From the sequence record PP895363.1: a stretch of 64,000 bases of DNA; one strand, given 5' to 3'. The stretch is from Klebsiella phage FKP3. Below are positions 1-64,000 of this stretch, one piece after another. The first letter of the stretch is position 1, and each line of letters opens with the position of its first letter. The translations under genes were made by a program, and so were the position numbers. Under the pieces are notes generated by a model. That model saw only the letters and a list, made by a program, of their open reading frames with translations. It did not search any database and had not been told where the DNA came from.

Positions 1-147
1 TCTTACAACGAGCAAAATGTTAAGAGCATGGGCGTAGATGGCTTCCACTTCATGTTCAAAGAAGGTGAGAATGTCATCGAACTGGTTATTAAAACAAAAG
101 AGCAGAAAAGCTACACTGACTACGCTTTTCAGGGTCGTAGCTACTAA
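1..147 (+). CDS. 3' end of a CDS entering from upstream (C-terminal 48 aa, hypothetical)
   Basis: Open frame from position 1 to TAA at 145-147 (...TDYAFQGRSY*), followed by the GGGGCGAAAGCCCC hairpin and T-run terminator. Confidence 0.4.
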   Translation, partial: SYNEQNVKSMGVDGFHFMFKEGENVIELVIKTKEQKSYTDYAFQGRSY

Positions 148-164
148 GCTGAAGTAATTGACAA

Positions 165-190
165 GGGGCGAAAGCCCCTTTGTTGTTTGG
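165..190 (+). terminator. Rho-independent terminator-like hairpin GGGGCGAAAGCCCC plus T-rich tract (family A copy 1); TTGACA at 158-163 immediately upstream
   Basis: Perfect 5-bp GC stem with GAAA loop followed by tttgttgtttgg. Confidence 0.55.
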
Positions 191-197
191 AGGATTT

Positions 198-389
198 ATG
201 ATTCAATTTTATTTTTATAAAGACCAGATTGATAGCGCAAAAGGTTTGGTAGAAAGCAGTGATCGAGATACTCGTGAAATGCTTGGTACACTAGTAGAAA
301 TTCTACAAAGAAAGGAGTTGCTTTCTGATAGAGATATCGCTAATATTGTTGGTATTGAACCAGACGAATTAGAACGCTCACCTTTTTAA
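198..389 (+). CDS. hypothetical small protein (63 aa from ATG 198; ORF track uses TTG 180)
   Basis: ATG at 198 preceded by GGAGGA at 191-196; frame runs to stop at 389. Confidence 0.45.
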   Translation: MIQFYFYKDQIDSAKGLVESSDRDTREMLGTLVEILQRKELLSDRDIANIVGIEPDELERSPF

Positions 390-399
390 GGAGAAAACA

Positions 400-1005
400 A
401 TGCAACATAGACTGATCGCAAACCTACCACGAGCCAACGATGAACCTCTTGGTGTTCCTGTGGATAAAGTATGGAAAGCACATTTTCATCTTACATTAGC
501 AGACGTAAGTAGTGAGCAACTCACGGAAGCAGCAAAACTGATTGGTGCAAAATGTACTACAATTGATCTGCACCGTGATACACAATCACAGCGTGACCGT
601 ATGCTAACTAAGTACCAGGCAGGTATCGAAACAGGTCTTATGTTGGATTGTGTAGCAAAACTGCAAGCCGCTGGATTCAAAGTTGTACGCTATAAACTGG
701 AACAGATGTTCCGACACATTGCTTGTGTAATGTTCATGGATTTGAGCAAAGAGCATTATGGAGAAGTTCATATCAAGACACCTGCAAGTGCGCCGGAGAT
801 TGACACTGGCTTCTTCCGTGTATCTTCCAATGCCGAAGAGGTGGATTATCGCTTCTATAATGCTCGTCTATATTCCGCAGAAGATAAGTTGCGTTTCAAT
901 GAGGCGTATGGTATGCTTCTGGAAAGTGGAATTGAAATGAAAAGCTATCACGTAGAACAAGTGATAGTGGACAGCAACTTAAACCTTGACGCATGGTGGG
1001 CTTAA
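400..1005 (+). CDS. hypothetical protein, 201 aa (one HxTx motif, HLTL; possible 2H-phosphoesterase-like, very tentative)
   Basis: RBS AAGGAG 7 nt upstream of ATG 400; long ORF, no overlap with neighbours. Confidence 0.6.
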   Translation: MQHRLIANLPRANDEPLGVPVDKVWKAHFHLTLADVSSEQLTEAAKLIGAKCTTIDLHRDTQSQRDRMLTKYQAGIETGLMLDCVAKLQAAGFKVVRYKLEQMFRHIACVMFMDLSKEHYGEVHIKTPASAPEIDTGFFRVSSNAEEVDYRFYNARLYSAEDKLRFNEAYGMLLESGIEMKSYHVEQVIVDSNLNLDAWWA

Positions 1006-1006
1006 T

Positions 1007-1666
1007 ATGACAATCAAACACATCTCTTTTGACGTATGGAATACTTTGATTACTGCAAATCCTTGGTACAGTGAAATTCGTACTGAAATAATTGCAAAAT
1101 ATGCAAATGTAACTGATCGTGAAGCAGGTACAATGTATAGGAAAGTAAAGAAATATTTAGACCAAAACGCAGAAAAAGGTATTTGTAGTTCTACCTCTAC
1201 TGCTTGGCATGTTTTAGGTAAAACTTTAAACATGGAACTAAAAGCAATTGCTGAGATGCAATATATGTGTGAACAGGCTTTTATTGCTAATCCACCAGAT
1301 TTAAATGGAGACTTAATTGCTCAATTGATGTATCTGAGTTTTAACTATGAATTAAGTATTAAAAGCAATACTAACTTTATCTCAGGTAGAATCTTATCTC
1401 AGACTGTAGACTTTGATAGAATGCCTTGGTGGAGTTTTATGCATTTCTCGGACGAACATCTACTTTGTAAGCCTGACATTTTATTCTTTGCTAAAACTCT
1501 GCTTTCTAGTAAGCTATCTAGCCTAGCAAACTATGAAATTTTGCATATTGGAGACAGTGAAATTTATGATGGGAAGTGTGTTGATTTAGGGTTTAAGTTT
1601 TGTCATATTAAAAACCCACAAGACTTATTAGAGAAACTTGAAAAAGGAGAAATCATTAATGCGTAA
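1007..1666 (+). CDS. HAD-superfamily hydrolase-like protein (phosphatase fold)
   Basis: HAD motif III/IV-like KPDILFF...LHIGDSEIYD and N-terminal hhhhFDVWNTLI motif-I-like stretch; ATG 1007 (ORF track starts at TTG 986). Confidence 0.55.
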   Translation: MTIKHISFDVWNTLITANPWYSEIRTEIIAKYANVTDREAGTMYRKVKKYLDQNAEKGICSSTSTAWHVLGKTLNMELKAIAEMQYMCEQAFIANPPDLNGDLIAQLMYLSFNYELSIKSNTNFISGRILSQTVDFDRMPWWSFMHFSDEHLLCKPDILFFAKTLLSSKLSSLANYEILHIGDSEIYDGKCVDLGFKFCHIKNPQDLLEKLEKGEIINA

Positions 1667-2495
1667 TCAAACTCAACACTTTGCCCATACTTTCTCTACC
1701 TTAGAGAATGCCGGTTTCAATGTAGCAGATTATTCGCGGCTGAAATTCGGTAGTAATCAAGCAGCGAAGCGTATGGGGCGCATTCTTGCAGAAAGCTTCT
1801 TTAAAGCCCACTGGAGCCGTCTACTACATAACCAGTTTGTGGTAATACCTTCACCATATAACTACGTTAAAAACGCTGCTACGTTGCTCTCAGAGCATTT
1901 TGTAGATCATCTTAACCATTTGGTAGCTGTGAACAGTAATCATGGCAAAGCTGTGGAGTGGGATATCATTCATCGTAAGGTGAGTTATATCAATGATTAT
2001 GGCTTCCTCAGTAAGGAAGACCGCAAAGCCCTGATTGACGGGGATACTTTCTCGATCAACAAAGATTTCTGGGGAAACAAAAACCTGATCTTCATCGATG
2101 ATGTGAATATTACGGGAACACACGAAGATAAACTTATTGAAATTCTCAATGAAGAAGGAATTACTAATGACACATTCTTCCTCTACTTCGCCAAGTATAA
2201 TGGTACTGAGGCCAACACAGAAGCGGCACTGAATTTCAGTGACATTAACACTATTTCTGCTTTCGTGCAGATGATTAAAGATGAGCCTGATGCTGAGTGT
2301 TTGGTTCGTCCAATCAAATACCTAATGAGCCAGCCAGAAGTGACCTTTAAGGTAGCACTGAGCCAACTTCCACTCTCTTACGTTGAAGCGTTATATTTTG
2401 GTTGTTTGGCTGAGGGTTATAACGGTATCGGGAAGTATGAAGAGAATTTTGAATTCCTAAAACATTTCTTTGAAAGCAACATCTTGAATAAGTAA
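1659..2495 (+). CDS. phosphoribosyltransferase (type I PRTase) domain protein
   Basis: PRPP-binding loop NLIFIDDVNITGTHEDK; ATG 1659 with RBS AAAGGAG (track begins at TTG 1638). Confidence 0.7.
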   Translation: MRNQTQHFAHTFSTLENAGFNVADYSRLKFGSNQAAKRMGRILAESFFKAHWSRLLHNQFVVIPSPYNYVKNAATLLSEHFVDHLNHLVAVNSNHGKAVEWDIIHRKVSYINDYGFLSKEDRKALIDGDTFSINKDFWGNKNLIFIDDVNITGTHEDKLIEILNEEGITNDTFFLYFAKYNGTEANTEAALNFSDINTISAFVQMIKDEPDAECLVRPIKYLMSQPEVTFKVALSQLPLSYVEALYFGCLAEGYNGIGKYEENFEFLKHFFESNILNK

Positions 2496-2515
2496 GGAGA
2501 GGTAACGAAAATTAA

Positions 2516-3169
2516 ATGATAAAGGTACATGGCGTAGGTGTTAATGATAGTTTAACGCCTGTCACTAAGAATGCATTTATAGCAGGTAAGTGGAAGCAGG
2601 TGTGGGCTTGCCCCTACTATATGCGATGGAAAGATTTATTACGTAGATGTTATAGTTTACCCGATAATCATAAACATTTTATGGTTTATAAGGACTGCTC
2701 TGTAACACAAGAGTGGCTTATTTTCTCTAATTTCAAGGCTTGGATGAGTGACAAGGATTTAACATTATGCTTAGATAAAGATATTCTTGTGCTAGGAAAT
2801 AAAATTTACTCCCCTACGACTTGTGTTATGATCCCCAATTACGTAAACTGTTTATTAACAGACAGTAGAAAACGTCGTGGCACTTATCCGTTAGGTGTAT
2901 CTTTAAAAAAGAAAAAGAAATCTACAAATACTGACAGGTATCAAGCATATTGCCATACATTAGATAAAGTGGTATACTTGGGCTACCATGATTCTCCTAT
3001 AGAAGCTCATAAAGCTTGGCAAAAACAAAAGATTCTCTCAATAGAGAAGACTATAGAGCAATATGAAAAAGAATCTTATTGTGATAGTAGAGTTGTTGCG
3101 GCATTACAAAGAAGAATTGAAATATTAAACAATGATATTTTGAATGGAAATGAGACAATTAGGATTTAG
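2516..3169 (+). CDS. AP2-domain DNA-binding protein, homing-endonuclease-like
   Basis: C-terminal AP2-like block YQAYCHTLDKVVYLGYHDSPIEAHKAW; RBS AAGGAGAGG upstream; free-standing between metabolic genes. Confidence 0.55.
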   Translation: MIKVHGVGVNDSLTPVTKNAFIAGKWKQVWACPYYMRWKDLLRRCYSLPDNHKHFMVYKDCSVTQEWLIFSNFKAWMSDKDLTLCLDKDILVLGNKIYSPTTCVMIPNYVNCLLTDSRKRRGTYPLGVSLKKKKKSTNTDRYQAYCHTLDKVVYLGYHDSPIEAHKAWQKQKILSIEKTIEQYEKESYCDSRVVAALQRRIEILNNDILNGNETIRI

Positions 3170-3177
3170 GAGGTAGT

Positions 3178-3651
3178 GTGATAAAATACAAAATAGGTGA
3201 CCTATTGTTGGCACATGAGAAAGGGGAAGTGGACACTATAGCACACTGCGCCAACTGCTTTTGTACCTTCGGTGCTGGCATTGCACCAAAAATTAAAGCC
3301 AAATGGCCTGAAGTGTATGCCGCTGATTGTGCAACACAAAAGGGTGATCGCAAGAAACTGGGAACCTTTACTAAAGCTGTCGTGGAAGATGGGGAGTTTA
3401 CTATCTATAACTTATACGGACAGTATGGTTATAGTAAACGTGACTCTGGTATTCGTGACTTAGACTATGACGCTATCTTTGATGCATTGGACGCAATGGG
3501 TGATGATGTAATTGCATGTGGTGGGAAGACAGTAGGACTTCCTCTCATTGGTTGTGGATTAGCTGGCGGAAAGTGGTCTGTAGTTGAAGCTATGATTCAG
3601 GAGACACTCGTCGCCAAAGGTCTAGAAGTTACTATTTTTAAATTAAATTAG
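3178..3651 (+). CDS. macro domain protein (ADP-ribose binding/processing)
   Basis: Macro motifs HCANCFCTFGAGIAPKI (cf. VNAAN..GGGV..AI) and GGKTVGLPLIGCGLAGG; GTG start 5 nt after GGAGG. Confidence 0.7.
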   Translation: MIKYKIGDLLLAHEKGEVDTIAHCANCFCTFGAGIAPKIKAKWPEVYAADCATQKGDRKKLGTFTKAVVEDGEFTIYNLYGQYGYSKRDSGIRDLDYDAIFDALDAMGDDVIACGGKTVGLPLIGCGLAGGKWSVVEAMIQETLVAKGLEVTIFKLN

Positions 3652-3659
3652 GAGAAATT

Positions 3660-3878
3660 ATGGAAATTATTGCTGGGGTTGTAATGTTCTTAGCTATGGT
3701 GGTAGTAGCGTTCTTAATCTGCCTGATACCAACGTGGCTGGTGATGTTGGCGTACAACTATGTTGTCTCGCTCATGGGACATGTTAATTGGGAAGTTCCT
3801 GTAACGTTTTGGAGTGTGGTGTGTGTAGCAGTGATCTTTATCTCTCTTCGCCATATATTTGGAGGAACTCGTAAATGA
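3660..3878 (+). CDS. small hydrophobic membrane protein (2 predicted TM helices)
   Basis: 72-aa ORF, RBS AGGAGAAATT upstream, hydrophobic composition. Confidence 0.5.
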   Translation: MEIIAGVVMFLAMVVVAFLICLIPTWLVMLAYNYVVSLMGHVNWEVPVTFWSVVCVAVIFISLRHIFGGTRK

Positions 3879-4117
3879 AACATATTAAAATCCGTGTTTT
3901 AAAAAGAAATTATGCATCTTTTCGAGATGTTACTGTAGGGAAAGTGTATGCAGCCTTCGTCTTAGACCCTTATGAAAATGTTCCTGAAGCTTATTGGGGT
4001 TATCCTGGGCAAAGAAACGATGATACGGCATCTCTGTGTTTTCGAGATGATGAGGAATATCCTTGTGCGTGTGGATACGATGCCACTGTAAACGAATGTT
4101 TTGAAATAGTAGAATAA
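3875..4117 (+). CDS. hypothetical protein, 80 aa
   Basis: ATGA start/stop overlap with upstream gene; ORF. Confidence 0.5.
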   Translation: MKHIKIRVLKRNYASFRDVTVGKVYAAFVLDPYENVPEAYWGYPGQRNDDTASLCFRDDEEYPCACGYDATVNECFEIVE

Positions 4118-4121
4118 AAGC

Positions 4122-4149
4122 TTGCATTTTATAAAAAAGAGCGTATAGT
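4122..4149 (+). promoter_or_regulatory. sigma70-like promoter TTGCAT-16-TATAGT upstream of the terC-like gene
   Basis: -35 TTGCAT 4122-4127, 16-nt spacer, -10 TATAGT 4144-4149; followed by 5'UTR hairpin 4162-4180 then RBS. Confidence 0.55.
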
Positions 4150-4161
4150 TAGTTGCATAGA

Positions 4162-4180
4162 GGGAGAGACTGTCTCTCCC
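4162..4180 (+). promoter_or_regulatory. 5'UTR stem-loop GGGAGAGA-CTGT-CTCTCCC between promoter and terC RBS (hairpin family B)
   Basis: Perfect 8-bp inverted repeat immediately before AAAGGAGAAAATATG. Confidence 0.5.
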
Positions 4181-4198
4181 TTCAATAAAGGAGAAAAT

Positions 4199-5251
4199 AT
4201 GAATACTTTCAGCAAATTTTATAAGTGGCCTTCCATCTTTTTTGGAATAGCTTTGATTGCAGGTGCATGGATCGGATATGCAGAAGCGGGGATTACTGGT
4301 TTGATTAACGGGATGGTAGCAGTTGGTATTCTGTGTATTCTTGAAATCTCCCTGTCGTTTGATAACGCTGTACTTAATGCAAAGAAACTCCAAGATATGG
4401 AGCCTAAATGGCGAGACTGGTTTGTTAAGTGGGGTATGCTCATTGCAGTATTTGGTATGCGCTTAGTGTTGCCTATCCTTATTGTGTCTGTTCTAGGCGG
4501 GATGACACCGTGGAAAGCAGTGGATTTAGGTTTACATAATCCGGCAGAATACGCTTCTGTTCTACAAAGTAGTCATCATATTGTAGCAAGTTTCGGTGGT
4601 GCGTTCCTGATGATGGTTGCTCTTGAGTTCTTTTTAGACCATGAGAAAGACAACCACTGGTTCAAATGGATTGAATATCCAATCTCCCACATCGGTAAGA
4701 TTGGTATTGCAGCCGAAGCGGGTATTACAGCAGTTCTGATTCTTCTTGCAAGTCTGGGTGCGCATGACCACGAACGTGTAGTGTTCTGGATCTCTGGTGC
4801 AGCAGGTATTGGTTTGTTCGTAGCAATCCACTTCCTGAAAGAATACCTGGAGTCACATGATGAGAAAGCCTCTGCGGCAGCAGGTGCGGTAGTGAAGTCT
4901 GGTTTAGCTGGTGTGCTCTACCTTGAAGTTCTGGATGCATCCATGTCCTTCGACGGTCTGATTGCAGCATTCGCTATCACTCAATACTTCATCGTGATTA
5001 TGCTTGGTCTGGGCGTTGGTGCGTTCTTTGTGCGAGAAATGACTCTTCATGTTCTGGATTCAGGACATCTGGCAGAGTTCCGCTACTTGGAACACGGTGC
5101 GTTTTACGCAATCTTTGCCCTGGCAAGCATTATGCTCCTAAACTTCTTCTTTGAAGTTCCAGAGGTGGTAACTGGTTTGATGGGTGTAGCATTCTTAGGC
5201 TCTGCGGTGTATCACAGCCACATCCTGAATAAACGTGAAGCGACAGCTTAA
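4199..5251 (+). CDS. terC: TerC-family integral membrane protein
   Basis: Repeated TerC signatures EISLSFDNAVL and EVLDASMSFDGLIAAF, multiple TM segments, 350 aa. Confidence 0.75.
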   Translation: MNTFSKFYKWPSIFFGIALIAGAWIGYAEAGITGLINGMVAVGILCILEISLSFDNAVLNAKKLQDMEPKWRDWFVKWGMLIAVFGMRLVLPILIVSVLGGMTPWKAVDLGLHNPAEYASVLQSSHHIVASFGGAFLMMVALEFFLDHEKDNHWFKWIEYPISHIGKIGIAAEAGITAVLILLASLGAHDHERVVFWISGAAGIGLFVAIHFLKEYLESHDEKASAAAGAVVKSGLAGVLYLEVLDASMSFDGLIAAFAITQYFIVIMLGLGVGAFFVREMTLHVLDSGHLAEFRYLEHGAFYAIFALASIMLLNFFFEVPEVVTGLMGVAFLGSAVYHSHILNKREATA

Positions 5252-5258
5252 TCAAAAG

Positions 5259-5282
5259 AGCCTCCTTCGGGAGGCTTTCTAT
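5259..5282 (+). terminator. Rho-independent terminator AGCCTCC-TTCG-GGAGGCT + TTT
   Basis: 7-bp stem, TTCG loop, T tract directly after terC stop. Confidence 0.6.
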
Positions 5283-5293
5283 AGGAGAGAAAC

Positions 5294-5473
5294 ATGTATA
5301 CTTTGATTCTGATTTGGAGCATTGCAGCCAACTCAAACGGAGGTACGGAACATTTAACTGTCCCACACCTCACTTACCAAGAGTGTACGCAGCAAATTCG
5401 TAATTTTGAGGCAGGTAATGATAATCTATATCTGCGCTATAGTCAGTGCATTAATGAAGGAGCACAGCAGTGA
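5294..5473 (+). CDS. hypothetical small protein, 59 aa (not in ORF track)
   Basis: ATG 5294 preceded by AGGAGAGAAAC; MYTLILIWSIAANSNGG... Confidence 0.45.
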   Translation: MYTLILIWSIAANSNGGTEHLTVPHLTYQECTQQIRNFEAGNDNLYLRYSQCINEGAQQ

Positions 5474-5676
5474 AAATCCTGAAAGCAGTGTGGTTTGTGT
5501 TCGAAAGTATTTGTTTCGGTGTAGGTTTATTTATTTTAATTGTAGCATTGACAGCGGTAGTAAGTGGTGGTAGTATTAGCATCAGTAAAGACGAGAAGCC
5601 AGTTTTTTGCTACTCGTTAGATAACAATCAATGTATTAACACTTTAAGCGAGGAAACAAAACATGAACAAAACTAA
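5470..5676 (+). CDS. small membrane protein, 68 aa
   Basis: GTG start overlapping previous stop, RBS AAGGAG; hydrophobic N-terminus. Confidence 0.5.
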   Translation: MKILKAVWFVFESICFGVGLFILIVALTAVVSGGSISISKDEKPVFCYSLDNNQCINTLSEETKHEQN

Positions 5677-6226
5677 ACTGGTGATCGGTGCAATCATTAT
5701 CGGCCTAGGTGTTACAATGCTGAGCGCATGTGATGACGATGTTCCAGCACAAACCCAATACATCCCTGCGCCGCAGCAACAACAAGTGGATGAGCAGTAT
5801 GTTAACCAACAACCTCCACAAGTGATTCAGTCTGCTCCTGCGCCTGTTATCGTGCAGAGTGGCAGTCATGATTCCGGTGTTGGAGACTTTGCAACAGGTA
5901 TGATTTTAGGTCACATGATGTCTGGTGGTGGTAACAATGGCGGTGGTTATAGCAATAACTCTAGCCGTACCACGATCATCAATAACAACACTGTGGCTCA
6001 ACCACGCAGTAGCTACTCCTCAAATAGCCGTAGCTCTTATTCAACAAATAAGCAGGTGTATCAAAGCCAACCACGTTCAACGAGCACCCAAACGTATTCA
6101 CGTCCTACTATGAATACTAACAGTAGTTATACTACTAAAAAATCCTACTCTAGCCCACTAAGTTCTTCTCGTAGCTACAGTAGTTCTTCTAGCCGTAAAA
6201 GTTATAGCTCTAGTCGTCGTCGCTAA
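5663..6226 (+). CDS. predicted lipoprotein, Ser/Tyr/Asn-rich low-complexity C-terminus
   Basis: Signal peptide with lipobox LSAC (MNKTKLVIGAIIIGLGVTMLSAC), 187 aa. Confidence 0.6.
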   Translation: MNKTKLVIGAIIIGLGVTMLSACDDDVPAQTQYIPAPQQQQVDEQYVNQQPPQVIQSAPAPVIVQSGSHDSGVGDFATGMILGHMMSGGGNNGGGYSNNSSRTTIINNNTVAQPRSSYSSNSRSSYSTNKQVYQSQPRSTSTQTYSRPTMNTNSSYTTKKSYSSPLSSSRSYSSSSSRKSYSSSRRR

Positions 6227-6238
6227 TAAGGAGGAAAC

Positions 6239-6478
6239 ATGTTTAATAATGCAAAGAAAGGTGATATCGCGGTAATGGTAGATACGGACTTTTCAGCACA
6301 CGGAGATAAAGATCAACTGGAGATTGTCCTAGTTGACGAAGAGGGTATCTACGTCTACGATCCGAATGACAGACTCCTTTTCGAACATGCCAGTGGTGTT
6401 GAATACAGCTTCTGTATTGACTTCAACGGTAAGTTGGCAGGACGTGAGCCAGCAATTAAAGAAATCATTCCGCAGTAA
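6239..6478 (+). CDS. hypothetical protein, 79 aa; its 3' end contains the left boundary of the 1000-bp duplication
   Basis: RBS AAGGAGGAAAC before ATG 6239. Confidence 0.5.
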   Translation: MFNNAKKGDIAVMVDTDFSAHGDKDQLEIVLVDEEGIYVYDPNDRLLFEHASGVEYSFCIDFNGKLAGREPAIKEIIPQ

Positions 6479-6548
6479 GGTTGACTTTTGCTTAGGGATA
6501 CTTCATAGTGTCCCTTGTCAAGAGAAATAAATAAATGAAGGAGAAAGT

Positions 6549-7227
6549 ATGAAACTTATTTTAGGTCGTGTGTACAATCTGAGCGGTTCCAGTTTTTCTA
6601 CACAAGTTTTAGAAGATAATAATAATCTGTTCTGGCTGGATCACATTGATCAGAGGATGAACGAGTGGCGTTTTAAAGGTTTGACTACAGGGGATTTTCA
6701 GTGGTCAAGCGCGGCTATGATCCGTGCTGGTGAAGCAGAAATTTTCTTGGTAGATGATAAACCGAAACGTGGTAAGCGTAAGAAAGGCCCATCTCGTAAA
6801 GCACCAAGTGTGAATAAGGCGACTATTCTGTTCATGAGCGGGGAAACCTACACTGTAAAAGGCTTTGTGTCCCTTGAAGCCACTGCTGAAAAAACTGTGT
6901 TTATTATGGAAGACACTTGGAAGGATACAGTAAATAGCCGTAATGGCGACTATTCTGTTCATGAGCGGGGAAACCTACACTGTAAAAGGCTTTGTGTCCC
7001 TTGAAGCCACTGCTGAAAAAACTGTGTTTATTATGGAAGACACTTGGAAGGATACAGTAAATAGCCGTAATGCAATCACTGTGTACAATGAGGATATTGC
7101 GCAGATAGATGTTCGTGGAATTAAGCATCAAGTGGTATTAGATATGGCTTTGAAAGATGAAGGCACGTTAGTGCTTCATTCTAAAGATATGCTAATATTT
7201 TTATCAGATCTAACTATTGCGGAATAA
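6549..7227 (+). pseudogene. hypothetical gene disrupted by the internal 127-bp duplication (track ORFs 6549-7004 and 6943-7227 are its two halves)
   Basis: Deleting one 127-bp unit restores a single ORF MKLILGRVYN...NSRNAITVYNEDIAQ...LTIAE. Confidence 0.6.
6819..7072 (+). repeat. nested 127-bp tandem duplication (6819-6945 = 6946-7072) inside repeat copy 1
   Basis: Two identical 127-nt units head to tail; 127 is not a multiple of 3, so the host ORF is frameshifted. Confidence 0.9.
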
Positions 7228-7237
7228 ATAACAAAAG

Positions 7238-7459
7238 ATGCATAGTACAAGAGATATTCTAAATTTATGGAAAACTACATTATGTAAATTTAAAGAAGAC
7301 TTTCCTGAATACGATGCCCTGCTAAAGGCCAACGGATGGCGAGCAGGTGTTAGAGAAAAAAGAAATAAATCTTTTGGTTGGGCAGATAATAGAAGTAAGT
7401 TAGTTATTATCAATTGGCATCTGCATAAAAACTCGGAAGAGCATAGAGCCAGCAATTAA
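7238..7459 (+). pseudogene. 5' fragment of SprT-like gene truncated at the duplication junction
   Basis: Identical to the first 208 nt of 8238-8816, then diverges at 7446 and stops. Confidence 0.6.
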
Positions 7460-7548
7460 AGAAATCATTCCGCAGTAAGGTTGACTTTTGCTTAGGGATA
7501 CTTCATAGTGTCCCTTGTCAAGAGAAATAAATAAATGAAGGAGAAAGT

Positions 7549-8227
7549 ATGAAACTTATTTTAGGTCGTGTGTACAATCTGAGCGGTTCCAGTTTTTCTA
7601 CACAAGTTTTAGAAGATAATAATAATCTGTTCTGGCTGGATCACATTGATCAGAGGATGAACGAGTGGCGTTTTAAAGGTTTGACTACAGGGGATTTTCA
7701 GTGGTCAAGCGCGGCTATGATCCGTGCTGGTGAAGCAGAAATTTTCTTGGTAGATGATAAACCGAAACGTGGTAAGCGTAAGAAAGGCCCATCTCGTAAA
7801 GCACCAAGTGTGAATAAGGCGACTATTCTGTTCATGAGCGGGGAAACCTACACTGTAAAAGGCTTTGTGTCCCTTGAAGCCACTGCTGAAAAAACTGTGT
7901 TTATTATGGAAGACACTTGGAAGGATACAGTAAATAGCCGTAATGGCGACTATTCTGTTCATGAGCGGGGAAACCTACACTGTAAAAGGCTTTGTGTCCC
8001 TTGAAGCCACTGCTGAAAAAACTGTGTTTATTATGGAAGACACTTGGAAGGATACAGTAAATAGCCGTAATGCAATCACTGTGTACAATGAGGATATTGC
8101 GCAGATAGATGTTCGTGGAATTAAGCATCAAGTGGTATTAGATATGGCTTTGAAAGATGAAGGCACGTTAGTGCTTCATTCTAAAGATATGCTAATATTT
8201 TTATCAGATCTAACTATTGCGGAATAA
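7549..8227 (+). pseudogene. second copy of the same disrupted gene (within duplicate 2)
   Basis: Identical to 6549-7227. Confidence 0.6.
7819..8072 (+). repeat. same nested 127-bp tandem duplication inside repeat copy 2
   Basis: 7819-7945 = 7946-8072, identical to the copy-1 arrangement. Confidence 0.9.
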
Positions 8228-8237
8228 ATAACAAAAG

Positions 8238-8816
8238 ATGCATAGTACAAGAGATATTCTAAATTTATGGAAAACTACATTATGTAAATTTAAAGAAGAC
8301 TTTCCTGAATACGATGCCCTGCTAAAGGCCAACGGATGGCGAGCAGGTGTTAGAGAAAAAAGAAATAAATCTTTTGGTTGGGCAGATAATAGAAGTAAGT
8401 TAGTTATTATCAATTGGCATCTGCATAAAAACTCGGAAGAGCATAACATTGTTGATACTATGCTACATGAGATAGCCCATGCAATAGATTTTTGTAAAAG
8501 AGGTAGATCTGATCATGGCGCTGCATGGAAAGCAATAGCGCAGGAAATAGGAGCTATTCCTAAAGCTGTATCAAAGCGTTCTGTTAAAACAGAATATCCT
8601 TGGGTAATGGCTCTCGTATCAGATGGCGAATTAAGATTTATCAGAGGGTATAATCGCCGTCCTTCTAGGCAAAAACCTAATAGTATAATGTGGGGAACCT
8701 ACCTTAGTAAAGATAAGGAAGGAACCATTGATAAAATTTGGTTATTGTCTTGGGAAGAATGGCTTAAGAAGTGTGATGCTATGGGGATCTCTCCCTACTA
8801 TGAAGACAGAAAATAA
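8238..8816 (+). CDS. SprT-like zinc metalloprotease domain protein
   Basis: HExxH motif HEIAHAIDF with downstream conserved D/H; 192 aa. Confidence 0.6.
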   Translation: MHSTRDILNLWKTTLCKFKEDFPEYDALLKANGWRAGVREKRNKSFGWADNRSKLVIINWHLHKNSEEHNIVDTMLHEIAHAIDFCKRGRSDHGAAWKAIAQEIGAIPKAVSKRSVKTEYPWVMALVSDGELRFIRGYNRRPSRQKPNSIMWGTYLSKDKEGTIDKIWLLSWEEWLKKCDAMGISPYYEDRK

Positions 8817-8825
8817 GGAGGCAAC

Positions 8826-9923
8826 ATGTCTAGTCCATTTTTAACTGCTGTTAAAACAACTCCAAGCAAGAGTGCATTGGCTGCAAAAGAAGATACACGG
8901 TCGGCATTAGCCCCAACTGTCTTTGATTCTAGCCCTGTGTATGCGCCTGCTGTAGTAAAACCTGTTCCAGACCTCCCTGCAATGACTCGTAAAGAGATTG
9001 ATAATGTAGGTGCAGAGGCTGGATTAACTCTACGTAGTTTAAACAATGAAGTGCTGAAACATCAGCGTGGTAATCAGGGTGGAGAGATGAATGAACGTCT
9101 CACCGCTCTTATTAAACAAGCTAAACAATTAGACCCCAGCGCGATTAAACAATCGAAGGGTGTTGGCAAGTTCATCAAAAAGTTGATGGGTATGAAAGAA
9201 GACCTGTTTGCAGAGTATGATACTATTAATAATCGTATTGATGTTCTTGTCAAAGAACTGGAGGGCGATGTTAGAAAAGAAGAAGATTCTCTTGTTTATC
9301 TCGAAAAACTTAAAATGGCTATTGGACAATATGCATTAAGTTTAAATCGGGATGTAGAACTTTTGACAGATACCTATGAGAAAGAAGAAGCACGTTTCAA
9401 TATGCTACCAGAGGATCAGGTCGAAGAACGCCAAGCTGTGCGTGATACTTTAGACATTCTGGAGATCCGTATTGCCGACTTAAAAGCGCTGCGTCTTCTT
9501 TGTGTCCAAATGGGGCCACGTGTTAATAGTATGATCAAAGTAAGCGAAATGCTTATGCGATCTGCACGTAACATCGTGAACAATGTTATTCCAGCGTACT
9601 CTGCCAACTTCTCAATGTATATTGAGAGTTTGCGTCAGGCAGAAGCTGGTCAAACCCAAGCTAATGTATTGGATGAATTCCAAGTAGCGCTAAAAATGGG
9701 TAGTGATTTAGCAGCACAAAATATTATTACTGCAACTGAACTCTCTAATCGTCAAGTGCTGGATATTGAAACACTCCGTCACGATCAAGAAAATCTGGTA
9801 CGTATGCTGGAAGAAACAAACCGAATCAATACTGAAGCACGTGCTGCCCGTATTGAGTACATCAATGAAGTACAATCCCTAGAGGATGGGATGGTACAGA
9901 AAGTCAAAGCTGGTTTAGTCTAA
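8826..9923 (+). CDS. telA: TelA-like protein (toxic anion resistance family)
   Basis: Alpha-helical 365-aa protein with C-terminal block NRQVLDIETLRHDQENLVRMLEETNRINTEARAARIEYINEV matching the TelA signature (VVDIETL...); RBS AAGGAGG. Confidence 0.6.
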   Translation: MSSPFLTAVKTTPSKSALAAKEDTRSALAPTVFDSSPVYAPAVVKPVPDLPAMTRKEIDNVGAEAGLTLRSLNNEVLKHQRGNQGGEMNERLTALIKQAKQLDPSAIKQSKGVGKFIKKLMGMKEDLFAEYDTINNRIDVLVKELEGDVRKEEDSLVYLEKLKMAIGQYALSLNRDVELLTDTYEKEEARFNMLPEDQVEERQAVRDTLDILEIRIADLKALRLLCVQMGPRVNSMIKVSEMLMRSARNIVNNVIPAYSANFSMYIESLRQAEAGQTQANVLDEFQVALKMGSDLAAQNIITATELSNRQVLDIETLRHDQENLVRMLEETNRINTEARAARIEYINEVQSLEDGMVQKVKAGLV

Positions 9924-9932
9924 GGAGAAATT

Positions 9933-10133
9933 ATGCTTATTCGTGTATACAAAGGCAAAGACGCAATTTTAGTGAGATATGATGGGGAACTACGTGTAGC
10001 ACCTATGGGAGTATCTTGGTTAGGTAGGGGTTTTATCTCAATGGTCACAGATTTGAGACATTTATATTCTTATGACCCTATCACTGAAAAGCAGTTAGCA
10101 GGTCTAGAAATCCTCCTAGAGGAGGTGTGCTAA
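9933..10133 (+). CDS. hypothetical protein, 66 aa
   Basis: RBS AAGGAGAAATT; ORF. Confidence 0.5.
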   Translation: MLIRVYKGKDAILVRYDGELRVAPMGVSWLGRGFISMVTDLRHLYSYDPITEKQLAGLEILLEEVC

Positions 10134-10348
10134 TGAAAGTAGCTATTCTTATTGAAGATTGTGGAGATGGGAGTTCTTGTCTTCGTTGGTTTAAAGACCT
10201 TGACTTAGCCGAGGCACTGGCGTATAGTGATGATTATTGCGAAGAATTCGGTGGTAGTGAAGGTACAACAGTGATTGAAGTTGGTGACGACTTTATCCCA
10301 CCTGGTGGTTTCGATGACAACTGTGAATGGGATATCACCGATGAATGA
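10133..10348 (+). CDS. hypothetical acidic protein (71 aa from ATG 10133)
   Basis: RBS GGAGG upstream; ORF. Confidence 0.5.
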   Translation: MKVAILIEDCGDGSSCLRWFKDLDLAEALAYSDDYCEEFGGSEGTTVIEVGDDFIPPGGFDDNCEWDITDE

Positions 10349-10532
10349 TAAAATTGTCTTGACACGCCTTGAGTTAAAGACTATCATCGAAGACGCTTTC
10401 ATAGATGGTTGGAATACACAAGATAACGATTGGGCCTCTGCGGAGGCATATCTTGAACATCACAATGACTATGGTGATGAGTGTGAAACAACTATTGCAC
10501 TTAAAAACTTAATGGAGGGCAATAATGAGTGA
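10341..10532 (+). CDS. hypothetical protein, 63 aa (ATGAATGA start/stop overlap)
   Basis: ATG 10341 overlapping the preceding stop; ORF track 10275-10532 trimmed to this ATG. Confidence 0.45.
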   Translation: MNDKIVLTRLELKTIIEDAFIDGWNTQDNDWASAEAYLEHHNDYGDECETTIALKNLMEGNNE

Positions 10533-10686
10533 AGAATTTTTGACTTGGTTTGAACGATTTTATGAAAGTAAACCTTACTTTACAAAGGAAGAAAAAGAAG
10601 AGCTTAAGTTTCACACATGGTTTGCATGGCGCGATTCACGCCGTGCAGATGACTTAAAAGAAGTTGAAAAAGGAGATAAAGAATGA
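10525..10686 (+). CDS. hypothetical protein, 53 aa (not in track)
   Basis: ATG 10525 after GGAGGG; ends overlapping the ATG of the vWA gene. Confidence 0.45.
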   Translation: MSEEFLTWFERFYESKPYFTKEEKEELKFHTWFAWRDSRRADDLKEVEKGDKE

Positions 10687-11477
10687 GCGAAAAAATTAGT
10701 CTGGTTAAACGCCAAGAGAAACTCGTAATCAGCCTCAAAAAGAAAAAGATCGCACAGATCACCCTGCGTGTAGCATCTGCGCTGGATATCTCAGGTAGTA
10801 TGGGTAGTCTGTATCGTAATGGTACTGTAAGTGATTTTGTAGGTAAACTCTTACCGTTTGGTATGCAATTTGACGATAATGCTCAGATTGATATGTGGGC
10901 GTTTGACCACGGCTGTCGTGAGCTGCCTCCTGCAACAGCGTCTGTCTATGATGATTATGTAGGCAAGTGTATGCGTGGTATTTCAATCTCCGGTGGTACA
11001 GCCTATGCTCCAGTGATGCAAGAGATTTATGATGAGTATTTTGGTAAAGTACCTATGAAAACCGTCTCTCGTGAGATCGATATACAGGAAAAACGTCCTG
11101 TGAGTGGTTTCTTTGCTAAGCTGACAGGCAAAACCGAAACTGTAACTGTGAAGAAAACTATCACTGAACAAGTACCAGATACTTCTGTGCCAGTCGATAC
11201 AACCCCCGCTATGGTGTTCTTCCAGACAGATGGCGACAACTCTGATAAAGAAGCCGTGCGTAGCCTGCTTTCTCGTAACCGTGGCAAACCTATTTATTGG
11301 TTTATGGTGGGCGTAGGTCAGGAAAGCTTTAGCTTCCTGAAAGAACTCGCTCGTGATTACGATAACGTCGATTTTATTGGCGTAGATGACCTTGACCTTT
11401 CAGATGAAGAACTGTATGATAAGCTTCTGTCTGACGAATTTGGTCAGTGGGTTGAGAAAGTTGGTGCAAAAAGCTAA
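10683..11477 (+). CDS. vWA-domain protein (TerY-like) with TerD-like N-terminal ISL repeat
   Basis: MIDAS motif DISGSMG, downstream metal-site residues; N-terminus MSEKISLVKRQEKLVISLKK resembles the TerD N-terminus of the next gene. Confidence 0.65.
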   Translation: MSEKISLVKRQEKLVISLKKKKIAQITLRVASALDISGSMGSLYRNGTVSDFVGKLLPFGMQFDDNAQIDMWAFDHGCRELPPATASVYDDYVGKCMRGISISGGTAYAPVMQEIYDEYFGKVPMKTVSREIDIQEKRPVSGFFAKLTGKTETVTVKKTITEQVPDTSVPVDTTPAMVFFQTDGDNSDKEAVRSLLSRNRGKPIYWFMVGVGQESFSFLKELARDYDNVDFIGVDDLDLSDEELYDKLLSDEFGQWVEKVGAKS

Positions 11478-11485
11478 AATATTTC

Positions 11486-11513
11486 TTGACACTTAGAAAG
11501 AAAAGAGTAGAAT
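11486..11513 (+). promoter_or_regulatory. strong sigma70-like promoter TTGACA-16-TAGAAT upstream of the terD-like gene
   Basis: -35 TTGACA 11486-11491, -10 TAGAAT 11508-11513, then hairpin 11526-11545 and RBS. Confidence 0.6.
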
Positions 11514-11525
11514 AAGTTTCACAAA

Positions 11526-11545
11526 GGGGAGAGATGGCTCTCCCC
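11526..11545 (+). promoter_or_regulatory. 5'UTR stem-loop GGGGAGAG-ATGG-CTCTCCCC (hairpin family B)
   Basis: Perfect 8-bp stem between promoter and RBS AAGGAGAATATACATG. Confidence 0.5.
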
Positions 11546-11571
11546 AGTAAACAAAATAAAGGAGAATATAC

Positions 11572-12174
11572 ATGTCTGAGAAAATTTCCCTCAAAAAAGG
11601 TTCTAGCGAAAAGATTTCCCTGAAGAAAATTGCTCCGCTGCTTAAAGAAATCCGTCTGGAGTTTAGCTGGAAATCTGGTGGTAAACTTGATCTGGACGTT
11701 AGTGCGCTGATTTGCCGTCATAACGCTGCTGGCAACCCAGAGATGCTTTCTGCACGTCATTTAGTGTGCTATGGTAATAAGTTCGACCCAGAGCGTTCTA
11801 CTTTTGCAGGTGCAGATGTTCGTGATGGTACTGGGGAAATGGAACAAATCGACATTACTCTGGATAAAATCTCTGCAAATGCTAATGAGGTAGCTTTTGT
11901 GATTACTATCGACGACGATACTGGTCGTGCTCGCTTAGGTAATGCTACCGAAGGTATGCTGAAAATCTTCGACGCAGAACGTAACGTTGAGATCCTGGAC
12001 TTTGACTTCCTTGCACCGGAAGTTGCTGGTAATACTATCTGCCACGTAGCATCTCTTGTTCGTGAAGACGGTGAATGGAAACTGAAAGCATATGGGGTTG
12101 GTAAAGCTGGTATGGATATTTGCGATGTAGTTGCTGCCTTTGGTGGCGATCCTGCCTGGTACGAATGCCCGTAA
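11572..12174 (+). CDS. terD: TerD-family protein
   Basis: TerD hallmarks: N-terminal ISLKKG repeats, KLDLDVSALI, GADVRDGTGEMEQIDITLDKI...VAFVITI. Confidence 0.75.
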   Translation: MSEKISLKKGSSEKISLKKIAPLLKEIRLEFSWKSGGKLDLDVSALICRHNAAGNPEMLSARHLVCYGNKFDPERSTFAGADVRDGTGEMEQIDITLDKISANANEVAFVITIDDDTGRARLGNATEGMLKIFDAERNVEILDFDFLAPEVAGNTICHVASLVREDGEWKLKAYGVGKAGMDICDVVAAFGGDPAWYECP

Positions 12175-12235
12175 TCACTATCTATATCGGAGGGTGAAAA
12201 CCCTCCATTTGTAATAAAGAAAAGAGGAGAATAAG

Positions 12236-12850
12236 ATGAGCGCAATTTCTAAACTACAAGATTTGTTCAACAGCAATTTTGCAGTTGATGTAGATTATAA
12301 CGAAGCAAATAGCCGAAAAGTTATTGACCTATTTAAAGTAGTACGGGATCTGGGAGTCGATTACCGCATTGACGAAGCATTTAAAGATACCTGGATGACC
12401 GACGAAGCAAACGATGCTTATTGTATTAATAACTGGCAATATTTTGGTATTCTTAACGGTAATACCTTCCTCAGCGATTGTGCTTGGAGCGATGATAAAC
12501 CCCTGACAGTAAAAGAGTTTGAGGATATTGTTGTTGCAGCGCAAGGTGTCACTTCAGTTTTATCAGCAAAGGATACACTAGGTGGAGATCTGGTGATCAG
12601 TGGTGGTGTAGTTGTTGTTAATTATAAGGATGGTAGTAGTTATCATCTTGAACACGACGGTAAAGCTACACTCAATGTAGCAAGTCGTGTAGTTACCACT
12701 GAGCGTACCTTTCTTAAAGACGGTCAGCCAGCTTACGAGCGCGTGATTGTTAAACTGGAAAGTTTGGAAAGTGTTCAGAGTGATAATCTTAAACTTACTG
12801 TCAACGAAGACGGAACTAAAGTGGATTTCACTACTACTTTCACACTGTAG
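12236..12850 (+). CDS. hypothetical protein, 204 aa
   Basis: RBS AGAGGAGAATAAG; ORF; followed by family-A hairpin terminator. Confidence 0.6.
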   Translation: MSAISKLQDLFNSNFAVDVDYNEANSRKVIDLFKVVRDLGVDYRIDEAFKDTWMTDEANDAYCINNWQYFGILNGNTFLSDCAWSDDKPLTVKEFEDIVVAAQGVTSVLSAKDTLGGDLVISGGVVVVNYKDGSSYHLEHDGKATLNVASRVVTTERTFLKDGQPAYERVIVKLESLESVQSDNLKLTVNEDGTKVDFTTTFTL

Positions 12851-12857
12851 TATCAGA

Positions 12858-12880
12858 GGGGCGAAAGCCCCTTTTCTTGC
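12858..12880 (+). terminator. Rho-independent terminator GGGGCGAAAGCCCC + TTTTCTT (family A copy 2)
   Basis: Same hairpin as at 165-178, followed by a T tract. Confidence 0.6.
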
Positions 12881-12905
12881 AAAAAAGTCCTTCTTATGCT
12901 AGAAT
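12877..12905 (+). promoter_or_regulatory. sigma70-like promoter TTGCAA-17-TAGAAT
   Basis: -35 12877-12882, -10 12900-12905, upstream of the SleB-like gene. Confidence 0.55.
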
Positions 12906-12935
12906 AATAGTTCGTAAAATAAAAAGGAGGCAAAT

Positions 12936-13451
12936 TTGCTAATACGAAACTTTGTAACAATTGCGTTACTATCATTAACTGCTTTTACATTTACACCTGT
13001 AATCGGCATTGCCGAAGCTGCAAACGTAAAGACCGCTAAAGTAGTTCACAAATGTACAAAGCGAGATACGAAAGAAAATCTTTTAGCTTGTGCGATGTAT
13101 GCCGAAAGCCGAGGGCAAGGTAAAAAAGGAATGGCGGCGGTTGGCAATGTGGTCTTGAATCGCGTTAATGACCCACAATTCCCTAAAACTGTAAAAGATG
13201 TTCTGTTCCAACCCGGACAGTTTTCTTATACCAATAAAGGGGCTTTCAATGTAGTAGAAAAAGATAAATGGCAAGAAGCAAAACATATTGCAGACCGTTT
13301 ACTTTACTTAAATCGTAATTTCCCTGAAGCTAGAGATGCTACGGACTTTACTAAAGGAGCAAAATACTTTAAGAAAAAAAGTATTCGTGTCCATTGGGAA
13401 AAAGATATGACTTTAGTGTACAGATATAAAGAACATCAATTTTACCGGTAG
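12936..13451 (+). CDS. secreted cell-wall hydrolase, SleB/CwlJ (Hydrolase_2)-like; candidate endolysin
   Basis: N-terminal signal-like hydrophobic segment; AMYAESRGQG...GNVVLNRVNDPQFP...QPGQFSY matches the SleB-family core; TTG start after AAGGAGG. Confidence 0.6.
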   Translation: MLIRNFVTIALLSLTAFTFTPVIGIAEAANVKTAKVVHKCTKRDTKENLLACAMYAESRGQGKKGMAAVGNVVLNRVNDPQFPKTVKDVLFQPGQFSYTNKGAFNVVEKDKWQEAKHIADRLLYLNRNFPEARDATDFTKGAKYFKKKSIRVHWEKDMTLVYRYKEHQFYR

Positions 13452-13459
13452 GAGGTTAT

Positions 13460-13741
13460 ATGGAAGATGATGCAATTGTTGTTGCCAGTTATCTGATGAT
13501 TGGTTTAACAGAAGAGGATTTACATAATGTAAGAAAACATTTGGAAAGATTTGCAACGTTATTCATCACAGATGAGGAATCTGCGGACTGCTTTTCAATT
13601 GTTGTAATGAGTGATAGTATTTATCCTTGTCTTACCTTACAAGTTAAAACTGAGGTTTGGGAAAGATTCAGTAGAACTCATGATCTGGTGGAGTTCTCTT
13701 GTGTTGTAGCTCAGGATAACATCTTAGGAGCATTACATTAA
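13460..13741 (+). CDS. hypothetical protein, 93 aa
   Basis: RBS AGGAGG; ORF. Confidence 0.5.
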   Translation: MEDDAIVVASYLMIGLTEEDLHNVRKHLERFATLFITDEESADCFSIVVMSDSIYPCLTLQVKTEVWERFSRTHDLVEFSCVVAQDNILGALH

Positions 13742-13965
13742 TGGGCGATATTATTGAAGTAAATTTCAAAAAGAAAGAAAAAGTTCAAAAATATGTTCTA
13801 ACTAAACACATTTGCATTATCTGTTTCAATTCTGTATTATATGATTCTAGAAGGGAAGATAATGAGCCTTTTATTGAGCTAAATAAAAGTAAAGGGCAAT
13901 GTATTTGTAAAGAATGTTCAGTAGAGATTAAGGGGATTGTAGATGAAAACAAATGGGACGTATGA
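13741..13965 (+). CDS. hypothetical Cys-rich (zinc-ribbon-like) protein, 74 aa
   Basis: CIIC...CICKEC spacing. Confidence 0.45.
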   Translation: MGDIIEVNFKKKEKVQKYVLTKHICIICFNSVLYDSRREDNEPFIELNKSKGQCICKECSVEIKGIVDENKWDV

Positions 13966-14140
13966 TGTAGAACACTTTGTTGACCTTACTGCGGTAACAG
14001 ATGAGAAGTTGCTAAAGTTGCGTGATGTAGCTGGTGATCATCTCCGAGATACATTCACAGAATATATGGCAGCACGTGATCGTAGTATTGCAATTCAATT
14101 AGAACTACAGAATCGTGGGATCATTAAACCTAAAGATTGA
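13943..14140 (+). CDS. hypothetical protein, 65 aa
   Basis: ORF overlapping the upstream stop. Confidence 0.4.
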   Translation: MKTNGTYDVEHFVDLTAVTDEKLLKLRDVAGDHLRDTFTEYMAARDRSIAIQLELQNRGIIKPKD

Positions 14141-14203
14141 TAGGCAATACCGATTGGACATTCGCTCTGATCGGTGATACATTAACATTACAGGAGAGGG
14201 AGA

Positions 14204-14773
14204 ATGATTTATCACATCACTCCCTATCTCACTGGTGACATTGGTAAAGGTATCAATGATACTATACGGGTGTTACCAGAAGATAGTTGGATTTGTTTAA
14301 GGGATATCGATACGATGTTCCTACTACCTGAACAACCAATGTGGATTGAAACATTAGTTCGTTCTAATCCGCAGTATGATGTAATTGGGGCATCATGTAA
14401 TAGGCTAGGATCAACATACCAATTATTTGATGGAGAGCGTAGCGAAGACCCAAATATAGAGAATCATATCCAAAAGGCCAGAGTAGCTCGTTTGGTATTT
14501 GGTGGTGATATAGAAGAAGTTCCTTATGGTGTACCATTAGCAGGTTTCTTCCTTTTATTCAGAAAATCACTCTGGCAAGAAATACCTTTCGAAGAAAGGT
14601 CTATTCAGTTCGATCTAATATTCTCAAATAAATTACATTCAGAGGGGAAACGTTTAGGTATCATGCGAGGGATGTATCTTTTTCATACCTATCGTTTAGG
14701 ATCACAAAATCCTCAAATGTCAATTTCACATCTAATACATTGCCAAGATATGGAAAAGGTAATCAAATATTAA
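14204..14773 (+). CDS. putative GT-A-like glycosyltransferase (DxD-containing), tentative
   Basis: RDIDTMF DxD-like motif; RBS GGAGAGGGAGAATG. Confidence 0.4.
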   Translation: MIYHITPYLTGDIGKGINDTIRVLPEDSWICLRDIDTMFLLPEQPMWIETLVRSNPQYDVIGASCNRLGSTYQLFDGERSEDPNIENHIQKARVARLVFGGDIEEVPYGVPLAGFFLLFRKSLWQEIPFEERSIQFDLIFSNKLHSEGKRLGIMRGMYLFHTYRLGSQNPQMSISHLIHCQDMEKVIKY

Positions 14774-14782
14774 GGAGGGCTT

Positions 14783-15750
14783 TTTGCAAGAACCACAGTT
14801 GTATTTTGATAACAAATTTGGTAGTGGTTGTGATTACCATAGAATAGTTCTGCCCTATACTAATAGTAATTTTAAACCAAAAGAAAATGTACTGGTTTTT
14901 AATAGAGTTTTTTTCTCTTGGTGCCGAGGAAGTAAAAATAGCTAAGTTAAAGGGCTATAAAATAATTGTGGATTTGGATGACTATTATGAGTTAAATAAA
15001 GAACACTATTTAGCCAAGCATTTTACAGAACATGCTAAAGTAATTGAAGAGATGGTTAAGTTGGCAGATGTTGTTACTGTTACAACAGAATACTTAGCAT
15101 ACAAACTTCGTCATTTAAATAGAAATATTGTGGTGATTAAAAATGCATTACCTTTTGATCAACTACAATTCACTTTAAGTGAAGACACTACATCAAACAC
15201 ACCTATCGTTTGGGCGGGAGGTGCTAGTCATGAACGGGATTTGAGTTTAGTTGTAAATTCTTTTCCAGCAGGACTATTTACTATTGCCGGGTATGATATT
15301 TATCCAACCGCAAAGCCAGGGTCAATTGAATGTTTAGTACACTCTGCATGGGCTAAAATAATGACTAAATTTCCAGCAAGCAATTACGTAAAAGCCATTA
15401 AAGATTTAAATACGTATATGAATGTGTATAATGGTCATCAAATAGCAATCGCGCCTTTGGTAGAGAATGAGTTCAATGCTTGTAAAAGTAATCTTAAAAT
15501 CTTAGAAGCTGGCGCTAAAGGTCTGCCTATTGTTTGCTCTAAAGTGTTACCCTATTACAATCCTATAGATGAAAAGTAGTAATTTACGCTGAAAATACTT
15601 TTGAATGGAAACAAGAGGTTGACAAATTACTAAAAAATCCAAACTATAGAAAAGATAAAGGTGAGGCTCTAGCAGAACATGTCCGTTTACACTATGCACT
15701 AGAAGATGCTAATGAATTACGTCGCCAAGTGGTTGAAAGTTTATAATTAG
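14783..15750 (+). pseudogene. GT-B (GT1/GT4-like) glycosyltransferase split into three frames by two homopolymer frameshifts
   Basis: TTG 14783 after AGGAGGG; frame breaks at T7 run 14908-14914 and A4 run ~15571-15575; joined translation carries the GT1 motif E-x7-E-like ...IAIAPLVENEFNACKSNLKILEAGAKGLPIV... and GT1 C-terminal helix. Confidence 0.5.
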
Positions 15751-15757
15751 GAGCAAT

Positions 15758-16021
15758 ATGAATACGTTTGATTTTTTATATAACATGGACGGAATGTCTC
15801 TTACAATTGAGGTAGATTTTTATTATACAGAACCAGACCCATATGCAGACAATGATTGGGACTACTCTGGGGGTTTATATATTGATGCTGTAAGAGTTTT
15901 CCATAAACAGAAAGAGGTTTTTAATATTGATCTTCCAATTAAAGAAATTGAATATCAATTTAAAAAGTATCTAGAAGAAAAAGAAATTGAATTTGTAATG
16001 GAGCACAATGCATCCTTTTAA
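15758..16021 (+). CDS. hypothetical protein, 87 aa
   Basis: RBS AGGAGCAATATG. Confidence 0.5.
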   Translation: MNTFDFLYNMDGMSLTIEVDFYYTEPDPYADNDWDYSGGLYIDAVRVFHKQKEVFNIDLPIKEIEYQFKKYLEEKEIEFVMEHNASF

Positions 16022-16033
16022 TGGAGATTTTAA

Positions 16034-17803
16034 GTGTCTGAAAACTTAATCACAAGATTTGGTATAACAATAGATTTAAGCCGAGAAGGTCATACAGGTT
16101 GCCCACGATGCATAAGTAATGGTAATGACAGGTCACGTAATAACCTGATGGTGTATGGTCTAGACCAAAATCTGGAACACAGAGGAGCTAAGTGTTTTGC
16201 TTGTCATTACACGATACCTAGCGTAGAGTGGCTAAGAGAAAACGGGGAAGAGCTTGAGGAAGAGGAGGAAATAGTGGGATCAGAGTTTAATCCTGAAATT
16301 CGTAAACTTATTGTGGAGAGTACAGGAACTGACTCCAGAAATTATCGTGGTATAAAAACAGAATACTCTAAGTTTTATGCTGTTCGTTATGAATACGATA
16401 ATGAAAGAAATGTTGTTTCTGTATTATATCCTACAACTATCGATGGAAGTTTAGTAGGTTTTAAAAAACGTATTCATCCTAAAGATTTTAGTAAGCCAAT
16501 TGGACAAGTAGGAAAAGACGTAGAGTTGTTTGGGCAAGTAAAATTTAAGGAGAGGAATCATACCATTCTTATTACAGGCGGCGAACATGACGTACTAGCC
16601 GCTTACCAAATGCTTTCCGAGAACATGGATAAAAAATACGAGGTGCCTGCTGTTGTATGTGGTACTACTGGTGAAATTAGTGCATACAAACAGATTCAAG
16701 CACAATACCATTTTCTTAGTCAGTTTAAGAAAATCATTATTTGTATGGATAATGACAAAGCTGGCGAAGAAGCATTTCAGAACATTCTAAAAGTATTACC
16801 TCGTAACAAAGTTTATCTAATGAAGATGGAACTGAAGGATGCTAATAAATATCTTGAAGAAGGTAGAGAAAAAGACTTTGTTAAAGCTTTTTGGGGAGCT
16901 AAACTGTACACCCCGGCTGGGGTATATGCCTCAAACGTCCTGTATGAGGCTGCACTGGAATGCCTAGAAGCAAAGGTTATCACCCTACCTAGCTTCATGC
17001 GCGTGGCTGCTAACATGCTTGGTGGCGGTTTAGTTGAGGAAGAGATTACTGTTATTTTAGCTAAAACAAGTATCGGTAAAACTCTCCTAGTGAATGAGAT
17101 CACTAAACATATAATCACAGCCCATCCAGAGCATACGTTAGGCATATTATCTTTGGAAGCAACGTATAAAAAGTATTCCAGAAACCTTCTTTCTGCATAC
17201 TTGCATGTTCCTTTACATAGAAAAACAGCGGAAGAAAAGCAACACATTCTCGAAGAAAATAAAGATAAGATTGTTAGATTTTATGAACGTCCTGACGGTA
17301 GTCCTCGTTTCTATGTTTGTGATGACCGTGGTGCTAATGTTGAAAGCATCCAAGAAAAAGTACTGGAAATGATCATCCACTATGGTGTTACAATTCTTGT
17401 AATTGACCCTTATTCCGATCTACTTTCAGGGATGTCTGTACAAGAGCAGGAAGAGCTAGCTACTTGGTTGAAACGTATTATGAAAGAATATGGTATAACT
17501 ATCATAGTAATTTCTCACGTTAAGAAATCTTCAAATAATAGTGATGAGCATATCACTGAAGACGATGCAATGGGGAGTAGCTTCCTTGCTAAAGGTGCAG
17601 GTATTACTATTGCCTTGGAGCGCGATAAACAAGCAGAAGACCCTATGGAACGTAATCGTACATACTGCTATATCTTGAAGAATCGGGAATTCTCTGAGAC
17701 TGGTAAAGCTGGAAGTTTCTTTTATGAAATTAAAACAGCCACCCTGTATGACTACGATCAATACACAAGTAATCCAAACAATATCCCGGAAGGGAGTTAC
17801 TAA
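16034..17803 (+). CDS. DNA primase-helicase (T7 gp4-like)
   Basis: N-terminal Zn-ribbon CPRC...CFACHYT, TOPRIM (ILITGGEHD...ICMDNDKAGEEA), DnaB-like Walker A LAKTSIGKT and Walker B ILVIDPYS; GTG start. Confidence 0.85.
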   Translation: MSENLITRFGITIDLSREGHTGCPRCISNGNDRSRNNLMVYGLDQNLEHRGAKCFACHYTIPSVEWLRENGEELEEEEEIVGSEFNPEIRKLIVESTGTDSRNYRGIKTEYSKFYAVRYEYDNERNVVSVLYPTTIDGSLVGFKKRIHPKDFSKPIGQVGKDVELFGQVKFKERNHTILITGGEHDVLAAYQMLSENMDKKYEVPAVVCGTTGEISAYKQIQAQYHFLSQFKKIIICMDNDKAGEEAFQNILKVLPRNKVYLMKMELKDANKYLEEGREKDFVKAFWGAKLYTPAGVYASNVLYEAALECLEAKVITLPSFMRVAANMLGGGLVEEEITVILAKTSIGKTLLVNEITKHIITAHPEHTLGILSLEATYKKYSRNLLSAYLHVPLHRKTAEEKQHILEENKDKIVRFYERPDGSPRFYVCDDRGANVESIQEKVLEMIIHYGVTILVIDPYSDLLSGMSVQEQEELATWLKRIMKEYGITIIVISHVKKSSNNSDEHITEDDAMGSSFLAKGAGITIALERDKQAEDPMERNRTYCYILKNREFSETGKAGSFFYEIKTATLYDYDQYTSNPNNIPEGSY

Positions 17804-17807
17804 GACA

Positions 17808-17821
17808 GGGGCGAAAGCCCC
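17808..17821 (+). promoter_or_regulatory. GGGGCGAAAGCCCC hairpin (family A copy 3) directly after the primase-helicase stop
   Basis: Identical hairpin; followed by TTGACA rather than a T-run. Confidence 0.45.
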
Positions 17822-17841
17822 TTGACATAGAGGAGAAAATT

Positions 17842-18159
17842 ATGATAAAGTTAAAAGGTTCTGTTACTACAGTAGAAGAAATGGATGTAGAAATAACTCC
17901 GAAAGAACTCTCAGCTCAAACACAGAAAAATTTTTCAGCATTTGAAATTGTACAAATGGCTTATCTTAAGTGGTTAGGTAGTAAAGGTCTTGGTTCAGAC
18001 ATTAAACTCTGCCATAACTCCCACGCAGGGTATTATTTTACAGAGTATGAAAATCATGGAAGCCATTATTCAGGATACTATGAAGTTCGTGGGGCGTATG
18101 AAGAAGGCGATGAAATAATTTATAATCAATTCCAAGAATTAATGGCTATTCTTAAATAA
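17842..18159 (+). CDS. hypothetical protein, 105 aa
   Basis: RBS AGAGGAGAAAATTATG. Confidence 0.55.
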   Translation: MIKLKGSVTTVEEMDVEITPKELSAQTQKNFSAFEIVQMAYLKWLGSKGLGSDIKLCHNSHAGYYFTEYENHGSHYSGYYEVRGAYEEGDEIIYNQFQELMAILK

Positions 18160-18172
18160 TAAGGAGGAAGAC

Positions 18173-18859
18173 TTGAAACGTACTGAACATTATCTATACA
18201 ATACTTGGAATTGCATGACACAACGTTGTGAAAATCCAAACAATTCCAACTATACTCAATATGGTTTGAAAGGTATTGATGTTTGTGAACGTTGGTCTTC
18301 CTTTAATCCAGAAGGTTTTAATAACTTTATTCACGACATGGGTGATCGTCCAGAAGGTATGACTTTAGATAGGATAGACACATATAAAGGGTATTCTGTA
18401 GATAACTGTCGATGGGCATCAAAAAGAACTCAACAAAATAATAGACGCATTAATAAGAATAATACCAGTACTGTGCCAGGTGTTCAATGGTCGTCAAATT
18501 CCTCTTGTTGGGTAGCTTCTATATTTCTAAATGGTAAAAATGTTGTTATAGGTAGGTATTCAAATCTAAAAACAGCAGAAAAGTATTATCAACGATCTCT
18601 TGCAATCAAACAAAAATATACAGATAATCTTGCCCTCCTTTGGATAAAAAGGCAAACAGTAAGAACACCCAAAGATAAAAGACTTAATGTACATAAAACT
18701 TCTAAGTATTATGGTGTGTCTTGGGACAAATCACGTAATAAGTGGAAAGCACAAGTAAGTGAAAGACGAGAAGGAAGGCTCGTATCCGTTTTTATTGGTA
18801 GATATAACAGAGAAGAAGAGGCACGAGATGCTGTTTTAAAATATTTGGAGGTGAAATGA
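18173..18859 (+). CDS. homing-endonuclease-like protein with two AP2 DNA-binding domains
   Basis: N-terminal YNTWNCMTQRCENPNN...YGLKGIDVCERW module; two AP2 blocks (VPGVQWSS...GRYSNLKTAEKYY and YYGVSWDK...GRYNREEEARDA); TTG start after AAGGAGGAAG. Confidence 0.6.
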   Translation: MKRTEHYLYNTWNCMTQRCENPNNSNYTQYGLKGIDVCERWSSFNPEGFNNFIHDMGDRPEGMTLDRIDTYKGYSVDNCRWASKRTQQNNRRINKNNTSTVPGVQWSSNSSCWVASIFLNGKNVVIGRYSNLKTAEKYYQRSLAIKQKYTDNLALLWIKRQTVRTPKDKRLNVHKTSKYYGVSWDKSRNKWKAQVSERREGRLVSVFIGRYNREEEARDAVLKYLEVK

Positions 18860-21435
18860 GTAGTTTTACTTGGGATATCGAAGCAAGTAACCTTTTAAAC
18901 GACTCTTCGATAGATTACTTAAAAAGCCCATATAGACTAAAAGATTCTTTCAATATGCACTGCATTGTTCTTGAGAATCACGAGACACAAGAAATTATTG
19001 CTTTCTATAACGGGCCAACGTATATTTTTGATGGAAGACCGTATGAAGAAGACGATGGCAAATATTTATACGAATTAAAAGAATATGTACATCAAGAATA
19101 TACACATTTTCAACTGGACGAATTTCCAGATTTTGTCAATCATACTGGCAGGTTTGCAAATAAAGAAGAATATCGTATTGAGAAAGCTGTAGCCCATAAT
19201 GGTATTAACTATGACTGGTTAGCTGTCAAGCTATATTTTGGGCTTAACTATAGTATTAAATACGGTACATGGGGTAACAATAAAGTTGAACTTATTGACT
19301 CTATGATTTTAAGTAAGGTGTTAAACCCTGATCGATTTGGTGGTCATAGTCTTGCTGAATTATCCAGTAAAGCAGGCGGTGATGTTAAAATTGATTTTCG
19401 TAAGAATATTCCTGAACAGGATAGGTTTAAAACATTTGCAGCAGACATGCTTTACTACTGTATTTACGATAACAAATCTAACACCGCAGTATATAAATAT
19501 CTTATGGATGAATGGGGAGACTATGATAAATGGGCTGAGCCTTTCGCACTAGAACAACGTGTTGCAGACATTATTACTCGTCAGGAACACCGTGGATTTG
19601 CTTTTAACAAGAAACAGGCTGAAGAAAATATTGCAGACTTAGATCAGAAGATGGAAGAACGTAGGCTCCAGGCAGAACCAATTCTTCCACCAAAACCTGC
19701 AACGAAAGGTTATTTGAAAGCTTTTATTCCACCTAAACTTCAGTTTAAGAAGAATGGTGAACCCACTAGTAATATTCTTAAGTTTGCAGAAAAACATGGT
19801 GGGGAAATTGTTAAGAGAGAAGAGGATTATTATCTTATTGCATTAGGTAAAGAGTTTTTACTCCCTATCTCAAGTGAAGATCCTATTTGTGATCCTACTG
19901 TTCCGGCAACACTGGATGATACTACCCATATTAAAGATTGGTTAGTAGGGTTAGGATGGAGTCCATCTGAGTACAAAGATAAAGATTTAACCCTTAAATC
20001 TGGTACTAAGATTAAGAAAACACCTGAACAATTAGAAAAAGGTATCAAAGATTATGTAGAACAAACCTTAGCATCTAATTTTTGTGCTGATCGTTGTGAA
20101 CATTTGGACTGTACCCCGGAAACCTTAGAATGGAAGATCCGAGATCGTATAGAGAAAGGTAAAGGGCGTGGTCTTAAGGTACTAACCAATCCATCCTTTA
20201 CTAAAGGACAGGAAAAAGATATTTGCCCTAACTTGGTTGAATTAGGGGAGAAATTCCCATATGCTACTCAAATCGTAGAATACCTGACATTTAAACACCG
20301 TAGGAACTCTATCCTTGGAGGCGGTGCGGAATGGGATGAAGACGAGGAAGATTACGAGAAAGGTTATCTTGCTGCGGTGCGCTCTGATGGGCGTATTCCT
20401 ACTCCTGCTGCGACATGTGATGCTGCTACAAGTCGTATGAAACATAGACTCGTTGCCAACATTCCTCGTGTAACCTCTTTATACGGTCATGAAATGCGCA
20501 ACTTGTTTGGTGTAGAAGTACCTTATTATTTCCAGATTGGTTACGATTTTGATTCGTTAGAAGCAAAAATAGAAAGCCATTATTGTTGGAGATATGAGTC
20601 TGAACCACATGAGTATTGTAACGCTCTCTTGTTAGAGAAACCACATGATGTTCACTCTATGATGGCAAGACGCATTACAGAGACAATTGGACGTAAGTTT
20701 GAACGTTCTCCGGCTAAATCTGTTAAATACGGTATTACATATGGTGCGCAAGCTCCTAAAGTTGCCAAAACAATTGGTAGCGACATGTACACTGGACAAC
20801 TGGTTTACGATGCATTTTGGGAAGCTGCTAAACCTCTTGCATTGTTGAAAGAACGTCTGCATGATTTTTGGGTGAAAACAGGTAAGAAATACATTCTGGG
20901 TATTGATGGACGTAAAGTTCCAACTCGTTCACCACATGCTATTCTGAATTCACTATTTCAAAGTGGCGGGGTTATTTGCGCTAAACGTGCAATGGTGATT
21001 TACGATGACCTTATTGAAGAAGAAGGTTTAGCTGTTGACTTCTTCGTTGATGACTGGAAAAATAAATCGTTCGTGCAACAAATGATTGCTTATCATGATG
21101 AAGCCCAACTGGAAGTCACTCGTGATCTTGTTGAGTTTAAATGGTTCTCTAAAGAATCCCTTGGATGGACTCAAGTGGATGATGAAAAAGAACAGGAAAA
21201 AATAGACAAAGAGTGTGTGGCTAAGGTTAACGCATGGAAAGCAGAAGAAGAGGCGCGTACAGGAAAAATTTGGGCGAACGTTCATGAATCTCCTAAAGGA
21301 GGTTGGTTCACCGCTTATAGTCGTCCTGGAGAATTAGCATCCCTCGCTGTTAAGAAAGCTGGAGAATTTTATAATTTGAACGTTGAATTAACCGCAGGCT
21401 ATGATGTTGGTAACTCTTGGTCGAGCTGTCATTAA
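18856..21435 (+). CDS. DNA polymerase, family A, with 3'-5' exonuclease domain
   Basis: Exo I DIEASNL; pol motifs RLVANIPRV, KSVKYGITYGA (motif B-like), HDE (motif C); 859 aa. Confidence 0.9.
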   Translation: MSSFTWDIEASNLLNDSSIDYLKSPYRLKDSFNMHCIVLENHETQEIIAFYNGPTYIFDGRPYEEDDGKYLYELKEYVHQEYTHFQLDEFPDFVNHTGRFANKEEYRIEKAVAHNGINYDWLAVKLYFGLNYSIKYGTWGNNKVELIDSMILSKVLNPDRFGGHSLAELSSKAGGDVKIDFRKNIPEQDRFKTFAADMLYYCIYDNKSNTAVYKYLMDEWGDYDKWAEPFALEQRVADIITRQEHRGFAFNKKQAEENIADLDQKMEERRLQAEPILPPKPATKGYLKAFIPPKLQFKKNGEPTSNILKFAEKHGGEIVKREEDYYLIALGKEFLLPISSEDPICDPTVPATLDDTTHIKDWLVGLGWSPSEYKDKDLTLKSGTKIKKTPEQLEKGIKDYVEQTLASNFCADRCEHLDCTPETLEWKIRDRIEKGKGRGLKVLTNPSFTKGQEKDICPNLVELGEKFPYATQIVEYLTFKHRRNSILGGGAEWDEDEEDYEKGYLAAVRSDGRIPTPAATCDAATSRMKHRLVANIPRVTSLYGHEMRNLFGVEVPYYFQIGYDFDSLEAKIESHYCWRYESEPHEYCNALLLEKPHDVHSMMARRITETIGRKFERSPAKSVKYGITYGAQAPKVAKTIGSDMYTGQLVYDAFWEAAKPLALLKERLHDFWVKTGKKYILGIDGRKVPTRSPHAILNSLFQSGGVICAKRAMVIYDDLIEEEGLAVDFFVDDWKNKSFVQQMIAYHDEAQLEVTRDLVEFKWFSKESLGWTQVDDEKEQEKIDKECVAKVNAWKAEEEARTGKIWANVHESPKGGWFTAYSRPGELASLAVKKAGEFYNLNVELTAGYDVGNSWSSCH

Positions 21436-21439
21436 AAAA

Positions 21440-21453
21440 GGGGCAAAAGCCCC
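21440..21453 (+). promoter_or_regulatory. GGGGCAAAAGCCCC hairpin (family A copy 4) after the DNA polymerase stop
   Basis: Same stem as family A with AAAA loop. Confidence 0.45.
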
Positions 21454-21472
21454 TTGTGAGAGGAGAAGAGAA

Positions 21473-21649
21473 TGGGTGATATGATTTTTAAAGTGGATTT
21501 TATTCGTTATGACGAAGACATGATCTCTGCTATTTCTGGGTATACGAGATACTTCAAAGACCCAGTGAAAGCAAACGAAGAAGCTGGAAAGTGGATAAGT
21601 AAATCCAATCGTAACGAAGTAATTACAAATGTTGTGGAGGTAGAATAAT
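21473..21649 (+). CDS. hypothetical small protein, 58 aa (not in track)
   Basis: ATG 21473 after AGAGGAGAAGAGA. Confidence 0.45.
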
Positions 21650-22307
21650 GGGATTTATTATGGATGTTGCAGATCAAAAACGTGAAGCTACCGAGCTTCT
21701 CTCCAAACTACGCATGGTCGATCCATTTGCAATGATTGCAGGTGGTGCTCCTCGCGATTGGTATTTTAATAAATCCGCTAAGGATTTAGATGTATATATG
21801 CGTCTACCTAATCATAATACTGTGGCGCTAGTTTCAGATTTAGCACGTCTGGTAGGTATTACACATCTCAGTAAAATTGATAAAGTTAAAGAATCCACAT
21901 ATGCTGAACTACCCAACCTTAAATGGGTGTTTATCGGGGAATATAACGGCTTACCTGTCAATCTTATGGTAATGGAGAAAGGTGTACGTGAAGAGATTAT
22001 TAAAGACTTCGACGTAGCTATCTGCCGTGCGTGGTTTGACGGTGAACAGTGTCATTATATGGAAGAATTTGAGTTTTGCGTTAAAACTCGTATCTGCCTC
22101 GTTCATGAAAAGTATACTGGGAAAGAAGCGCACCTGCGGAAGATGGCTAAACGTTTCCCACAATTTATGTTCTATAAGAAAGTTGAGATTGAAGAAGAAC
22201 CTTATGTATCCTTTGACATTCCGAGTAGTAGTCCTCCATGTGCATCCCTCCCCATACCTCGTCGGAAGAAGTCATTAGATGATGCCTGGGATGATGATAA
22301 AATTTGA
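21648..22307 (+). CDS. nucleotidyltransferase, CCA-adding-enzyme/poly(A)-polymerase head-domain-like
   Basis: MIAGGAPRDWYF...DLDVYM matches the pol-beta-type NTase signature GGxxRDxxL...DxD of class-II CCA enzymes. Confidence 0.55.
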   Translation: MGFIMDVADQKREATELLSKLRMVDPFAMIAGGAPRDWYFNKSAKDLDVYMRLPNHNTVALVSDLARLVGITHLSKIDKVKESTYAELPNLKWVFIGEYNGLPVNLMVMEKGVREEIIKDFDVAICRAWFDGEQCHYMEEFEFCVKTRICLVHEKYTGKEAHLRKMAKRFPQFMFYKKVEIEEEPYVSFDIPSSSPPCASLPIPRRKKSLDDAWDDDKI

Positions 22308-22318
22308 TAATTTGGGGT

Positions 22319-22348
22319 TGACAAACCCCGTTATTTTGTGTTACTATG
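22319..22348 (+). promoter_or_regulatory. sigma70-like promoter TTGACA-17/18-TACTAT with TGn extended -10
   Basis: -35 22319-22324; TGT TACTAT 22340-22348. Confidence 0.55.
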
Positions 22349-22357
22349 AGGACTTGA

Positions 22358-22756
22358 ATGGCGAATACAAAAAGTAAAGTACTTGTTGAAACATCATATA
22401 GCAGAGAGATTAACTCTCTCATTTTGACAGAAAAGGATGTTCAACCTCAAGATAATTCTTTTTACATTCAAGTATTAGTTTTGTTAGGTGGTTTTATAAG
22501 AGTGACTACTAGAGTTGATGGTGGAGAAATTTATACCACAGACATGACTAAGAAAGAATTTCAATTGCTCCAAGATAGTATCCGAGAAACAATAGACACT
22601 GAAAATAAAGCTAAACTTCTTACTCTAGGCAAGAGTAGAATAACAATGCTTCATTCCTCAAAAGGTGAAATTGGATTTGGGATCGGCAATAAAAAATATT
22701 TAATTGATGAAACAGACGTAACTCTTTTACGAGAGTTCTGCGTTAAAGTAATGTAA
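22358..22756 (+). CDS. hypothetical protein, 132 aa
   Basis: ORF downstream of promoter; RBS GAGGA. Confidence 0.55.
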   Translation: MANTKSKVLVETSYSREINSLILTEKDVQPQDNSFYIQVLVLLGGFIRVTTRVDGGEIYTTDMTKKEFQLLQDSIRETIDTENKAKLLTLGKSRITMLHSSKGEIGFGIGNKKYLIDETDVTLLREFCVKVM

Positions 22757-22771
22757 TGAAGAGGAGAATTT

Positions 22772-23650
22772 ATGTCCGTAATTAAAACTGAAACTGATCG
22801 TAAAGGAAAAACTGTAACCTACGCAACAGGTATTGTAGATTTTGTTAAACTTGATAAGTTTGATGAACCAAAAACATTCCATTGGGATGGTAAAGCGATT
22901 GTTTCTACCCATAGAGCATCTTTAGCAATCAAAGCAAAAGACGCTAAACCAGAAGACAAAGGTATTTGGATTGGTCTTGGTGATATTGAAATTAAAGAAG
23001 GTTTTGATGATCTTCGTGTGAAGAATGGTGACGATTGGGTTACTATTGAAAAAGGTGTTGAAGTTAGTATTGATATTGATAAAGTTGATCAGCGTGGTGA
23101 TAAAACTTATTACAATACTAAAAAATCCCGAATCACGGTTATTTCTACTGATGGTGTAAAAGCCTCTGCTCCTAAAGCTGGAAAAGGCTCTGAAAGCGCT
23201 CCTGCTAAAGCACCTTTCAAGAAACGTGATACTGTCGGTATTGAAACAGGACACGCTGTAAATGGTGCTCTGGAGCTTATCCGTGGTGGTGTTAAGGGAG
23301 ATGCTTTTGAACTTGCAGGTGTTGTGCAATCAGCTACTGTAACACTGAAAGCAGAAGTAGCTAAGGAACGTGGAGTGGATGTTTCTGATTACGATCTCGG
23401 TGCTTCTGTAGGCCATGCAATTCTCAATGCTTGTCGAGATCATTCTCGTAGTGATGTGACTGTTGATGAGCTAATCGAAGCAGCTCGTGAAGTTCTACTC
23501 CTGTCTGATAAAGTGGCTTCGGCTATTCGTAGTGGCGGAGCTGTTCCCCCTGAAGTAGAGAAACCTAAAACGACAGGTAAACCTAAACAATCTAATCCAG
23601 CTCCGGCTCCAGAGCCTGCTGTAGATTTTGACGACGATATTCCTTTTTGA
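22772..23650 (+). CDS. ssb: single-stranded DNA-binding protein (acidic C-terminal tail DFDDDIPF)
   Basis: C-terminus identical to the E. coli SSB interaction tip DFDDDIPF; Gly/Pro/Ala-rich linker; position after replication genes. Confidence 0.65.
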   Translation: MSVIKTETDRKGKTVTYATGIVDFVKLDKFDEPKTFHWDGKAIVSTHRASLAIKAKDAKPEDKGIWIGLGDIEIKEGFDDLRVKNGDDWVTIEKGVEVSIDIDKVDQRGDKTYYNTKKSRITVISTDGVKASAPKAGKGSESAPAKAPFKKRDTVGIETGHAVNGALELIRGGVKGDAFELAGVVQSATVTLKAEVAKERGVDVSDYDLGASVGHAILNACRDHSRSDVTVDELIEAAREVLLLSDKVASAIRSGGAVPPEVEKPKTTGKPKQSNPAPAPEPAVDFDDDIPF

Positions 23651-23702
23651 TATTCAGTGAATATTAGTTATTAACCACATTTTTAGCAAAAGTAAATAAA
23701 TA

Positions 23703-23727
23703 AAGGGAGCCAGATGGCTCCCTTTTT
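23703..23727. terminator. bidirectional Rho-independent terminator GGGAGCC-AGAT-GGCTCCC flanked by A-run and T-run, between convergent operons
   Basis: Perfect 7-bp stem; AAATAAATAAA upstream and TTTTT downstream. Confidence 0.7.
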
Positions 23728-23888
23728 ACTTAGTCGAGTTCATTTTTAGCTAATTCGATCTGTTCTTCATGTGTTACAATGTTTCCATTGTCGTCTTTTT
23801 CTTGCACATGAAGACTTTTTGCAGCCAAAGTAGTAAATCTGACTTCAAATCTATTATTAAAAATATCTTGTAGCTCTTCCATAAAACC

Positions 23889-25862
23889 TCATAAATTTAT
23901 TTTAACAGCTTTAGTAGATACATCATAATATAGTTGACCAGTTGAACCTGGTGTACTTGCCATATCTGGTGTAACTAAGGCTGTAGTATTTATTTGTTTT
24001 CTGTTCAGTGTTCTGAACCCCAGCACTGGATTTGTCACAGCATCTGATCTATATTCATAAGAACTTCCCTTTGAAAACAACTGGTATACACTACCAGTTG
24101 GATCTGTATATTTATAATTATTATCAAAAGATCTTTGGTCAGAATAAGAAAAAGCTACATTATATGTATCATAAATAGCTTCATAATTATTATTTGTACC
24201 CATACCTAATGAAAAAATATAATCAAAGCCCTTACCATTAACTTTAACACTACAGAATTGACCACCATTAAATTTTATTGCTGATTGTCTTCCTGTACCT
24301 ACTAGGAAATAGTCTCCATGTATTGCAGTAATATCAACACTACAATGTTGGATATAAGCATTATTCGCGGCTGTGGCATAAAAAACTACACCGTCTGTGA
24401 CATTATATCCAGATCCTGTCACTGTACAACCTATTACAGGGGTAGTCGCTGAATTTCCAATGAAAGCAGATACATACTGTGCATTATAGGCGGTTACTTT
24501 TCCAGAACAAGCTTGACATCCATAACCTATTATAACACCACCACCTTCTACAATATCCGTAGCAGATACATCAAAGGTTATATTTTTACAAGCATTCCAT
24601 AAATGTAGACCTGCATGATAGGCTTTGTTAGTTACTAATTTTATATTACCATTAACGTTATTACTTTCAGATTCTATCCCTGCATATGCACTGTCATTTG
24701 CAATAACATCAAAAATAAAATCTGAACATGCATCTAATTTAAAACAACTTCCAAGGGCTAAATCTGAACTTGCCGATGTTGGTTGTGGATAGATTTGACC
24801 TGATTTTTTTGCCGTACAATAGACTTTCATATTTTTAGATCCATTATTAGCAAAAAATGGGAAAACTGCATTAGATAATATTACAGATTTATCTATATAT
24901 AGTCCATCTACTCCATTAACCCAAAGACTTAATGTATTTGCTAAAGGGGACGTAAATATTTGTCTACTATCTATTAATGTGCTACTTTGGTATGCATATA
25001 AAGGTTTATTAGTCGGATCTTCTGATGTTATTGTAATCTTACCAATCAATGAACTATTAGACCCTGTTATTTTTAAAGTTGTGAATCCTGAATAACTTGC
25101 ATTAGGTGGTGTTTTCCTGGTAAGTGTGGAATCAGCCCCCTCTAAAGAAATTTTATTTTTAGCAATAACCCAACCATCTAAAGATTGAGAGTTATTTGGA
25201 AAGTCATTATAATAAGTAGCATTAGGCATTAATTTAATATAATCACCATCTATCAAACTAGAAAGCATTTTAGCAAATGGTACTGTATCTGGTATTGAAA
25301 TACCCATACCTCTGCAACCATACCATTCAGGTTTTACTACTTTATTACTATAATACTCCAAACGAACAAAAACAAAACTAGGATCAATTGAACTAACGAC
25401 TTTGCCGCCATCTGCTATGAAATTTGTAGAATTTTGGACAATAAATTCTCCACCACCAACAACATAACCTACAGCATATTCTGTTAAATAAATTCTCTGT
25501 CCCACTTTTGTAGGTTTAATCAGTTGTAAATTGGCAACATCTGTAACACTGCCAAGATAAAGTAAACCACTTGGAGAAGATAAATCTGATAATGAAGAAG
25601 CTTTAGTAATTATAAAAGTTCCACTATTTGTAACTAGTGTTAATGTATTACCAGAAATACTCCAAGATATAGGTGTGCCAATTGCAGAACCTCTATACCA
25701 ACAGGTTTGTGTATCTTCATCATATAAAATTGTATATGAATCTACTGCTGTTGAAGTTGATAAATAACCAACTTGTCTCTTTTTAAGCCCGAATACTCGA
25801 GCTATTGCTTCCTTATTGGTCTCCTTAGAGACGATACCTTTTGGTTGTGTTAGTTGTACCAT
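23889..25862 (-). CDS. tail fiber / tailspike protein
   Basis: 657 aa, Gly/Ser/Thr/Asn-rich beta-structure composition; last gene of the late operon. Confidence 0.55.
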   Translation of the reverse strand: MVQLTQPKGIVSKETNKEAIARVFGLKKRQVGYLSTSTAVDSYTILYDEDTQTCWYRGSAIGTPISWSISGNTLTLVTNSGTFIITKASSLSDLSSPSGLLYLGSVTDVANLQLIKPTKVGQRIYLTEYAVGYVVGGGEFIVQNSTNFIADGGKVVSSIDPSFVFVRLEYYSNKVVKPEWYGCRGMGISIPDTVPFAKMLSSLIDGDYIKLMPNATYYNDFPNNSQSLDGWVIAKNKISLEGADSTLTRKTPPNASYSGFTTLKITGSNSSLIGKITITSEDPTNKPLYAYQSSTLIDSRQIFTSPLANTLSLWVNGVDGLYIDKSVILSNAVFPFFANNGSKNMKVYCTAKKSGQIYPQPTSASSDLALGSCFKLDACSDFIFDVIANDSAYAGIESESNNVNGNIKLVTNKAYHAGLHLWNACKNITFDVSATDIVEGGGVIIGYGCQACSGKVTAYNAQYVSAFIGNSATTPVIGCTVTGSGYNVTDGVVFYATAANNAYIQHCSVDITAIHGDYFLVGTGRQSAIKFNGGQFCSVKVNGKGFDYIFSLGMGTNNNYEAIYDTYNVAFSYSDQRSFDNNYKYTDPTGSVYQLFSKGSSYEYRSDAVTNPVLGFRTLNRKQINTTALVTPDMASTPGSTGQLYYDVSTKAVKINL

Positions 25863-26206
25863 TATTTCTCCAATATAACTATAACTTTATCCAACCCATA
25901 GCGAACCAGTTAAATGTAGCCTTGTTATTAACCTTTAGGAATTAGTTTATATCTATTCACTAGAATAAGAACATACATTAAAAAGAAAATGCACTGAGTT
26001 AGGTGCGTTTTATTTGATACTATTCAATTAGGATATGACGAACTACTCAAACAATACTTTTGCAACAGGGGTTGACCTATCACCTCTGTTAATTTGCTAG
26101 CGCTAAAATACCGGATTAGCAGTTGATAGTTGAGAACGCTGTCACTATTTTAATGTACCCGTCAGCGCACAACTGGCGGGGTTTTAAGTTATTGTTTTAA
26201 TGTAAC

Positions 26207-26488
26207 TTACTGATAATTTGCGGTTGTTCGTACATACTCCTCCGCCTCTTCCTGAGATGTTACAGAAGTATCTTCGATATTGATGTTCTCAAAGAATTGG
26301 TATGTTTCTCCACCGTCAGCACTCACCATTACCACAGCGGTTTTCGTTGATGTATCCCCTGGTCCGAATACTGTCAACACGCTTGAAACTTTGAACGTCA
26401 GACTTATCTCTACGCTCTCCGGGCTTAGCAGAATTCCAGAATCCGTAGTTCGTGTAACGGTAACAGTTCGATTAATAGAAAATGACAT
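26207..26488 (-). CDS. hypothetical protein, 93 aa
   Basis: ORF in structural operon. Confidence 0.45.
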   Translation of the reverse strand: MSFSINRTVTVTRTTDSGILLSPESVEISLTFKVSSVLTVFGPGDTSTKTAVVMVSADGGETYQFFENINIEDTSVTSQEEAEEYVRTTANYQ

Positions 26489-26499
26489 TTTAACTCTCC

Positions 26500-28890
26500 T
26501 TATAGATCGGCAAACATTACAAAACTGAACTGGATCTCTCCAGTAAGCGACAGCGGGTTAATGTATGCCCCGGTTGCTGCATTAAAGAAAACAATACCTA
26601 CAATTGTACCTGTGTTATCAGTTTGTATAGATACGTTAACTGCCGTCCCGGTAGTATTTCGGTTAATAGAGGGCATTCCAACGAACGAGAATTTTTTACC
26701 CCCACCAAAAATTAGGCTGATGCCGGAGTTCTGGGTGGTAGCAGAGATTGCAGAGTTTCCACTACCGACTGAAACAGGCGTTGTGTCTAAGACGGCTGTA
26801 CTGACTGAGTTATCATACAGACCCCCAATCCCAAATCTTGGCGCGTTACCTGAAGCGTAAGACACTAAATTCTGGAATGTAAAACCTGACGCACCATTGA
26901 ACGCGAATTTAAATTTCAGAGCCTGTAATTTTAGCGTTGAACTTCTGGTCGTATTATTCAGCAGCAAGGAAACAATTGGGCTAACATTACTATATGTCTG
27001 GTTTGATACTATGCCTGGATGTGCGACAAGATTTCCATCGACTGAACCATCCTGACCTTCTGTGACCCCAGAAAAACGCCCATTGATAAAGGTCTTACCG
27101 TTAGAGCTAGTAAAAATTTTCTGTCCACCAGAAGATGGAGCGAGTGACCATCCGTCAAAGTTAATGAACGCACCGTAGTTATAAATCGAGTAATTAGTGG
27201 CCCACTCGAAACGACAAGCGCGCGCATAAACGTGAGTTTCACCCATCCCTGAGACGTTAGCACTCATGTCTACGTACAGGTTAGAGCCATTGTGGTCGAG
27301 CAGGGTTTGGACGAGATGAATGTCCATTGAGTCCGCCGGAGCACCCTTCACGTAAATACCATACCCACAGTTAAAAATTTTGCTCTGCGATACTGTACTG
27401 AATACGCCAGTGGCCAGGTAGGAGGTGTTGGCGTTATCTACAATGATACCGTACCCGTTGCCGAGATAGTTCCAGATGTAGGTGTTCCGTAAATGCACGT
27501 CGAACGTGGTATTTTTTATCATAATACCATCACCGGACACTTTCCCCGCACCAGCTAAGTTTGTACCATCAATTAGCGTAGTATCGAAGATAACGTTGCT
27601 GAGCATAGTGTTAGCTGAATCTGGGTCCCACAGGTTAAAGTGGCACTGCTTAAACCACAGGCCTTTAAACTCCTGGCTAATAACTGCGTTCGCACCGGCA
27701 CGCAGGTAAACGGTAGCGCCAAGTAATCCACGCGTGCGTCCAGCCCCAACGAGAGATACCCCCGGCTTCACGTAAATAGTTCCACATGCATAAAATCCAG
27801 ATGATTGCGGAAATTTTACGCTTGCCAGACCAGCACTTGCTGCGGCGTCAATGGCTTTCTGAATAGCCGTTGTATTTGTTGCGGTATTAGTAGTGTTTGA
27901 ATCTCCAATTGCGCCGAACCAGGTTACATCGAAATCGACGACACCAACCCGCTGCCAGTACCACGTGGATGAGCCAGTCGGTACGCAGATAGTACCTCCG
28001 TCATCTGTCGCTGTACCAGCACGAGCCACGAACTCACCTCCGCCAGTAGTGCCATTGGCATAGTAGGATGCCAGCAAAATGCGTTGACCAGCACTATCAG
28101 GAATGATGTTTTTTAGAGCTGCATAACTGGCAACCTGCCCGATGTATTTAAAGCCTTCGCCTGAACCCAGTTTTTGCTGTTTGACTGTCTTATCTAACTC
28201 GTCTTGGACAGTTTCCCCAGAACTAGTACCTATAATATTTGCAGCAGTATTCGCAGCCAGCCCTATATAAGTTACATAGTTAGTATCAGGATTACCTTCC
28301 TCAACTTTACCAATATAGCAAAATAATATATCTGGAACCTCTGCATCCGGCTCTGGTACAAGCGCTGGTGTAAAGCTAATGGTATTATTAGCAATTGTAT
28401 AATCTTTACCTGGTACTAATACTGCGCTATTATATGTAACAATAGCAGTATCAAATTCATACGGAGGAACAATAGAACTTGTTACTTGAGTAATCTCTGT
28501 TGACCAAGGGTGTACTTGTGCCGGAATTGATTGCGTAGCAGTCTGGTATAATCTCCAATTATCATCATCTGAAGGTGTACTTCCCATAGCTATAGGGTTA
28601 TCTAGAGTAGCTTGAGGAGCATAATACCATCCAGAAGTTGCCAGAGTACCGTCAAAGTAGTATAACTGATTAAAAACAGTAGATGATTCTCCTTCTACCC
28701 AGTTAATAGGTGTCTTAAAATAAAAATTATCTACGAGAGCTTTACGTAGAGTAGGAATGTCTCCATTCTCTGTTTCTACTGTTGTCAACGCATCCCCATT
28801 AATGACATCATGCAATTGGTTAGATGCAAAAATTGTTAACTCAACTGCTTGAGTAAACGTTGTTGCCGGGTAGACAGGATAAGTAGCCAT
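26500..28890 (-). CDS. tail fiber / tailspike protein with beta-helix-like repeats
   Basis: 796 aa; repetitive G/N/T/S-rich segments typical of pectate-lyase-fold spikes. Confidence 0.55.
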   Translation of the reverse strand: MATYPVYPATTFTQAVELTIFASNQLHDVINGDALTTVETENGDIPTLRKALVDNFYFKTPINWVEGESSTVFNQLYYFDGTLATSGWYYAPQATLDNPIAMGSTPSDDDNWRLYQTATQSIPAQVHPWSTEITQVTSSIVPPYEFDTAIVTYNSAVLVPGKDYTIANNTISFTPALVPEPDAEVPDILFCYIGKVEEGNPDTNYVTYIGLAANTAANIIGTSSGETVQDELDKTVKQQKLGSGEGFKYIGQVASYAALKNIIPDSAGQRILLASYYANGTTGGGEFVARAGTATDDGGTICVPTGSSTWYWQRVGVVDFDVTWFGAIGDSNTTNTATNTTAIQKAIDAAASAGLASVKFPQSSGFYACGTIYVKPGVSLVGAGRTRGLLGATVYLRAGANAVISQEFKGLWFKQCHFNLWDPDSANTMLSNVIFDTTLIDGTNLAGAGKVSGDGIMIKNTTFDVHLRNTYIWNYLGNGYGIIVDNANTSYLATGVFSTVSQSKIFNCGYGIYVKGAPADSMDIHLVQTLLDHNGSNLYVDMSANVSGMGETHVYARACRFEWATNYSIYNYGAFINFDGWSLAPSSGGQKIFTSSNGKTFINGRFSGVTEGQDGSVDGNLVAHPGIVSNQTYSNVSPIVSLLLNNTTRSSTLKLQALKFKFAFNGASGFTFQNLVSYASGNAPRFGIGGLYDNSVSTAVLDTTPVSVGSGNSAISATTQNSGISLIFGGGKKFSFVGMPSINRNTTGTAVNVSIQTDNTGTIVGIVFFNAATGAYINPLSLTGEIQFSFVMFADL

Positions 28891-29234
28891 TAGTCATCCT
28901 TCTTAGTTATTTGTGTTTTCTTGTACAGATCTTCTAACATTACTTGAATAGTAGCATTTTTTAGATCCATAATTTTTTCAATTTTTTGTTCTAGGGCATT
29001 ATTATTGGCAAGTAATGTTGTATTAATTTGGTTTAACATTTGAGCCATTTCAGCTTTTGTAGCATAAGTAGATTCAACAAAAACAAGTTTCTTTTCTAAA
29101 TCACGATATTGTGTGCTTAGATCTGTAACTTCTTTTTCCATACCATCCATTTTCTGTTTAAAAAACATTCCAATAAAACCTATTAAAGGGATTATGGCTT
29201 CCTTTGCCACACTCCAAAGATCTGCTAACTCCAT
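28890..29234 (-). CDS. hypothetical protein with N-terminal TM segment and coiled coil
   Basis: 114 aa ORF. Confidence 0.45.
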   Translation of the reverse strand: MELADLWSVAKEAIIPLIGFIGMFFKQKMDGMEKEVTDLSTQYRDLEKKLVFVESTYATKAEMAQMLNQINTTLLANNNALEQKIEKIMDLKNATIQVMLEDLYKKTQITKKDD

Positions 29235-29252
29235 AAATAATCCTTAATTATT

Positions 29253-29726
29253 TTATTCTTCTAGAACAGGAAGATCTCCAGCCCCATCTGTTTTTAAATA
29301 TGCACGTAATGCAACTCTATAATCTGCTGCTTTACTCTTAAGATCTAAAACTTCTTCTTCTGTGTATGTACTGAAGTCTTTATCTTCTAGTACGTATTGA
29401 TATTCAGAAATTTGGGTAGAGATAGCTTCATATTGTTTTTGAGCTTTCAGTAAGCGAATAGAGCTTTTTTCTTTCTGTTCGGCTTCCACTTGCTCAGCCG
29501 TTTGAATCCAAGCTTTAGTTTCTGTATCAAAGGTATGGAATGCGCTAGGTCGCTGTACATCTGAGGAAGTTAATGCATCACCTTCTACATAAAGATAAAA
29601 TCCAGAGTTTATCTTATCTAAGCCACTTAACCATTGATCATTAGTTATAATGATTACATCTTCTGGTAATGAGGGGTATACTAAACTCTCATCATAAAAA
29701 GCTTGTGTTTTTTCGCTAAATAACAT
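29253..29726 (-). CDS. putative tail fiber assembly/chaperone protein
   Basis: 157 aa, position between fiber genes. Confidence 0.4.
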   Translation of the reverse strand: MLFSEKTQAFYDESLVYPSLPEDVIIITNDQWLSGLDKINSGFYLYVEGDALTSSDVQRPSAFHTFDTETKAWIQTAEQVEAEQKEKSSIRLLKAQKQYEAISTQISEYQYVLEDKDFSTYTEEEVLDLKSKAADYRVALRAYLKTDGAGDLPVLEE

Positions 29727-29727
29727 A

Positions 29728-30768
29728 TTATCTCCCTATTGCAATCCAATAGCACGGCTGTGCAATACTAAAATCTTGTCCAGAGTTGCTATCACCAACT
29801 AAACTAAAACCAGTTGTTGTTCCCTTTACGCAAGCTAGCACTGTAATATTCCCTGTGGAAGTATTCATTTGACTAAGTTTAGGATTAGCACTAATAGAAT
29901 ATACAGCATTAGGGAAGGTAATAGGGAAAGTAACGCCAACGCTTGTTTGAGCATCACCAGATGTAGTAGGTAAGGTTGCAGTTCCCCATTGGATAATAGT
30001 TCCAGTATTTACATCTTTCCAATAGCCATTAGCTGCAAATGACGCAGTACTTTTAGAGTCAATATACGATCTTAGTGTGCTATTTAATGTGCTAATGTTA
30101 CTGCTGATTTGGCTATCTACATAATCCTTTCGCGTAAGATCTGCACTATTCGTACCCTGGGTGCTTATTGAACGAGGGGAGGTTAGTTCAACTCTTCCAT
30201 CATATAAAATAACTTCAGCGGTTTTTGCAGTTGAAGTCCCTTTGTAAACAGTAATAACGCCCGCTGAACGATCCCAAGCGAAAGAACCTTTTTGCACATT
30301 ACTATTTGCTTGGTCATATATACGATAATCAAAATTCTGACCTGCGGGCGCATATCCATAAAAGTTCTGTAGTGCGCCAAACCCTCCTCCGCTATCCCTT
30401 TTAACTAGAGTATTCACTGTAGGATTAGATGTTGCAGCATTTAGAGTTGCAGATTGTAATACCACAGAAGTAGTGTTATTTCCTGTCCAAGTAGCTGTTC
30501 CTGTTATATCTCCAGTAAAGGATAACTGTGTTCCATTTTTTGGAAGATAAGTTAAAGGGATAGTATCAAGATATTCATCAGCCAGATATCTTACCCACTG
30601 CCCTGTATTATTAAAAAGCCAGTTAGTTTCTTCTGCTGTTAATAGCTGACCATAATCTACCCCAACTTCCCGGAGAACTTGCTTAGGTCGTACTTTATTT
30701 GTGTTTCCCGTAGAGGGCAATGTTGTGTCTGTTGTAGCCCAATCTGGATAAAATTCTGGTTTAGCCAC
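29728..30768 (-). CDS. tail fiber protein
   Basis: 346 aa, T/S/N/G-rich. Confidence 0.5.
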   Translation of the reverse strand: MAKPEFYPDWATTDTTLPSTGNTNKVRPKQVLREVGVDYGQLLTAEETNWLFNNTGQWVRYLADEYLDTIPLTYLPKNGTQLSFTGDITGTATWTGNNTTSVVLQSATLNAATSNPTVNTLVKRDSGGGFGALQNFYGYAPAGQNFDYRIYDQANSNVQKGSFAWDRSAGVITVYKGTSTAKTAEVILYDGRVELTSPRSISTQGTNSADLTRKDYVDSQISSNISTLNSTLRSYIDSKSTASFAANGYWKDVNTGTIIQWGTATLPTTSGDAQTSVGVTFPITFPNAVYSISANPKLSQMNTSTGNITVLACVKGTTTGFSLVGDSNSGQDFSIAQPCYWIAIGR

Positions 30769-30777
30769 ATATACTCC

Positions 30778-31404
30778 TTAAGGTATTTGAACTAACATAG
30801 TTGGCATTCTTCCCTCTGTCCCATTAGAGTTAACATACAGTGAACCAAAGCCTCCCAACCCATCTGGAGTATCTGTCTTTACTGTAGAATTAAAACCAAA
30901 AGAAATCCCTGTTTTGCCACCTAAACGATAACTGGATAGGATTGGGAAAATGTTTGTAAGCTCCTCTATAGCATTGTCAGAGTCTAAACAATAATTATAA
31001 AAGAATACATCCACAGATTTTTTTAGTCCAACATATGTGTTTATGTCTGTTTCTTGAGACCCAGTAAATCTTGAAAAAATATCGATAATGTCTGGTCTAG
31101 TCCCCGCAGAAGCTACTCTATAAGATCTTATTTTTAAAATAACTCTATATTCTTCGTCGGTTGACCCATTCCTTTCCACACCGAGTTCCTCACCTATCTC
31201 ATCTAAGTAAGCTCCTGTTGCCGTGGATATCAATCTATTTTTTGCAAGATAAATCATAGCCTGGTCTATTTTTTTCTTTTCATTTGTAATAATATACAAG
31301 AGTTTTACAATATTTACAGAAGATTTGAAGTCCTCTATAAGAAGACTTCGTACATCCTCATTAATAGTGTCCCACTCTGTTACATGGTCAACACTAACTG
31401 TCAT
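30778..31404 (-). CDS. baseplate protein
   Basis: position, 208 aa. Confidence 0.45.
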   Translation of the reverse strand: MTVSVDHVTEWDTINEDVRSLLIEDFKSSVNIVKLLYIITNEKKKIDQAMIYLAKNRLISTATGAYLDEIGEELGVERNGSTDEEYRVILKIRSYRVASAGTRPDIIDIFSRFTGSQETDINTYVGLKKSVDVFFYNYCLDSDNAIEELTNIFPILSSYRLGGKTGISFGFNSTVKTDTPDGLGGFGSLYVNSNGTEGRMPTMLVQIP

Positions 31405-31407
31405 ATG

Positions 31408-32892
31408 TTAATCTCCTACAACATATGCTATGTTATCAGTATCAATTGCAGGCAGCTCATTGTAATCTGGAGTTAAATCTGTTTCTGCAAAAGATGAGTC
31501 TGGTTCACTACTTAGTTTAACATAAACACGTAGAGAAGTCAAGCGCCCGAAATCTAAGGCAGAATAAATAACCCCTTTTATTTGATCATTTGTAACTAAA
31601 GAACCTATTTCAAAGTACGCTTGTAGATTTTTAAGAGCTGTGATAATATTGCTTTGTTCGGTAATGCTTAGTTGTCTACCGTTCGCAGACGTATAAACAA
31701 TACGTACATTATAAGTTACGGTAGAGCCTCTACTAAATTTGATAACCTCTAGACCATTATCTTCGGTTGTAACTGTGACTGCTGTGCTTCCATAAGTTAA
31801 TGTGTTAATTGGTTTAGACTCATATAATGCTTGTGCAATTTCTGAATCTTGTCCACCATATACAATTGTTTGGAAACTACATGCTGGAGCATACGCTTCA
31901 TCTATAAGTGTAGGATTGTCATAAATCTTAACTTTAGAGACACCATTTAAATTTAACAAAGCTCTTAGGATAGCTGGACGGGTAGCTGCACTTGCTTCAT
32001 CTAAGTTGTCATTAAAACGTGACCTATATTCAGCATCTGTTTCAATATCTGTACCAGATGAAAATTCAGTGAAGTTACCAGCTTCCACGTAACCGTTGAA
32101 GGTCGAAGAGATAGAACTAATACCTTGTACTCCAAGTGGATTATATCCAGCTTGGTCTGCAATAACCGGGATTAAGCTCCACTTAAAACCTACATCCTGA
32201 GAGGCGTAAAATTTAATACTCGTAGATAGTCCTACAGGGTTAGTATAATCTGAGCTTTTAAACCCAACATATACAGTATTACTTGCAACAGAAACTAAAG
32301 CTTGATCTGAATCCTGCACATTAGCAATGATAAAATCTCTAAGATCTGTTAGAAATGTAGATGAGCTTGTTGTTAATGTTATAGAATTTAAATCATCTGC
32401 TGAAGTTTTTTGTGCATAAAAAGTAATGCTGTTTGCTACATTAGTAGCCTGTGTTTTAGAAACACTAAAAGCTGCAATCATACTTTTTAATTCAGTATCT
32501 GTACTAACAGTATAATCTAAGCTATTAGTTGCTGCAAAAGAAACAGATGTGTCTACTAGGTAATCCCAAGGTGCTCTTTTATCTGTTTTAATATAAGCAT
32601 AACCACTTCCTGTGGTAGCTCCTTTTCTATAGAAGCCACGTTTAGAAAAGATTTCATCAAGATAGACACCCTCTGCCCCATCTAGTGTTTGGGTGTTATA
32701 TACCCCTTGCATTCCTTCCCAAAGAGTATAGTCTGTATATGCAATAATACGGAATAATTGTCCGAACACGGTATCTTCAGACGTGGCTGTATCCGCACCA
32801 AATGTATTTTTTAAAGCTGTTAGATAATTATCCAATACTTCATCGTAAGTAGGGATTACAAACCCTGCGTCTGTTAAACCGTAATCACTCAT
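31408..32892 (-). CDS. baseplate J-like protein
   Basis: 494 aa, gene order in baseplate module. Confidence 0.5.
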   Translation of the reverse strand: MSDYGLTDAGFVIPTYDEVLDNYLTALKNTFGADTATSEDTVFGQLFRIIAYTDYTLWEGMQGVYNTQTLDGAEGVYLDEIFSKRGFYRKGATTGSGYAYIKTDKRAPWDYLVDTSVSFAATNSLDYTVSTDTELKSMIAAFSVSKTQATNVANSITFYAQKTSADDLNSITLTTSSSTFLTDLRDFIIANVQDSDQALVSVASNTVYVGFKSSDYTNPVGLSTSIKFYASQDVGFKWSLIPVIADQAGYNPLGVQGISSISSTFNGYVEAGNFTEFSSGTDIETDAEYRSRFNDNLDEASAATRPAILRALLNLNGVSKVKIYDNPTLIDEAYAPACSFQTIVYGGQDSEIAQALYESKPINTLTYGSTAVTVTTEDNGLEVIKFSRGSTVTYNVRIVYTSANGRQLSITEQSNIITALKNLQAYFEIGSLVTNDQIKGVIYSALDFGRLTSLRVYVKLSSEPDSSFAETDLTPDYNELPAIDTDNIAYVVGD

Positions 32893-33139
32893 TCTTTTCC
32901 TCTTCTTTTTTAGGGGGCGGTGTTCTGCCCCAACGTAAATCTATCAAATTATTCATTAGTCGAGAGGGTGTAACCATGAAAACATACACCCAACCCATCC
33001 ATTCAGGAATTTCTTTTTCGATACCTAAGTAAATAAACATAGCAGTCATTGTTAAAAACCCCACTGCGTTCCAGAATTTTGTGGAACTAATTCTTCCTGT
33101 ATGGATATTTCCTAGTAATCCTTTTATAAAATTTTTCAT
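32885..33139 (-). CDS. small membrane protein, 84 aa
   Basis: One TM segment, basic C-terminus. Confidence 0.4.
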   Translation of the reverse strand: MKNFIKGLLGNIHTGRISSTKFWNAVGFLTMTAMFIYLGIEKEIPEWMGWVYVFMVTPSRLMNNLIDLRWGRTPPPKKEEEKNE

Positions 33140-33175
33140 AGAACCTTTTAAAAATTTATTTTATTGATTAATTAC

Positions 33176-35173
33176 TTAAATTTGGACAGCTTTTGTAGCT
33201 CCTGTCATAATAAATTTATAGGGTTTACCAGCACTCATTGAAATATTTGCTCCGGTTGTCGTGATTAGTAGACTACTATTATATACTAAGGTACTGCCAG
33301 AGACATTACTAATAATTGTAATTTCCTCCCCTACTAATCCATTTATTTGAGTTACAGATGTTGCTGAAGTTAAGAATATAACTCTACGCCCGTAAGAATC
33401 AATGACAGGATTACTGGTATTTTGATATATTTGACCATATTGTTGTACTGTATTATTTGCATCCCCTGAGACCAGCTTATAAATCACATCCCCTGCTGTT
33501 TGCGTAATTTTACCTACTGTTGAACCAGTACCTGCAAAGAATAGAACAGCTCCTGCTGATTTGGTTCCTGAGCCTACAATAATATGTAAAGATTCTATAT
33601 TACAAGAAGTACCAATATTTAGTAGTCCAGTACTACTAGTTACAACAGATCCAGAACTCGTATTATAAGTTGGTGAAACACGGACTTGACCTGAAAATTT
33701 AGTGTAATTATTTAATATAATAGAGTAATCTAAAGGTTCAGAACCATCTGTAACATGGCATCTATTAAAATAACATCCATTCAATTCCGCTTGACTATTC
33801 GTAGGAGAGACTCTACGATACCAGTGAACACCAGCTTGCGGGTATCCTGCATCATCAGCACCGCTAAACCAACTATGGTTCCATTTAGTAAATTGCCCAG
33901 CATCTTGTACAACATGCACGTTGGAAGCATTGTTACTAACGACCATACAACTGTTGAAATTAACTTTGGTGGCTTCTGGTTGTATCTTAATAACATTATG
34001 CGATGCGGCAGCTTGTCTATATGTTTCAATTTTACAAGACTGAAAAGAAACATGTTCACAAAAACCAACCTCCAGAGCATATGGAGAAAACTCAATATGC
34101 ATATGATTGATTTGCATATTATTAGTGTTATCTGTAGCGTTAGTGCCAATAAATACTGCTGGTGCTGACCCGGTCGGAGTAGAACAATATAAAAACCTAC
34201 AATTATTTATAAAACCATCCCAGACTTCATTAGCATACAAGGCTGTATTAAAGCCTCCTGCATATAATCCTTCGATACGGACATGAGTCCCAACAAAATT
34301 GATTGAATAACATACTCTAGCATCTCTATTGTCTGTAAAAGTATTATACCCCGTTGTACTAAAAAACTTCTGGGATGCACAGGCAATATTCTTTAAATTT
34401 AAACCTGATACCCGCGATGAAGCACTATCCGTGGTTGATGTTATTTTTATTAAAGGTTCTGTACTTAAACCATCATGGGTAAGCAAAAATGTGCCTGTGG
34501 TAGTAGAAGTACCGGGTGTACCTTCTAACTTAGGGTCTACCCCTTTGAATAAATAAAAAGAGCTGTAAATTATTCTTGGTGGAAGTTTAACTGTGCGTTG
34601 TCCTGCATTCCATGCTACAATTTGTTCTAATATATTTTTGTTTATAAGTGCTGCACTAGCAGCTTGTTCTGGAAAGCTAGAACCTGCGGAAGGATCTAAA
34701 CTAGGTATTCCTAGACCGTATTGTATTGCTTCTATACTTAATCCAACATCTAAGCACCAAGCTCCTGATATCCCGCTTGGGTCTGATAATGGTGCAATGA
34801 ATAATCTAGGATATGTAGAAACTAAAGAAGACATATTAGAGGCATCAAAGTACCACTCCCCAGCACCACCGTCATTTTCTGAGAAAGCTCCTTTTGTATA
34901 CGCTCGATCACCAGAAGATGCTTTTAGAGTAGCAAGATCTGCTATAGAGTTTACTTGAGGAATAAGCAAATCAGATAAAAGTTTATTGTAAGATGTCCCT
35001 ACTTTACTAGCCCCTGTCTCCGATAATAAGGCACCATCTGATATAAATTTATAATTTTCAGCTAAATCTAAAACTGTTATTTTCTTTGTGTTATCTGCTT
35101 GGTCTAAGATAAGTAGATCTGTATCTTCAATAGATGTTGCAGAAGGAAGACTTGCTATTTTAATTGTTGCCAT
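33176..35173 (-). CDS. tail fiber / tailspike protein (beta-helix-like)
   Basis: 665 aa. Confidence 0.5.
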   Translation of the reverse strand: MATIKIASLPSATSIEDTDLLILDQADNTKKITVLDLAENYKFISDGALLSETGASKVGTSYNKLLSDLLIPQVNSIADLATLKASSGDRAYTKGAFSENDGGAGEWYFDASNMSSLVSTYPRLFIAPLSDPSGISGAWCLDVGLSIEAIQYGLGIPSLDPSAGSSFPEQAASAALINKNILEQIVAWNAGQRTVKLPPRIIYSSFYLFKGVDPKLEGTPGTSTTTGTFLLTHDGLSTEPLIKITSTTDSASSRVSGLNLKNIACASQKFFSTTGYNTFTDNRDARVCYSINFVGTHVRIEGLYAGGFNTALYANEVWDGFINNCRFLYCSTPTGSAPAVFIGTNATDNTNNMQINHMHIEFSPYALEVGFCEHVSFQSCKIETYRQAAASHNVIKIQPEATKVNFNSCMVVSNNASNVHVVQDAGQFTKWNHSWFSGADDAGYPQAGVHWYRRVSPTNSQAELNGCYFNRCHVTDGSEPLDYSIILNNYTKFSGQVRVSPTYNTSSGSVVTSSTGLLNIGTSCNIESLHIIVGSGTKSAGAVLFFAGTGSTVGKITQTAGDVIYKLVSGDANNTVQQYGQIYQNTSNPVIDSYGRRVIFLTSATSVTQINGLVGEEITIISNVSGSTLVYNSSLLITTTGANISMSAGKPYKFIMTGATKAVQI

Positions 35174-35789
35174 CTATATTAGCCCTTAATGTCATGTTAA
35201 GTTGGGTAACTATCTCTTCCCCTAACTGTGTAATTAATAAATATTGTTCTAAAGATATAAAATTAGCCCACTCATTCCACCAGGTGGAATATGTTTGATC
35301 CGGCAACCCATCGATGTTTATAAACTTATATAATCGGTTTGCATCTGGTATAGTACCAAAGAACGAACATGTAATTCGTGCATCATCGTCACTAACTTCA
35401 GGATAGATATATTCTTCAGAAGGTTGTGTAGAGAAAACAGTTGTAACATTGTCTTCACCAACTGCAACGTTAGCTACCATAGTATAGTAACGTTCATCTC
35501 TATCAAAGCTAGAAGTGTAGCTATTAATATTATCTACAAATCTGTTATTAGCAATCTGAGATAAGAATATTCTATCTACTGTTTCTTTTTTCCTAGCCAC
35601 ACCTATAATCTCTTGAAGATAAGGTGTACCAAAATTGGTGTTTAGGAACCACTCCCCTTTAAACGTTTTAAGAGTAATTCCTAAAGTTTGTGCTGCCATT
35701 TCAGTACGGGTAGTTGTGAGGGTGAGATCACCCTCTGCAATAATCAAATCATTTGTACTGTCCAGCTTAAGGTCAAAAGATACGCCCAT
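35160..35789 (-). CDS. baseplate protein
   Basis: 209 aa; order. Confidence 0.45.
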   Translation of the reverse strand: MGVSFDLKLDSTNDLIIAEGDLTLTTTRTEMAAQTLGITLKTFKGEWFLNTNFGTPYLQEIIGVARKKETVDRIFLSQIANNRFVDNINSYTSSFDRDERYYTMVANVAVGEDNVTTVFSTQPSEEYIYPEVSDDDARITCSFFGTIPDANRLYKFINIDGLPDQTYSTWWNEWANFISLEQYLLITQLGEEIVTQLNMTLRANIDGNN

Positions 35790-35790
35790 A

Positions 35791-36489
35791 TTATCCTCCT
35801 AAAGGAGCTGTAGAACTGCCACCAGACTCAACACCACCGTGGGTATGTCTATCTACGACACTACCATCTGCAAGCGTTAGAGTTCCATCTGGAGCTATTT
35901 TTAAGCCATTAATATTGAAAGTTCCATTAGAAAGAGTTAAACTTCCCGCGCTGTCTGCCAAAGTAATCTCAGAACCATTAATCTCTATCTTAAGTCCAGC
36001 GCTATTGTATATTGATATTGTATCCGTAGAATCAAATTCAGCATAAGTGTTCTTATTATTAGAAATTACTATCTTGTCAGAATCTACTGCATCTGTAGTA
36101 TCAGCGGCTGTGGCTATTTTTGGAATAAAACAAACAGGGTATAATCCACATGGTTGAATAAGTGTAGAAGTGCTGGTAGTTTCCCCTGTTGTTTGCAGTG
36201 CATTAGATGGGTCTCTTTCCGAGAAGATTACTGTTCCAATATCTCCAGCTTTTAAAGGAAACGATATACGGGCAGTACCTCCACCATTAATTGCAAACGG
36301 TACATCATGGAATGTTGGATATTCTATTTCATCTTCAGTACTACGCTTATTAGTTACCAAAGATTCTAAAGTCACTGTCTTAGCTCCATAATCTACCGCT
36401 GTTACTCTTACAGGTAGTGCTGTATGAACTTCTGCGATTTGTTCATTTATCAATCCTCGCATAGAAGTTACAATATTTAAAGAATCCAT
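35791..36489 (-). CDS. baseplate central spike (gpV/gp5-like OB-fold) protein
   Basis: 232 aa with Gly-rich C-terminus; position. Confidence 0.45.
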   Translation of the reverse strand: MDSLNIVTSMRGLINEQIAEVHTALPVRVTAVDYGAKTVTLESLVTNKRSTEDEIEYPTFHDVPFAINGGGTARISFPLKAGDIGTVIFSERDPSNALQTTGETTSTSTLIQPCGLYPVCFIPKIATAADTTDAVDSDKIVISNNKNTYAEFDSTDTISIYNSAGLKIEINGSEITLADSAGSLTLSNGTFNINGLKIAPDGTLTLADGSVVDRHTHGGVESGGSSTAPLGG

Positions 36490-36490
36490 A

Positions 36491-37492
36491 TTAACCTTTC
36501 TTAATTATCGAAGATACTGAAACGGATTCCACTTCTGTTGTCCAGTCTTTCCCTTCTTTATCCCCAGAATGTACGACAGAGACAACCTTAAAAGCTCCAT
36601 CATAATCGTGGCTTTTTAACCATATAGTTTTTTCAGGGAGGATTGCACCATTCATCTCACATTTAAATTTTACACCGTCAGTAGGTTTTTTTGATTTTTT
36701 ACTAGACTTTGTAACTTTTTTAGTTGGTTTAATATCATTATGGAAAGGCTCAGGGCTTCCGACTAAACCTGTTTCAGGAGAGATGTAAGCGCAACGAGCA
36801 CTTGACATTTGAGATCGAGGTGTAACATAAACTGACCCATCTTGAATAGATATATTATGATCTATTCCTCGGCAAATACTCTCTAAATAATGTGAGGTGT
36901 TACCGCACATAACTGTTGAAGATGACAATGTTTCTTCAGTATCTATGTGAATATTACCTTCAGTTGTACCTAAATCTTTTACAAGATCTCCTACAACTTT
37001 TTTAACTTTAGTTCCTTTTGGATAACTGCGGCTAGTTCTGGCTTCCGCTATATTTATCCCGCCATCTAAACAATGCAGAACCGTTCTTCGGTCTGTATTA
37101 TTGAAAGAATCACTAACCCATTGCACTGTTCCTTTAAAGATCATAGTTAATTCTTGACCTTCATATCCAACGGATAAGGCTACAGCCAAGTTGTTTCTAA
37201 TACTTCTGTTGATATAATTAACAGTATCGTCAGTTAAGTTATAGATTGTTATTTCAGCTTGGTTAGGATCTTTATTATTATCTTTACGAATATTAAAAGA
37301 TATTTGATATTCTGTTAATAAATAGAGGTTAGATGACGACTTGGTAGTGCTAGCCATTTTCGTATCTAAATCAACAGTAGAACTAAAAGAAGAATTCTTA
37401 GTCTTCTTTCTTTCTACGTTAGTTGCAGCACCAATTAATAATTTATACGCCCTGTTTAAATTAGGGGCTGGGGCTTTTACATAATCTGCCAC
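36491..37492 (-). CDS. baseplate hub / tail protein
   Basis: 333 aa. Confidence 0.45.
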   Translation of the reverse strand: MADYVKAPAPNLNRAYKLLIGAATNVERKKTKNSSFSSTVDLDTKMASTTKSSSNLYLLTEYQISFNIRKDNNKDPNQAEITIYNLTDDTVNYINRSIRNNLAVALSVGYEGQELTMIFKGTVQWVSDSFNNTDRRTVLHCLDGGINIAEARTSRSYPKGTKVKKVVGDLVKDLGTTEGNIHIDTEETLSSSTVMCGNTSHYLESICRGIDHNISIQDGSVYVTPRSQMSSARCAYISPETGLVGSPEPFHNDIKPTKKVTKSSKKSKKPTDGVKFKCEMNGAILPEKTIWLKSHDYDGAFKVVSVVHSGDKEGKDWTTEVESVSVSSIIKKG

Positions 37493-37506
37493 GTAACCTC
37501 CATATT

Positions 37507-37926
37507 TTAAGCTTGGTTAGGTAATGAATCTATATACACAAGAACAAAACGTTTATCTATACCTGTATCATCATAGTTAGGTCTACCGTTTATTTTAACA
37601 GTATCTACCAAGTACAACTCCCCGTCAGGAACAGCTTCCATATATTTGTATGGGAGAAGTAGGTCTAAGCCATTTGTTACTTTGAAGGTAATGCTAGGTT
37701 CATCACCCGATAACCCTAATAACATTTGCCATGATTCATCACGAGTATTCCAACGCAAACGTATGTCATAGTCTACGCCATCCAATGTTACAGTATAGGT
37801 TTGGTCTGGATATTCATCTGTTTTTAATAACCAAGAAAAATAAACAGATCTGTCTTCTATGAATACAGCATTATAACCAGTATTAGTTGTAGCTCTACTG
37901 GCTTCTGAAAATGTAGAAACTGTCAC
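37507..37926 (-). CDS. tail/baseplate protein, 139 aa
   Basis: ORF. Confidence 0.4.
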   Translation of the reverse strand: MTVSTFSEASRATTNTGYNAVFIEDRSVYFSWLLKTDEYPDQTYTVTLDGVDYDIRLRWNTRDESWQMLLGLSGDEPSITFKVTNGLDLLLPYKYMEAVPDGELYLVDTVKINGRPNYDDTGIDKRFVLVYIDSLPNQA

Positions 37927-37935
37927 TATAACTCC

Positions 37936-38616
37936 TTACTGATTTGAGGCAGTACCATTATTTCTATTCGATGTTCCGGTTGCCTCCCCGGTACGTTCAG
38001 TTAGATTCCCAGATGGGCCTGGGCCTTTCTGTTTAACTGTTCCACCAACGTTCTTATTGCCTTTTGTTTTAGTTGCAATAACATTAGTTTCGGCGTAACT
38101 TACTAGGCGAATTTGTTCAAATTCTAAATCAAACTGCATAGAATATTCAGACTGATAATCATAAGATATACCTTTAAGAATAACATTCTCAAAAATCTTA
38201 TGCTCTGTTATTAGGATAATAGGCTGTCTTGCCTCGAAGATTTGATCTAGGTATGTAATAGCTTGACTTATACGTGTCCCGTTAACGCCTGCGCTATAAA
38301 GCATATCCCGCATTAATCGTATTGGCGTTTCAGTGATCATCCCGGATAAAGAAAAAGTATTATTTTTTATCTGAACGTGGTCTGATACATTAGCACCACT
38401 CTCCACAGGATATGCTGTCACGTCTGCCTGGCGTTTAATCCCAACACTAGGTACAGCGTCGAATACAATAGCTTGATAATCTTGAATATAAGAATTACTT
38501 GCATTATTATATACGCTAGCTAAAATACAAAAACCATTCTGACCTTTGTCTGTAGTTTTTGCATTTGTATTAGATGTGTTATTTACTGTATTTGCCATAA
38601 TAATACTATTGTACAT
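37936..38616 (-). CDS. tail protein, 226 aa
   Basis: ORF downstream of tape measure. Confidence 0.4.
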   Translation of the reverse strand: MYNSIIMANTVNNTSNTNAKTTDKGQNGFCILASVYNNASNSYIQDYQAIVFDAVPSVGIKRQADVTAYPVESGANVSDHVQIKNNTFSLSGMITETPIRLMRDMLYSAGVNGTRISQAITYLDQIFEARQPIILITEHKIFENVILKGISYDYQSEYSMQFDLEFEQIRLVSYAETNVIATKTKGNKNVGGTVKQKGPGPSGNLTERTGEATGTSNRNNGTASNQ

Positions 38617-38668
38617 CAGTTATGATAACATGTTTATCGATACATTGTCAATACTGATGTACAACGTT

Positions 38669-40642
38669 TTAGCCTCCGGTAGAAGATTGTCCACTATTTA
38701 TCTGTAGAGTCAGATCTCTTGTGTAACCACTAAATGATGCATCCATTTCGCTACGTAAGAAATTACTGAATCCATAGCCATCCGGCACAACGTTAATTGT
38801 GAACGAATTGTCAGGGATTGTCAGGGTTGCCTGTAGATTAACAGCAGAGGCAGTAGGATAATACAGATTGCTTCCAAGTGGGCCACCACGATTAACCGCA
38901 AAGCTATACGGATCAAGTCCATTGTAGCTATTGCCGATACCGACTTGGTTAGGGCCAAGTGCTGCTGTACCCGCCATTAGGTTAGCGTTCTGTACCCCAG
39001 GGATACTGTTCAGGCTTGCTACGCTATCAGTGAAACCTTCTAGGTGCGGAATTAACCATTGGCCTAACCAGCTATCGCGATAGTAGGACATACCCAGGAA
39101 GGTATCACTTGCGAGCTGCTCATGTCTGTTCTCAGGATTGATACCTGAAACCCATCTAGCCAAACTAGCCAAGGCTATAGCGACCTCACCTGCGGATTTA
39201 CCAATACTTTTTGCTGCATCCATGAAAATTGGAACGTTCTGAGCGAACTCCGGCGCACCCTTCATTGCATCCATGAAACCAACAACTAGATTAGCATTAA
39301 ATCCATTACCGAACTGGTTCAGTTTTTCAGATAGAATAACATAATTTTGAGCTGCCACCATTTGCTCTTCATTTAGAGCACCACCAGTTTGGGTTAACTG
39401 GCGAACCATATCCATGTATTCTTTACCATTATCTAAGAACATACGTTGGTAGTGCATTAAGTCATCACCGAGGTTCTCCATCAGACGACCAATCTGCGCT
39501 GAGTTCATACCACGGCGCTGACCTTCGTTCACAGTTGCTTGGATAAAGTCAAGAGGTCTGTTTTGGAATTGGGCAATCTGATCTTTAGTCCAGCCAAACT
39601 GGTTCATAATGTCATTAATACCACTATCTCCGCCTTTCCATTTGCCAGATTTTTCATCAAACTGGCTCATCATTGCAGAGTTACCTAAACGTTCACGAAC
39701 GTCCTTGATGTTGTCGATTGCTTTGATGATGTTAGCTGAGTCAACACCGTTCACACGCCCCCATGATTCCATAGCAAGTACGGCATTAGGGTTTGTTTGT
39801 ACGTTCTGAGCACCTCGACTGACCATGTTGGTACGTTGTGCGCTTTCACTCATAATATTACGAATTTGAGCAAGACCAGCTACTAATGCACCACCTACCA
39901 ATGATCCAGCTAGCATTGATGGGTTTAACCCCAGAACACTTTCCTTCACACGTTCATAGCGGCGAGCGCGGTCACGCGCTCTTTGGTCACGAATACGTTT
40001 CTCTTCCCGTTCACGTAATTTGCGCTCACGTTCACGAGCACGAATTCTAGCTTTAGCAATAGCCTCTTCTTCGCGTTTAATACGGCGACGACCTCTAACT
40101 TCATCCTCAATACGAGCGTTTGCTGCTCGATGTGATCGACGAATGTTATCTAACTGATGCGCCATTGTTTGGTTTACACGCGCTAGGGTTATCTTCTCTT
40201 GGCGGTATAAGTCAAGTGTTTGTGCAATAATCCTGTTTGCTTGTGTTAATGTGGCAATATCGGCTTTAGGTAGGGCCGCAGCTCGGAAGGAGAAGTTCTC
40301 CATCTTCATTGCTGCAATGTCTGCTCTACGTTGTGCCGGATCAACCTTGGGTGGTTTAGGTGGTCTACCTGGAGGGCCAGGAGGTGGTGGTGGTGGATTT
40401 CCACCTGGGGGATGTGGAGGAGGATTACCTCCTCCCTGACCACGCATTAAATCCCGAACACGTTTCGCGTAACGTTCCATCTCCTGCATCTGCTTTCTCA
40501 TCCTTGTCATGTCTAAGGATGGTTTAATACCTTCTGCGAAAGTCTTAACACTCTGAATAGAGTCTTTAGCTTCTTTCAGGCTTTGTTTATCCACCGTGAA
40601 GGTAACAGTGTTTTTAATTTTAGAGGTATTAATTTCTAGCAA
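38669..40642 (-). CDS. tail tape measure protein
   Basis: 657 aa, long coiled-coil-rich central region, Pro/Gly-rich low-complexity block GGGNPPPHPPGGNPPPPPPGPPGRPPKPP. Confidence 0.75.
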   Translation of the reverse strand: MLEINTSKIKNTVTFTVDKQSLKEAKDSIQSVKTFAEGIKPSLDMTRMRKQMQEMERYAKRVRDLMRGQGGGNPPPHPPGGNPPPPPPGPPGRPPKPPKVDPAQRRADIAAMKMENFSFRAAALPKADIATLTQANRIIAQTLDLYRQEKITLARVNQTMAHQLDNIRRSHRAANARIEDEVRGRRRIKREEEAIAKARIRARERERKLREREEKRIRDQRARDRARRYERVKESVLGLNPSMLAGSLVGGALVAGLAQIRNIMSESAQRTNMVSRGAQNVQTNPNAVLAMESWGRVNGVDSANIIKAIDNIKDVRERLGNSAMMSQFDEKSGKWKGGDSGINDIMNQFGWTKDQIAQFQNRPLDFIQATVNEGQRRGMNSAQIGRLMENLGDDLMHYQRMFLDNGKEYMDMVRQLTQTGGALNEEQMVAAQNYVILSEKLNQFGNGFNANLVVGFMDAMKGAPEFAQNVPIFMDAAKSIGKSAGEVAIALASLARWVSGINPENRHEQLASDTFLGMSYYRDSWLGQWLIPHLEGFTDSVASLNSIPGVQNANLMAGTAALGPNQVGIGNSYNGLDPYSFAVNRGGPLGSNLYYPTASAVNLQATLTIPDNSFTINVVPDGYGFSNFLRSEMDASFSGYTRDLTLQINSGQSSTGG

Positions 40643-40654
40643 GGGAGTTCTCCG

Positions 40655-40888
40655 TTATTCTGCTGGAATCATCTTTTTGAGAGCTTTATCTAACTCTTGT
40701 ACTGTTTTTTGTTGCCCTTTCTTTATATCAACATCTTTGTGGTACATAGCATCAACATATTCTTCAAAAGATAGATATTCGTATAGTTTTAATAAATAAT
40801 CCACACCGTAATTATCCAATGTGGATAAGGTTTCTGACGTATTTTTAACTACCTTACAAAGAATTACTTCATACCATGTTAAACTCAT
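40655..40888 (-). CDS. tail assembly chaperone, downstream ORF (in -1 frame relative to 40930-41409)
   Basis: Position directly upstream of TMP; its frame stays open into the 3' end of the preceding gene. Confidence 0.45.
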   Translation of the reverse strand: MSLTWYEVILCKVVKNTSETLSTLDNYGVDYLLKLYEYLSFEEYVDAMYHKDVDIKKGQQKTVQELDKALKKMIPAE

Positions 40889-40929
40889 AGTTTGCGATGC
40901 TATTTGTATTGCATGTTCAATAGCTGGGC

Positions 40930-41409
40930 TTAACTCTGTACCAGGCTCTCTATTCCTTTGAATTGGGTCAATAGTTTGCCGAAACCGCGTTTGAAAAAAG
41001 GGCCATAGTTCACCTCAAGAACTTTAGCTGTCAGGTCAATAACGAGTTCAGGGTGTGCGAAAAATAATTCATCAAAGTTTTCAGATACATTATGACCTGA
41101 TTCTGTGTAAACTTCATCTAGAATTTTCTTTAGAAAGTTAGCTAGATTTTTTTCTTCTAGACCAGAAAACAGTTGAATCAAAGCCATTGCAATACGAGGT
41201 TCTAAATCTTCGTCTGCTGACATAGCTGCTGTGTCATACATAACCATAGGGACGGCTAAAACACTGCCTAGTTCAGGAATCCTTTCAAATACTTTAGTAG
41301 GATTCCACTTTAAAATTCTAAATGTTGCGAAACGTCCTTCTTCTAATGGAATATCAACCATAACTTCTGGACGTGCGAATTTTTGAATTGTATTATCTTT
41401 TTGTTCCAT
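40930..41409 (-). CDS. tail assembly chaperone
   Basis: 159 aa, between tube and TMP. Confidence 0.5.
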   Translation of the reverse strand: MEQKDNTIQKFARPEVMVDIPLEEGRFATFRILKWNPTKVFERIPELGSVLAVPMVMYDTAAMSADEDLEPRIAMALIQLFSGLEEKNLANFLKKILDEVYTESGHNVSENFDELFFAHPELVIDLTAKVLEVNYGPFFKRGFGKLLTQFKGIESLVQS

Positions 41410-41420
41410 TATTTCCTCTC

Positions 41421-41446
41421 TTAAAAGAAAAGGGCATTTCTGCCCT
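41421..41446 (-). terminator. Rho-independent terminator after the tail tube gene (minus-strand sense AGGGCAGAAATGCCCT + TTTTCTTTT)
   Basis: 6-bp stem, T-run in minus sense. Confidence 0.6.
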
Positions 41447-41451
41447 TTATA

Positions 41452-41931
41452 TTACTGAATAGTTAGAGCTGTAATTGAGTTAAGTACGTTAACTCCAGCA
41501 CCTACTGCTGAACGAAGCAGGCTTGCATCTTTAAGACCAATTACCCACTGGTTCTCTTGAATTGTTTCTCCGATGGTGTCATCAGGTTGACTTTGAATCC
41601 ATCCAATGGTAGAAATATAGTATCCACGAGGATCTTCCAGATAGACTGAGAATGCAACTTGGCGAGTTGAATACATAGTCTGTGCATACGCAGAAAGAAC
41701 TTCGTTGGCTGGTGATGTACGTTGTAGCGACATAGTTAGAGTACCTAGACGGTTACGACTAAGTGCTAGTGAAACATCTCCATCAGTACCAGAATATGGG
41801 TTGATGATATCATTACTTTTAGAAATAACGATCTTAGTGTCTGCGGCAAATCCCCACGGCTCCCATCCACCAAGAGATAGAATCACCTGGGAAGGGTCGT
41901 AAGCATAGATGCCAGTAAGCATTTTATCCAA
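41452..41931 (-). CDS. tail tube protein
   Basis: 159 aa immediately downstream of the sheath gene, followed by a terminator. Confidence 0.55.
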   Translation of the reverse strand: MDKMLTGIYAYDPSQVILSLGGWEPWGFAADTKIVISKSNDIINPYSGTDGDVSLALSRNRLGTLTMSLQRTSPANEVLSAYAQTMYSTRQVAFSVYLEDPRGYYISTIGWIQSQPDDTIGETIQENQWVIGLKDASLLRSAVGAGVNVLNSITALTIQ

Positions 41932-41979
41932 AGTGGATCTCCTTTATTTACATTCATGCGGGGTTTCCCCCGCTTTTAA

Positions 41980-43386
41980 TTATGAAGATGTTGTGCTGCT
42001 ATTGCTAGTAGTACTGCTCGAAGTACGATTGGTCAATACGTTGACCTGTACTTTGACATAGTGGAAGAACCCAGCGTAGACATATTCAATAACCATTCCA
42101 TCAACCAGACGTTGATTGATTTGAGCATCAGTCATATCTGCACGAGAAGGGATATAGACAGTAGGTTTTAAACTTACTAATTGACCTGTTTCTTCTGAAG
42201 TAACAATTTCATTGGCAATAGTACCGTTCAGAATACCTACTTGAATTGGGTTAGCAGTAACTGCTTGACGAATCAATGCTAAACCAGCAGAAGTTGCACG
42301 AACACCTGAACCCATCATGGATTGTTGTTTGAACAGGGCGAACAGGGATTCATCTACACGTGCTTTGAACCATAATGCATGAACAATATAGTCAGCATAG
42401 AAGCCACTAACCATGAATCCATCACGGTAGAACAATGTTCCATGCTCTTTACGATAGATATTTCCGTTCTGCTGAACAATGTAGTTCTCAGCTGTAGTGC
42501 TAAGTTTTTCTAGTTCAATACCAACAAGAGTTTTACCATGTAAGGTTGTAACACCTGGTTGAGCAGAACAAATACTACCAACCACAGCAGCTTCCGGGAA
42601 GACAGAGTCGGCTGTACTCATCCACAATGCCATGCTGGTGTTATTATAACCCATATTCCCAAGACGTTTGAGAATGTTGCCTTCCGCATTAGTGGTAATT
42701 GCTGTATCAGAACTGGAGAAGAAATAAACTTTATCATGTTCTTCTACATAACCTGCCAAGTCGATAATATCTTGATCAGCGTGGGAGTCTGACAGTAACC
42801 AGAACCAGGAGTTATCTGCATCTGCAATAGCGGTAATATCTTCTGAGATATCATTTGCATATGCTACTGTTCCTGTTAAGCCGCTTGCAGAAACTGTTGC
42901 TAGTTTACCAACTACCGGGGTAAAGGTAATAACAGCACCATCATTTGCTACAGTGAAATACGCACTGTATGTAGAATCTGCATTAATGAGATCTGTTAGT
43001 CCTACTACAATCTCTTGGGCAGTGGCGGAAGTATCTGCAACAAAAGTAAAATCTTTTGAATTTTGTCCTGCTTTAATAGTGACTGTGTAGGTAGCACCAT
43101 TAACAACAGTAGGGGTGAAAGTAAAAGTACTTACTTCACGTTTACCAATCATTACTTGCTGTGGTTTAAACAAGCCATCAAATAATAGTTTAGCCATTTT
43201 ATAGGCTGGATCACTTGTACTAAAACCTGCGGCTAGTAATGCATCGGTTGAAGTAAAGTAATCTACAAGATTATCAGTGACGTTATGCCCTGTAAGAATT
43301 AGAGGGATATCAAATTGTGTTTCACTGATTGAAGTAGCGCCGTAAGTTAGAGTAACGGAAACTACCTTATCACGAAAAGTTGCCAT
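41980..43386 (-). CDS. tail sheath protein
   Basis: 468 aa, location and size typical of contractile sheath. Confidence 0.65.
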   Translation of the reverse strand: MATFRDKVVSVTLTYGATSISETQFDIPLILTGHNVTDNLVDYFTSTDALLAAGFSTSDPAYKMAKLLFDGLFKPQQVMIGKREVSTFTFTPTVVNGATYTVTIKAGQNSKDFTFVADTSATAQEIVVGLTDLINADSTYSAYFTVANDGAVITFTPVVGKLATVSASGLTGTVAYANDISEDITAIADADNSWFWLLSDSHADQDIIDLAGYVEEHDKVYFFSSSDTAITTNAEGNILKRLGNMGYNNTSMALWMSTADSVFPEAAVVGSICSAQPGVTTLHGKTLVGIELEKLSTTAENYIVQQNGNIYRKEHGTLFYRDGFMVSGFYADYIVHALWFKARVDESLFALFKQQSMMGSGVRATSAGLALIRQAVTANPIQVGILNGTIANEIVTSEETGQLVSLKPTVYIPSRADMTDAQINQRLVDGMVIEYVYAGFFHYVKVQVNVLTNRTSSSTTSNSSTTSS

Positions 43387-43463
43387 TTATGCTCCTGTTA
43401 GAAACTTTGGTCTTAGAAAAATTATCCACATGGATAAAGGTTATTTAATCTTATGATGTACTC

Positions 43464-44174
43464 TTAAGAGTTATTCCACCACGTAGATGATGTGTTTTTA
43501 GGGAGTCCGTCCTTATTTACAAATGAGTATACGGCATCAGAGGATTCCAAAACTCCTGCATAAATGTTCACTAGATCTAGGGACAAACTCAAAGGTGTAG
43601 GATCTTCATAACTAGTACGATATGAGGTGACTGTTAGATCTACCTGCTCTACTTCTGTAGTAGCTAAATCCTCAATAACCATTGTTGTATTAAATGTTAA
43701 GAATATTCTTGCCCTAGGCTCTGTCTTATCCCCATCTAAAATTGTATTAGCTTGAGCTACATTTGTTGCGGATAGGAAACTAACTCCTTTGGAATAAAGA
43801 TATTGGTATTTTAGTTCATCTGCACCGCGTAAGGCTGCAAGAACATAGGTTAGTAATGTGACAGGTCTTCCACGACAAGCTAGTAATTCGATGTCATACT
43901 TATTATCCATTAAGTAGGAAAACATATCATTCTCAAAAGAAAACTTTTGAGACCAACCATTAGAGTCATCGGATGATACAATCCGTAATGCTAAATAAGG
44001 CCCATCGGGTTTTATGAATGGTTTATCCATTAAAAAAACAGGCAAGCCTACAAGTCTATGAATAAAAGCTCCAATATTTTCAAGAATATTGTTTTCATAG
44101 GCTTCTATTTGTTCATAGATACTAGCCAAAGTTACCACCTTCCTTTTCATAAGACCAAGTATTATTTTGGTCAT
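43464..44174 (-). CDS. neck / tail completion protein
   Basis: 236 aa; order. Confidence 0.4.
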   Translation of the reverse strand: MTKIILGLMKRKVVTLASIYEQIEAYENNILENIGAFIHRLVGLPVFLMDKPFIKPDGPYLALRIVSSDDSNGWSQKFSFENDMFSYLMDNKYDIELLACRGRPVTLLTYVLAALRGADELKYQYLYSKGVSFLSATNVAQANTILDGDKTEPRARIFLTFNTTMVIEDLATTEVEQVDLTVTSYRTSYEDPTPLSLSLDLVNIYAGVLESSDAVYSFVNKDGLPKNTSSTWWNNS

Positions 44175-44562
44175 CTAGGATAGCTACACAGTGACAATGA
44201 ATTAAAAACGATGTTCTTGTCCAATCTTTAAGAGCATAGATAGAGTACCACAAACCATCTATTAAAATCTGATCTGATAGTTGATCTGTTCCCTGTTGAA
44301 TTCCGTGTATCTCTGTTTTTGTCCAAAAGCTATATTGAGCTTTCGATCTATATCCTTCAGGAAGCGCCTGTAAAGTTTTCCCTGAGATAGGTTGTAAGCT
44401 AGCTGCTTCTATGTTGAATGTCGTATATTGGATAGAATTATCCATGTTACCAAAAACAGATGTAGAACTTTCCACATATGTTCGTCTTCGCCCTTGATAA
44501 GTGGTGAGATCAAGGAGAGTAAAATTATCTAATAGCATTTGTATCTCCTTTTTAGTATACAT
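44122..44562 (-). CDS. neck / head-tail joining protein
   Basis: 146 aa. Confidence 0.4.
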   Translation of the reverse strand: MYTKKEIQMLLDNFTLLDLTTYQGRRRTYVESSTSVFGNMDNSIQYTTFNIEAASLQPISGKTLQALPEGYRSKAQYSFWTKTEIHGIQQGTDQLSDQILIDGLWYSIYALKDWTRTSFLIHCHCVAILDDQNNTWSYEKEGGNFG

Positions 44563-44583
44563 TAAAAATTAACTAATTGCAAG

Positions 44584-45072
44584 TTATTTTTTAGAACGTC
44601 TACGAGTAACTTTAGTTTCAATACCATTTATTAAGTGACCACTATCAATAAGTATGTGAGTAGAATAGTTACCTTTATCTTGACGTATTTTAATAGTTAC
44701 AGGAGATAGTGGACGATATCTTTGTAACGCAATTGCTTGGGCAATACCTTCTCGGGAAGCTTTTGCTACAGGTTCAAATGCTGCCAAACCTTTTCCGTGT
44801 AATAAGTAATCTCTGAACACTGTAGTCCATAACTTAGGTATTTCTTTACTTGCATGTAGTGCTCCGTCCGTTAAAAACGGCCTTGCTGGAGTATTATTAG
44901 TATCACTACCGAACTGCTGAATAGCTGCAATGGCAGGAAGAGTGAGATCAGTTTCAGGATGTTTCTTTGGAGTTAGATAGCCTGCATCTATCTCAATATT
45001 ATCTAAAGCTAATATTTTTTTAAAATACTCATCAAGAGACATATCGTCTCCTTTTGTGATCTCACTTTTCAT
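44584..45072 (-). CDS. head-tail connector protein
   Basis: 162 aa. Confidence 0.4.
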   Translation of the reverse strand: MKSEITKGDDMSLDEYFKKILALDNIEIDAGYLTPKKHPETDLTLPAIAAIQQFGSDTNNTPARPFLTDGALHASKEIPKLWTTVFRDYLLHGKGLAAFEPVAKASREGIAQAIALQRYRPLSPVTIKIRQDKGNYSTHILIDSGHLINGIETKVTRRRSKK

Positions 45073-45620
45073 TACCTATCTCTTCTATAAAATCCCACTG
45101 GCCCATAATTTCTTAGATAATTAATATTTCTAGTATTTCTATCTACACTAGCAACACCACCTAAGCCATTTACAGAGTTAGGATCACTATTTACACGTTC
45201 GATTTCTCTGGCATCTACACCGCCAACGAGAATTTTACTTGTAACACCTCGTCCAGATGCACAACCAGGGATCATCATGTCTCCATTCAGATACCCGTTA
45301 TAGATATCCTCCCAAGGTGAATGGTATTCTGATTGCCCATTGCTGAACACTACTTCTACTTGTATTTCACCAACTTTCTCTTTCCTAGAGATAGCCCCGC
45401 CAGTTTGGTCGTTGTGATTTAATAGATCAGTGTTCCAAAGATATTCAAGAACGGAAATTAAACTATTCCATAGCACTGCACACTTATTACTATCATTATT
45501 ACCTATAATATCAATCCATGTTTGAATTATCTGTTCAACTATCTCATCAGGAAGAACTTCTTGTGAGGGATTGAACACAAGTATGCGTATCATAGGGACT
45601 AAATCAGCAGCTACTAACAT
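45072..45620 (-). CDS. head completion protein
   Basis: 182 aa. Confidence 0.4.
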   Translation of the reverse strand: MLVAADLVPMIRILVFNPSQEVLPDEIVEQIIQTWIDIIGNNDSNKCAVLWNSLISVLEYLWNTDLLNHNDQTGGAISRKEKVGEIQVEVVFSNGQSEYHSPWEDIYNGYLNGDMMIPGCASGRGVTSKILVGGVDAREIERVNSDPNSVNGLGGVASVDRNTRNINYLRNYGPVGFYRRDR

Positions 45621-45629
45621 AGATGCTCC

Positions 45630-45989
45630 TTATTTCTGTGAAGGGGCGGAACGCTGAGATCTTTTCTTAGCTGGGGTATCTACTGCTTTTACTTCTAAAA
45701 CTTCTTGTTTTTCATTCTGAACAGGCGCATAATCTTCATAGCTTACTAAAAAGAAGCCTCTCTGTTCTTCACTTCCAAAAGGATTTACTTTCAGTCCGGT
45801 TTCTTCTCTAAGACGAGTTAAGAAGTGAATAAAATTTCCACCTAGAGCCACACGACCATCTTTAGTATAAAAAGACATAGGAGGTGCAGTGGTTAGTGTT
45901 TTCTCAAAATCTAAGTTAGAAGCAAGTTCTGAGAAATCTTTTACCATTTCATGGTAACTAAAATAAGTTTTTACAGTTGGATTTGACAT
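45630..45989 (-). CDS. hypothetical head protein, 119 aa
   Basis: ORF. Confidence 0.4.
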   Translation of the reverse strand: MSNPTVKTYFSYHEMVKDFSELASNLDFEKTLTTAPPMSFYTKDGRVALGGNFIHFLTRLREETGLKVNPFGSEEQRGFFLVSYEDYAPVQNEKQEVLEVKAVDTPAKKRSQRSAPSQK

Positions 45990-46021
45990 ACGGTTCTCCT
46001 CGTATTATAGTCTTATTATAA

Positions 46022-46055
46022 CAAAAAAGCCCACCCGCAAGGGGCAGGCTTTTTA
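46022..46055. terminator. imperfect GC-rich hairpin flanked by A-run and T-run downstream of the major capsid gene
   Basis: ACAAAAAAGCC-CACCC-GCAA-GGGGCAGGC-TTTTTA. Confidence 0.45.
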
Positions 46056-46068
46056 TCATCCGTTAGGA

Positions 46069-47070
46069 TTAAGCAGTGGTCAGACGAACAACCAGTTCTG
46101 GACGAGTGTTAACAGCCAGAAGTGAGAATTCAGACTGAAGCTGAACTTGACGGTGTTCTGAAACCATGAAGGTATACAGTTCACGAGCCACAGTGTTGGC
46201 TAGCTCTGGAGTGTCTGCTGGCGCGTAGTGCGCTTGGAACATATCTGCAATACCCATTGGTAGAACATATGCTTCACCAGCAGGAATGTTACCGTGGATA
46301 TCTTCGATATAAGTAACACCATCCCACTCGAATACCTGAACGTCCATATTACCGCTTAGACGGTCGCGTAGCAGGTTAGGAGTACCTTGGTAGTACTGAT
46401 ACGCCTGACGAACGAATGGAGAGTTCACCAGAGACGCGAAGAATTTGCGTGAACACAGTGCAACGATACGAGTTGCAGTAGAACCGTCTTGCTTTGTATC
46501 AATGATATAAGCACGAGCTTCTGCTTCAACAGTTGCTGCTGGAGAAACAGTAGTTGACGCGAAATCAATCGGTACAACTTTCTGAGTTGCGCCCCATTCA
46601 GTGTACCAGTTGTACGCTGAGTTTACGCTACCATCAGTACCGACATAAGCAGTACCCATTACAGCATTTGCGAAGATGGTTTCTTTTGTTTTAGCAACGT
46701 CACGCAGGATTTGAGCCATGTAACGGTTAACAACTTCCGCTTCAGTACGCAGTTGATCATTAATACCAGCCATAGCGAAGCTACGGAAGGACTGAATGTC
46801 TTGTGCTTTGATGTTCTTATCCAGAGGGAAGAACGGAATACGGAATACTTTAACAGTTGGCTGAGCCATAGTAAGGAAGTTACGTTCCCCACCACGTTCA
46901 CGTGCTGGGATCAGTCCGTCATTCACTTTCTCTTTACCGACTTCAATAGCGGTAGTTTGGTGATAGTAAGTGTCGAACAGACCTAAACTTGAAATAAGAG
47001 TGTCAGGAGAGTCCTGTAGCTCAATCATTGGGCTAAAGTCAACAACCTGATCCAGAATAATAGCTGGCAT
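46069..47070 (-). CDS. major capsid protein
   Basis: 333 aa, directly downstream of protease/scaffold and decoration genes, followed by a terminator. Confidence 0.65.
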   Translation of the reverse strand: MPAIILDQVVDFSPMIELQDSPDTLISSLGLFDTYYHQTTAIEVGKEKVNDGLIPARERGGERNFLTMAQPTVKVFRIPFFPLDKNIKAQDIQSFRSFAMAGINDQLRTEAEVVNRYMAQILRDVAKTKETIFANAVMGTAYVGTDGSVNSAYNWYTEWGATQKVVPIDFASTTVSPAATVEAEARAYIIDTKQDGSTATRIVALCSRKFFASLVNSPFVRQAYQYYQGTPNLLRDRLSGNMDVQVFEWDGVTYIEDIHGNIPAGEAYVLPMGIADMFQAHYAPADTPELANTVARELYTFMVSEHRQVQLQSEFSLLAVNTRPELVVRLTTA

Positions 47071-47094
47071 GTAAAATCTCCTTTATAATAATAA

Positions 47095-47487
47095 TTAAGA
47101 AGTGAAAACGACTTTTTCAGTCAGTTTCAGATCATGAGTTTCGAGAGCGGCGACACCAGCATCGTCAATCAGAGAACCGTTGCTGTAATAAACTGCAAAA
47201 CGGTTAAGAGTTAGATCGCGAACACCAACAACTGCTGTAAATGTTTCACCAACTGCTACATCGTCAATACTGAACAGTGCATCAGTCCAAAGCAGAACTT
47301 TTACAGCATCAGCAGCGCTTGCAGCTTCAGTGTTATCTGCACCAAGTACAGAACCGATACGCATGGTAGCAGTTTTAACAAGGTTGATTTCACGAACGCA
47401 ATGTCCAAGGTCAGAGCTAAATACACCACCCAGAACTAGGAATCCGAATTCCTGGCGGTAGTTTTGTAATGTAATTCCTGTTGCCAT
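47095..47487 (-). CDS. head decoration/auxiliary protein
   Basis: 130 aa between scaffold and capsid. Confidence 0.4.
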   Translation of the reverse strand: MATGITLQNYRQEFGFLVLGGVFSSDLGHCVREINLVKTATMRIGSVLGADNTEAASAADAVKVLLWTDALFSIDDVAVGETFTAVVGVRDLTLNRFAVYYSNGSLIDDAGVAALETHDLKLTEKVVFTS

Positions 47488-47505
47488 TAATTAAATCTCC
47501 TAAGA

Positions 47506-48633
47506 TTATTTCTGGGCGTGTTGTTTCAGAAGGTTAGCTTTTTGCTGAATGAGTTCAGAAGCACTTTTAGCAACCAGTTCAGGATTAGAAGCTTCTACCC
47601 CAATCTCTTTGCCAAACTCTTTCTTAACTGCTTCAATTTCTTCACGAGCTTTACTGAAAGCTTTAACTACAGTTTCTGCAACTTCGTTATTTTCAATAAG
47701 GTATTTTACGAGAGTTTCTACTTTATCTTCTTCTACGAATTCGTAAGATTTGATAACTAGAGTGTAGTCATTTTCGATACGAGCGGCTTCTGCTTTTAAT
47801 AGTTCTTCAGCCTGAGCACGTGCTTTTTGAATTTCTTCCTGAGCTTCAGCCTGAGCCTGAGCTTTAGCATCAGCGGCTGCTTTTTCTACTGCTTCTGCAA
47901 TCTGGGCTTTAATCAGATCTTGGAATTCAGCAGATTTCAGGAATTCTTCTTTGTTAATATTATCCAAAGGGGTATCTCCTTTATTTAGTTCATTTGTGTT
48001 TGCAGATGATTGTTTATTGTCTTCTGCTGGGTGATCCTCTGCAATCACAGAGTTGTTATTGGTGCGAGCTGAATGAGCTTTCACCAGATAATCTTTAACA
48101 TGTGCATGTTTTAAAGCACCTTTAACAAGGCTACCTAAAGCATCATCAATTAAGTTATCAAAGAAGTCTACAGATACTAAAACATCACCTTCAACTACTT
48201 GGTAATCTGTTGTCTGAACTACTGGATTTGCAACGTCACCTACTTCTACAAGTAGTCCGTTAATAGTAAAATCAGTAGAGAACATTCCGTAATCACTACA
48301 GAAAATAACAATACCATTATCGAAATCAGCATCAACAACATATACCCAATCCCAACCCATTTCGTATTTTTCACGAACGGCTTCATTCAGGAGAGTCATT
48401 AACTGTCCGAAATAGGATTTACGTAATTCAGTAACGTCTTCGCCCATATCTTCTAGAGCTTTCAGTTTTTCTAAACTGATATCTGGTTTATCACCAGACT
48501 TAAATAATAGAGGGGTATTAAAACCAGAAGCTGCACCACCTTGGAAATCGAAGGTATATGCGATGTGCGCTCCGCATGAGTCTTCCGTAGCTTTACCCGA
48601 AAAGTCTACGTCAGCTAAATATGTATGTGCCAC
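47506..48633 (-). CDS. prohead protease fused to a scaffold-like coiled-coil domain
   Basis: N-terminal protease-like domain; C-terminal Ala/Glu/Lys-rich coiled coil (AEAQEEIQKARAQAEELLKAEAARIE). Confidence 0.55.
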   Translation of the reverse strand: MAHTYLADVDFSGKATEDSCGAHIAYTFDFQGGAASGFNTPLLFKSGDKPDISLEKLKALEDMGEDVTELRKSYFGQLMTLLNEAVREKYEMGWDWVYVVDADFDNGIVIFCSDYGMFSTDFTINGLLVEVGDVANPVVQTTDYQVVEGDVLVSVDFFDNLIDDALGSLVKGALKHAHVKDYLVKAHSARTNNNSVIAEDHPAEDNKQSSANTNELNKGDTPLDNINKEEFLKSAEFQDLIKAQIAEAVEKAAADAKAQAQAEAQEEIQKARAQAEELLKAEAARIENDYTLVIKSYEFVEEDKVETLVKYLIENNEVAETVVKAFSKAREEIEAVKKEFGKEIGVEASNPELVAKSASELIQQKANLLKQHAQK

Positions 48634-48635
48634 GT

Positions 48636-49115
48636 TTAATCCTTCTTAACTATTCTACCCATTGCACCAATACTCAAACCTTTAAGAATACCATCTTTTC
48701 TTGCTTGATATAGTTCTGGATCGTAGAATTGTATTTTGACGAGTGGTGTACCTTCAACCACAAATTCATCTCCAATATAACAGTCCACCTCATTAACCCA
48801 TGCTTTGACAGGTTTAAATTTATCTGTATTTTTAAGATGGCCTAAATTACCACTAACATTGGAAATATTTTGATTAAAGTTGTCAACCATTTTTCTAATC
48901 TCAAGATCAGACATACGTTCACCATGTAGGTCATCGTATTCAGGTGGACAGTACATTACTTCGATAACCTGCATTTTTTCTTCATCAAACTTATTCTGTT
49001 TAATTACTTGCGCAGGTGTTTCTTCTGGAGTAGAATCTTGTTGAGATGGGGGAGTATCTTTCGTTCCGCTGAACGCTTTAAATAGTTCCCAAAGAGAGTC
49101 TTTATTAAGTTCCAT
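48636..49115 (-). CDS. head morphogenesis protein
   Basis: 159 aa between portal and protease. Confidence 0.4.
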   Translation of the reverse strand: MELNKDSLWELFKAFSGTKDTPPSQQDSTPEETPAQVIKQNKFDEEKMQVIEVMYCPPEYDDLHGERMSDLEIRKMVDNFNQNISNVSGNLGHLKNTDKFKPVKAWVNEVDCYIGDEFVVEGTPLVKIQFYDPELYQARKDGILKGLSIGAMGRIVKKD

Positions 49116-49200
49116 AATGTTCCTTATAAAAACAAATATCCCATAAGTCTTAGTCTACAGGATATTTGTTTATTTGTCAATACCTAATTTAAAAAATTTT

Positions 49201-50772
49201 TTAATTTGATAAATTGGCAGCAGATGGGTCTAAAGAAGATACACTTGTAGATGTTCCATTTCCAGCACCAGCGGCTAATCCATCCCCAGCTCTTGAAGTT
49301 TTATCAGGCATATATGTTGCCAAGAACTCTTGGAACTTATCCTCGTCAGCCACAATATCATCAGGAATACGATAAGATAGGCCACACATCTCAAAGAATT
49401 CGTTTAACACCTGTGGTGTTAATGGTATTGCTCCTGCTGCAACAAGTTGCTGGATAGCTTTAGCATTGACTTCAAGATCAGGATCACCAATATCATTACT
49501 CTTGAACTTAGGCATATCTTCATCAGATAAAAATATGTTGTTCATGCGTAATAGTTGGGGAATTACTTGAGTATTTAAAGCTTCTGTGATAATGTCTACA
49601 TCACGTTCTATAAAATGGGATAGGAGTGTTTGTTTATTATCTGCAAGAGAAAAACTACCACCCTCTCCATCTCCCATGATAAGAACACTAGCACCAAACC
49701 TATTATAGATATCTAATTTACGTTGTTTTATTAATGCCTGTGTATCAAATTGCTTACCATTACCTTCCACACCCTGGAAATGCAAGTCATATTGACGCAT
49801 AGAGGTGTTTTCATAAATGTCTGAAGGGAGAACCATATAAGATTGCTCACCTGCGTGTAGGTTAGCTATATTGGCTTGTAGCACTCTGAGAGATTGTGCT
49901 TCGTCACCTTCAGGGTTTAATGATGCCCTATTTAGAATATCACTAGGAACTAATAGAACGGGCATACCGCCTAAGTCTTTAGATACACCAACAACCTCAA
50001 ACTCTTGGATTAAAGATTTTTCACGCCAAGACCTGTAAACTGCCAAGAGAGGACTAACTCCTAATGGAGTATTTTCTGTAATGTTTGTACCCAGATACAG
50101 AACCTTACTCATAGGTATTTCTTTGCGTCCAATGAGATTAGGATTAATATTTCCTACAGAGGTAAGCATTGAATTGGTGATATTCTGATTTACTGTAAGA
50201 ATTGTACGACCATCATCAGAATAAGTGAAAGGTTGTACTGGATCAATTGTATCTTGTGGTCTGAATGCAAGTTTAACAATACGCCAATAACCAAAATACG
50301 GGCTTTTCGGATCTTCATCAAGTTCATAAACTTTCTCTGCAAAAGCAAAACCAAACTGTTTATAGGTTAATAAAGATCTAACATATTGTCTTAATGTTCC
50401 ATTCATATTTCTTAGACAATAATCTACAAATTTTGCAGCTTGTCTTGATTTTTTTGAATTTACATTACTTGTAATAGTAAAATCAAAGAATGCTCTATCT
50501 ACAAAGATGTAAGTAGCATCTAACGCGGTAGCTACATCTGGGTCTTCCCCCATTTCTTTGAAGGTACGGATATTTTCTGGAAAACGAGTCTCATATGGCT
50601 GCATGAAATTAGTGAAAGCCTTAATAGAATTAAGACCAATAGTACCAATTTCAGGAGAGAGTACCAGACTTTTTTCTTTCTCCAAAGATTGTGTTGGAGA
50701 TAAGGCTGCTTTATTTACCTGCCCTTTATTCCAGTAATCCGACTTTTTCGTATATTTACGTTTTCCTGTCAC
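49201..50772 (-). CDS. portal protein
   Basis: 523 aa immediately downstream of terminase. Confidence 0.7.
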   Translation of the reverse strand: MTGKRKYTKKSDYWNKGQVNKAALSPTQSLEKEKSLVLSPEIGTIGLNSIKAFTNFMQPYETRFPENIRTFKEMGEDPDVATALDATYIFVDRAFFDFTITSNVNSKKSRQAAKFVDYCLRNMNGTLRQYVRSLLTYKQFGFAFAEKVYELDEDPKSPYFGYWRIVKLAFRPQDTIDPVQPFTYSDDGRTILTVNQNITNSMLTSVGNINPNLIGRKEIPMSKVLYLGTNITENTPLGVSPLLAVYRSWREKSLIQEFEVVGVSKDLGGMPVLLVPSDILNRASLNPEGDEAQSLRVLQANIANLHAGEQSYMVLPSDIYENTSMRQYDLHFQGVEGNGKQFDTQALIKQRKLDIYNRFGASVLIMGDGEGGSFSLADNKQTLLSHFIERDVDIITEALNTQVIPQLLRMNNIFLSDEDMPKFKSNDIGDPDLEVNAKAIQQLVAAGAIPLTPQVLNEFFEMCGLSYRIPDDIVADEDKFQEFLATYMPDKTSRAGDGLAAGAGNGTSTSVSSLDPSAANLSN

Positions 50773-50869
50773 TTGTTTCCCCTAAGTCGTTTTACAAAAG
50801 ATAATCTGCCCTAGAAAAGGGCAGATCTATAAAAGTACTTTACCATACTTTTAATACTTTTGTCAATCT

Positions 50870-52075
50870 TTATCTTGATCTTATTTTATAAGGTTGACCA
50901 AAAGATGCCCTACTTCCACTAGACATTTTACCATATCCTGTGGTAGCTCCTAGTGGCGTAGGAATGGCTACAGCCTTGAATACAGCCTCTTTCATCAGTG
51001 TATTAAAACAAGATGCCGCAGCATCCGGGATATCGTCTTTGAGTGTTGCAGTAGACCTCTCTCCATTGAAAGATTCTAATTCTTTATAAAAGTGATCTAA
51101 AGTTTCTTTATTTGGGAAAGAGTCTTCAACAATATATACAAAACCATTTTGACAAGCACTACTAAAAGGCATAAAACGCTGTAGTTTCTTTTTGTTCCCT
51201 GGCATTGCATCAGGTTTTACAATGAAACCTTCAGAAATAAGCTTCTTAGCAGATTCTGTATATTCAATCAAACCTGCACCAGATGGGTCTTTAGGAAGAA
51301 CTACAATAACCTCATCTCCATCAATTTTACATTGATTAAGAATCAAATTATCTCGTTCACCCGGTAATCTTCTAAATCTACCAAAGATTTTACTTTTCTC
51401 ATCTACTGCATCGTAATCATAATCTCCGAAGATATAGACATTACCATCAGTATCTTTACCCATTTTGACAGACGTGGTATAGTCTGGATAACGATACGAT
51501 TCTGTCGGAACAGATACAGCTTTATCCCATGCTCGCATATACTTCATATTATTTGGCACATCTGAATATTTAATTACATGCAACCATTCTCTATTGAAGA
51601 AACTTTCTTCTTGTGCTCTTGCAAACCAACACCCATCTAAGAGCTGTGCTCTTTTCACTGCGGTTTGTGCTTTCAGAGAGGCTAGATATTTAGGATTAAG
51701 ACGTATAAGCTCTGGATTATCAAATATAGTTCCGCCGATAAATACAAAGCTCTGCGGTTCGATAGTAACTATTTCGCCTGTATTTGGGTTTTCCATGAAG
51801 CAGTTTTCAGGATACTTTTCCTTTAGTTCTTCTGGGTCTTCTGCAAATACCGGTTCATCATTTACAATAAGAAAATATAGTTGTTTACCACACATGTCGT
51901 CGCGTGGAAATCCTGCTTCATCTAGATAAGGTAATACCCAATTAATAACCCAACTATCTGCATCTGGGTTACAGGTGCATAGCATAAAAGATGTTGCAGA
52001 CTCAGAACGTAAACGACCAAGAAGGTAAAGCATTTCATATTGTGTGAAATGTGTCCTGGTGTTCGAGAAGGCACG
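50870..52075 (-). CDS. terL: terminase large subunit, downstream exon (remainder of ATPase C-motif plus nuclease domain)
   Basis: FMLCTCNPDAD (TxN coupling motif) and nuclease-domain acidic residues; frame open upstream of ATG 52033 to stop at 52076-52078. Confidence 0.75.
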   Translation of the reverse strand, partial: RAFSNTRTHFTQYEMLYLLGRLRSESATSFMLCTCNPDADSWVINWVLPYLDEAGFPRDDMCGKQLYFLIVNDEPVFAEDPEELKEKYPENCFMENPNTGEIVTIEPQSFVFIGGTIFDNPELIRLNPKYLASLKAQTAVKRAQLLDGCWFARAQEESFFNREWLHVIKYSDVPNNMKYMRAWDKAVSVPTESYRYPDYTTSVKMGKDTDGNVYIFGDYDYDAVDEKSKIFGRFRRLPGERDNLILNQCKIDGDEVIVVLPKDPSGAGLIEYTESAKKLISEGFIVKPDAMPGNKKKLQRFMPFSSACQNGFVYIVEDSFPNKETLDHFYKELESFNGERSTATLKDDIPDAAASCFNTLMKEAVFKAVAIPTPLGATTGYGKMSSGSRASFGQPYKIRSR

Positions 52076-53392
52076 TTACGACCTTCCCCGAGATTACTCT
52101 CTGCTGCATGTTTCCATGCAGAGCAGACTATATCATCATCCATTAGGATGCCTTGCGCTTCGCCTCACTTGAGGCTACTCTACTCACTTCCGTATTTCTA
52201 CGTGCTTTCGATAGTCGTTAAACTTTACACCACACAAACTAAAAATTATAATCCTTGGATACTTCTGTAAAAGTTTTCCTAGATTTTATTCCGTACACTC
52301 TCTGATAGTTTAGGTGTTCACTGCAATGCATCTTAACTATTGCACCACATTTAAAACCTTTCTCTAACATCTCGCATATCCATTTAACTGTCTCTACTGA
52401 TAAGGTAGCTGGTCGCGTCAGATTGAAAGTATAATCTTTCACTATGTCTGCAAATATAGCCTTCCTTTTAATATTTCGTACTGTGTGATAAGCTACACCA
52501 ACTGTTTCAGAAACATCTTTCGGACTCAAGCCCTCTTCTAAAAGCTCACAGATCGTTCTTACTTCATGTTCTGTCATATTAGTATTTGGACTATTTATAC
52601 CAGCAGCTTTTACATGTAAACCTGTGTCATAAGCATGTTGTACGTTCTGAGAACAACTTACCCATTCCAAATTACTAGGATGATAATTCATTTTATTTCC
52701 ATCCTTATGGTTTACTTGTTTGTACTCCTCTGGAGAAGGATTCTCTACAAAGATTTCAGCCACTATGACATGGAGAGATTTTGTAGTTCTGCGTCCTGTA
52801 TCAGTAGTCATTGCAACAGCAGGATAACCTCCTCTATTACAACGAATAGTTAATTTATTATTTAGTTTTGTACTAAAGATTTCATAATTATCAGTCATAT
52901 GATACTTAGAAAATCCTTTTATTTCATGCATTTTCACCTCCTGCTAACATTAGGAGTTTGCATGGTGTCTTAGCTTGGTATTGCCCTCGTCTCTACGTTA
53001 GGGGTTTCACCAAATTCACAAGGTTTTCGATACATGTTCCCATGTAAAGGCTCTAAAAATCAAAGCTCGTCGAAACCGACCATACTGTATTGTGTACCTT
53101 GCAGTACGTGTTGATTTACTTAGCATATAGGTAAATCGGAGGATTCCTCCTCACCCTTTATGTTACCATAAAGATCAGACCATATCATAACCCACGTCCT
53201 ATGGGTTGTTGGCGCTTGGAGATCGCTTGATCCCTACTCTACTTACAAGCTTTAGCATCTTGCGTCTTGCTTTCGATGGTCGTTGCACCTTACTCCGAAG
53301 AGTCTTGGCTCAGGATTGTCCTCACAATGAGGAGTTTCCCTGAATTCACCAACTTATTCAACATACATTACTGTATGAGGCCACCAAGTTTA
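52034..53392 (-). mobile_element. intron-like insertion in terL (~1.35 kb; probably group I) carrying an HNH homing endonuclease ORF; exact splice sites not determined
   Basis: Noncoding, structure-rich flanks 52076-52238 and 52938-53392 around an in-orientation HNH ORF; it separates the Walker-A-containing terL segment from the C-motif/nuclease segment. Confidence 0.6.
52239..52937 (-). CDS. HNH homing endonuclease (NUMOD4-like N-terminus, HNH motif NHKDGNKMNYHPSNLEW, C-terminal HTH-like repeats)
   Basis: Motifs seen in translation; embedded in the terL interruption in the same orientation. Confidence 0.8.
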   Translation of the reverse strand: MKMHEIKGFSKYHMTDNYEIFSTKLNNKLTIRCNRGGYPAVAMTTDTGRRTTKSLHVIVAEIFVENPSPEEYKQVNHKDGNKMNYHPSNLEWVSCSQNVQHAYDTGLHVKAAGINSPNTNMTEHEVRTICELLEEGLSPKDVSETVGVAYHTVRNIKRKAIFADIVKDYTFNLTRPATLSVETVKWICEMLEKGFKCGAIVKMHCSEHLNYQRVYGIKSRKTFTEVSKDYNF

Positions 53393-54253
53393 ATGGTTAG
53401 TTTCCGCTGTTACGTTATCATTTTCTAAGTGGTCGAATTTTAATGTTCCACCTCCGGTAGCTCTGAACTCCATTTCCATAGCTTGTTCACGAACATGTGG
53501 CTGAAGTTTCAGATATAGCTTTTTAGCTTCTGTAAATAACCCACCAGGCTTACGTAGAGCTGTTGTATTTTTACGGAATAGGATTCCGCCAAACAGTGGG
53601 TCTTTGCAAGCATATTTTAAAGCTTTCAGCAGGAGTAGACGAGACTTGCCGCTATTCCCAGTAACGAAGATATGATCGCCACGTCTAAAGACAACATAAC
53701 TGCTTGGAGTTTCAAAACAATATTTTTTATCATCACTTGTCATTACCTCGTGTATTTTTAGATAAGTGTTAGTTTTACCTGAGATATTAAATGGTACTCT
53801 TTTACCGAAAGGATTTTCTACATACCCTCTAAGTGGTTCTCCTGCTTGCTGCAATGCAATAAGATCTCCAACTAAAATCTCAAAATGTTTTTTAGATTTT
53901 TTCTTTTTATAGAATACAAACCTGTGTTCCATACTAAGTTCTTGGAATAAACCCACACCATTTGTTATTCTATATAAGTTATCTTTTGTATCATACTCTA
54001 CAAAGTATGGACTAACTAACTCCAGTTTCCTGTTTCTTGGATTGTATTGATAAATATCTTCTCCCGAGTATTGATCAATTCTCTTCCATCCTGCTGGTGT
54101 TAAATACTCTGTCTCTGCTGTAACGCATCCCGCAGCACCCCCATAAATCATTACCTCTGGCATTAAATCCATTGCTAATGTTTGTTTACCCGGTTGAGCT
54201 TTTACTTCAATCTCAATATTTGCTAAGTTTGTCTTAACTGGTTTACGTGCCAA
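53393..54253 (-). CDS. terL: terminase large subunit, upstream exon (Walker A ATPase N-terminus) including an in-frame mini-intein
   Basis: MIYGGAAG...SGKSRLLL reconstitutes the P-loop GGAAGSGKS once residues 43-200 are removed. Confidence 0.75.
53654..54127 (-). other. mini-intein (158 aa) inserted in the terminase P-loop
   Basis: Begins CVTAETEYLTPAGW (block A Cys1), block-B-like SMEH, ends ...HIFVTGN followed by +1 Ser; codon positions verified on the DNA. Confidence 0.65.
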
Positions 54254-54261
54254 AGTTCCTC

Positions 54262-54591
54262 CTATTTAGAAATGATTCCGGCATCTTGCAACGTTTTTAT
54301 GTATGCTTGCAATGCCATCAGCTTTTGTCTATCCTTTTCCCATAAGGCATTGTTCTTTGTTTGATTATCTACAACCTCAGATCTAGAGACGCCTTTTGTA
54401 ATTTGAGTTTGTGTATACACTACAGGTGTTTCTGGAGATTCCAGGTTGCTCTGCTCAGGACTGGCTATTGCCTCTTTTGCAACAGCTTTGCACTCATCAA
54501 TGAGAACTGGTTGGGAATGATTTGTTGATGATGTGCAGCCCGTTATCATTAGGGGCAAAGCAAGACATGCTGCCAGTAGTAGTTTTTGCAT
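54262..54591 (-). CDS. o-spanin (Rz1-like outer-membrane lipoprotein)
   Basis: Signal plus lipobox LMITGC; Pro/Thr-rich; start embedded in the 3' end of the i-spanin gene in another frame. Confidence 0.6.
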   Translation of the reverse strand: MQKLLLAACLALPLMITGCTSSTNHSQPVLIDECKAVAKEAIASPEQSNLESPETPVVYTQTQITKGVSRSEVVDNQTKNNALWEKDRQKLMALQAYIKTLQDAGIISK

Positions 54592-54937
54592 ATTCTTTAG
54601 CCTCTTGTTGGAGTTCAGTTTCTTTTTTCGATAACTTCTCTTTTAGAATTTCAGTATCATTTGAAAGCTTGGCTATTGTATTATTCAACTGAGATCTATC
54701 TGCATCCGCTTTAGCTTGTAATGTATCAAAGTCTTGTTTAGCTTTCGCTTGTTGAATTTGTTGTGTTTGTTGCTCTTTAGCAACCCCTGCATTATAACCG
54801 TCTTCATAAATACTGTTTTTAATATGTATTGCACCAAATACGATAACTAACAGGAGAATAACTCCTATTACAAGATACCTAATCGTCTTGTTGTTCTTTA
54901 TCGTATTCAGTAAAGATATTAGTAAGCTCATCTTCAT
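54497..54937 (-). CDS. i-spanin (Rz-like)
   Basis: N-terminal TM segment, long coiled coil, overlaps the o-spanin gene. Confidence 0.6.
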   Translation of the reverse strand: MKMSLLISLLNTIKNNKTIRYLVIGVILLLVIVFGAIHIKNSIYEDGYNAGVAKEQQTQQIQQAKAKQDFDTLQAKADADRSQLNNTIAKLSNDTEILKEKLSKKETELQQEAKEYAKTTTGSMSCFAPNDNGLHIINKSFPTSSH

Positions 54938-54963
54938 TTACTCTAAATTTAGGTATTGTGGAA

Positions 54964-55167
54964 TTATTGATAATTTTCTTCACTTCCATTGGTTTCGCTT
55001 TCGTCAAGATCTGTTCCCATTGTTCTGTTGTAATCATTCAATTCTTCCTCAATATTCCAGTTACGGGTATAATCGTTTTTCTTATCTCTGTGTGCTGAAG
55101 CACGATTATAGTCATGTTTTGCTACATAGTTTCTCATATAGTATCCTCCTACATTTGATCTTATCAT
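54964..55167 (-). CDS. hypothetical protein, 67 aa (alternative + strand ORF 54888-55169 not excluded)
   Basis: ORF in the same orientation as neighbours. Confidence 0.3.
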   Translation of the reverse strand: MIRSNVGGYYMRNYVAKHDYNRASAHRDKKNDYTRNWNIEEELNDYNRTMGTDLDESETNGSEENYQ

Positions 55168-55300
55168 AGAATCAGTATAAAAAGCAAGCTTTTTAAAAAT
55201 AAAAAATCCCCTAACCTTTCGGAGAGGGGCGTTAAATAACGAGGAGGAGGGAGCAAAGCTCCCAAGAGAGGAGAAGTGTATCTTTAATGATTGTTAAAGA

Positions 55301-55588
55301 TTAAATAGATATTTTATGAGGTGGGGCATCCTGCGGATCGTCAATTTCTTCACTTTCTGCGTAGTGTTCTTCCATCCAACCTTCAACCTGTTCTTTAATG
55401 GTTTTAGCTGCTTGGAATTTTAGATTCTTAGGAGCATCTTTATCATCAATCAGATCGACAATATACTGTGCTGCCTCAACATACTTGTCTGCAAATAATT
55501 CCTTTACTTTTGCTTCCGCTGCAATCATTGCATAAATTTGTTGCATTTCTGCTGTGGGTCTTCCACGACCACGTTTAATTTTTGCCAT
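55301..55588 (-). CDS. small DNA-binding protein with AT-hook-like KRGRGRP; possible terminase small subunit
   Basis: 95 aa, basic N-terminus and acidic C-terminus, upstream of the lysis/terminase genes. Confidence 0.4.
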   Translation of the reverse strand: MAKIKRGRGRPTAEMQQIYAMIAAEAKVKELFADKYVEAAQYIVDLIDDKDAPKNLKFQAAKTIKEQVEGWMEEHYAESEEIDDPQDAPPHKISI

Positions 55589-55652
55589 ATTAGCCTCCTA
55601 ATATTCATTCTATCATGAAACTATTAGTTTGTAAAGTATTAAATGTAAGATA

Positions 55653-55676
55653 ACAAAAAACCCGCCGAAGCGGGTT
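55653..55676 (-). terminator. Rho-independent terminator at the distal end of the tRNA array (minus sense AACCCGCTTCGGCGGGTT + TTTTTT)
   Basis: 7-bp stem, TTCG loop, T6. Confidence 0.65.
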
Positions 55677-55757
55677 GATTATTTGCGTTAAGAGACGCAA
55701 CCCTCTATTCTTAGAAGGAACTAGGCATGTTCTTCGAAGATACCCGCTGGGCGAGTT

Positions 55758-55834
55758 TGGTACTCCGAACTGGACTCGAACCAGTGTTTGACGATTATCA
55801 GTCGCCTGTTCTTGCCATCTGAACTATCAGAGTA
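55758..55834 (-). tRNA. tRNA-Ile(GAU)
   Basis: Manual cloverleaf: anticodon loop CUGAUAA, T-loop TTCGAGT, CCA encoded. Confidence 0.7.
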
Positions 55835-55953
55835 TGAATGTGTGGGCTAGTCTCTTAGCCCTATGCTATACTTGTCTCTTACAGACTGACGTAGCACACG
55901 TGCAGCGACCCTTCATATTTATTTTACATCTACAGAAGGTCATTAGATAGATT

Positions 55954-56031
55954 TGGCAGCAAAGCGAGGAGTCGAACCCCTTAGTCTGTGGTTTGGAGCC
56001 ACATAGAGCGCCATGCTCATTTAAACTTGCT
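55954..56031 (-). tRNA. tRNA-Trp(CCA), D-region irregular
   Basis: Anticodon stem TGTGG/CCACA with loop CTCCAAA; T-loop TTCGACT; CCA encoded. Confidence 0.5.
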
Positions 56032-56042
56032 CGGCTATTGTT

Positions 56043-56120
56043 TGGAGTCAGGGGCGGGAGTCGAACCCGCAATCTTGAGCATATGAAACTCACATGGTAA
56101 ATCCATTCCACCACCCTGCG
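56043..56120 (-). tRNA. tRNA-Met(CAU) copy 1 (first acceptor pairs mismatched)
   Basis: Anticodon loop TTCATAT, T-arm GCGGG-TTCGACT-CCCGC. Confidence 0.55.
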
Positions 56121-56127
56121 CATTATT

Positions 56128-56203
56128 TGGTAGTAACTAAGAGAATCAAACTCTTCTCACAACGCCGTATGAAAGCGTTCGAAACATCAGCTTCACAGTT
56201 ACT
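56128..56203 (-). tRNA. tRNA-like, anticodon CAU candidate, atypical T-loop TTTGATT (possible pseudo-tRNA)
   Basis: Perfect 7-bp acceptor AGTAACT/AGTTACT, T-stem AAGAG/CTCTT, irregular D/anticodon arms. Confidence 0.35.
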
Positions 56204-56208
56204 TTTAA

Positions 56209-56472
56209 TTAAACACGATGAATAATTTTAACTGTCTCGCCTTTATCATTCATCAAATAAGCACTTTCATCTTTGTGTATGAAGGTGGTAGAACTTCCGC
56301 TGATAACGCTGGCAATAACACTATCTGGCTTTTGATAGCCTTCAAAATGGTATTGGACTTTTATGTTACCATCGAGTTCTATATAATGTTCTTCTTCATC
56401 TACATCAAAAGGTACTGAATCATAAATTTTTGTCCCTTGTGGGAACTTACGAATAATTTTTAATGTGTACAT
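56209..56472 (-). CDS. hypothetical protein, 87 aa, embedded in the tRNA array
   Basis: RBS AAGGAAG upstream in minus sense; ORF. Confidence 0.5.
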   Translation of the reverse strand: MYTLKIIRKFPQGTKIYDSVPFDVDEEEHYIELDGNIKVQYHFEGYQKPDSVIASVISGSSTTFIHKDESAYLMNDKGETVKIIHRV

Positions 56473-56559
56473 AATGCTTCCTTAGTAGTATTTAGTATTA
56501 AATAAATGTGCCGTCCCAAGCCGAACGGCGATTAGTGTTATTGCTTGGCATTGATAATA

Positions 56560-56634
56560 TGGTACTTCCTACAGGAATCGAACCTATGACGCTCACCGTG
56601 TAAAGATGACGTTCTGCCATTGAACTAAGGAAGT
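56560..56634 (-). tRNA. tRNA-Val(UAC)
   Basis: Perfect acceptor, anticodon loop TTTACAC, T-loop TTCGATT. Confidence 0.7.
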
Positions 56635-56707
56635 ATGGCGGGGATTTCCCGCACTGTCTATCGCGATATGGACTCCGACAGTGTTCTCGGTTAAATACCC
56701 CATTATT

Positions 56708-56795
56708 TGGTGCTTCAGGTGAGACTCGAACTCACAATCCTCTAGGGCGCTGGCTTCTAAGACCAGAGTGTATATCCATTTCCACCACTGAAGCA
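56708..56795 (-). tRNA. tRNA-Leu(UAG), class II
   Basis: 88 nt, anticodon loop CTTAGAA, long variable arm, perfect acceptor. Confidence 0.7.
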
Positions 56796-56925
56796 TTATT
56801 TAGTATAGGTTAAGAGTTGTATCGGCCCTCTTCTTAAACGGTGAAAGGAAAGTTTGGTTTTTCTCCAAACGTGCTAACACCTTTTACATCCACTCTAAGT
56901 CATCGGACGCAACCTATATTTTTTT

Positions 56926-57001
56926 TGGTGGAGCCGGAGAGAATCGAACTCTCAACAGGAAAGGTGCAAACCTCCCTCGCTACCTTAGTACATGCAACCC
57001 C
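56926..57001 (-). tRNA. tRNA-Ala(UGC)
   Basis: Anticodon loop TTTGCAC, T-arm GAGAG-TTCGATT-CTCTC. Confidence 0.6.
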
Positions 57002-57133
57002 AAATTTTTGCGCCCCTTTGTAGTGAATGTCTTTAAGCGGAGTCTTTAATGCAAGCAATAAATTTACTCACACACTTAATCTTAGACCTACTCAGATGGA
57101 CGGCTTTAGCATGGCGTCCCATACCTTCTTAAT

Positions 57134-57209
57134 TGGCACGGATGGAAGGAGTCGAACCTCCGGCGCAGGGCTTCGTAAACCCTCGTTCTGTCCACTGAAC
57201 TACACCCGT
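57134..57209 (-). tRNA. tRNA-Arg(ACG)
   Basis: D-stem GTTC/GAAC, anticodon loop TTACGAA. Confidence 0.7.
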
Positions 57210-57338
57210 ATAATACTTTGCCTAAAACGCCACAACTTGTTTGGTCTTGCACCGTGTCAGTTGCTATTTATCGGTAGAATTTGAGCCATTAACCTGAGCG
57301 AATATTTGTCATGGTTGTCACACCATCAAGGCAAAACT

Positions 57339-57413
57339 TGGTGCAACCTACAGGTATCGAGCCTGTCTATCTGCCTTTTCAGGGCAGCACTCATCCATCT
57401 AAGTCAAAGTTGC
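57339..57413 (-). tRNA. tRNA-Phe(GAA)
   Basis: Anticodon stem CTGCC/GGCAG with loop CTGAAAA. Confidence 0.65.
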
Positions 57414-57553
57414 ATATTATTAATTGTCATCATGGAAACCGAAAATCCACGCCATATCAACTCGAAGTTAAAAATCCTTGACTTCGGCACCATCTGGTGC
57501 TGGCTAGGCACTACCTAGCAGGACAGTCACAAAATCGTGACGATGACAAAATT

Positions 57554-57631
57554 TGGTCTCCGTAGAAAGATTTGAACTTTCGACCCCACCGCCCCAAACG
57601 GCATACTCTGACCAGGCTGAGCTACACGGAG
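57554..57631 (-). tRNA. tRNA-Pro(UGG)
   Basis: Anticodon loop TTTGGGG, T-loop TTCAAAT, perfect acceptor. Confidence 0.7.
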
Positions 57632-57716
57632 ATAATACTTTCGAGGAGATCTCACCCTATACAGCAAAACCGTATACTATCTGTCAGGGTTACTGTATAC
57701 TGTGCTCCTCTGAATT

Positions 57717-57792
57717 TGGCTGGGGATCTTGGAATCGAACCAAGTCGATGACGAGTTCAAAGCCCGTCGCCTTCCCATTTGGCTAATCCCCA
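57717..57792 (-). tRNA. tRNA-Gln(UUG)
   Basis: Anticodon loop CTTTGAA, T-arm CTTGG/CCAAG. Confidence 0.6.
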
Positions 57793-57799
57793 ATTAAAC

Positions 57800-57888
57800 T
57801 GGTATAGTGGACGGGATTCGAACCCGCAAGGTAGTTTCCTACTCTAGATTGAAAGTCTAGCTACTTCGACCGATTTGTATACCACTAT
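57800..57888 (-). tRNA. 89-nt tRNA with class-II-like variable hairpin (GTAG-GAAA-CTAC) but anticodon UUC (Glu)
   Basis: Perfect 7-bp acceptor, anticodon stem CTAGA/TCTAG with loop CTTTCAA, T-loop TTCGAAT. Confidence 0.5.
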
Positions 57889-58007
57889 ATAAAATTATTT
57901 AAAAAGGAATGCTAGAACTTGAAGGAGAAAACCATGAGCGAAAAGAGAAAGTTTTCTAACATTCCTGTCTAAATAATCTTGAAATAATCACTTTGTTCAA
58001 GAGTTGT

Positions 58008-58084
58008 TGGTGCGGGTGACAGGATTCGAACCTGCGACGAACTGGGTGGAAGCCAGACACTCTACCAGACTGAGTTACACACGC
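58008..58084 (-). tRNA. tRNA-Gly(UCC)
   Basis: Anticodon loop reads codon GGA; T-loop TTCGAAT. Confidence 0.6.
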
Positions 58085-58333
58085 ACTGATTAAGAACTCT
58101 ACAATATTACTCTACTACATTTTAATACTTATTGTCAAGTGTTAATTTAAAATTGTGAGACAGTGACGGATATCTCATAGATGACTAATCCTACGTCCGG
58201 CTTAAGCAAGGCGACGATATCGTACACCTTCTCGTCGATTGGCAGGAGCCGTTCCTCCTGAATTACTATCTAGCATCTGAGATGAAGACAGCCTCACCAA
58301 TCAACCTACTCCCAGTCACGGTTTCAGAACTTC

Positions 58334-58409
58334 TGGTGCTCCAAGTAGGTTTCGAACCCACGACCCCATGCTTACAAGGCAAGTGCTCTACCAACTGAGC
58401 TATTGAAGC
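58334..58409 (-). tRNA. tRNA-Thr(UGU)
   Basis: Anticodon loop CTTGTAA; T-loop TTCGAAA. Confidence 0.65.
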
Positions 58410-58626
58410 AAATAGTATTTTATTATTGAAAGGTATTCCACCATAATATCAAGGTTTGCCGATGCAGTAGTTCGGGAACTAGACAATGCCGCTTACGCGC
58501 TGGTTATCTCAATTCAAACCCACTGCAAACCGTGGTAGTTGAGGCCAGTTTCTTTTCCACTTGTTTCCACTTATAAGTCTTAACCAGACCGGGATACGGG
58601 CTTATAAGATCATCAATAATAAAATT

Positions 58627-58711
58627 TGGCGATGGATCAAGGATTTGAACCTTGCTGGAGATTTCTCTCACGGATTAACAGTCCGCCGCCCAACCACTAG
58701 GCCAATCCATC
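58627..58711 (-). tRNA. 85-nt tRNA with class-II-like variable hairpin (GAGA-GAAA-TCTC) but anticodon GUU (Asn)
   Basis: Perfect acceptor GATGGAT/ATCCATC, anticodon loop CTGTTAA, T-loop TTCAAAT. Confidence 0.5.
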
Positions 58712-58788
58712 ATTATTCTTTGTTAAGAGTAGGCGCGTATTCCGTCGCCTCGTGTTATTTTCTCCTGTTTCCAGGCTCCCTTTAGAGC

Positions 58789-58864
58789 AGCGGGCAGGGA
58801 GAATCGAACTCCCTTAGCATCTTTCAGCAAACCCGAAGGTCATTGTCTAGCCACGACCACCCGC
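58789..58864 (-). tRNA. tRNA-like gene without encoded CCA; anticodon arm irregular (possible 9-nt loop containing UUU)
   Basis: Good T-arm GGGAG-TTCGATT-CTCCC and acceptor GCGGGTG/TGCCCGC. Confidence 0.4.
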
Positions 58865-58901
58865 ACAGTTATGTGTACCTCTAAAGCTCTCTTAACTAAT
58901 C

Positions 58902-58984
58902 TGGTGTGGGTAGATGGATTCGAACCACCGCGCCTTTCGGATCTGATTTACAGTCAGGTGCATTCAGCCACTCTGCCATACCCA
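58902..58984 (-). tRNA. tRNA-Tyr(GUA), class II
   Basis: 83 nt, anticodon loop CTGTAAA, variable hairpin CC-GAAA-GG. Confidence 0.65.
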
Positions 58985-59059
58985 CATTATCTGGTGTGGT
59001 ACTTGTTACTGATTCTTCTGACGATACAGATACCTCTCATATAACTTTCCCACATTATC

Positions 59060-59136
59060 TGGTACGCCGGAAAGGATTCGAACCTTTATTCCTCTCGTTA
59101 AAAGCGAGATGCCTTATCCAGTTTAGCTACCGACGC
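59060..59136 (-). tRNA. tRNA-Lys(UUU)
   Basis: Perfect anticodon stem TCTCG/CGAGA, loop CTTTTAA. Confidence 0.7.
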
Positions 59137-59244
59137 ATAAATATTTTTTAAGATAGCAACCGCTTAACGATTGCTATAAGTTAAGGTTACTTTTAAACAA
59201 TAAATCAATCACCAATAACATCCTTGCTATCTTAAAAAACACTT

Positions 59245-59330
59245 TGGCGGAAGAGGGGAGGGTTGAACTCCCACGCCCTTTCGGACGGCAGTTTAGCAAA
59301 CTGCTATGGCTACCATTTCATCACTCTTCC
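59245..59330 (-). tRNA. tRNA-Ser(GCU), class II
   Basis: 86 nt, anticodon stem GCAGT/ACTGC, loop TTGCTAA. Confidence 0.7.
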
Positions 59331-59334
59331 TAAA

Positions 59335-59766
59335 TTAATTTCCTTTCGTTCTGTATTTGATGGCTCTTTTTTCAGGATCGTAGTTTTGTTTTCTTCTTTC
59401 CTGTTCGAGCAATCTTGCTTGTCTATATGCAACAGAACATTCTTCACAACGGCAACCTCTTTTTTGATACGCATAACTTGTACCGTGAACGATAGGTTTT
59501 TCAACCCTGTTTATTACCGTCCCAGTTTCACTTACACGTCTTGCTGCCGCAGAGTTACAGCTATGATGGCTATAACTAATATTCTCTAACCCAAAGAACA
59601 TCTTATCTGGTTCCTCTGAATATCTCCAAGGAACAATGTGTTCAATGCTATAATTGTCTTCGTTCATCTCTTTACCACAATGGTAACAAGAAGTTCTTCC
59701 TGTCTCGACAATCATTTGCCACATGAGTTTTCTTATCAGAATGTTTCGCGCTTTTCCCATCGACAT
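59335..59766 (-). CDS. HNH endonuclease embedded in the tRNA array (143 aa from ATG 59766)
   Basis: Zn-binding CYHCGKEM...SIEHIVPW...HHSCN HNH core; the track start at 59832 overlaps tRNA-Asp, so the internal Met with upstream purine-rich RBS is preferred. Confidence 0.7.
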   Translation of the reverse strand: MSMGKARNILIRKLMWQMIVETGRTSCYHCGKEMNEDNYSIEHIVPWRYSEEPDKMFFGLENISYSHHSCNSAAARRVSETGTVINRVEKPIVHGTSYAYQKRGCRCEECSVAYRQARLLEQERRKQNYDPEKRAIKYRTKGN

Positions 59767-59802
59767 ACCTAACTCGTCGCTCACGATACACTCCTTATAA
59801 AT

Positions 59803-59878
59803 TGGCGCGACTGACGATACTCGAACTCGCATTCTCTCCTGTGACAGGGGAGTACCATTACCTAGCCAGCCCCGCGAC
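59803..59878 (-). tRNA. tRNA-Asp(GUC); acceptor stem has 2 mismatches; flanked by direct repeat GCGCGACT
   Basis: Standard-position anticodon loop CTGTCAC, T-loop TTCGAGT, CCA encoded. Confidence 0.5.
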
Positions 59879-59884
59879 TATAAT

Positions 59885-59986
59885 TTATAAATCTGGTCGT
59901 TCATCTCTGTTAACTAAACGGATACCACCGTCAGATAAAACTTCAAGTTTTGAATATTGATAAACTACGACCTTGTTATCACTCAT
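59885..59986 (-). CDS. small ORF, 33 aa
   Basis: ATG with GGAGT RBS 6 nt upstream. Confidence 0.3.
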   Translation of the reverse strand: MSDNKVVVYQYSKLEVLSDGGIRLVNRDERPDL

Positions 59987-60028
59987 TGTTACTCCGGTTA
60001 ATACAAGCATTATAATCTCCTAAGTTTG

Positions 60029-60118
60029 TGGCGGAAGATAACGGAGTCGAACCATCACCATATCGCTACAGCGGGCTGGTTTTCAAGACCAGTTGCGTAC
60101 CGCTACGCCCTATCTTCC
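60029..60118 (-). tRNA. tRNA-Ser(UGA), class II
   Basis: 90 nt, perfect acceptor, anticodon stem CTGGT/ACCAG, loop CTTGAAA. Confidence 0.7.
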
Positions 60119-60194
60119 ACATCTATACTTACTACTCTATCATACTTTTCAATCAGTTGTCAAGAAAAACTTTCCACCTTTTTTGACAATTATT

Positions 60195-60269
60195 TGGTAG
60201 AGCCACTAGGAATCGAACCTAGACTGTAGAGTTAGAAGCTCCATTTGCTATCCATTACAACATAGCTCC
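60195..60269 (-). tRNA. tRNA-Arg(UCU)
   Basis: Anticodon loop CTTCTAA, T-arm CTAGG/CCTAG. Confidence 0.7.
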
Positions 60270-60296
60270 ATTTATTTAGGCCAACTATAACACACA

Positions 60297-60467
60297 CTAT
60301 TCGTTATTGTCAAGCTCTTTTTTAATTTCTTTTTTAGCTTTCTGACGTTCAGTAGCTTTACACACTTCTTGCCAAGAGTCGTACTCATCTCCTTTACGAT
60401 AGCCACGGCTACGACAAAGAGAACATAGACAACCTTCTTGACTATATTTCAAACCATGAGGTTTCAT
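60297..60467 (-). CDS. small Cys-rich protein, 56 aa (not in track)
   Basis: ATG 60467 after AAGGAA; CxC...C spacing. Confidence 0.4.
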   Translation of the reverse strand: MKPHGLKYSQEGCLCSLCRSRGYRKGDEYDSWQEVCKATERQKAKKEIKKELDNNE

Positions 60468-60475
60468 GAGTTTCC

Positions 60476-60727
60476 TTAGATTATCAGAGTTTTAAACTTA
60501 ATGCAAATGATTTTCTTCTTACCGCCTACATACTGCCAATGATGTATCTCCGCAGCTACTTCTAGGGAAGTTCCTACTTCACGGTAGGCGTGAGTGATTA
60601 CATCAATCCAGTATTCACAATCAGGCTGATAAATCATACTGTAGTGCTTATCAATCAACGTATTGATACCGCCGCAATCTCCAATTGTCTTACGCCACGG
60701 TGTACTCTTCATAACAAACTTTTCCAA
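60476..60727 (-). CDS. hypothetical protein, 83 aa
   Basis: ORF. Confidence 0.45.
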   Translation of the reverse strand: MEKFVMKSTPWRKTIGDCGGINTLIDKHYSMIYQPDCEYWIDVITHAYREVGTSLEVAAEIHHWQYVGGKKKIICIKFKTLII

Positions 60728-60849
60728 GTTTTATCAGGAATTTCTGATGGAGGAATCTTACCTTCTGTCTTGGCTTTATCGTCTACTGCTTTTTTAATAG
60801 CTTGAACCTGTGCCTCGGTTAAAGGGCCATCATCTTTTTCGTATGCCAT
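60709..60849 (-). CDS. small ORF, 46 aa
   Basis: ATG after AGGAGA. Confidence 0.3.
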   Translation of the reverse strand: MAYEKDDGPLTEAQVQAIKKAVDDKAKTEGKIPPSEIPDKTWKSLL

Positions 60850-61192
60850 TATATTTCTCCTATTTATTATCAAAACACATAAAGGAGGACAATGATCAGG
60901 TGACGTTTGCCAACGCCCTGCCGAAGTTTAGAGATGGTTGCAAATCATCCCCAACCGCATCACTGGTTTAAACTCACATGATCAGTGCTTGTTTCTGGAT
61001 ACTCACACGCCCATACGTGCAGACAGTTTTAACGCCAATCAATGCCTTTCTTTATATGTTCTGTATGGTTGACTGCTACAGGACTTGAACCTGTTTCTCT
61101 TCGCGCGGATTTACGTTGTACCAACATGTGAGGAATCGAACCTCTCCACTACCCTACCGAAGCGCATATACCTATCATGCTCATACAGTCAT

Positions 61193-61267
61193 TGGAGGAT
61201 GATATGGGATTTTAACCCATCTAATACTGTTTTGCAGACAGTCTCCTAGACACTCGGACAATCATCC
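61193..61267 (-). tRNA. tRNA-Cys(GCA), T-loop TTAAAAT atypical
   Basis: Perfect anticodon stem ACTGT/ACAGT with loop reading codon UGC; acceptor GGATGAT/ATCATCC. Confidence 0.6.
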
Positions 61268-61276
61268 CATTGAAAA

Positions 61277-61354
61277 TGGTGTGACTGGTGGGGCATGATC
61301 CCACATCATCTCCTTCACAGGGAGAAACGTTAACCAGCTTACGCTCACAGTCAC
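61277..61354 (-). tRNA. tRNA-His(GUG), T-loop sequence atypical
   Basis: Perfect anticodon stem TCTCC/GGAGA with loop reading codon CAC; perfect acceptor; extra 5' G possible. Confidence 0.6.
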
Positions 61355-61708
61355 CATTGATTTTGCAGTTGCTATTCTCCTTAAACACCGCACATACGGT
61401 ATTAAGCAGAATAACTTTCGTGCTGCTTCACGATGTGGAGTTCCCCACATTGAAGTTTGTTCACACTTGTCACAGTGCTTCTCTTCCGAGTAAACCACTC
61501 TCGTAGTTGCTGACAAACAACTCGTAAAATATATTCTCGTAAGAACATATATTGCGAGAGTTTGGCACCAGGAGGAGGAATCGAACACTCCTAATCAGGT
61601 CATGACTCCTGACTATCTCAAACCAAACACTGTTGTGTCGGCTATTGCATAATAGCGAGCGCTCACTCCTATGCAGACCTTCACCAGTGTCGAGATCCTG
61701 GTATTGTT

Positions 61709-61797
61709 TGGTGCGGGTAGTGGGAGTCGAACCCACAGGAGGAAACCCTCCGAGGGATTTTAAATCCCTTGCGTACTGCCAATACCGCCATACCCGC
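61709..61797 (-). tRNA. tRNA-Leu(UAA), class II
   Basis: 89 nt, anticodon stem AGGGA/TCCCT with loop TTTAAAA, variable hairpin GGAGG-AAAC-CCTCC. Confidence 0.7.
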
Positions 61798-61808
61798 ATT
61801 AAATTTAG

Positions 61809-61883
61809 TGACCCCCGGAGGATTCGAACCTACCTACCTCTCGATTATGAGTCGATTGCTCATACCTAATGAGCTTGAGGGCC
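61809..61883 (-). tRNA. tRNA with anticodon CAU (third CAU species: Met, fMet or Ile-lysidine), CCA not encoded
   Basis: D-stem CTCA/TGAG, anticodon loop CTCATAA, 7-bp acceptor GGCCCTC/GGGGGTC. Confidence 0.55.
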
Positions 61884-61929
61884 AAAGAAGTATTACTTTA
61901 ACATAAAATAATACTTCGTGTCAACACTT

Positions 61930-62205
61930 TTAAGCGAAATTTTTAAATTCTTCATCATCCTTGCGGCTAAGAAGAGCATAAATAAGTGCCAACACAGTTT
62001 CTTGACTACGAGGTAAACCCATCTCATCGAGAAGTAAATCTATGTTTAAAATCTCTTTATCTTTAGCTGCGTCTTCACGCAGAAGCAATGAACCGTCTGC
62101 TTGCTCTACAAACATGCTTTCAGGATTAAAAATAAAAAATGTATTTTCATCTTGATCCGTAATCAAATGCTTAAGTAGTCCACTAACATCAATCTGCTCT
62201 TCCAT
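61930..62205 (-). CDS. hypothetical acidic protein, 91 aa
   Basis: RBS AGAGGAGAAAATTATG in minus sense. Confidence 0.5.
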   Translation of the reverse strand: MEEQIDVSGLLKHLITDQDENTFFIFNPESMFVEQADGSLLLREDAAKDKEILNIDLLLDEMGLPRSQETVLALIYALLSRKDDEEFKNFA

Positions 62206-62257
62206 AATTTTCTCCTCTGTTTAGAATCTTATCAAAAGATTACAATGCTTGTCAATA

Positions 62258-62524
62258 CTAATTTGTATCTATTTCATCATCACCATTTGACATAGTTAAA
62301 AATAAATCTGTAATACCTTGATGTTGATATGCCCTTTCGGGGCTATCATCAAATGCCAAGCCTGTACAAATTGAACAAAGATCTGATTCCTGGATAAGAC
62401 CATTCTTATCTCGTTTGGAGTGATTCTTTAATAATCTATTACAGGCTCGACACCTAAAATAAAAGTTGTGTTGTTTCATAAAACCTTCGTGAACCCGATA
62501 GGGTGATAATCGGCTTCTCCTCAC
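62258..62524 (-). CDS. hypothetical Zn-finger-like protein, 88 aa
   Basis: CRACNRL...CSICTG. Confidence 0.5.
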   Translation of the reverse strand: MRRSRLSPYRVHEGFMKQHNFYFRCRACNRLLKNHSKRDKNGLIQESDLCSICTGLAFDDSPERAYQHQGITDLFLTMSNGDDEIDTN

Positions 62525-62557
62525 TTTTATCTTAACACGAAGGTTTCATTTCGTCAA

Positions 62558-64000
62558 CTATTTCACTTCAATCAAATGATTCATAACCTCTTTATCCAGA
62601 CGAGCACGGATATCGTTGAAATCTTCATCACGACCGTTCACCTGGGGAATTAATACATTCCCGTTACGGAAGATGGGTTGAAGCAGGTTATCTTCATCAT
62701 TAATCTCTTCAAACGAGATGTTATCCACTTGATGCAGGATACCATCTTTACGAACAACCTTGATGAATCCTTTCGCAGAGCGTTTACTTGGGTCTGTTTT
62801 CGGTTCTTTGCTCACCATGATTTCGTAATCGTCAATGAAGCAGCCAGTCGCTTTCACAGCCATACCAAAGGTATCACGAGTGTTAAACTGATAGGTGAAG
62901 CTACCAACGCCGAATACGATGTTTGAAGAAGCAAAACCCTTTTCTTTGAGACGTTTAAGAATTTCGATCTCACGCTCAACAGTGATAGAATCCCCGTAAA
63001 TCATGCCGATGTGAGTATCCAGCACTTTATAGCCTTTGCTGTTCACTTCACCACCAAAGATTTCCCACAATACTTGGATGGAACCTACAGCCTCATGGCG
63101 TGGAATCTGTTGACATTCTGCGTCAATAACCCAAGTCTGAGTCGTTAATGAATAACGGGGTTCAAAATAACCATTTTTTGTACTAACCAAAAGGTCTTCA
63201 ACTTCATATGGTTTAATGTTTTCCAGTTCTTCTTCACTAACAATGTTGTATCCCGCAACTACTTTAACCGGATCACCAGAATCAGGACGAACAACCAAAC
63301 GACCATTACGCATCATGATTTCTTCTTTCAGTTCCGGCAGAATACGAGTGAGCACAGCCCAGTAATCGTAAGAGTCTGCAACATAAGAGCAGAAACCTTC
63401 CGGCACAATGTCTCGGATGAAAGTCAGAAGGAATTCCTTCTCAGCCAGATAACGGAGGCCATCTACATCACCTGCTAAGTGAGGGAAATGCTCTTCCAGA
63501 TCTTTTACGATACGACTGATATTGGTAGTTGCAACAGAGTGTTCAGAAGCAGGGATACTACCAGCTACAAACTGATCATCATCAATACCATAGTATTCGT
63601 GGACAGCTTCAATACCCAAGATGTTATCTGTACCAGTGAACGACGCTAGGTGAGCGATGCCACTCTTATACCCGTCTTCTACGGTGGACAAACCACGCAG
63701 ACTGAAATCATGACACTGGAAGTTAACGTGATCCACGTTGTCACAGGTTGCCAGGGCGTAGGACATTGCCACACGCTTATACTGGAACGCAGCGGTTGCG
63801 TTGGTGATCGTTTTCCAGCTTTCGGTTGACATAAGTGTTTCGATGTAGTTAGTCACCCAGAAGAATTTCTCTACGGTGTTATGGATGGTATACACCGGAA
63901 TACCAATCGGTGACAGAATACCTTCCGGCAGAGCGCGGATTTCAACTGGCAGATAACCCAGATCGTGAAGTTCACCCCAACATTCTGCTGATGGTGCAGC
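62558..64000 (-). CDS. nadV: nicotinamide phosphoribosyltransferase (NAMPT/NadV-like), 5'-truncated by the window edge
   Basis: VADSYDYW motif and overall NAMPT-like sequence; frame remains open from the track's GTG 63895 to position 64000 with no stop. Confidence 0.8.
   Translation of the reverse strand, partial: AAPSAECWGELHDLGYLPVEIRALPEGILSPIGIPVYTIHNTVEKFFWVTNYIETLMSTESWKTITNATAAFQYKRVAMSYALATCDNVDHVNFQCHDFSLRGLSTVEDGYKSGIAHLASFTGTDNILGIEAVHEYYGIDDDQFVAGSIPASEHSVATTNISRIVKDLEEHFPHLAGDVDGLRYLAEKEFLLTFIRDIVPEGFCSYVADSYDYWAVLTRILPELKEEIMMRNGRLVVRPDSGDPVKVVAGYNIVSEEELENIKPYEVEDLLVSTKNGYFEPRYSLTTQTWVIDAECQQIPRHEAVGSIQVLWEIFGGEVNSKGYKVLDTHIGMIYGDSITVEREIEILKRLKEKGFASSNIVFGVGSFTYQFNTRDTFGMAVKATGCFIDDYEIMVSKEPKTDPSKRSAKGFIKVVRKDGILHQVDNISFEEINDEDNLLQPIFRNGNVLIPQVNGRDEDFNDIRARLDKEVMNHLIEVK

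Follow-up and report, generated by a model that had tools for sequence, protein, structure and literature searches.

Nested exact tandem repeats of 1000 and 127 bases in a Klebsiella phage sequence are very probably computational in origin

Real tandem duplications have arbitrary lengths and many of them, though by no means every one, show a few bases of microhomology at the junction. Exact repeats of another kind are found at the ends of phage DNA, with many phages carrying exact direct terminal repeats (of the T7-, T5- or N4-type), and the end-to-end joining of such a record generates a perfect tandem repeat. A third kind arises during assembly. The largest k-mer of SPAdes is 127, and phage genomes that are circular or circularly permuted emerge from it as linear contigs with a 127-base end repeat (PMC5923482, PMC8104045). 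The finishing of a phage genome calls for the removal of this artificial 127-bp terminal overlap (PMC5923482, PMC8104045), and a 127-bp terminal repeat of exactly this kind was removed in one phage genome announcement (PMC8104045).

The locus described here lies in a window of 64,000 nucleotides, the whole stretch of DNA that was analysed. It comprises an exact tandem repeat with a 1000-base unit (6446-8445), each copy of which holds a nested exact tandem duplication with a period of 127 bases (6818-7072 and 7818-8072) that was absent from an earlier sequence-only reading of this DNA. Both duplications are very probably computational rather than biological, the repeat being present in the sequence text but almost certainly not in the phage itself. 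The features at the locus are:

6239-6478, + strand: hypothetical gene of 79 aa, the last 11 codons of which (from 6446) lie inside the 1000-base unit and recur at 7446-7478
6446-7445: first copy of the 1000-base unit (U), with exact identity to 7446-8445; it would comprise the last 500 bases of a contig (6446-6945) followed by the first 500 (6946-7445)
6549-7227, + strand: hypothetical gene, 183 aa after collapse of the 127-base repeat, and repeated at 7549-8227
6819-7072: 127-base tandem pair in the first copy of U, read as 6819-6945 plus 6946-7072 or equally as 6818-6944 plus 6945-7071, one extra base being matched
7238-7459, + strand: 5' fragment of an SprT-like gene, 73 aa, made up of 69 native codons and four out-of-frame codons (RASN)
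7446-8445: second copy of U; 7445/7446 would be an artificial join at which the end of a padded record meets its own start
7819-8072: 127-base tandem pair in the second copy of U, detected by the repeat finder and by TRF
8238-8816, + strand: intact gene of the SprT-like zinc-metalloprotease family, 192 aa, Pfam PF10263

Direct comparison of 6446-7445 with 7446-8445 revealed no mismatches over 1000 positions, with the repeat finder reporting the same pair, which bears out the earlier claim that the two copies were identical to the base. The identity extends by 0 bases leftward and 0 bases rightward such that the unit is exactly 1000 bases. Comparison of the ends at 6445/6446, 7445/7446 and 8445/8446 identified 0 bases of microhomology, in keeping with the earlier statement that there was none of significance at the 1000-base junction, and no flanking repeats able to mediate a 1000-base duplication were found. 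Chance can be ruled out as a source of the repeats, since there are no other exact 20-mer repeats across the whole 64 kb.

Analysis of the inner repeat at 6818-7072 with TRF gave a period of 127, 2.0 copies, 100% matches and 0 indels. The run of period-127 identity covers 6818-6945, a total of 128 positions (127 plus one chance base), and as such the inner join must lie at either 6944/6945 or 6945/6946, with 1 base of microhomology at this junction. Junction microhomology of 0 bases for the 1000-base repeat and 1 base for the 127-base repeat falls short of what would mark a genuine duplication, a result that is suggestive only as blunt junctions occur. When the inner join is placed at 6945/6946 it splits the 1000-base unit into exactly 500 (6446-6945) and 500 (6946-7445) bases, while for a join positioned at random within the unit the probability of falling at the midpoint is about 2 in 747. 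The locus can be read as the tail of a contig, followed by its last 500 and first 500 bases, the same last 500 and first 500 bases again, and then the contig from base 501, with the 127-base overlap lying across the boundary inside each 500/500 pair.

The left end of the 1000-base unit falls 11 codons ahead of the stop of the 79-aa gene, within the last codons of that ORF as had been reported, and the gene itself has single-copy homologues in the Klebsiella phages KP13-26 and KP2025 but no match in Pfam or PHROG. The gene starting at 6549 is split as written into ORFs 6549-7004 and 6943-7227 by a frameshift, which is caused by the 127-base duplication because 127 = 3n+1, and retranslation with one 127-base copy deleted restored a continuous 183-aa ORF. 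This ORF matches phrog_27504 (function unknown) and the relatives carry single-copy homologues of 180-181 aa. The sequence-only reading was correct in describing two copies of a disrupted intervening gene, with the disruption now seen to be the nested 127-base duplication. The gene at 8238-8816 matches PF10263 at 45 bits, above the gathering score of 25.6, and carries the HExxH motif as HEIAH at residues 77-81, downstream of 8445, which makes it a genuine member of the SprT-like family. The right end of the unit falls after codon 69 of this gene, in agreement with its earlier placement inside the SprT-like gene, and the description of a 5' fragment at 7238-7459 accompanied by a full copy at 8238-8816 also holds. 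The 73-aa fragment ends ahead of the HExxH motif and would owe its existence solely to the artificial join.

The relatives of the window are the Klebsiella phages phi1_175008, KP13-26 and KP2025 (Stephanstirmvirinae) with an identity of about 92-95%, and no closer relatives were present in the phage collection. The comparison with related phages that had been proposed as a check for a single-copy arrangement was run on these three, all of which are single-copy for both the 1000-base and the 127-base repeats. In all three the order at the locus is a small ORF, the 180-181-aa gene, the 579-base SprT-like gene and a TelA-like gene. With both duplications collapsed the window is colinear with every one of the relatives, with no gap or rearrangement at either former junction, and alignment with the three identified no boundary features at 6446 or 8445.

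The arrangement seen here could be generated in two steps, in which the assembler and the padding step are deduced from the numbers alone. In the first, the phage genome would have been assembled by a de Bruijn-graph program with k set to 127, the highest value in SPAdes, with a circular or circularly permuted genome giving a linear contig, C, in which the last 127 bases repeat the first 127 and this overlap being left untrimmed. In the second, the contig would have been padded for circular handling as C[-500:] + C + C[:500], or by an equivalent operation, and the padded sequence joined end to start by circle closure or record rotation, or else the 64-kb window cut across the record ends. The outcome would be U U, with U consisting of the final 500 bases of the contig followed by its initial 500, and the 127-base overlap sitting at the exact centre of each U. 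The proposed padding-and-joining history yields the observed order of end500-start500-end500-start500 exactly. Another possibility, that the amplicon of a junction PCR had been added to the contig, was rejected, as this predicts the order end500-end500-start500-start500, and a real amplicon would be without the 127-base repeat.

Like the SPAdes terminal overlap, the inner repeat consists of base-identical copies of 127 bases, is absent from the relatives, which are single-copy, and breaks a reading frame that is restored when one copy is removed. It differs from the published cases in that the copies are internal and in tandem rather than at the two ends of a contig, from which it follows that the ends would have been joined without trimming. 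It differs also in that a further layer of padding, 500 + 500 bases, surrounds the join and would itself have been joined. The computational origin of the repeats is argued from the lengths of 1000 and 127 bases, the exact 500/500 centring, the single-copy relatives and the recovery of an intact gene after collapse. The round length, the 127-base overlap at the 500/500 midpoint and the relatives lend strong support to the alternative raised in the sequence-only reading, that of an artefact of assembly or concatenation. In the phage itself the locus is most likely present once, 1127 bases shorter than written here, and carries a single SprT-like gene alongside a 183-aa gene free of the frameshift.

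A rival reading is that the phage genome underwent two real tandem duplications, one nested in the other and both very recent, with the 127-base duplication in the 183-aa gene arising first and the 1000-base duplication then spanning it, through illegitimate recombination or replication slippage. The exactness of the copies fits recent events, and a very recent real duplication would look identical. The locus consists of mosaic and apparently dispensable small accessory genes in which disruption could be tolerated, and the 1.1 kb surplus amounts to under 1% where the genome is about 148 kb long. The likeness to a recent phage tandem duplication extends to the head-to-tail exact copies, the truncation of one gene copy and the doubling of the intervening genes. 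The difference lies in the lengths of 1000 and 127 bases, the microhomology of 0 and 1 bases and the exactly symmetric geometry. A real duplication would need three independent coincidences, namely a length of exactly 1000 bases, an inner repeat equal to the SPAdes maximum k and a join at the 500/500 midpoint, in addition to which the 1000-base junction is without microhomology, none of the three relatives has a duplication here, and real events would abolish one gene and leave behind a useless piece of a second. Genuine nested duplications are therefore very improbable, and it is just as doubtful that the repeats record two successive rounds of tandem amplification in the accessory-gene region of a Stephanstirmvirinae-like Klebsiella phage. 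The earlier interpretation of recent genomic instability in a gene-amplification hotspot finds no backing in flanking repeats, microhomology or amplification in the relatives, and runs counter to the decimal and software-derived numbers. Likewise, the proposed change in gene dosage of the intervening ORFs is without support and this reading should be dropped.

If the virion DNA carried the unit as a true direct terminal repeat, appearing in tandem as the window crosses the ends of a linear record, it would resemble the T7-, T5- and N4-type repeats described above in that an exact repeat is turned tandem by circular closure. In contrast to those repeats the unit here is of round length, has its ends within two genes and an assembler overlap at its centre, and is matched by nothing in the records of related phages. 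Physical terminal repeats are without round decimal lengths and are not centred on assembler overlaps, the boundaries of such a repeat would sit inside two coding genes, and the records of the three relatives have neither a repeat nor a record end at this locus. On the basis of the round length, the boundaries within genes and the centring on the 127-base join, this explanation was rejected as scarcely credible.

The round decimal length could also reflect a repeat introduced on purpose or through a fault in data handling that had nothing to do with assembly, with an overlapping chunk fetch or a synthetic insertion at window preparation as examples. The source genome was found in no collection searched and hence there is no deposit with which to compare the window. 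In these searches the 39-mer spanning the 1000-base junction and the 42-mer spanning the 127-base junction were absent from viral_contigs, a source-specific internal 41-mer was absent there as well as from metagenome_contigs and genome_contigs, and exact-product look-ups returned no record of the 73-aa SprT fragment, the 151-aa frameshift product or the 192-aa SprT-like protein. Against such an event, a random insertion or chunk boundary would not have its centre fall at the exact base of an existing 127-base overlap join, and there is a single such event in 64 kb, making this origin unlikely. It too implies that the feature is not real, and it overlaps with the second step of the assembly-artefact explanation set out above.

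For an artefact of assembly and circularisation, the sole importance of the repeat is one of data hygiene. As written, the annotation would gain a spurious SprT-like pseudogene fragment, two falsely frameshifted copies of the 183-aa gene and 1127 surplus bases, while the arrangement of all the relatives is recovered once 7446-8445 and a 127-base copy (such as 6946-7072) are deleted. The signature is that of an exact repeat of k-mer size placed precisely midway along an exact repeat of round length, and searching for it offers a rapid way to flag phage or plasmid records with faulty circularisation.

The genes around the repeat vary among the relatives. The region 6239-6780 is a mosaic accessory region, in that phi1_175008 has in the small-ORF slot not the 79-aa ORF but another small gene unrelated to it. 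The 5' half of the 183-aa gene is strongly divergent in KP13-26 and KP2025, while here the window matches phi1_175008. Judged from the alignments, this mosaicism is evidence of recombination between relatives at the scale of genes and parts of genes. Immediately upstream, a 187-aa ORF (5663-6226, + strand) has no Pfam match and is conserved in all three relatives; its N-terminal hydrophobic segment ends in LSAC and resembles a lipoprotein signal, and Ser, Tyr, Asn and Arg are highly abundant in its C-terminal half. Tellurite-resistance-type genes are present on both sides, at 4199-5251 and 8826-9923, with products matching a TerC/DUF475 membrane protein (310 bits) and a TelA-like protein (115 bits), respectively. 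In KP2025 the genes downstream of the TelA-like gene are annotated as encoding a VWA domain-containing protein and a TerD-like protein.

Elsewhere in the window 23 tRNA genes are clustered at 55758-61883, every one of them on the - strand, with 20 of them also found by Rfam. The cluster covers 19 amino acids (Asp and Trp being absent) and includes three tRNA-Met(cat) genes. The large terminase gene (50870-54253, - strand) appears to be split, with a full-length group I intron at 53156-53403 (Rfam RF00028, 87 bits) followed by an HNH endonuclease ORF at 52239-52937 (Pfam HNH_3), the two sitting between an upstream ORF at 53390-54253 and an ORF at 50870-52033 that matches Terminase_6N/6C. In the closest relatives only 62% of this stretch is covered, by two segments with a span of about 2.2 kb as against 3.5 kb, and thus an insertion of about 1.3 kb is absent from them. 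From its sequence features the insertion resembles a mobile intron that carries a homing endonuclease and may have been gained by this phage.

Follow-up and report, generated by a model that had tools for sequence, protein, structure and literature searches.

The large terminase gene of Klebsiella phage FKP3 appears to carry two group I introns and a mini-intein

The large terminase gene (terL) of Klebsiella phage FKP3, a myovirus of the Stephanstirmvirinae, runs on the minus strand from 54253 to 50870 of the window, which here means the whole stretch of 64,000 nucleotides analyzed (record PP895363.1), and it raises the question of how a packaging gene with a repeatedly broken reading frame could yield a working protein. 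The upstream ORF (54253..53390, minus strand) encodes 287 aa and is stopped by the TAA at 53392..53390, exactly where the first-pass annotation had placed the stop. We consider it probable, at roughly 0.88, that terL is a single gene with three independent self-splicing elements, namely two group I introns and a mini-intein, one element more than the two counted earlier. Each of the three belongs to a known type of selfish element, and the locus, a mis-annotated example, adds no new type of biology. In public annotation, the pieces are entered as separate genes, with the 287-aa ORF named 'Terminase large subunit' in UniRef.

Reading frame and exons of terL

The intron junctions were mapped to the base by alignment with the KP13-26 gene (L001), an uninterrupted terL from another Klebsiella phage, against which a blastn search of the locus returned three collinear pieces, the middle one being 36 nt. 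All exons lie on the minus strand. Exon 1 (53393..54253) is an ORF that encodes the N-extein together with the intein and continues through the ATPase segment as far as ...NDNVTAETNH; it starts with a TTG preceded by GGAGG, and is collinear with L001:348-1207 at 98%. Exon 2 (53063..53101) has only 39 nt, or 13 codons (QGTQYSMVGFDEL), and encodes the Walker B motif (hhhhDE), with 36 of its 39 nt identical to L001:1209-1247 in frame. Exon 3 (50870..52054) opens with THFTQYEMLYLLGRLRS... and encodes the C-motif, what remains of the ATPase domain and an RNaseH-like nuclease domain, being collinear with L001:1248-2432 at 98%; its Pfam match to Terminase_6N (26.3 bits) lies above the 22-bit cut-off, while that to Terminase_6C (19.8 bits) lies below the cut-off of 22.6 bits. 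The frame resumes at 52054 (ACA CAT TTC, encoding THF) rather than at about 52075 as had been proposed.

The 1338-nt gap between exon 1 and exon 3 is made up of intron 1, the 39-nt exon 2 and intron 2, and the two introns, separated by these 39 nt, interrupt the ATPase domain. In-silico removal of both introns gives a 2085-nt ORF equal in length to the KP13-26 terL, with 42 nt differences between the two coding sequences and only two differing residues among 694, both of them within the intein; this codon-by-codon agreement and the Rfam score of intron 1 given below exclude a chance resemblance. In the mechanism that we propose, guanosine-initiated self-splicing would join exon 1, exon 2 and exon 3 into this ORF, and the resulting 694-aa precursor would still carry the 158-aa mini-intein inside its Walker A motif (GGAAG|C...N|SGKS). 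Protein splicing would then remove the intein and restore GGAAGSGKS, leaving an active TerL of 536 aa.

Two group I introns in the ATPase domain

An Rfam covariance search, as suggested in the first-pass annotation, matched the group I model RF00028 in both introns. Intron 1 (53102..53392, minus strand) is 291 nt long, harbors no ORF, has its boundaries from the alignment with the intron-less KP13-26 gene, and is inserted after ...ETNH (NH|QG, site A). The match on this region is full-length (53403..53156, model positions 1-253) and scores 87.2 bits against a gathering score of 50, with an E-value of 7e-21 for the whole window. Its P1 pairs ...CCAU|UAA with a GUGG guide, its 3′ end reads ...UACUG (...ACGUACUG), and it has a P7.1/P7.2-type insertion, IA-like, and a P9.1-type 3′ extension beyond the Rfam match.

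Intron 2 (52055..53062, minus strand), whose boundaries come from the same alignment, is 1008 nt long, bears an ORF and is inserted after ...GFDEL (FDEL|THF, site B). Two partial matches to RF00028 flank the ORF, with 25.7 bits on the 5′ side (P1-P6) and 36.4 bits on the 3′ side (P7-P9), each below 50, since the ORF splits the model so that no single match reaches the gathering score. Its P1 pairs ...GCUU|UGA with GAGC; P1 to P6 occupy 53062..~52963, and P6a′ to P9.x occupy 52232..52055. The loop that holds the ORF is closed by P6a, whose 5′ arm ACACCA (52963..52968, minus strand) faces the 3′ arm UGGUGU (52227..52232, minus strand) located directly 3′ of the endonuclease stop codon; its six base pairs (columns 182-187 with 269-274) are perfect, and compensatory changes were observed in all six. 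A search for a P10 pairing in intron 2 gave no convincing candidate.

As read from the sequence, in both introns the last exon base is a U in a P1 G·U wobble (in exon 1, the U of CAT), the terminal base is G (in intron 2, ...ACCAGG) and an in-frame stop stands at the start, TAA in intron 1 and TGA in intron 2. Six sequences were aligned, comprising intron 1, the ORF-deleted intron 2 and four other phage introns, and the ORF-deleted intron 2 keeps every core helix. In this alignment, from which most of the structure was itself derived, 98.5% of the cells are paired, compared with 33-44% in slid controls, and none of 500 shuffles matched the observed value. Compensatory changes occur in 34 of the 55 pairs, with the P7 pseudoknot (P3/P7) included, and natural variants of intron 1 add a compensatory change of A162-U171 to G-C in P7.2. 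Both are group I introns of an apparently IA-like type, each with a P7.1/P7.2 insertion.

The first-pass annotation had described a single ORF-containing group I intron of about 1.35 kb, of which the group I RNA and the HNH gene stand, while the single element gives way to two ribozymes split by the Walker B exon; what it took for an upstream arm is the whole ORF-less intron 1, exon 2 and the 5′ half of intron 2. In exact coordinates, that proposal is one intron of about 1.34 kb (53392..52055) whose HNH gene lies between two structured arms, which is how a mobile group I intron usually looks, an HNH ORF amid structured noncoding RNA, and Rfam matches do lie on either side of the ORF. However, the upstream match alone covers the complete model (1-253) at 87 bits, and the ORF is enclosed by another complete set of helices, from P1 to P9. 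Moreover, the intervening 39 nt are nearly identical to the intron-less allele and encode the indispensable Walker B, so excision of all 1338 nt would lose 13 conserved residues. We therefore hold a single intron to be extremely improbable. A twintron arrangement was also considered and rejected, because an in-frame 39-nt exon homologous to the intron-less allele lies between two complete ribozymes.

More distant TerL genes (L008, L009 and L010) likewise have group I introns at site A; the intron of L008 harbors an HNH ORF, and that of L009 is ORF-less with a near-identical P1-P2. A pair of intron-less and intron-plus alleles at site B was sought in other lineages and not found.

HNH endonuclease and intron mobility

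The HNH ORF reported earlier at 52239-52937 is present in the same orientation as terL (52937/52931..52239), although its likely start is the ATG at 52931, which is preceded by GGAGG. The product of 52239..52931 (minus strand), lying in the P6a loop of intron 2, is a predicted homing endonuclease of 230 aa, whose N-terminal HNH domain resembles that of I-HmuI and precedes helix-turn-helix modules. It matches Pfam HNH_3 (PF13392) with 30.3 bits against a cut-off of 24.8, I-HmuI in the PDB (1u3e) over residues 3-107 with an E-value of 5e-8, and phrog_59 with an E-value of 2.5e-38, and in UniRef it has an identical entry, 'HNH endonuclease, Klebsiella phage FKP3'.

The HNH protein presumably nicks or cuts the intron-less terL of co-infecting relatives near FDEL|THF, and repair would copy intron 2 into the cut allele; the terL of KP13-26 around GACGAGTTAACGCATTTTACC is a candidate substrate. 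Because intron 1 lies only 39 nt from intron 2 and has no endonuclease, it most likely spread by hitch-hiking through co-conversion. Synonymous differences from KP13-26 do cluster near the junctions, with 8 of the 42 located within 52 nt; these differences match intron-less Justusliebigvirus alleles, so the cluster is not clean evidence of co-conversion.

Mini-intein in the Walker A motif

The insert in the P-loop (53654..54127, minus strand) has 474 nt and 158 aa, and extends from C43 to N200 of the precursor between GGAAG and SGKS of Walker A, the upstream ORF reading MIYGGAAG-C43...N200-SGKSRLLL. Its coordinates, initial Cys, SMEH block and final Asn followed by Ser were all given correctly in the first-pass annotation. 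The identity proposed there, a mini-intein lacking an endonuclease domain, was borne out by the presence and absence of the insert at this site, the predicted fold, the catalytic residues and the existence of larger relatives. Residues 43-200 are absent from five homologues with 55-64% identity (P0018, P0020, P0021, P0024 and P0045), in which GG-AAGSGKS is unbroken, placing the insertion at GGAAG/SGKS. At exactly the same Walker A site, other homologues contain inserts of 147-160 aa or of about 327 aa; the latter have a central insert with LAGLIDADG-like motifs visible by eye, and one of the two scanned gave a sub-threshold Pfam match.

The key residues are Cys1, Ser65-x-x-His68 in block B, Thr156-Gly157-Asn158 and Ser+1, with Cys137 assigned by position to block F position 4. 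A check of the intein blocks thus found Cys1, the block B His, Asn158 and Ser+1, but no penultimate His, its place being taken by Gly157. In an alignment of 12 mini-inteins, with identities down to about 27%, Cys1, Ser65, His68, Cys137, Thr156, Asn158 and Ser+1 are invariant, and in a 30-row alignment Cys137 and Asn158 remain invariant, whilst the remaining key residues are at least 90% conserved. The AlphaFold2 model of the insert (pLDDT 85.7, pTM 0.76) has a HINT fold: among the best PDB matches listed by Foldseek, almost all are inteins, hedgehog Hint or BIL domains, mostly with a probability of 0.94-1.00, and the better ones have TM scores of 0.5-0.65. The family profile retrieved the AceL NrdHF intein (6zgq) from the PDB with an E-value of 1.6e-11, while no curated intein model matched the insert at E ≤ 0.01 (Pfam) or E ≤ 1 (NCBIfam). 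The insert was observed in 132 phage records of the Stephanstirmvirinae, that is, in every TerL of the subfamily examined, and the mini-intein appears to have been overlooked there, even in careful annotation. As the endonuclease domain has been lost and the element is fixed in the subfamily, it would persist only through continued splicing.

This fixation could also be expected of a lineage-specific domain that is kept in the mature TerL, be it an inactivated intein or a HINT domain that does not splice, and the absence of an endonuclease domain and of the penultimate His, together with the failure of the Pfam and NCBIfam intein models to detect the insert, fits such a domain as well. However, with the insert lodged between positions 4 and 5 of GxxxxGKS, TerL should be unable to bind ATP until the insert is taken out, and the catalytic residues are invariant in the 12-sequence alignment. 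The lack of both the penultimate and the block F His is common to the efficiently splicing AceL NrdHF intein (PMC7891396), and nucleotide differences inside the insert are mostly silent, as in the comparison with L014, where 10 nt differences change just two residues. A retained domain is accordingly very improbable, and excision of the mini-intein is the preferred reading.

Natural variants and phage viability

The terL architecture recurs without gaps over 3384 nt in at least six metagenomic (Logan) contigs with 97.3-97.6% identity, two of which cover the whole gene and four of which end inside it. In the spliced frame of these variants, 48-58 of the 53-64 differences fall at third codon positions, and in exon 2 all three substitutions are synonymous third-position changes. 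The spliced terL frame is under strong purifying selection.

FKP3 was plaque-purified and shows lytic growth (PMC11663894), and the exon-1 ORF is identical to the UniRef entry for FKP3. Since the phage grows lytically as a purified isolate, we infer that all three elements of terL splice; for the protein step in particular, splicing is expected because FKP3 is viable and its Walker A is disrupted by the intein. These observations also bear on the suggestion that the terminase is broken or split, with the 287-aa and 387-aa ORFs being separate genes or a pseudogene, fractured by a free-standing HNH gene and involving no RNA splicing. Such a gene structure would agree with the public annotation, which lists separate genes, and fracture by free-standing endonucleases is known, for example in nrdHF with a GIY-YIG gene (PMC7891396). 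Yet the Walker B motif would be encoded by neither ORF, two covarying ribozyme cores flank the pieces, the 39-nt exon varies purely synonymously, the arrangement is kept gapless across about 2.5% divergence, and the phage is viable with no second terL ORF seen in the scanned part of the window. There is, in our view, only a minute chance that terL is split, and a single spliced gene accounts for the locus.

Comparison with known systems

The first-pass annotation called the combination of RNA- and protein-splicing elements unusual, which overstates the case, given that an intron with an intein and terL genes with several introns have both been published. The SPβ gene bnrdE, which encodes a ribonucleotide reductase, is reported to carry an intein alongside a group I intron (Lazarevic 1998, cited in PMC8270828), and resembles FKP3 terL in uniting both kinds of element in one essential phage gene, but the gene and the host phylum are different and there is one intron instead of two. 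In Bastillevirinae such as SIOphi and phiAGATE, two to three group I introns divide terL, leaving small exons between them, and HNH ORFs are present as well; these introns were shown to splice in vivo (PMC11878797). The terL of Pseudomonas phage KIL1 carries a single intron with an annotated joined CDS (RF00028, 94.7 bits). This intron and that of Escherichia phage PD114 lie at GGTI|FDNP, whereas those of FKP3 lie at NH|QG and FDEL|THF. The Bastillevirinae and KIL1 cases concern phages of Bacillus or Pseudomonas whose terL belongs to an unrelated family or is interrupted elsewhere, and, unlike FKP3, neither they nor PD114 have been reported with an intein in that gene.

The introns of the SPO1 DNA polymerase gene (I-HmuI, 1u3e) and of the primase/helicase gene of Salmonella phage PVP-SE1 have the same P1-P9 core with P7.1/P7.2 as those of FKP3 and, like intron 2, an HNH ORF looped out from a peripheral stem. 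Core stretches of 60-73 nt in the PVP-SE1 intron are 90-93% identical to the FKP3 terL ribozyme core, and the PVP-SE1 CDS is annotated as joined around the HNH gene. However, the host gene and site differ (terL, after FDEL), and the FKP3 HNH protein shares only about 29% identity with PVP-SE1 gp14.

The P-loop inteins of mycobacteriophage TerL (TerL1-a/b) have been shown to splice, and splicing was argued to be required for function (PMC5050341). Both these and the FKP3 intein lie inside Walker A of the large terminase, but the FKP3 intein is located between x3 and x4 of GxxxxGKS and the mycobacteriophage inteins at or next to K|T, and no sequence relationship between them was detectable. The terminase families differ as well: FKP3 TerL belongs to Terminase_6, and the survey of PMC5050341 placed the inteins of Terminase_6-like proteins at the C-motif only.

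Among solved structures, the AceL NrdHF intein, an experimentally proven class 3 split intein with efficient splicing (PMC7891396), alone has significant sequence similarity to the FKP3 intein, and it is also the best structural match. The two have in common the block B residues Ser65 and His68, a B:12 residue that is hydrophobic without being Trp (Phe in FKP3, Met in AceL), a Cys some 21-22 positions ahead of the C-terminal Asn, the G:5 Thr and Ser+1, and both lack the penultimate and block F His. They differ in that the FKP3 intein is contiguous, resides in TerL and starts with Cys1, whereas AceL is split, resides in NrdHF and starts with Ala1. [quoted passage not shown] Assignment to class 3 by the operational definition of PMC7891396, under which position 1 must lack a Cys, Ser or Thr nucleophile, was rejected, Cys1 being invariant in the 12 sequences and conserved in at least 90% of the 30 rows. 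Because of the AceL homology, the common block F Cys, block G Thr and missing His, and yet the retained Cys1, the TerL mini-intein may, as a tentative and rather unlikely proposal, belong to a lineage bridging class 1 and class 3. Splicing through a branched thioester at the block F Cys, or an ability to employ either nucleophile, would make it a natural class 1/class 3 intermediate; such an intermediate has been argued to be improbable, with class 3 inteins proposed to arise by convergence (PMC7664689).

A second and independent possibility concerns exon 2. Given its length of exactly 13 codons and the likeness of the two ribozymes, skipping of this exon would give an in-frame TerL without Walker B, and there are precedents for exon skipping in SIOphi TerL and in Twort.

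Exon and intron structure of the terL gene

The ORF read-out of the window agreed with the minus-strand ORF coordinates given in the first-pass annotation. The upstream terL ORF (54253..53390) reads ...MIYGGAAG-C...N-SGKSRLLL... and closes with a TAA stop at 53392..53390, while the ORF for the terminase C-terminal part ends at 50870. No family was found for the first terL ORF in the Pfam scan; the last ORF contains Terminase_6N above the Pfam cut-off and Terminase_6C slightly under it. The closest phage in the collection was Klebsiella phage KP13-26 (Stephanstirmvirinae, 98% identity), whose terL is an uninterrupted CDS of 2085 nt. When aligned to this phage by blastn, the window region fell into three collinear pieces, the middle one being 36 nt. 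Base-level mapping to KP13-26 placed exon 1 at 54253..53393 (861 nt), intron 1 at 53392..53102 (291 nt, ORF-less), exon 2 at 53101..53063 (39 nt), intron 2 at 53062..52055 (1008 nt) and exon 3 at 52054..50870 (1185 nt), all on the minus strand, with exon 2 encoding QGTQYSMVGFDEL, Walker B included. The frame is kept by these boundaries only, and any alternative breaks it. Joined in silico, the exons give 2085 nt, the same length as the KP13-26 terL, from which they differ at 42 nucleotides and in 2 of 694 residues. The single ORF-containing intron of about 1.35 kb that had been proposed here is replaced, on this mapping and on the Rfam hits, by two group I introns.

Two group I introns

A full-length group I hit covering model positions 1-253 was obtained with Rfam at 53403..53156 (87.2 bits; the gathering score is 50), entirely upstream of the HNH ORF. 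That ORF is itself flanked by two partial hits from the permissive Rfam scan, namely P1-P6 at 53072..52873 (25.7 bits) and P7-P9 at 52317..52104 (36.4 bits). The exon U preceding each intron pairs with a G in P1, and the last base of each intron is G. The first codon in both introns is an in-frame stop (TAA in intron 1, TGA in intron 2), so ribosomes entering from an unspliced exon would halt immediately. In intron 2, ACACCA (52968..52963) forms a stem with UGGUGU (52232..52227), which places the HNH ORF and its GGAGG-ATG start inside the P6a terminal loop.

The ORF-deleted intron 2 was aligned with intron 1, the KIL1 terL intron, an intron of contig L007 and two introns of contig L009, and RNAalifold revealed P2, P3, P4, P5, P6/P6a, P7.2, P8 and P9 in these six sequences, with compensatory changes in 33 of 49 pairs. 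The P7 pseudoknot is GACCAU/AUGGUC in intron 1 and GACUAU/AUAGUC in intron 2. With this pseudoknot included, both-sided changes were found in 34 of 55 pairs, 98.5% of the cells were paired against 33-44% in slid controls, and none of 500 shuffles matched the observed pairing values; the structure was mostly taken from the same alignment as was tested, though the margin over the controls is still very large. Single-sequence MFE folds mis-paired P3/P7.2 and were dropped for the core, the comparative structure being used instead. From these alignments, the ribozymes of both introns look intact. Both carry a P7.1/P7.2-type insertion between P7 and P3′, which suggests subgroup IA. The whole-window Rfam scan at the permissive threshold detected no further introns in the 64 kb, and in the INPHARED copy searched, which apparently lacks FKP3, no phage record covered at least 80% of the region or of either intron.

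The HNH endonuclease of intron 2

The ORF of intron 2 (52937/52931..52239, minus strand) encodes 230 aa with Pfam HNH_3 above the cut-off. The protein aligned with I-HmuI, the nicking endonuclease encoded by the SPO1 intron (PDB 1u3e), at E 5e-8 and matched phrog_59 at E 2.5e-38. The homologue search recovered it as the FKP3 entry and in Logan variants, and it is about 30% identical to the HNH ORFs of other terL introns (loci L008 and L011, and Escherichia phage PD114) and to PVP-SE1 gp14. Selection on this ORF is more relaxed, with 14-15 nucleotide differences from two full-length Logan contigs giving 7-8 amino acid changes. A CUCCU-N9-AGGAG hairpin lies at 52956-52938, upstream of the HNH start, and all three variant positions of the metagenomic copies within it fall in the loop, with none in the stem; it could perhaps sequester the HNH ribosome-binding site.

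Insertion sites in other terL genes

The site of intron 1 (NH|QG) is also occupied by group I introns in more distant metagenomic TerL genes (L008, L009 and L010), the L008 intron having an HNH ORF and the L009 intron being ORF-less with a P1-P2 almost identical to that of intron 1, while in L007 and L011 the break in terL lies a few residues off this site. Among the TerL genes compared, an interruption at the site of intron 2 (FDEL|THF) was seen in the FKP3 lineage only. PD114 is interrupted at a third site, GGTI|FDNP, and the terL of KIL1 has a group I intron in the corresponding motif FIAANV|YDNP. The PD114 terL (MH675927, L003 1566-2573) is annotated as two 'hypothetical proteins' flanking a 226-aa HNH-type ORF, has a sub-threshold group I match of 45.8 bits, and looks like another case of an unannotated intron in the same motif as that of KIL1. 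Besides an intein and the NH|QG intron, the terL of L009 (ENA ERZ1524541 contig) contains another intron at KDD|IPD, and an HNH ORF and a group I match below threshold occur in the portal gene region of this contig; L011 (Logan SRR33913771 contig) carries several HNH ORFs and group I matches within and after terL. Judging from these contigs, both of these related metagenomic phages are very intron-rich.

The P-loop insert

Homologues with 55-64% identity (P0018, P0020, P0021, P0024 and P0045) have an unbroken YGG-AAGSGKSR, and other TerL homologues harbor inserts of 147-160 aa or about 327 aa at exactly the same point as FKP3, the longer ones with LAGLIDADG-like motifs midway. All 15 aligned inserts begin with Cys and end with GN, followed by SGKS. 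AlphaFold modelled the 158-aa insert with good confidence (pLDDT 85.7). Nearly all of the top PDB matches to this model are inteins, hedgehog Hint domains or bacterial intein-like domains, headed by the AceL NrdHF class 3 split intein (6zgq), which was also found at E 1.6e-11 with a profile built from 12 mini-inteins. Cys1, His68, Cys137, Thr156, Gly157, Asn158 and Ser+1 are invariant among these 12, and position 65 is Ser or Thr. Neither Pfam nor NCBIfam returned an intein family for the exon-1 product or the insert, single-sequence phmmer against PDB gave only noise, and a C-terminal (block F/G) profile run against PDB to align Cys137 with AceL Cys124 gave only spurious toxin A repeat matches. 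[quoted passage not shown]

The counterparts in the AceL NrdHF intein are Ser65, His68, Cys124, Thr144, Asn146 and Ser+1, with Cys137 and Cys124 matched by position only, and that intein likewise lacks the penultimate His and the block F His; however, its position 1 is Ala, whereas the TerL mini-intein has Cys (PMC7891396). The residues are consistent with either a class 1 mechanism or a class 3-like one with Cys1 kept. The N-terminal half of the TerL mini-intein shares 34-38% identity with inserts carried by RtcB-like RNA ligase genes and by an unrelated terL, from the phages Corynebacterium Lederberg, Pseudomonas PS119XW and Escherichia 19-1-2/TH18, and PHROG 32482, annotated as PhoH-like, was also matched; the intein family is apparently spread over several host proteins.

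The same insert was found in 132 phage records, phi92 and phAPEC8 among them, and intein annotation is absent from every inspected record bearing it. The BASEL supplement (PMC8594841, file 5) gives Bas61 EmilieFrey an intein count of 0, although its TerL (L020 676-2760) has the GGAAG|C...N|SGKS insert, so the 1-2 inteins counted for Bas60 and Bas62 must lie in other genes, unless the counting is inconsistent. A 2024 paper described inteins as unreported in coliphages (PMC11162368).

Evidence for retained function, and proposed expression and mobility

For both the 287-aa exon-1 ORF and the HNH protein, UniRef has an identical entry from Klebsiella phage FKP3, which grows lytically and was plaque-purified (PMC11663894). 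Splicing of both introns and the intein is implied, because FKP3 is viable and the only terL detected has the interrupted structure. In Logan, six contigs, all assembled from other runs, matched the locus gap-free at 97.3-97.6% identity, two of them spanning the whole 3384-nt gene. Compared with these two, the spliced frame has 53-64 differences, 48-58 at third positions and only 5-6 residue-changing; all three exon-2 differences are synonymous, and A162-U171 in P7.2 of intron 1 is replaced by a compensatory G-C.

Expression would begin with transcription of terL, followed by two GTP-dependent self-splicing reactions removing introns 1 and 2 and by translation of a 694-aa precursor, from which the intein would leave to restore GGAAGSGKS in a 536-aa TerL. 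The HNH enzyme is presumably aimed at intron-less terL alleles, with a candidate nicking region in the KP13-26 type near GACGAGTTA|ACGCAT. Since intron 1 is endonuclease-less and only 39 nt from intron 2, it would most plausibly spread by co-conversion with it. A stretch of 52 nt around the junctions holds eight of the 42 nucleotides that differ from KP13-26; this cluster of synonymous differences was dropped as clean evidence of co-conversion, the bases being shared by intron-less Justusliebigvirus alleles.

Precedents and annotation

None of the elements in the FKP3 terL is of a new kind, and there are precedents for combining them: two to three group I introns separated by small exons, with exon skipping as well, in Bastillevirinae terL (PMC11878797), an intron and an intein within SPβ bnrdE (PMC8270828), and P-loop inteins in mycobacteriophage TerL (PMC5050341). 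What is new is this triple arrangement in a phage infecting Gram-negative bacteria, the corrected public annotation, and the recognition of an intein that is fixed in the whole subfamily, had been overlooked, and combines Cys1 with class-3-like residues. Literature searches turned up neither an intron nor an intein described for the terL of FKP3, 'Sichuanvirus' or other Stephanstirmvirinae, and the FKP3 paper (PMC11663894) and the 'Sichuanvirus' genus paper nowhere mention them or the split gene.

In FKP3-type genomes terL is annotated in pieces: a "terminase large subunit" of 287 aa, the HNH gene and one further ORF. UniRef (A0AAU8HZN4, A0AAU8HZG1) gives the name 'Terminase large subunit' to the exon-1 ORF and lists the HNH gene separately. 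At least 132 phi92/phAPEC8-like phage genomes are concerned, many of them therapy candidates, and the inspected TerL records hold the 158-aa intein unmarked, so that the ICTV-recommended TerL phylogenies for the subfamily blend intein and extein signal. The locus is also a compact natural test bed, one essential ATPase needing all three self-splicing elements to fire: hitch-hiking (collaborative homing) of an ORF-less intron 39 nt from an endonuclease-carrying one is testable against KP13-26-like relatives, the 39-nt mini-exon invites an exon-skipping test, and the intein, related to one of class 3 and bearing Cys1, is useful for mechanistic work.

Genomic neighbourhood

The portal gene (49201-50772) is the next after terL. 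Directly upstream of terL, two overlapping small ORFs (54262-54937, minus strand) correspond to genes annotated as i-spanin/o-spanin (Rz-like) in relatives. Just upstream of this lysis/terL block, some 20 tRNA genes are densely packed into 55761-61883 on the minus strand, alongside a sub-threshold tmRNA-like match (56926-57001) and a tRNA-Sec-like match (60033-60118).

Follow-up and report, generated by a model that had tools for sequence, protein, structure and literature searches.

The window analysed here, a 64,000-nucleotide stretch of Klebsiella phage FKP3 (PP895363.1), contains a tRNA array (Table 1) in which ARAGORN found one gene for Glu and one for Asn. As the original prediction had stated, these sole Glu and Asn decoders of the array were built on a long-arm scaffold; apart from them and the Ser, Leu and Tyr genes, all tRNAs of the array were 75–78 nt long. 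ARAGORN, Rfam and MFE folding agreed on the predicted boundaries and hairpin arms and, when alternative boundaries or registers were tried, none of the three refolded either gene as a 76-nt tRNA or as a Ser, Tyr or Leu tRNA. Both genes matched the Rfam tRNA model (RF00005) over its full length (1–71), with scores of 56.1 bits for Glu (E ~3e-10) and 54.9 bits for Asn (E ~6e-10); because these lie far over the gathering score of 29 bits, they are not chance matches. The MFE folds were cloverleaves with an additional hairpin, and the branches were 7/5 (acceptor/T) in both. The two are real, intact tRNA genes with a class II shape.

Table 1. Features of the tRNA array and of the long-arm Glu and Asn genes (positions are those of the window).
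Feature	Position	Strand	Basis
tRNA array, 23 genes	55758..61883	-	ARAGORN
tRNA-Glu(UUC), 89 nt including encoded CCA	57800..57888	-	ARAGORN, Rfam, MFE fold, sequence
Glu variable region AGUAGGAAACUACCUU, 16 nt	57828..57843	-	sequence, MFE fold
Glu anticodon UUC	57851..57853	-	ARAGORN anticodon position 36; plus strand = gaa
Promoter-like site TTGACA-18-TAGAGT, upstream of Gly	58109..58138	-	consensus scan only
tRNA-Asn(GUU), 85 nt including encoded CCA	58627..58711	-	ARAGORN, Rfam, MFE fold, asnT alignment
Asn variable region GAGAGAAAUCUCCAG, 15 nt	58655..58669	-	sequence, fold
Asn anticodon GUU	58677..58679	-	ARAGORN, sequence, asnT alignment

The acceptor stem of the Glu tRNA (AUAGUGG/CCACUAU) had 7 bp, including A1-U72 and U2-A71, and was followed by A73; the D stem had 3 bp as read from the sequence, and the T stem 5 bp including one G.U pair. 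Its variable region consisted of one unpaired 5' nucleotide (A), a 4-bp stem (GUAG/CUAC) with a GNRA loop (GAAA) and three unpaired 3' nucleotides (CUU). The Asn tRNA had the acceptor stem GAUGGAU/AUCCAUC (G1-C72, A2-U71, U3-A70) followed by G73, a 4-bp D stem with U13.G22, and G9 and C11-G24; its variable region comprised a 4-bp stem (GAGA/UCUC), again with a GNRA loop (GAAA), and three unpaired 3' nucleotides (CAG). The variable arms, expected at 13–15 nt, measured 15–16 nt, and the perfect 5-bp anticodon stems described for both genes were confirmed for Glu (CUAGA/UCUAG, loop CUUUCAA) but not for Asn, in which the stem (GCGGA/UCCGU, loop CUGUUAA) contained a G27.U43 wobble. Similarly, the GAAA loop said to be shared with the Tyr, Ser and Leu genes was present in Tyr and Ser(GCU) but not in the two Leu genes or Ser(UGA). 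Without its anticodon arm, the Asn body was nearest to Ser and Tyr tRNAs, with a low score.

According to textbooks, the long variable arm of bacterial tRNAs is confined to the Ser, Leu, Tyr and Sec isotypes. Bacterial tRNA genes have also been reviewed as ones that "lack structural diversity" (PMC4033280). Phages routinely break the long-arm rule, with ~11/110 Asn genes, or about one in ten, carrying a long arm in an unbiased slice of IMG/VR. Long-arm Asn(GUU) genes occurred in over 650 phage records of GenBank (133 + 521 at a coverage of at least 80%, the 133 being records that cover at least that much of the FKP3 Asn gene) from Stephanstirmvirinae, Seunavirus, Karamvirus CC31, Priunavirus, other T5-like phages and T4-like Klebsiella phages, and the first 120 IMG/VR matches held 101 distinct long Asn genes. 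Hundreds of T5-like, T4-like, rV5-like and phAPEC8-like phages carry such a gene annotated as plain tRNA-Asn. Long-arm Glu(UUC) was rare (19 distinct genes, including those of Rhodococcus phage Trina and two huge phages), occurring also in close Klebsiella and Citrobacter phage relatives, and four records of Klebsiella phages matched the FKP3 gene with 100% identity. In cellular genomes, 14 of 120 genome-collection matches were real long Asn genes, 9 of which lay in dense arrays (10–36 tRNAs per 8 kb), with Mycobacterium, Micromonospora, Verrucosispora and Planctomycetota as array hosts. Neither gene gave a match in 5,426 E. coli genomes (blastn, E ≤10), a search for which the query is too short to reveal a 19-nt identity with asnT; asnT was therefore aligned separately. 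Overall, long-arm Asn was shown to be a trait of phages and mobile arrays that extends to a small minority of cellular genomes. A full-text search, limited in its coverage, found no published account of phage tRNAs for Asn or Glu with a long arm, and these families are apparently undescribed. The original prediction had considered that the FKP3 genes could be hybrids; judged from these comparisons they belong to old, conserved families, not one-off hybrids, with ordinary phage Asn and Glu acceptor ends.

The extra arm is maintained by selection. Hairpins of at least 4 bp formed in 53% of the long-armed Asn genes and in 84% of those for Glu, compared to 25% and 36%, respectively, after shuffling. 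In nine Asn homologues from four phage groups, three of the four stem pairs had changed on both sides and 97.2% of the cells remained paired. The MAFFT register of the Glu arms was inconsistent for a covariation count, and we used instead the per-sequence hairpin statistics and the individual stems, which differed in a compensatory manner among relatives (Tr1 GAGG/CCUC, huge phage CAC/GUG, Trina GUCC/GGAC). Covariation of the stem thus shows that the hairpin is under purifying selection, with compensatory stem changes. Long arms were also grouped on other isotypes. Contigs with long Asn carried other long-arm tRNAs more often than comparison contigs (80/913 vs 29/680, p = 4e-4), clustered on Thr(UGU), Met(CAU), Ile(UAU) and Lys(UUU); the figures were 14/44 vs 2/51 for long-arm Thr(UGU) and 5/51 vs 0/35 for long-arm Lys(UUU).

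In overall architecture both genes resembled canonical bacterial class II tRNAs, especially tRNA-Tyr, with a 7/5 cloverleaf and a hairpin that separates the anticodon arm from the T arm. The arms of long Asn, Thr and Glu tRNAs had a stem of 3–4 bp and 3–4 unpaired 3' nucleotides, which matches phage tRNA-Tyr (3–4 bp, ~3 unpaired) and not Ser or Leu; Ser arms had 5–6 bp and one unpaired 3' nucleotide. GNRA loops were common in phage Ser and Leu arms too, and the variable region of short phage Asn tRNAs was 4–6 nt. This Tyr-like geometry is what would be expected if the long arm were a relic, that is, if the anticodon of a class II gene had shifted (from Tyr GUA to Asn GUU, through A36U and A73G), charging were cognate, and the arm persisted with no special role because a class II core misfolds without it. 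Several other observations were consistent with this relic reading, which we nevertheless regard as unlikely. The class II-like D arms of the long families, and G9, which was enriched in long Asn (43/99 vs 10/137 short Asn), recall class II tRNAs, and 27/99 long Asn bodies had a Ser, Tyr or Leu tRNA as nearest neighbour. The phAPEC8 Asn was 71% identical to the adjoining Tyr, with similar D and anticodon arms, and the commonest long-arm anticodons (GUU, UGU, UAU, CAU, GCA, GUG and CCA) each lie one substitution from a class II anticodon. However, UUC is more than one step from every class II anticodon, long Glu bodies were nearest to short Glu in 14/19 cases (for Glu this measure was informative), and some looked like ordinary phage Glu tRNAs with a hairpin inserted. 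Of the long Asn bodies, 32/99 were nearest to short Asn, a weakly informative measure (controls 23/40) that was uninformative for long Thr, and two thirds began with U1-A72 (63, cf. 32 with G1-C72; 27 and 14 in short Asn). The arm has also been maintained with covariation over very divergent phage groups, and its non-random co-occurrence with other long-arm tRNAs suggests ongoing selection.

The more specific suggestion that the FKP3 Asn gene is a Tyr(GUA) derivative with an A36U change was not supported, as G73 was found in 90/98 long Asn (38/43 short Asn) and A73 in 58/60 Tyr tRNAs, the FKP3 Asn itself having G73, and the acceptor stems of the FKP3 genes followed the Asn and Glu patterns, not those of tRNA-Tyr with its GUA anticodon. 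A recent Tyr-to-Asn duplication in the FKP3 lineage was rejected, with an Asn-Tyr identity of 59% that is no closer than between unrelated tRNAs. An ancient Tyr-type scaffold may underlie the Asn family, given the arm geometry and the phAPEC8 pair.

We consider it probable that both genes encode intact elongator tRNAs of the isotype that their anticodons indicate, on which a Tyr-type arm has been fixed and selected. In this five-step proposal, the genes would be transcribed with the array, with no need for CCA addition; host AsnRS would read GUU and G73, and host GluRS U34 U35 C36 A37 and the acceptor end, so that AAY and GAR would still be decoded as Asn and Glu, more firmly for Asn; the extra hairpin is maintained by purifying selection; the trait is one of phages and mobile arrays, grouped with other long-arm tRNAs in contigs; and the arm would alter the tRNA surface in a manner considered below.

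The identity set of E. coli AsnRS is G34 U35 U36 plus G73. FKP3 Asn has GUU and G73 but not the class I architecture (a variable loop of 4–5 nt). Class II synthetases such as AsnRS approach the tRNA from the variable-loop side, so that the arm could hinder AsnRS. A role of anticodon and discriminator is stated for the Asp/Asn pair (PMC9976931). The E. coli GluRS set is U34 U35 C36 A37, with U2-A71 as a weak determinant, plus an augmented D helix (U11-A24, U13-G22:A46 and residue 47 absent; PMC9976931). FKP3 Glu carried the anticodon-loop residues and U2-A71 but lacked the augmented D helix (A11-U24, A13/A22 and a 16-nt variable region), and U11-A24 was found in 0/19 long Glu vs 63/102 short phage Glu tRNAs. 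In other respects FKP3 Glu fitted the pattern of Glu tRNAs in viral contigs (A1-U72, A73, CUUUCAA): N1-U72 (G.U or A-U) was present in 17/19 long and 53/71 short Glu, A73 in 17/19 and 57/71, and the CUUUCAA loop in 17/19 and 30/71. Long Thr likewise kept G1-C72 and C2-G71. From these marks, cognate charging by host AsnRS and GluRS appears most likely, and it is less certain for Glu than for Asn because the E. coli GluRS D-helix determinants are missing. If charging is cognate, several synthetases for class I tRNAs accept class II bodies, which bears on tRNA identity rules and on orthogonal tRNA engineering. In phage Sf14, 13/25 unique tRNAs (14/26 genes) were inconsistent with tRNAscan-SE isotype models (PMC12482277); as about half of its tRNAs score inconsistently, such models would not settle charging.

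Alternatively, the arm might recruit a synthetase for class II tRNAs, with deliberate or tolerated mischarging, so that AAY or GAR is partly read otherwise, as by nematode nev-tRNAs; the Asn type, with G73, might be charged by SerRS, and the Glu type, with A73, by LeuRS or TyrRS. If true, a virulent phage would here reassign codons in nature, but we think it very unlikely. There are precedents, in that a long arm with G73 or U73 is taken to indicate Ser identity in allo-tRNAs (PMC5389517) and nev-tRNA-Gly reads GGG as Leu (PMC4033280). The G73, G9, C11-G24, G1-C72 and 4-bp extra stem of FKP3 Asn give it a partial likeness to features read by SerRS, and FKP3 Glu lacks the GluRS D-helix determinants and has A73 and A15-U48, with a D arm of class II type. 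Yet of the Ser features examined, just C11-G24 and G73 were found in FKP3 Asn: the Ser mark G2-C71 (142/150 Ser, 95%) was missing there and from most long Asn (present in 36/99), as was A3-U70 (75% of phage Ser; U3-A70 in FKP3 Asn), and Ser arms differ from these in stem length and in their single unpaired 3' nucleotide, a SerRS substrate being expected to have ~5–7 bp and ~1 unpaired 3' nucleotide where FKP3 Asn has 4 bp and three. FKP3 Glu, with A73, did not fit Ser. It shared A73 and A15-U48 with Leu but had three unpaired 3' nucleotides (Leu ~1), and A15-U48, a Leu hallmark (104/118), was found in just 6/19 long Glu; the anticodon plays no part in the recognition of bacterial tRNA-Leu. TyrRS requires the anticodon GUA and A73; the GUU and UUC anticodons and the G73 of Asn do not fit Tyr, although the arm geometry does. 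The branches of tRNA-Sec and allo-tRNAs (8/4, 9/3, 8/5) were not found, and Rfam tRNA-Sec was never the best match for either gene. Moreover, in both families the discriminator and anticodon loop are conserved exactly as in the nominal isotype, which an anticodon-blind synthetase would not need. Because Glu and Asn codons account for 6.2% and 5.6% of the codons in the long ORFs of the window (together ~12%), systematic misreading would be very costly; the two genes are the sole phage decoders of these codons, whereas nev-tRNAs target rare ones.

The known systems with long arms on unexpected anticodons differ from the phage families. Nev-tRNAs (Hamashima 2012, in PMC4033280) also place a long arm on class I-isotype anticodons (Gly, Ile) but retain the elements that the Leu or Ser synthetase reads and receive Leu, whereas the phage families keep Asn and Glu marks; nev-tRNAs are also weakly expressed, whereas the phage genes serve abundant codons in bacterial viruses. 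Allo-tRNAs and the (8/4) phage tRNA-Ser and -His (Mukai 2017, PMC5389517) are likewise non-standard tRNAs of phage clusters, some of which have long arms and unexpected anticodons, but allo-tRNAs are 8/4 or 9/3 with Sec-like D arms and the FKP3 genes are plain 7/5.

Returning to the intact-decoder proposal, the leading idea on the role of the arm is that it shields the tRNA against tRNA-cutting defence nucleases. In the fifth step, these nucleases, or other host factors that dock on the tRNA, would refuse the phage copy with its altered surface, and the anticodon arm would stay host-identical for the synthetase and modification enzymes, making the arm an alternative to the anticodon-stem mutations of T5. 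By direct alignment, C25-U43 of FKP3 Asn, comprising the anticodon arm, was identical to E. coli asnT. The PARIS nuclease AriB cleaves the Lys(UUU), Thr(UGU) and Asn(GUU) tRNAs of E. coli between positions 40 and 41, at UAAUC/C in Asn (slash, cut), and contacts the D loop (PMC12409363). With U39 C40 C41 following its anticodon loop, FKP3 Asn retains this sequence, and it also retains the CNG-paired anticodon stem that is cut by P2-OLD (PMC12445682); T5 tRNA-Asn is short-armed with a mutated stem (UAAGUU). Phage copies of depleted isoacceptors that depart structurally from the host are known from T5 tRNA-Lys, -Thr and -Asn (AriB), a phage tRNA-Thr (P2-OLD) and T5 tRNA-Tyr (retron-Eco7). These resistant tRNAs escape by base changes in the anticodon stem-loop, in the D loop or in the variable loop that Tyr already has, whereas the putatively resistant FKP3 Asn has a host-identical anticodon arm and a whole added arm.

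More generally, phages might repeatedly graft a Tyr-type arm onto isoacceptors depleted by nucleases (Asn GUU, Thr UGU, Lys UUU, initiator and elongator Met, and here Glu UUC) as a structural counter-defence, the arm blocking Toprim/HEPN-type tRNases from docking at the anticodon stem and D arm. We put this forward tentatively and judge it somewhat unlikely. The prediction that long Asn genes keep the AriB site more often was rejected: UAAUC was retained in 40/93 long (43%) and 55/136 short Asn (40%), with no difference. Met(CAU) was not an AriB substrate (PMC12409363), though Met also gains arms, and Bas34 is described in the PARIS paper as still requiring T5 tRNA-Asn in trans under PARIS. 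The Bas34 Asn is of the long-arm type but has three acceptor-stem mismatches, which weakens Bas34 as a test of protection. Were the counter-defence reading true, AsnRS, GluRS, ThrRS and LysRS would all tolerate class II bodies. An arm that protects from PARIS, OLD or PrrC-like immunity would be a new anti-defence device that is easily tested, a second tRNA-based route of evasion distinct from anticodon-loop or stem mutation, and part of the reason why large phages carry tRNA arrays.

It is also conceivable, though we give it little credence, that the long-arm tRNAs are not primarily decoders but decoys, sponges or regulators for tRNA-binding defence proteins (such as PtuAB-type nucleases, which recognise the Tyr variable loop) or handles for phage or host processing enzymes. 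The PARIS paper raises the possibility that certain viral tRNAs do more than rescue translation, and long Asn, with its Tyr-like arm, is one anticodon base from Tyr. In the huge phage LR756502.1, a long and a normal Glu(UUC) adjoined each other, and a short Asn was also present at 23/95 long-Asn loci. In FKP3 and most Stephanstirmvirinae, by contrast, the long genes were the only phage Asn and Glu genes, and the acceptor stem, T loop, encoded CCA, anticodon loop and discriminator were fully conserved, which points to tRNAs that are aminoacylated and used by the ribosome. No tRNA-related enzyme or candidate partner gene was seen near the array; the genes there were those of HNH endonucleases, NAPRTase, terminase and portal.

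A further parallel comes from the tRNA array units of bacteria (Mycobacterium etc., L-arrays), through the cellular long Asn genes in dense arrays, and array tRNAs are reported to diverge from their chromosomal counterparts in their D, anticodon and variable arms (PMC12803027). Long-arm Asn or Glu is unreported in the papers on these units, and FKP3 is a lytic-type myovirus genome. Within its array, the promoter-like site upstream of Gly, a consensus match that is no proof of function, could drive the Gly-Glu-Gln-Pro stretch. The same type of scan gave similar promoter-like sites at 60163, 60313, 61924 and 62255; past the last tRNA of the array lies a hairpin resembling a terminator (55659-55676).

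ARAGORN called 23 tRNA genes in the minus-strand array of the window, including one tRNA-Glu(UUC) and one tRNA-Asn(GUU), and returned no second Glu or Asn gene in it, in line with the original prediction that these are the array's sole tRNAs for either amino acid. Both genes matched the Rfam tRNA model along the entire model (Glu, 56.1 bits; Asn, 54.9 bits), and their MFE folds were cloverleaves with an extra hairpin. Read by hand, both had an acceptor stem of 7 bp and a T stem of 5 bp, and both encode the CCA end. The Glu gene had A1-U72, A73, a 3-bp D stem, a 12-nt D loop, the anticodon loop CUUUCAA and a 16-nt variable region (A-GUAG-GAAA-CUAC-CUU), and the Asn gene had G1-C72, G9, G73, a D stem with U13.G22, the anticodon stem GCGGA/UCCGU with one G.U pair, the loop CUGUUAA and a 15-nt variable region (GAGA-GAAA-UCUC-CAG). 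The earlier description of long-arm cloverleaves with UUC and GUU anticodons held, apart from small details of lengths and of which class II (Ser, Leu and Tyr type) genes share the GAAA loop. Overall, the two genes are a real feature and belong to phage tRNA families, widespread for Asn and rare for Glu, that break the class I/class II rule.

Features of the tRNA array and its surroundings in the window
Feature	Coordinates	Strand	Remarks
tRNA array	55758-61883	-	23 tRNA genes, ARAGORN
tRNA-Glu(ttc)	57800-57888	-	89 nt, ARAGORN
tRNA-Asn(gtt)	58627-58711	-	85 nt, ARAGORN
Promoter-like site	58138-58109	-	upstream of Gly-Glu; consensus match only
isrK-like stretch	55655-55719	-	27.7 bits, below Rfam threshold; overlaps terminator-like hairpin after array
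tRNA-Sec-like stretch	55959-56030	-	22.6 bits, below Rfam threshold; between Ile and Met
165-aa ORF	59335-59832	-	inside array, flanked by Ser(GCU) and Ser(UGA); HNH_5 match weak (E = 2e-4), below Pfam cut-off
Nicotinate phosphoribosyltransferase gene	62558-63895	-	Pfam NAPRTase, E = 6e-39
Split terminase large subunit gene	50870-54253	-	
Terminase part	53390-54253		phAPEC8 terminase residues 1-288, 85% identity
Terminase part	50870-52033		phAPEC8 terminase residues 309-691, 86% identity
HNH_3 endonuclease ORF	52239-52937		in terminase gap of ~1.35 kb

Conservation of the extra stem was assessed by covariation in nine long Asn genes (that is, genes with a hairpin-forming extra arm, as opposed to short genes with an ordinary small variable loop) from Stephanstirmvirinae, Seunavirus, Karamvirus and IMG/VR. 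Its four pairs were paired in 97.2% of cells, on par with the four canonical helices, with both-sided changes in three of them, and the whole-structure covariation score was 0.719, compared to 0.215 for shuffled sequences and at most 0.14 with partners slid. Hairpins of at least 4 bp occurred in 53% of long Asn genes (25% when shuffled) and 84% of long Glu genes (36% when shuffled), and 42% of Asn arms were closed by a GNRA loop.

Klebsiella phages KP2025, KP13-26 and phi1_175008, Stephanstirmvirinae of the phAPEC8/phi92 group, share 94-96% identity with the window region. The Glu gene was found at 100% identity in four Klebsiella phage records and, unannotated, at 86.5% identity in Citrobacter phage Tr1, with weaker matches in LR756502.1 (an uncultured phage of 642 kb) and Rhodococcus phage Trina; ARAGORN confirmed long Glu(UUC) genes in the last three (89, 86 and 87 nt, respectively). 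The Asn gene was matched by 133 records at 80% coverage or higher, with identities of ~93% in Justusliebigvirus, ~87% in Seunavirus and ~74% in Phapecoctavirus. Long Asn genes were confirmed in muut, Tr1, phAPEC8, the Seunavirus phages KE23 and SalP219, the T4-like CC31 and the T5-related Providencia phage PR1. A second query, the long Asn gene of a T5-sized IMG/VR contig, matched 521 further records, including numerous Salmonella and Escherichia phages of the T5 type (Spc35, AKFV33, Stitch) as well as T4-like Klebsiella phages (JD18); the tRNA-Asn of T5 itself is normal (78 nt). GenBank labels the long genes plainly as tRNA-Asn or tRNA-Glu, or misses them, and a full-text search of a literature library returned no paper on long-arm Asn or Glu phage tRNAs, the nearest described phenomena being nematode nev-tRNAs, allo-tRNAs and nuclease-resistant phage tRNAs.

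Scanning IMG/VR for CTGTTAA followed 21-32 nt further on by the T-loop consensus yielded at least 101 distinct long-arm Asn(GUU) genes, with variable regions of 11-25 nt and highly diverse stems. Among the matches listed for the same scan without length restriction, 108 new loci held 97 Asn genes with a single long one among them, and 12 re-matches of the long set held 10 long genes; from these counts, about one in ten phage Asn(GUU) genes is long-arm. For Glu(UUC), the corresponding scans recovered 19 distinct long genes. The unbiased sample contained 78 Glu genes, none of them long, which indicates that long Glu is rare. In a 97-nt 'tRNA-Glu(UUC)' of one locus (L054, 2681-2777), the apparent variable region repeats in tandem the segment of D stem and anticodon arm that precedes it (GGAUAUCGCCCUUUCACGGC twice); this gene is probably an artefact of duplication, or else a pseudogene, and has no true extra arm. 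Contigs with long Asn or Glu also carried long-arm Thr(UGU), Ile(UAU), Met(CAU), including an initiator-like form with a C1 mismatch, Lys (anticodons UUU/CUU), His, Cys and Trp. In IMG/VR loci such as L133, L136, L138, L198, L211 and L234, tRNA-Ile(UAU)-like genes of 92 nt formed a coherent group: the variable region spans 24 nt (consensus UCAGCGCCAGAUUAGCGUUCUCGA), the D region is very short (GGUGUUGGUACACAGG), and the 3' end reads A73-CCA.

In a collection of 185,579 species genomes, 14 of the 120 pattern matches listed were real long Asn genes, nine of which lay in dense arrays (10-36 tRNAs per 8 kb) of Mycobacterium, Micromonospora, Verrucosispora, Planctomycetota and others. The anticodon stem was unpaired in three archaeal long Asn genes, which probably reflect intron artefacts. 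Searches of 5,426 complete E. coli genomes matched neither window gene. The scarcity of cellular long Asn genes, their concentration in arrays and the lack of an E. coli match indicate a trait of phages and mobile tRNA arrays. Six of the cellular contigs (L360, L367, L425, L451, L455 and L475, from Thermoguttaceae, Mycobacterium, Verrucosispora, Micromonospora, Acidobacteriota and Planctomycetota) held 17-36 tRNAs per 8 kb together with a long-arm Asn(GUU), which links bacterial tRNA array units to phage families.

Long Asn genes had U1-A72 (63/98), G1-C72 (32/98) and G73 (90/98) in the same pattern as short phage Asn genes (27/43, 14/43 and 38/43); phage Tyr genes had A73 in 58 of 60 cases. 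G2-C71 and A3-U70 were common in Ser (142/150 and 113/150) but not in long Asn (36/99 and 21/99). Likewise, U72 and A73 each occurred in 17 of 19 long Glu genes (short phage Glu, 53/71 and 57/71), long Thr retains G1-C72 and C2-G71, and between C25 and U43 the window Asn gene does not differ from E. coli asnT. Judged by sequence, both ends of the L read by synthetases are thus isotype-true in long Asn and Glu, and the core is class II-like. The idea that the window genes are hybrid or recoded tRNAs is not favoured, since acceptor end and anticodon are isotype-true and both genes belong to phage families.

When bodies were compared after removal of the anticodon loop and variable region, short Glu was nearest to 14 of 19 long Glu genes, and insertion of a hairpin into a Glu body would be the more likely origin. 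Long Asn bodies were nearest to Asn in 32 of 99 cases (short-Asn control, 23/40), Ser and Tyr in 11 each and Leu in 5; the window Asn body was nearest to Ser and Tyr at a low score. Arms of long Asn, Thr and Glu share the geometry of Tyr (3-4-bp stem, 0-1 nt unpaired 5' and 3-4 nt 3'), unlike those of Ser (5-6 bp, 1 nt unpaired) and Leu (1 nt unpaired). Asn and the adjoining Tyr are 71% identical in phAPEC8, but in the window's lineage identity is 59%, a background level that does not bear out a recent derivation of the Asn gene from Tyr(GUA) by an A36U change; the long Asn scaffold may possibly have an ancient Tyr-type origin.

The E. coli GluRS D-helix set comprises U11-A24, U13-G22:A46 and absence of residue 47 (PMC9976931). 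Short phage Glu genes mostly retain GluRS determinants (U11-A24 in 63/102, the next in 72/102, a 4-nt variable loop in 72/102), and long Glu genes lack them (U11-A24 in 0/19; A11-U24 and A13/A22 in the window gene). The window Glu gene resembles Leu in A73 and A15-U48, a Leu hallmark present in 6 of 19 long Glu compared to 104 of 118 Leu genes. The window Asn gene overlaps Ser determinants (G73, G9, C11-G24), and a long arm with G73 has been taken to suggest Ser identity (Mukai et al., PMC5389517). Mischarging is nevertheless disfavoured because Glu and Asn codons are frequent (6.2% and 5.6% in the window's long ORFs) and these genes are the phage's sole decoders for them. Our preferred reading is cognate charging, which we consider quite probable for the Asn type and, with distinctly more reserve, somewhat favoured for the Glu type.

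The arm might be a shield against tRNA-cutting defence nucleases. PARIS AriB is reported to cut E. coli tRNA-Lys(UUU), Thr(UGU) and Asn(GUU) at 40/41, after U36AAUC, with its second subunit modelled onto the D loop (PMC12409363), and P2-OLD targets anticodon stems with paired CNG motifs (PMC12445682). Both motifs are retained in the window Asn because its anticodon arm is host-identical, unlike the short T5 Asn with its mutated anticodon stem. The extra arm exits the core directly after position 43, adjoining the AriB and P2-OLD cleavage sites. Contigs with long Asn were richer in long Thr(UGU) (14/44 vs 2/51), Met(CAU) (13/57 vs 3/52), Lys(UUU) (5/51 vs 0/35) and long-arm tRNAs overall (80/913 vs 29/680, p = 4e-4). 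These targets, retained motifs, arm position and co-occurrence suggested the shield, which we nonetheless regard as rather unlikely: UAAUC was retained about equally often in long and short Asn, Met was not an AriB substrate (PMC12409363), and the Tyr variable loop is a target of PtuAB nucleases. The main alternative is that the arm is a neutral relic of an anticodon shift. Bas34 under PARIS is reported still to need T5 tRNA-Asn (PMC12409363); its own Asn is of the long-arm type with a defective acceptor stem. In this phage (Escherichia phage SelmaRatti; L568, 296-378), the annotated 77-nt tRNA-Asn is a 5'-truncated long-arm Asn (arm GUC-GAAA-GAC) with three acceptor-stem mismatches, on which ARAGORN makes no call; the mismatches may explain the need for T5 tRNA-Asn in trans.

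Several minus-strand TTGACA-N18-TAnAnT sites lie upstream of tRNA groups, and a terminator-like hairpin lies 3' of the last tRNA, all as consensus-level matches only. The tRNA-Sec-like stretch is possibly a decayed tRNA. The nicotinate phosphoribosyltransferase gene is directly upstream of the array, likewise in muut. KP13-26 has a tRNA-Asp, which the window lacks, at the exact place of the 165-aa ORF, which recalls SegB-type homing endonucleases of the T4 and T6 tRNA regions. The KP13-26 array also holds a 1431-nt ORF and an amber-suppressor-like 75-nt tRNA with anticodon CUA, called tRNA-Pyl (L001, 8348-8422); ARAGORN made no call for a counterpart of either in the window. Finally, the terminase large subunit gene is uninterrupted in relatives (2085 nt), and its split here resembles the insertion of an intron or another mobile element with a homing endonuclease.
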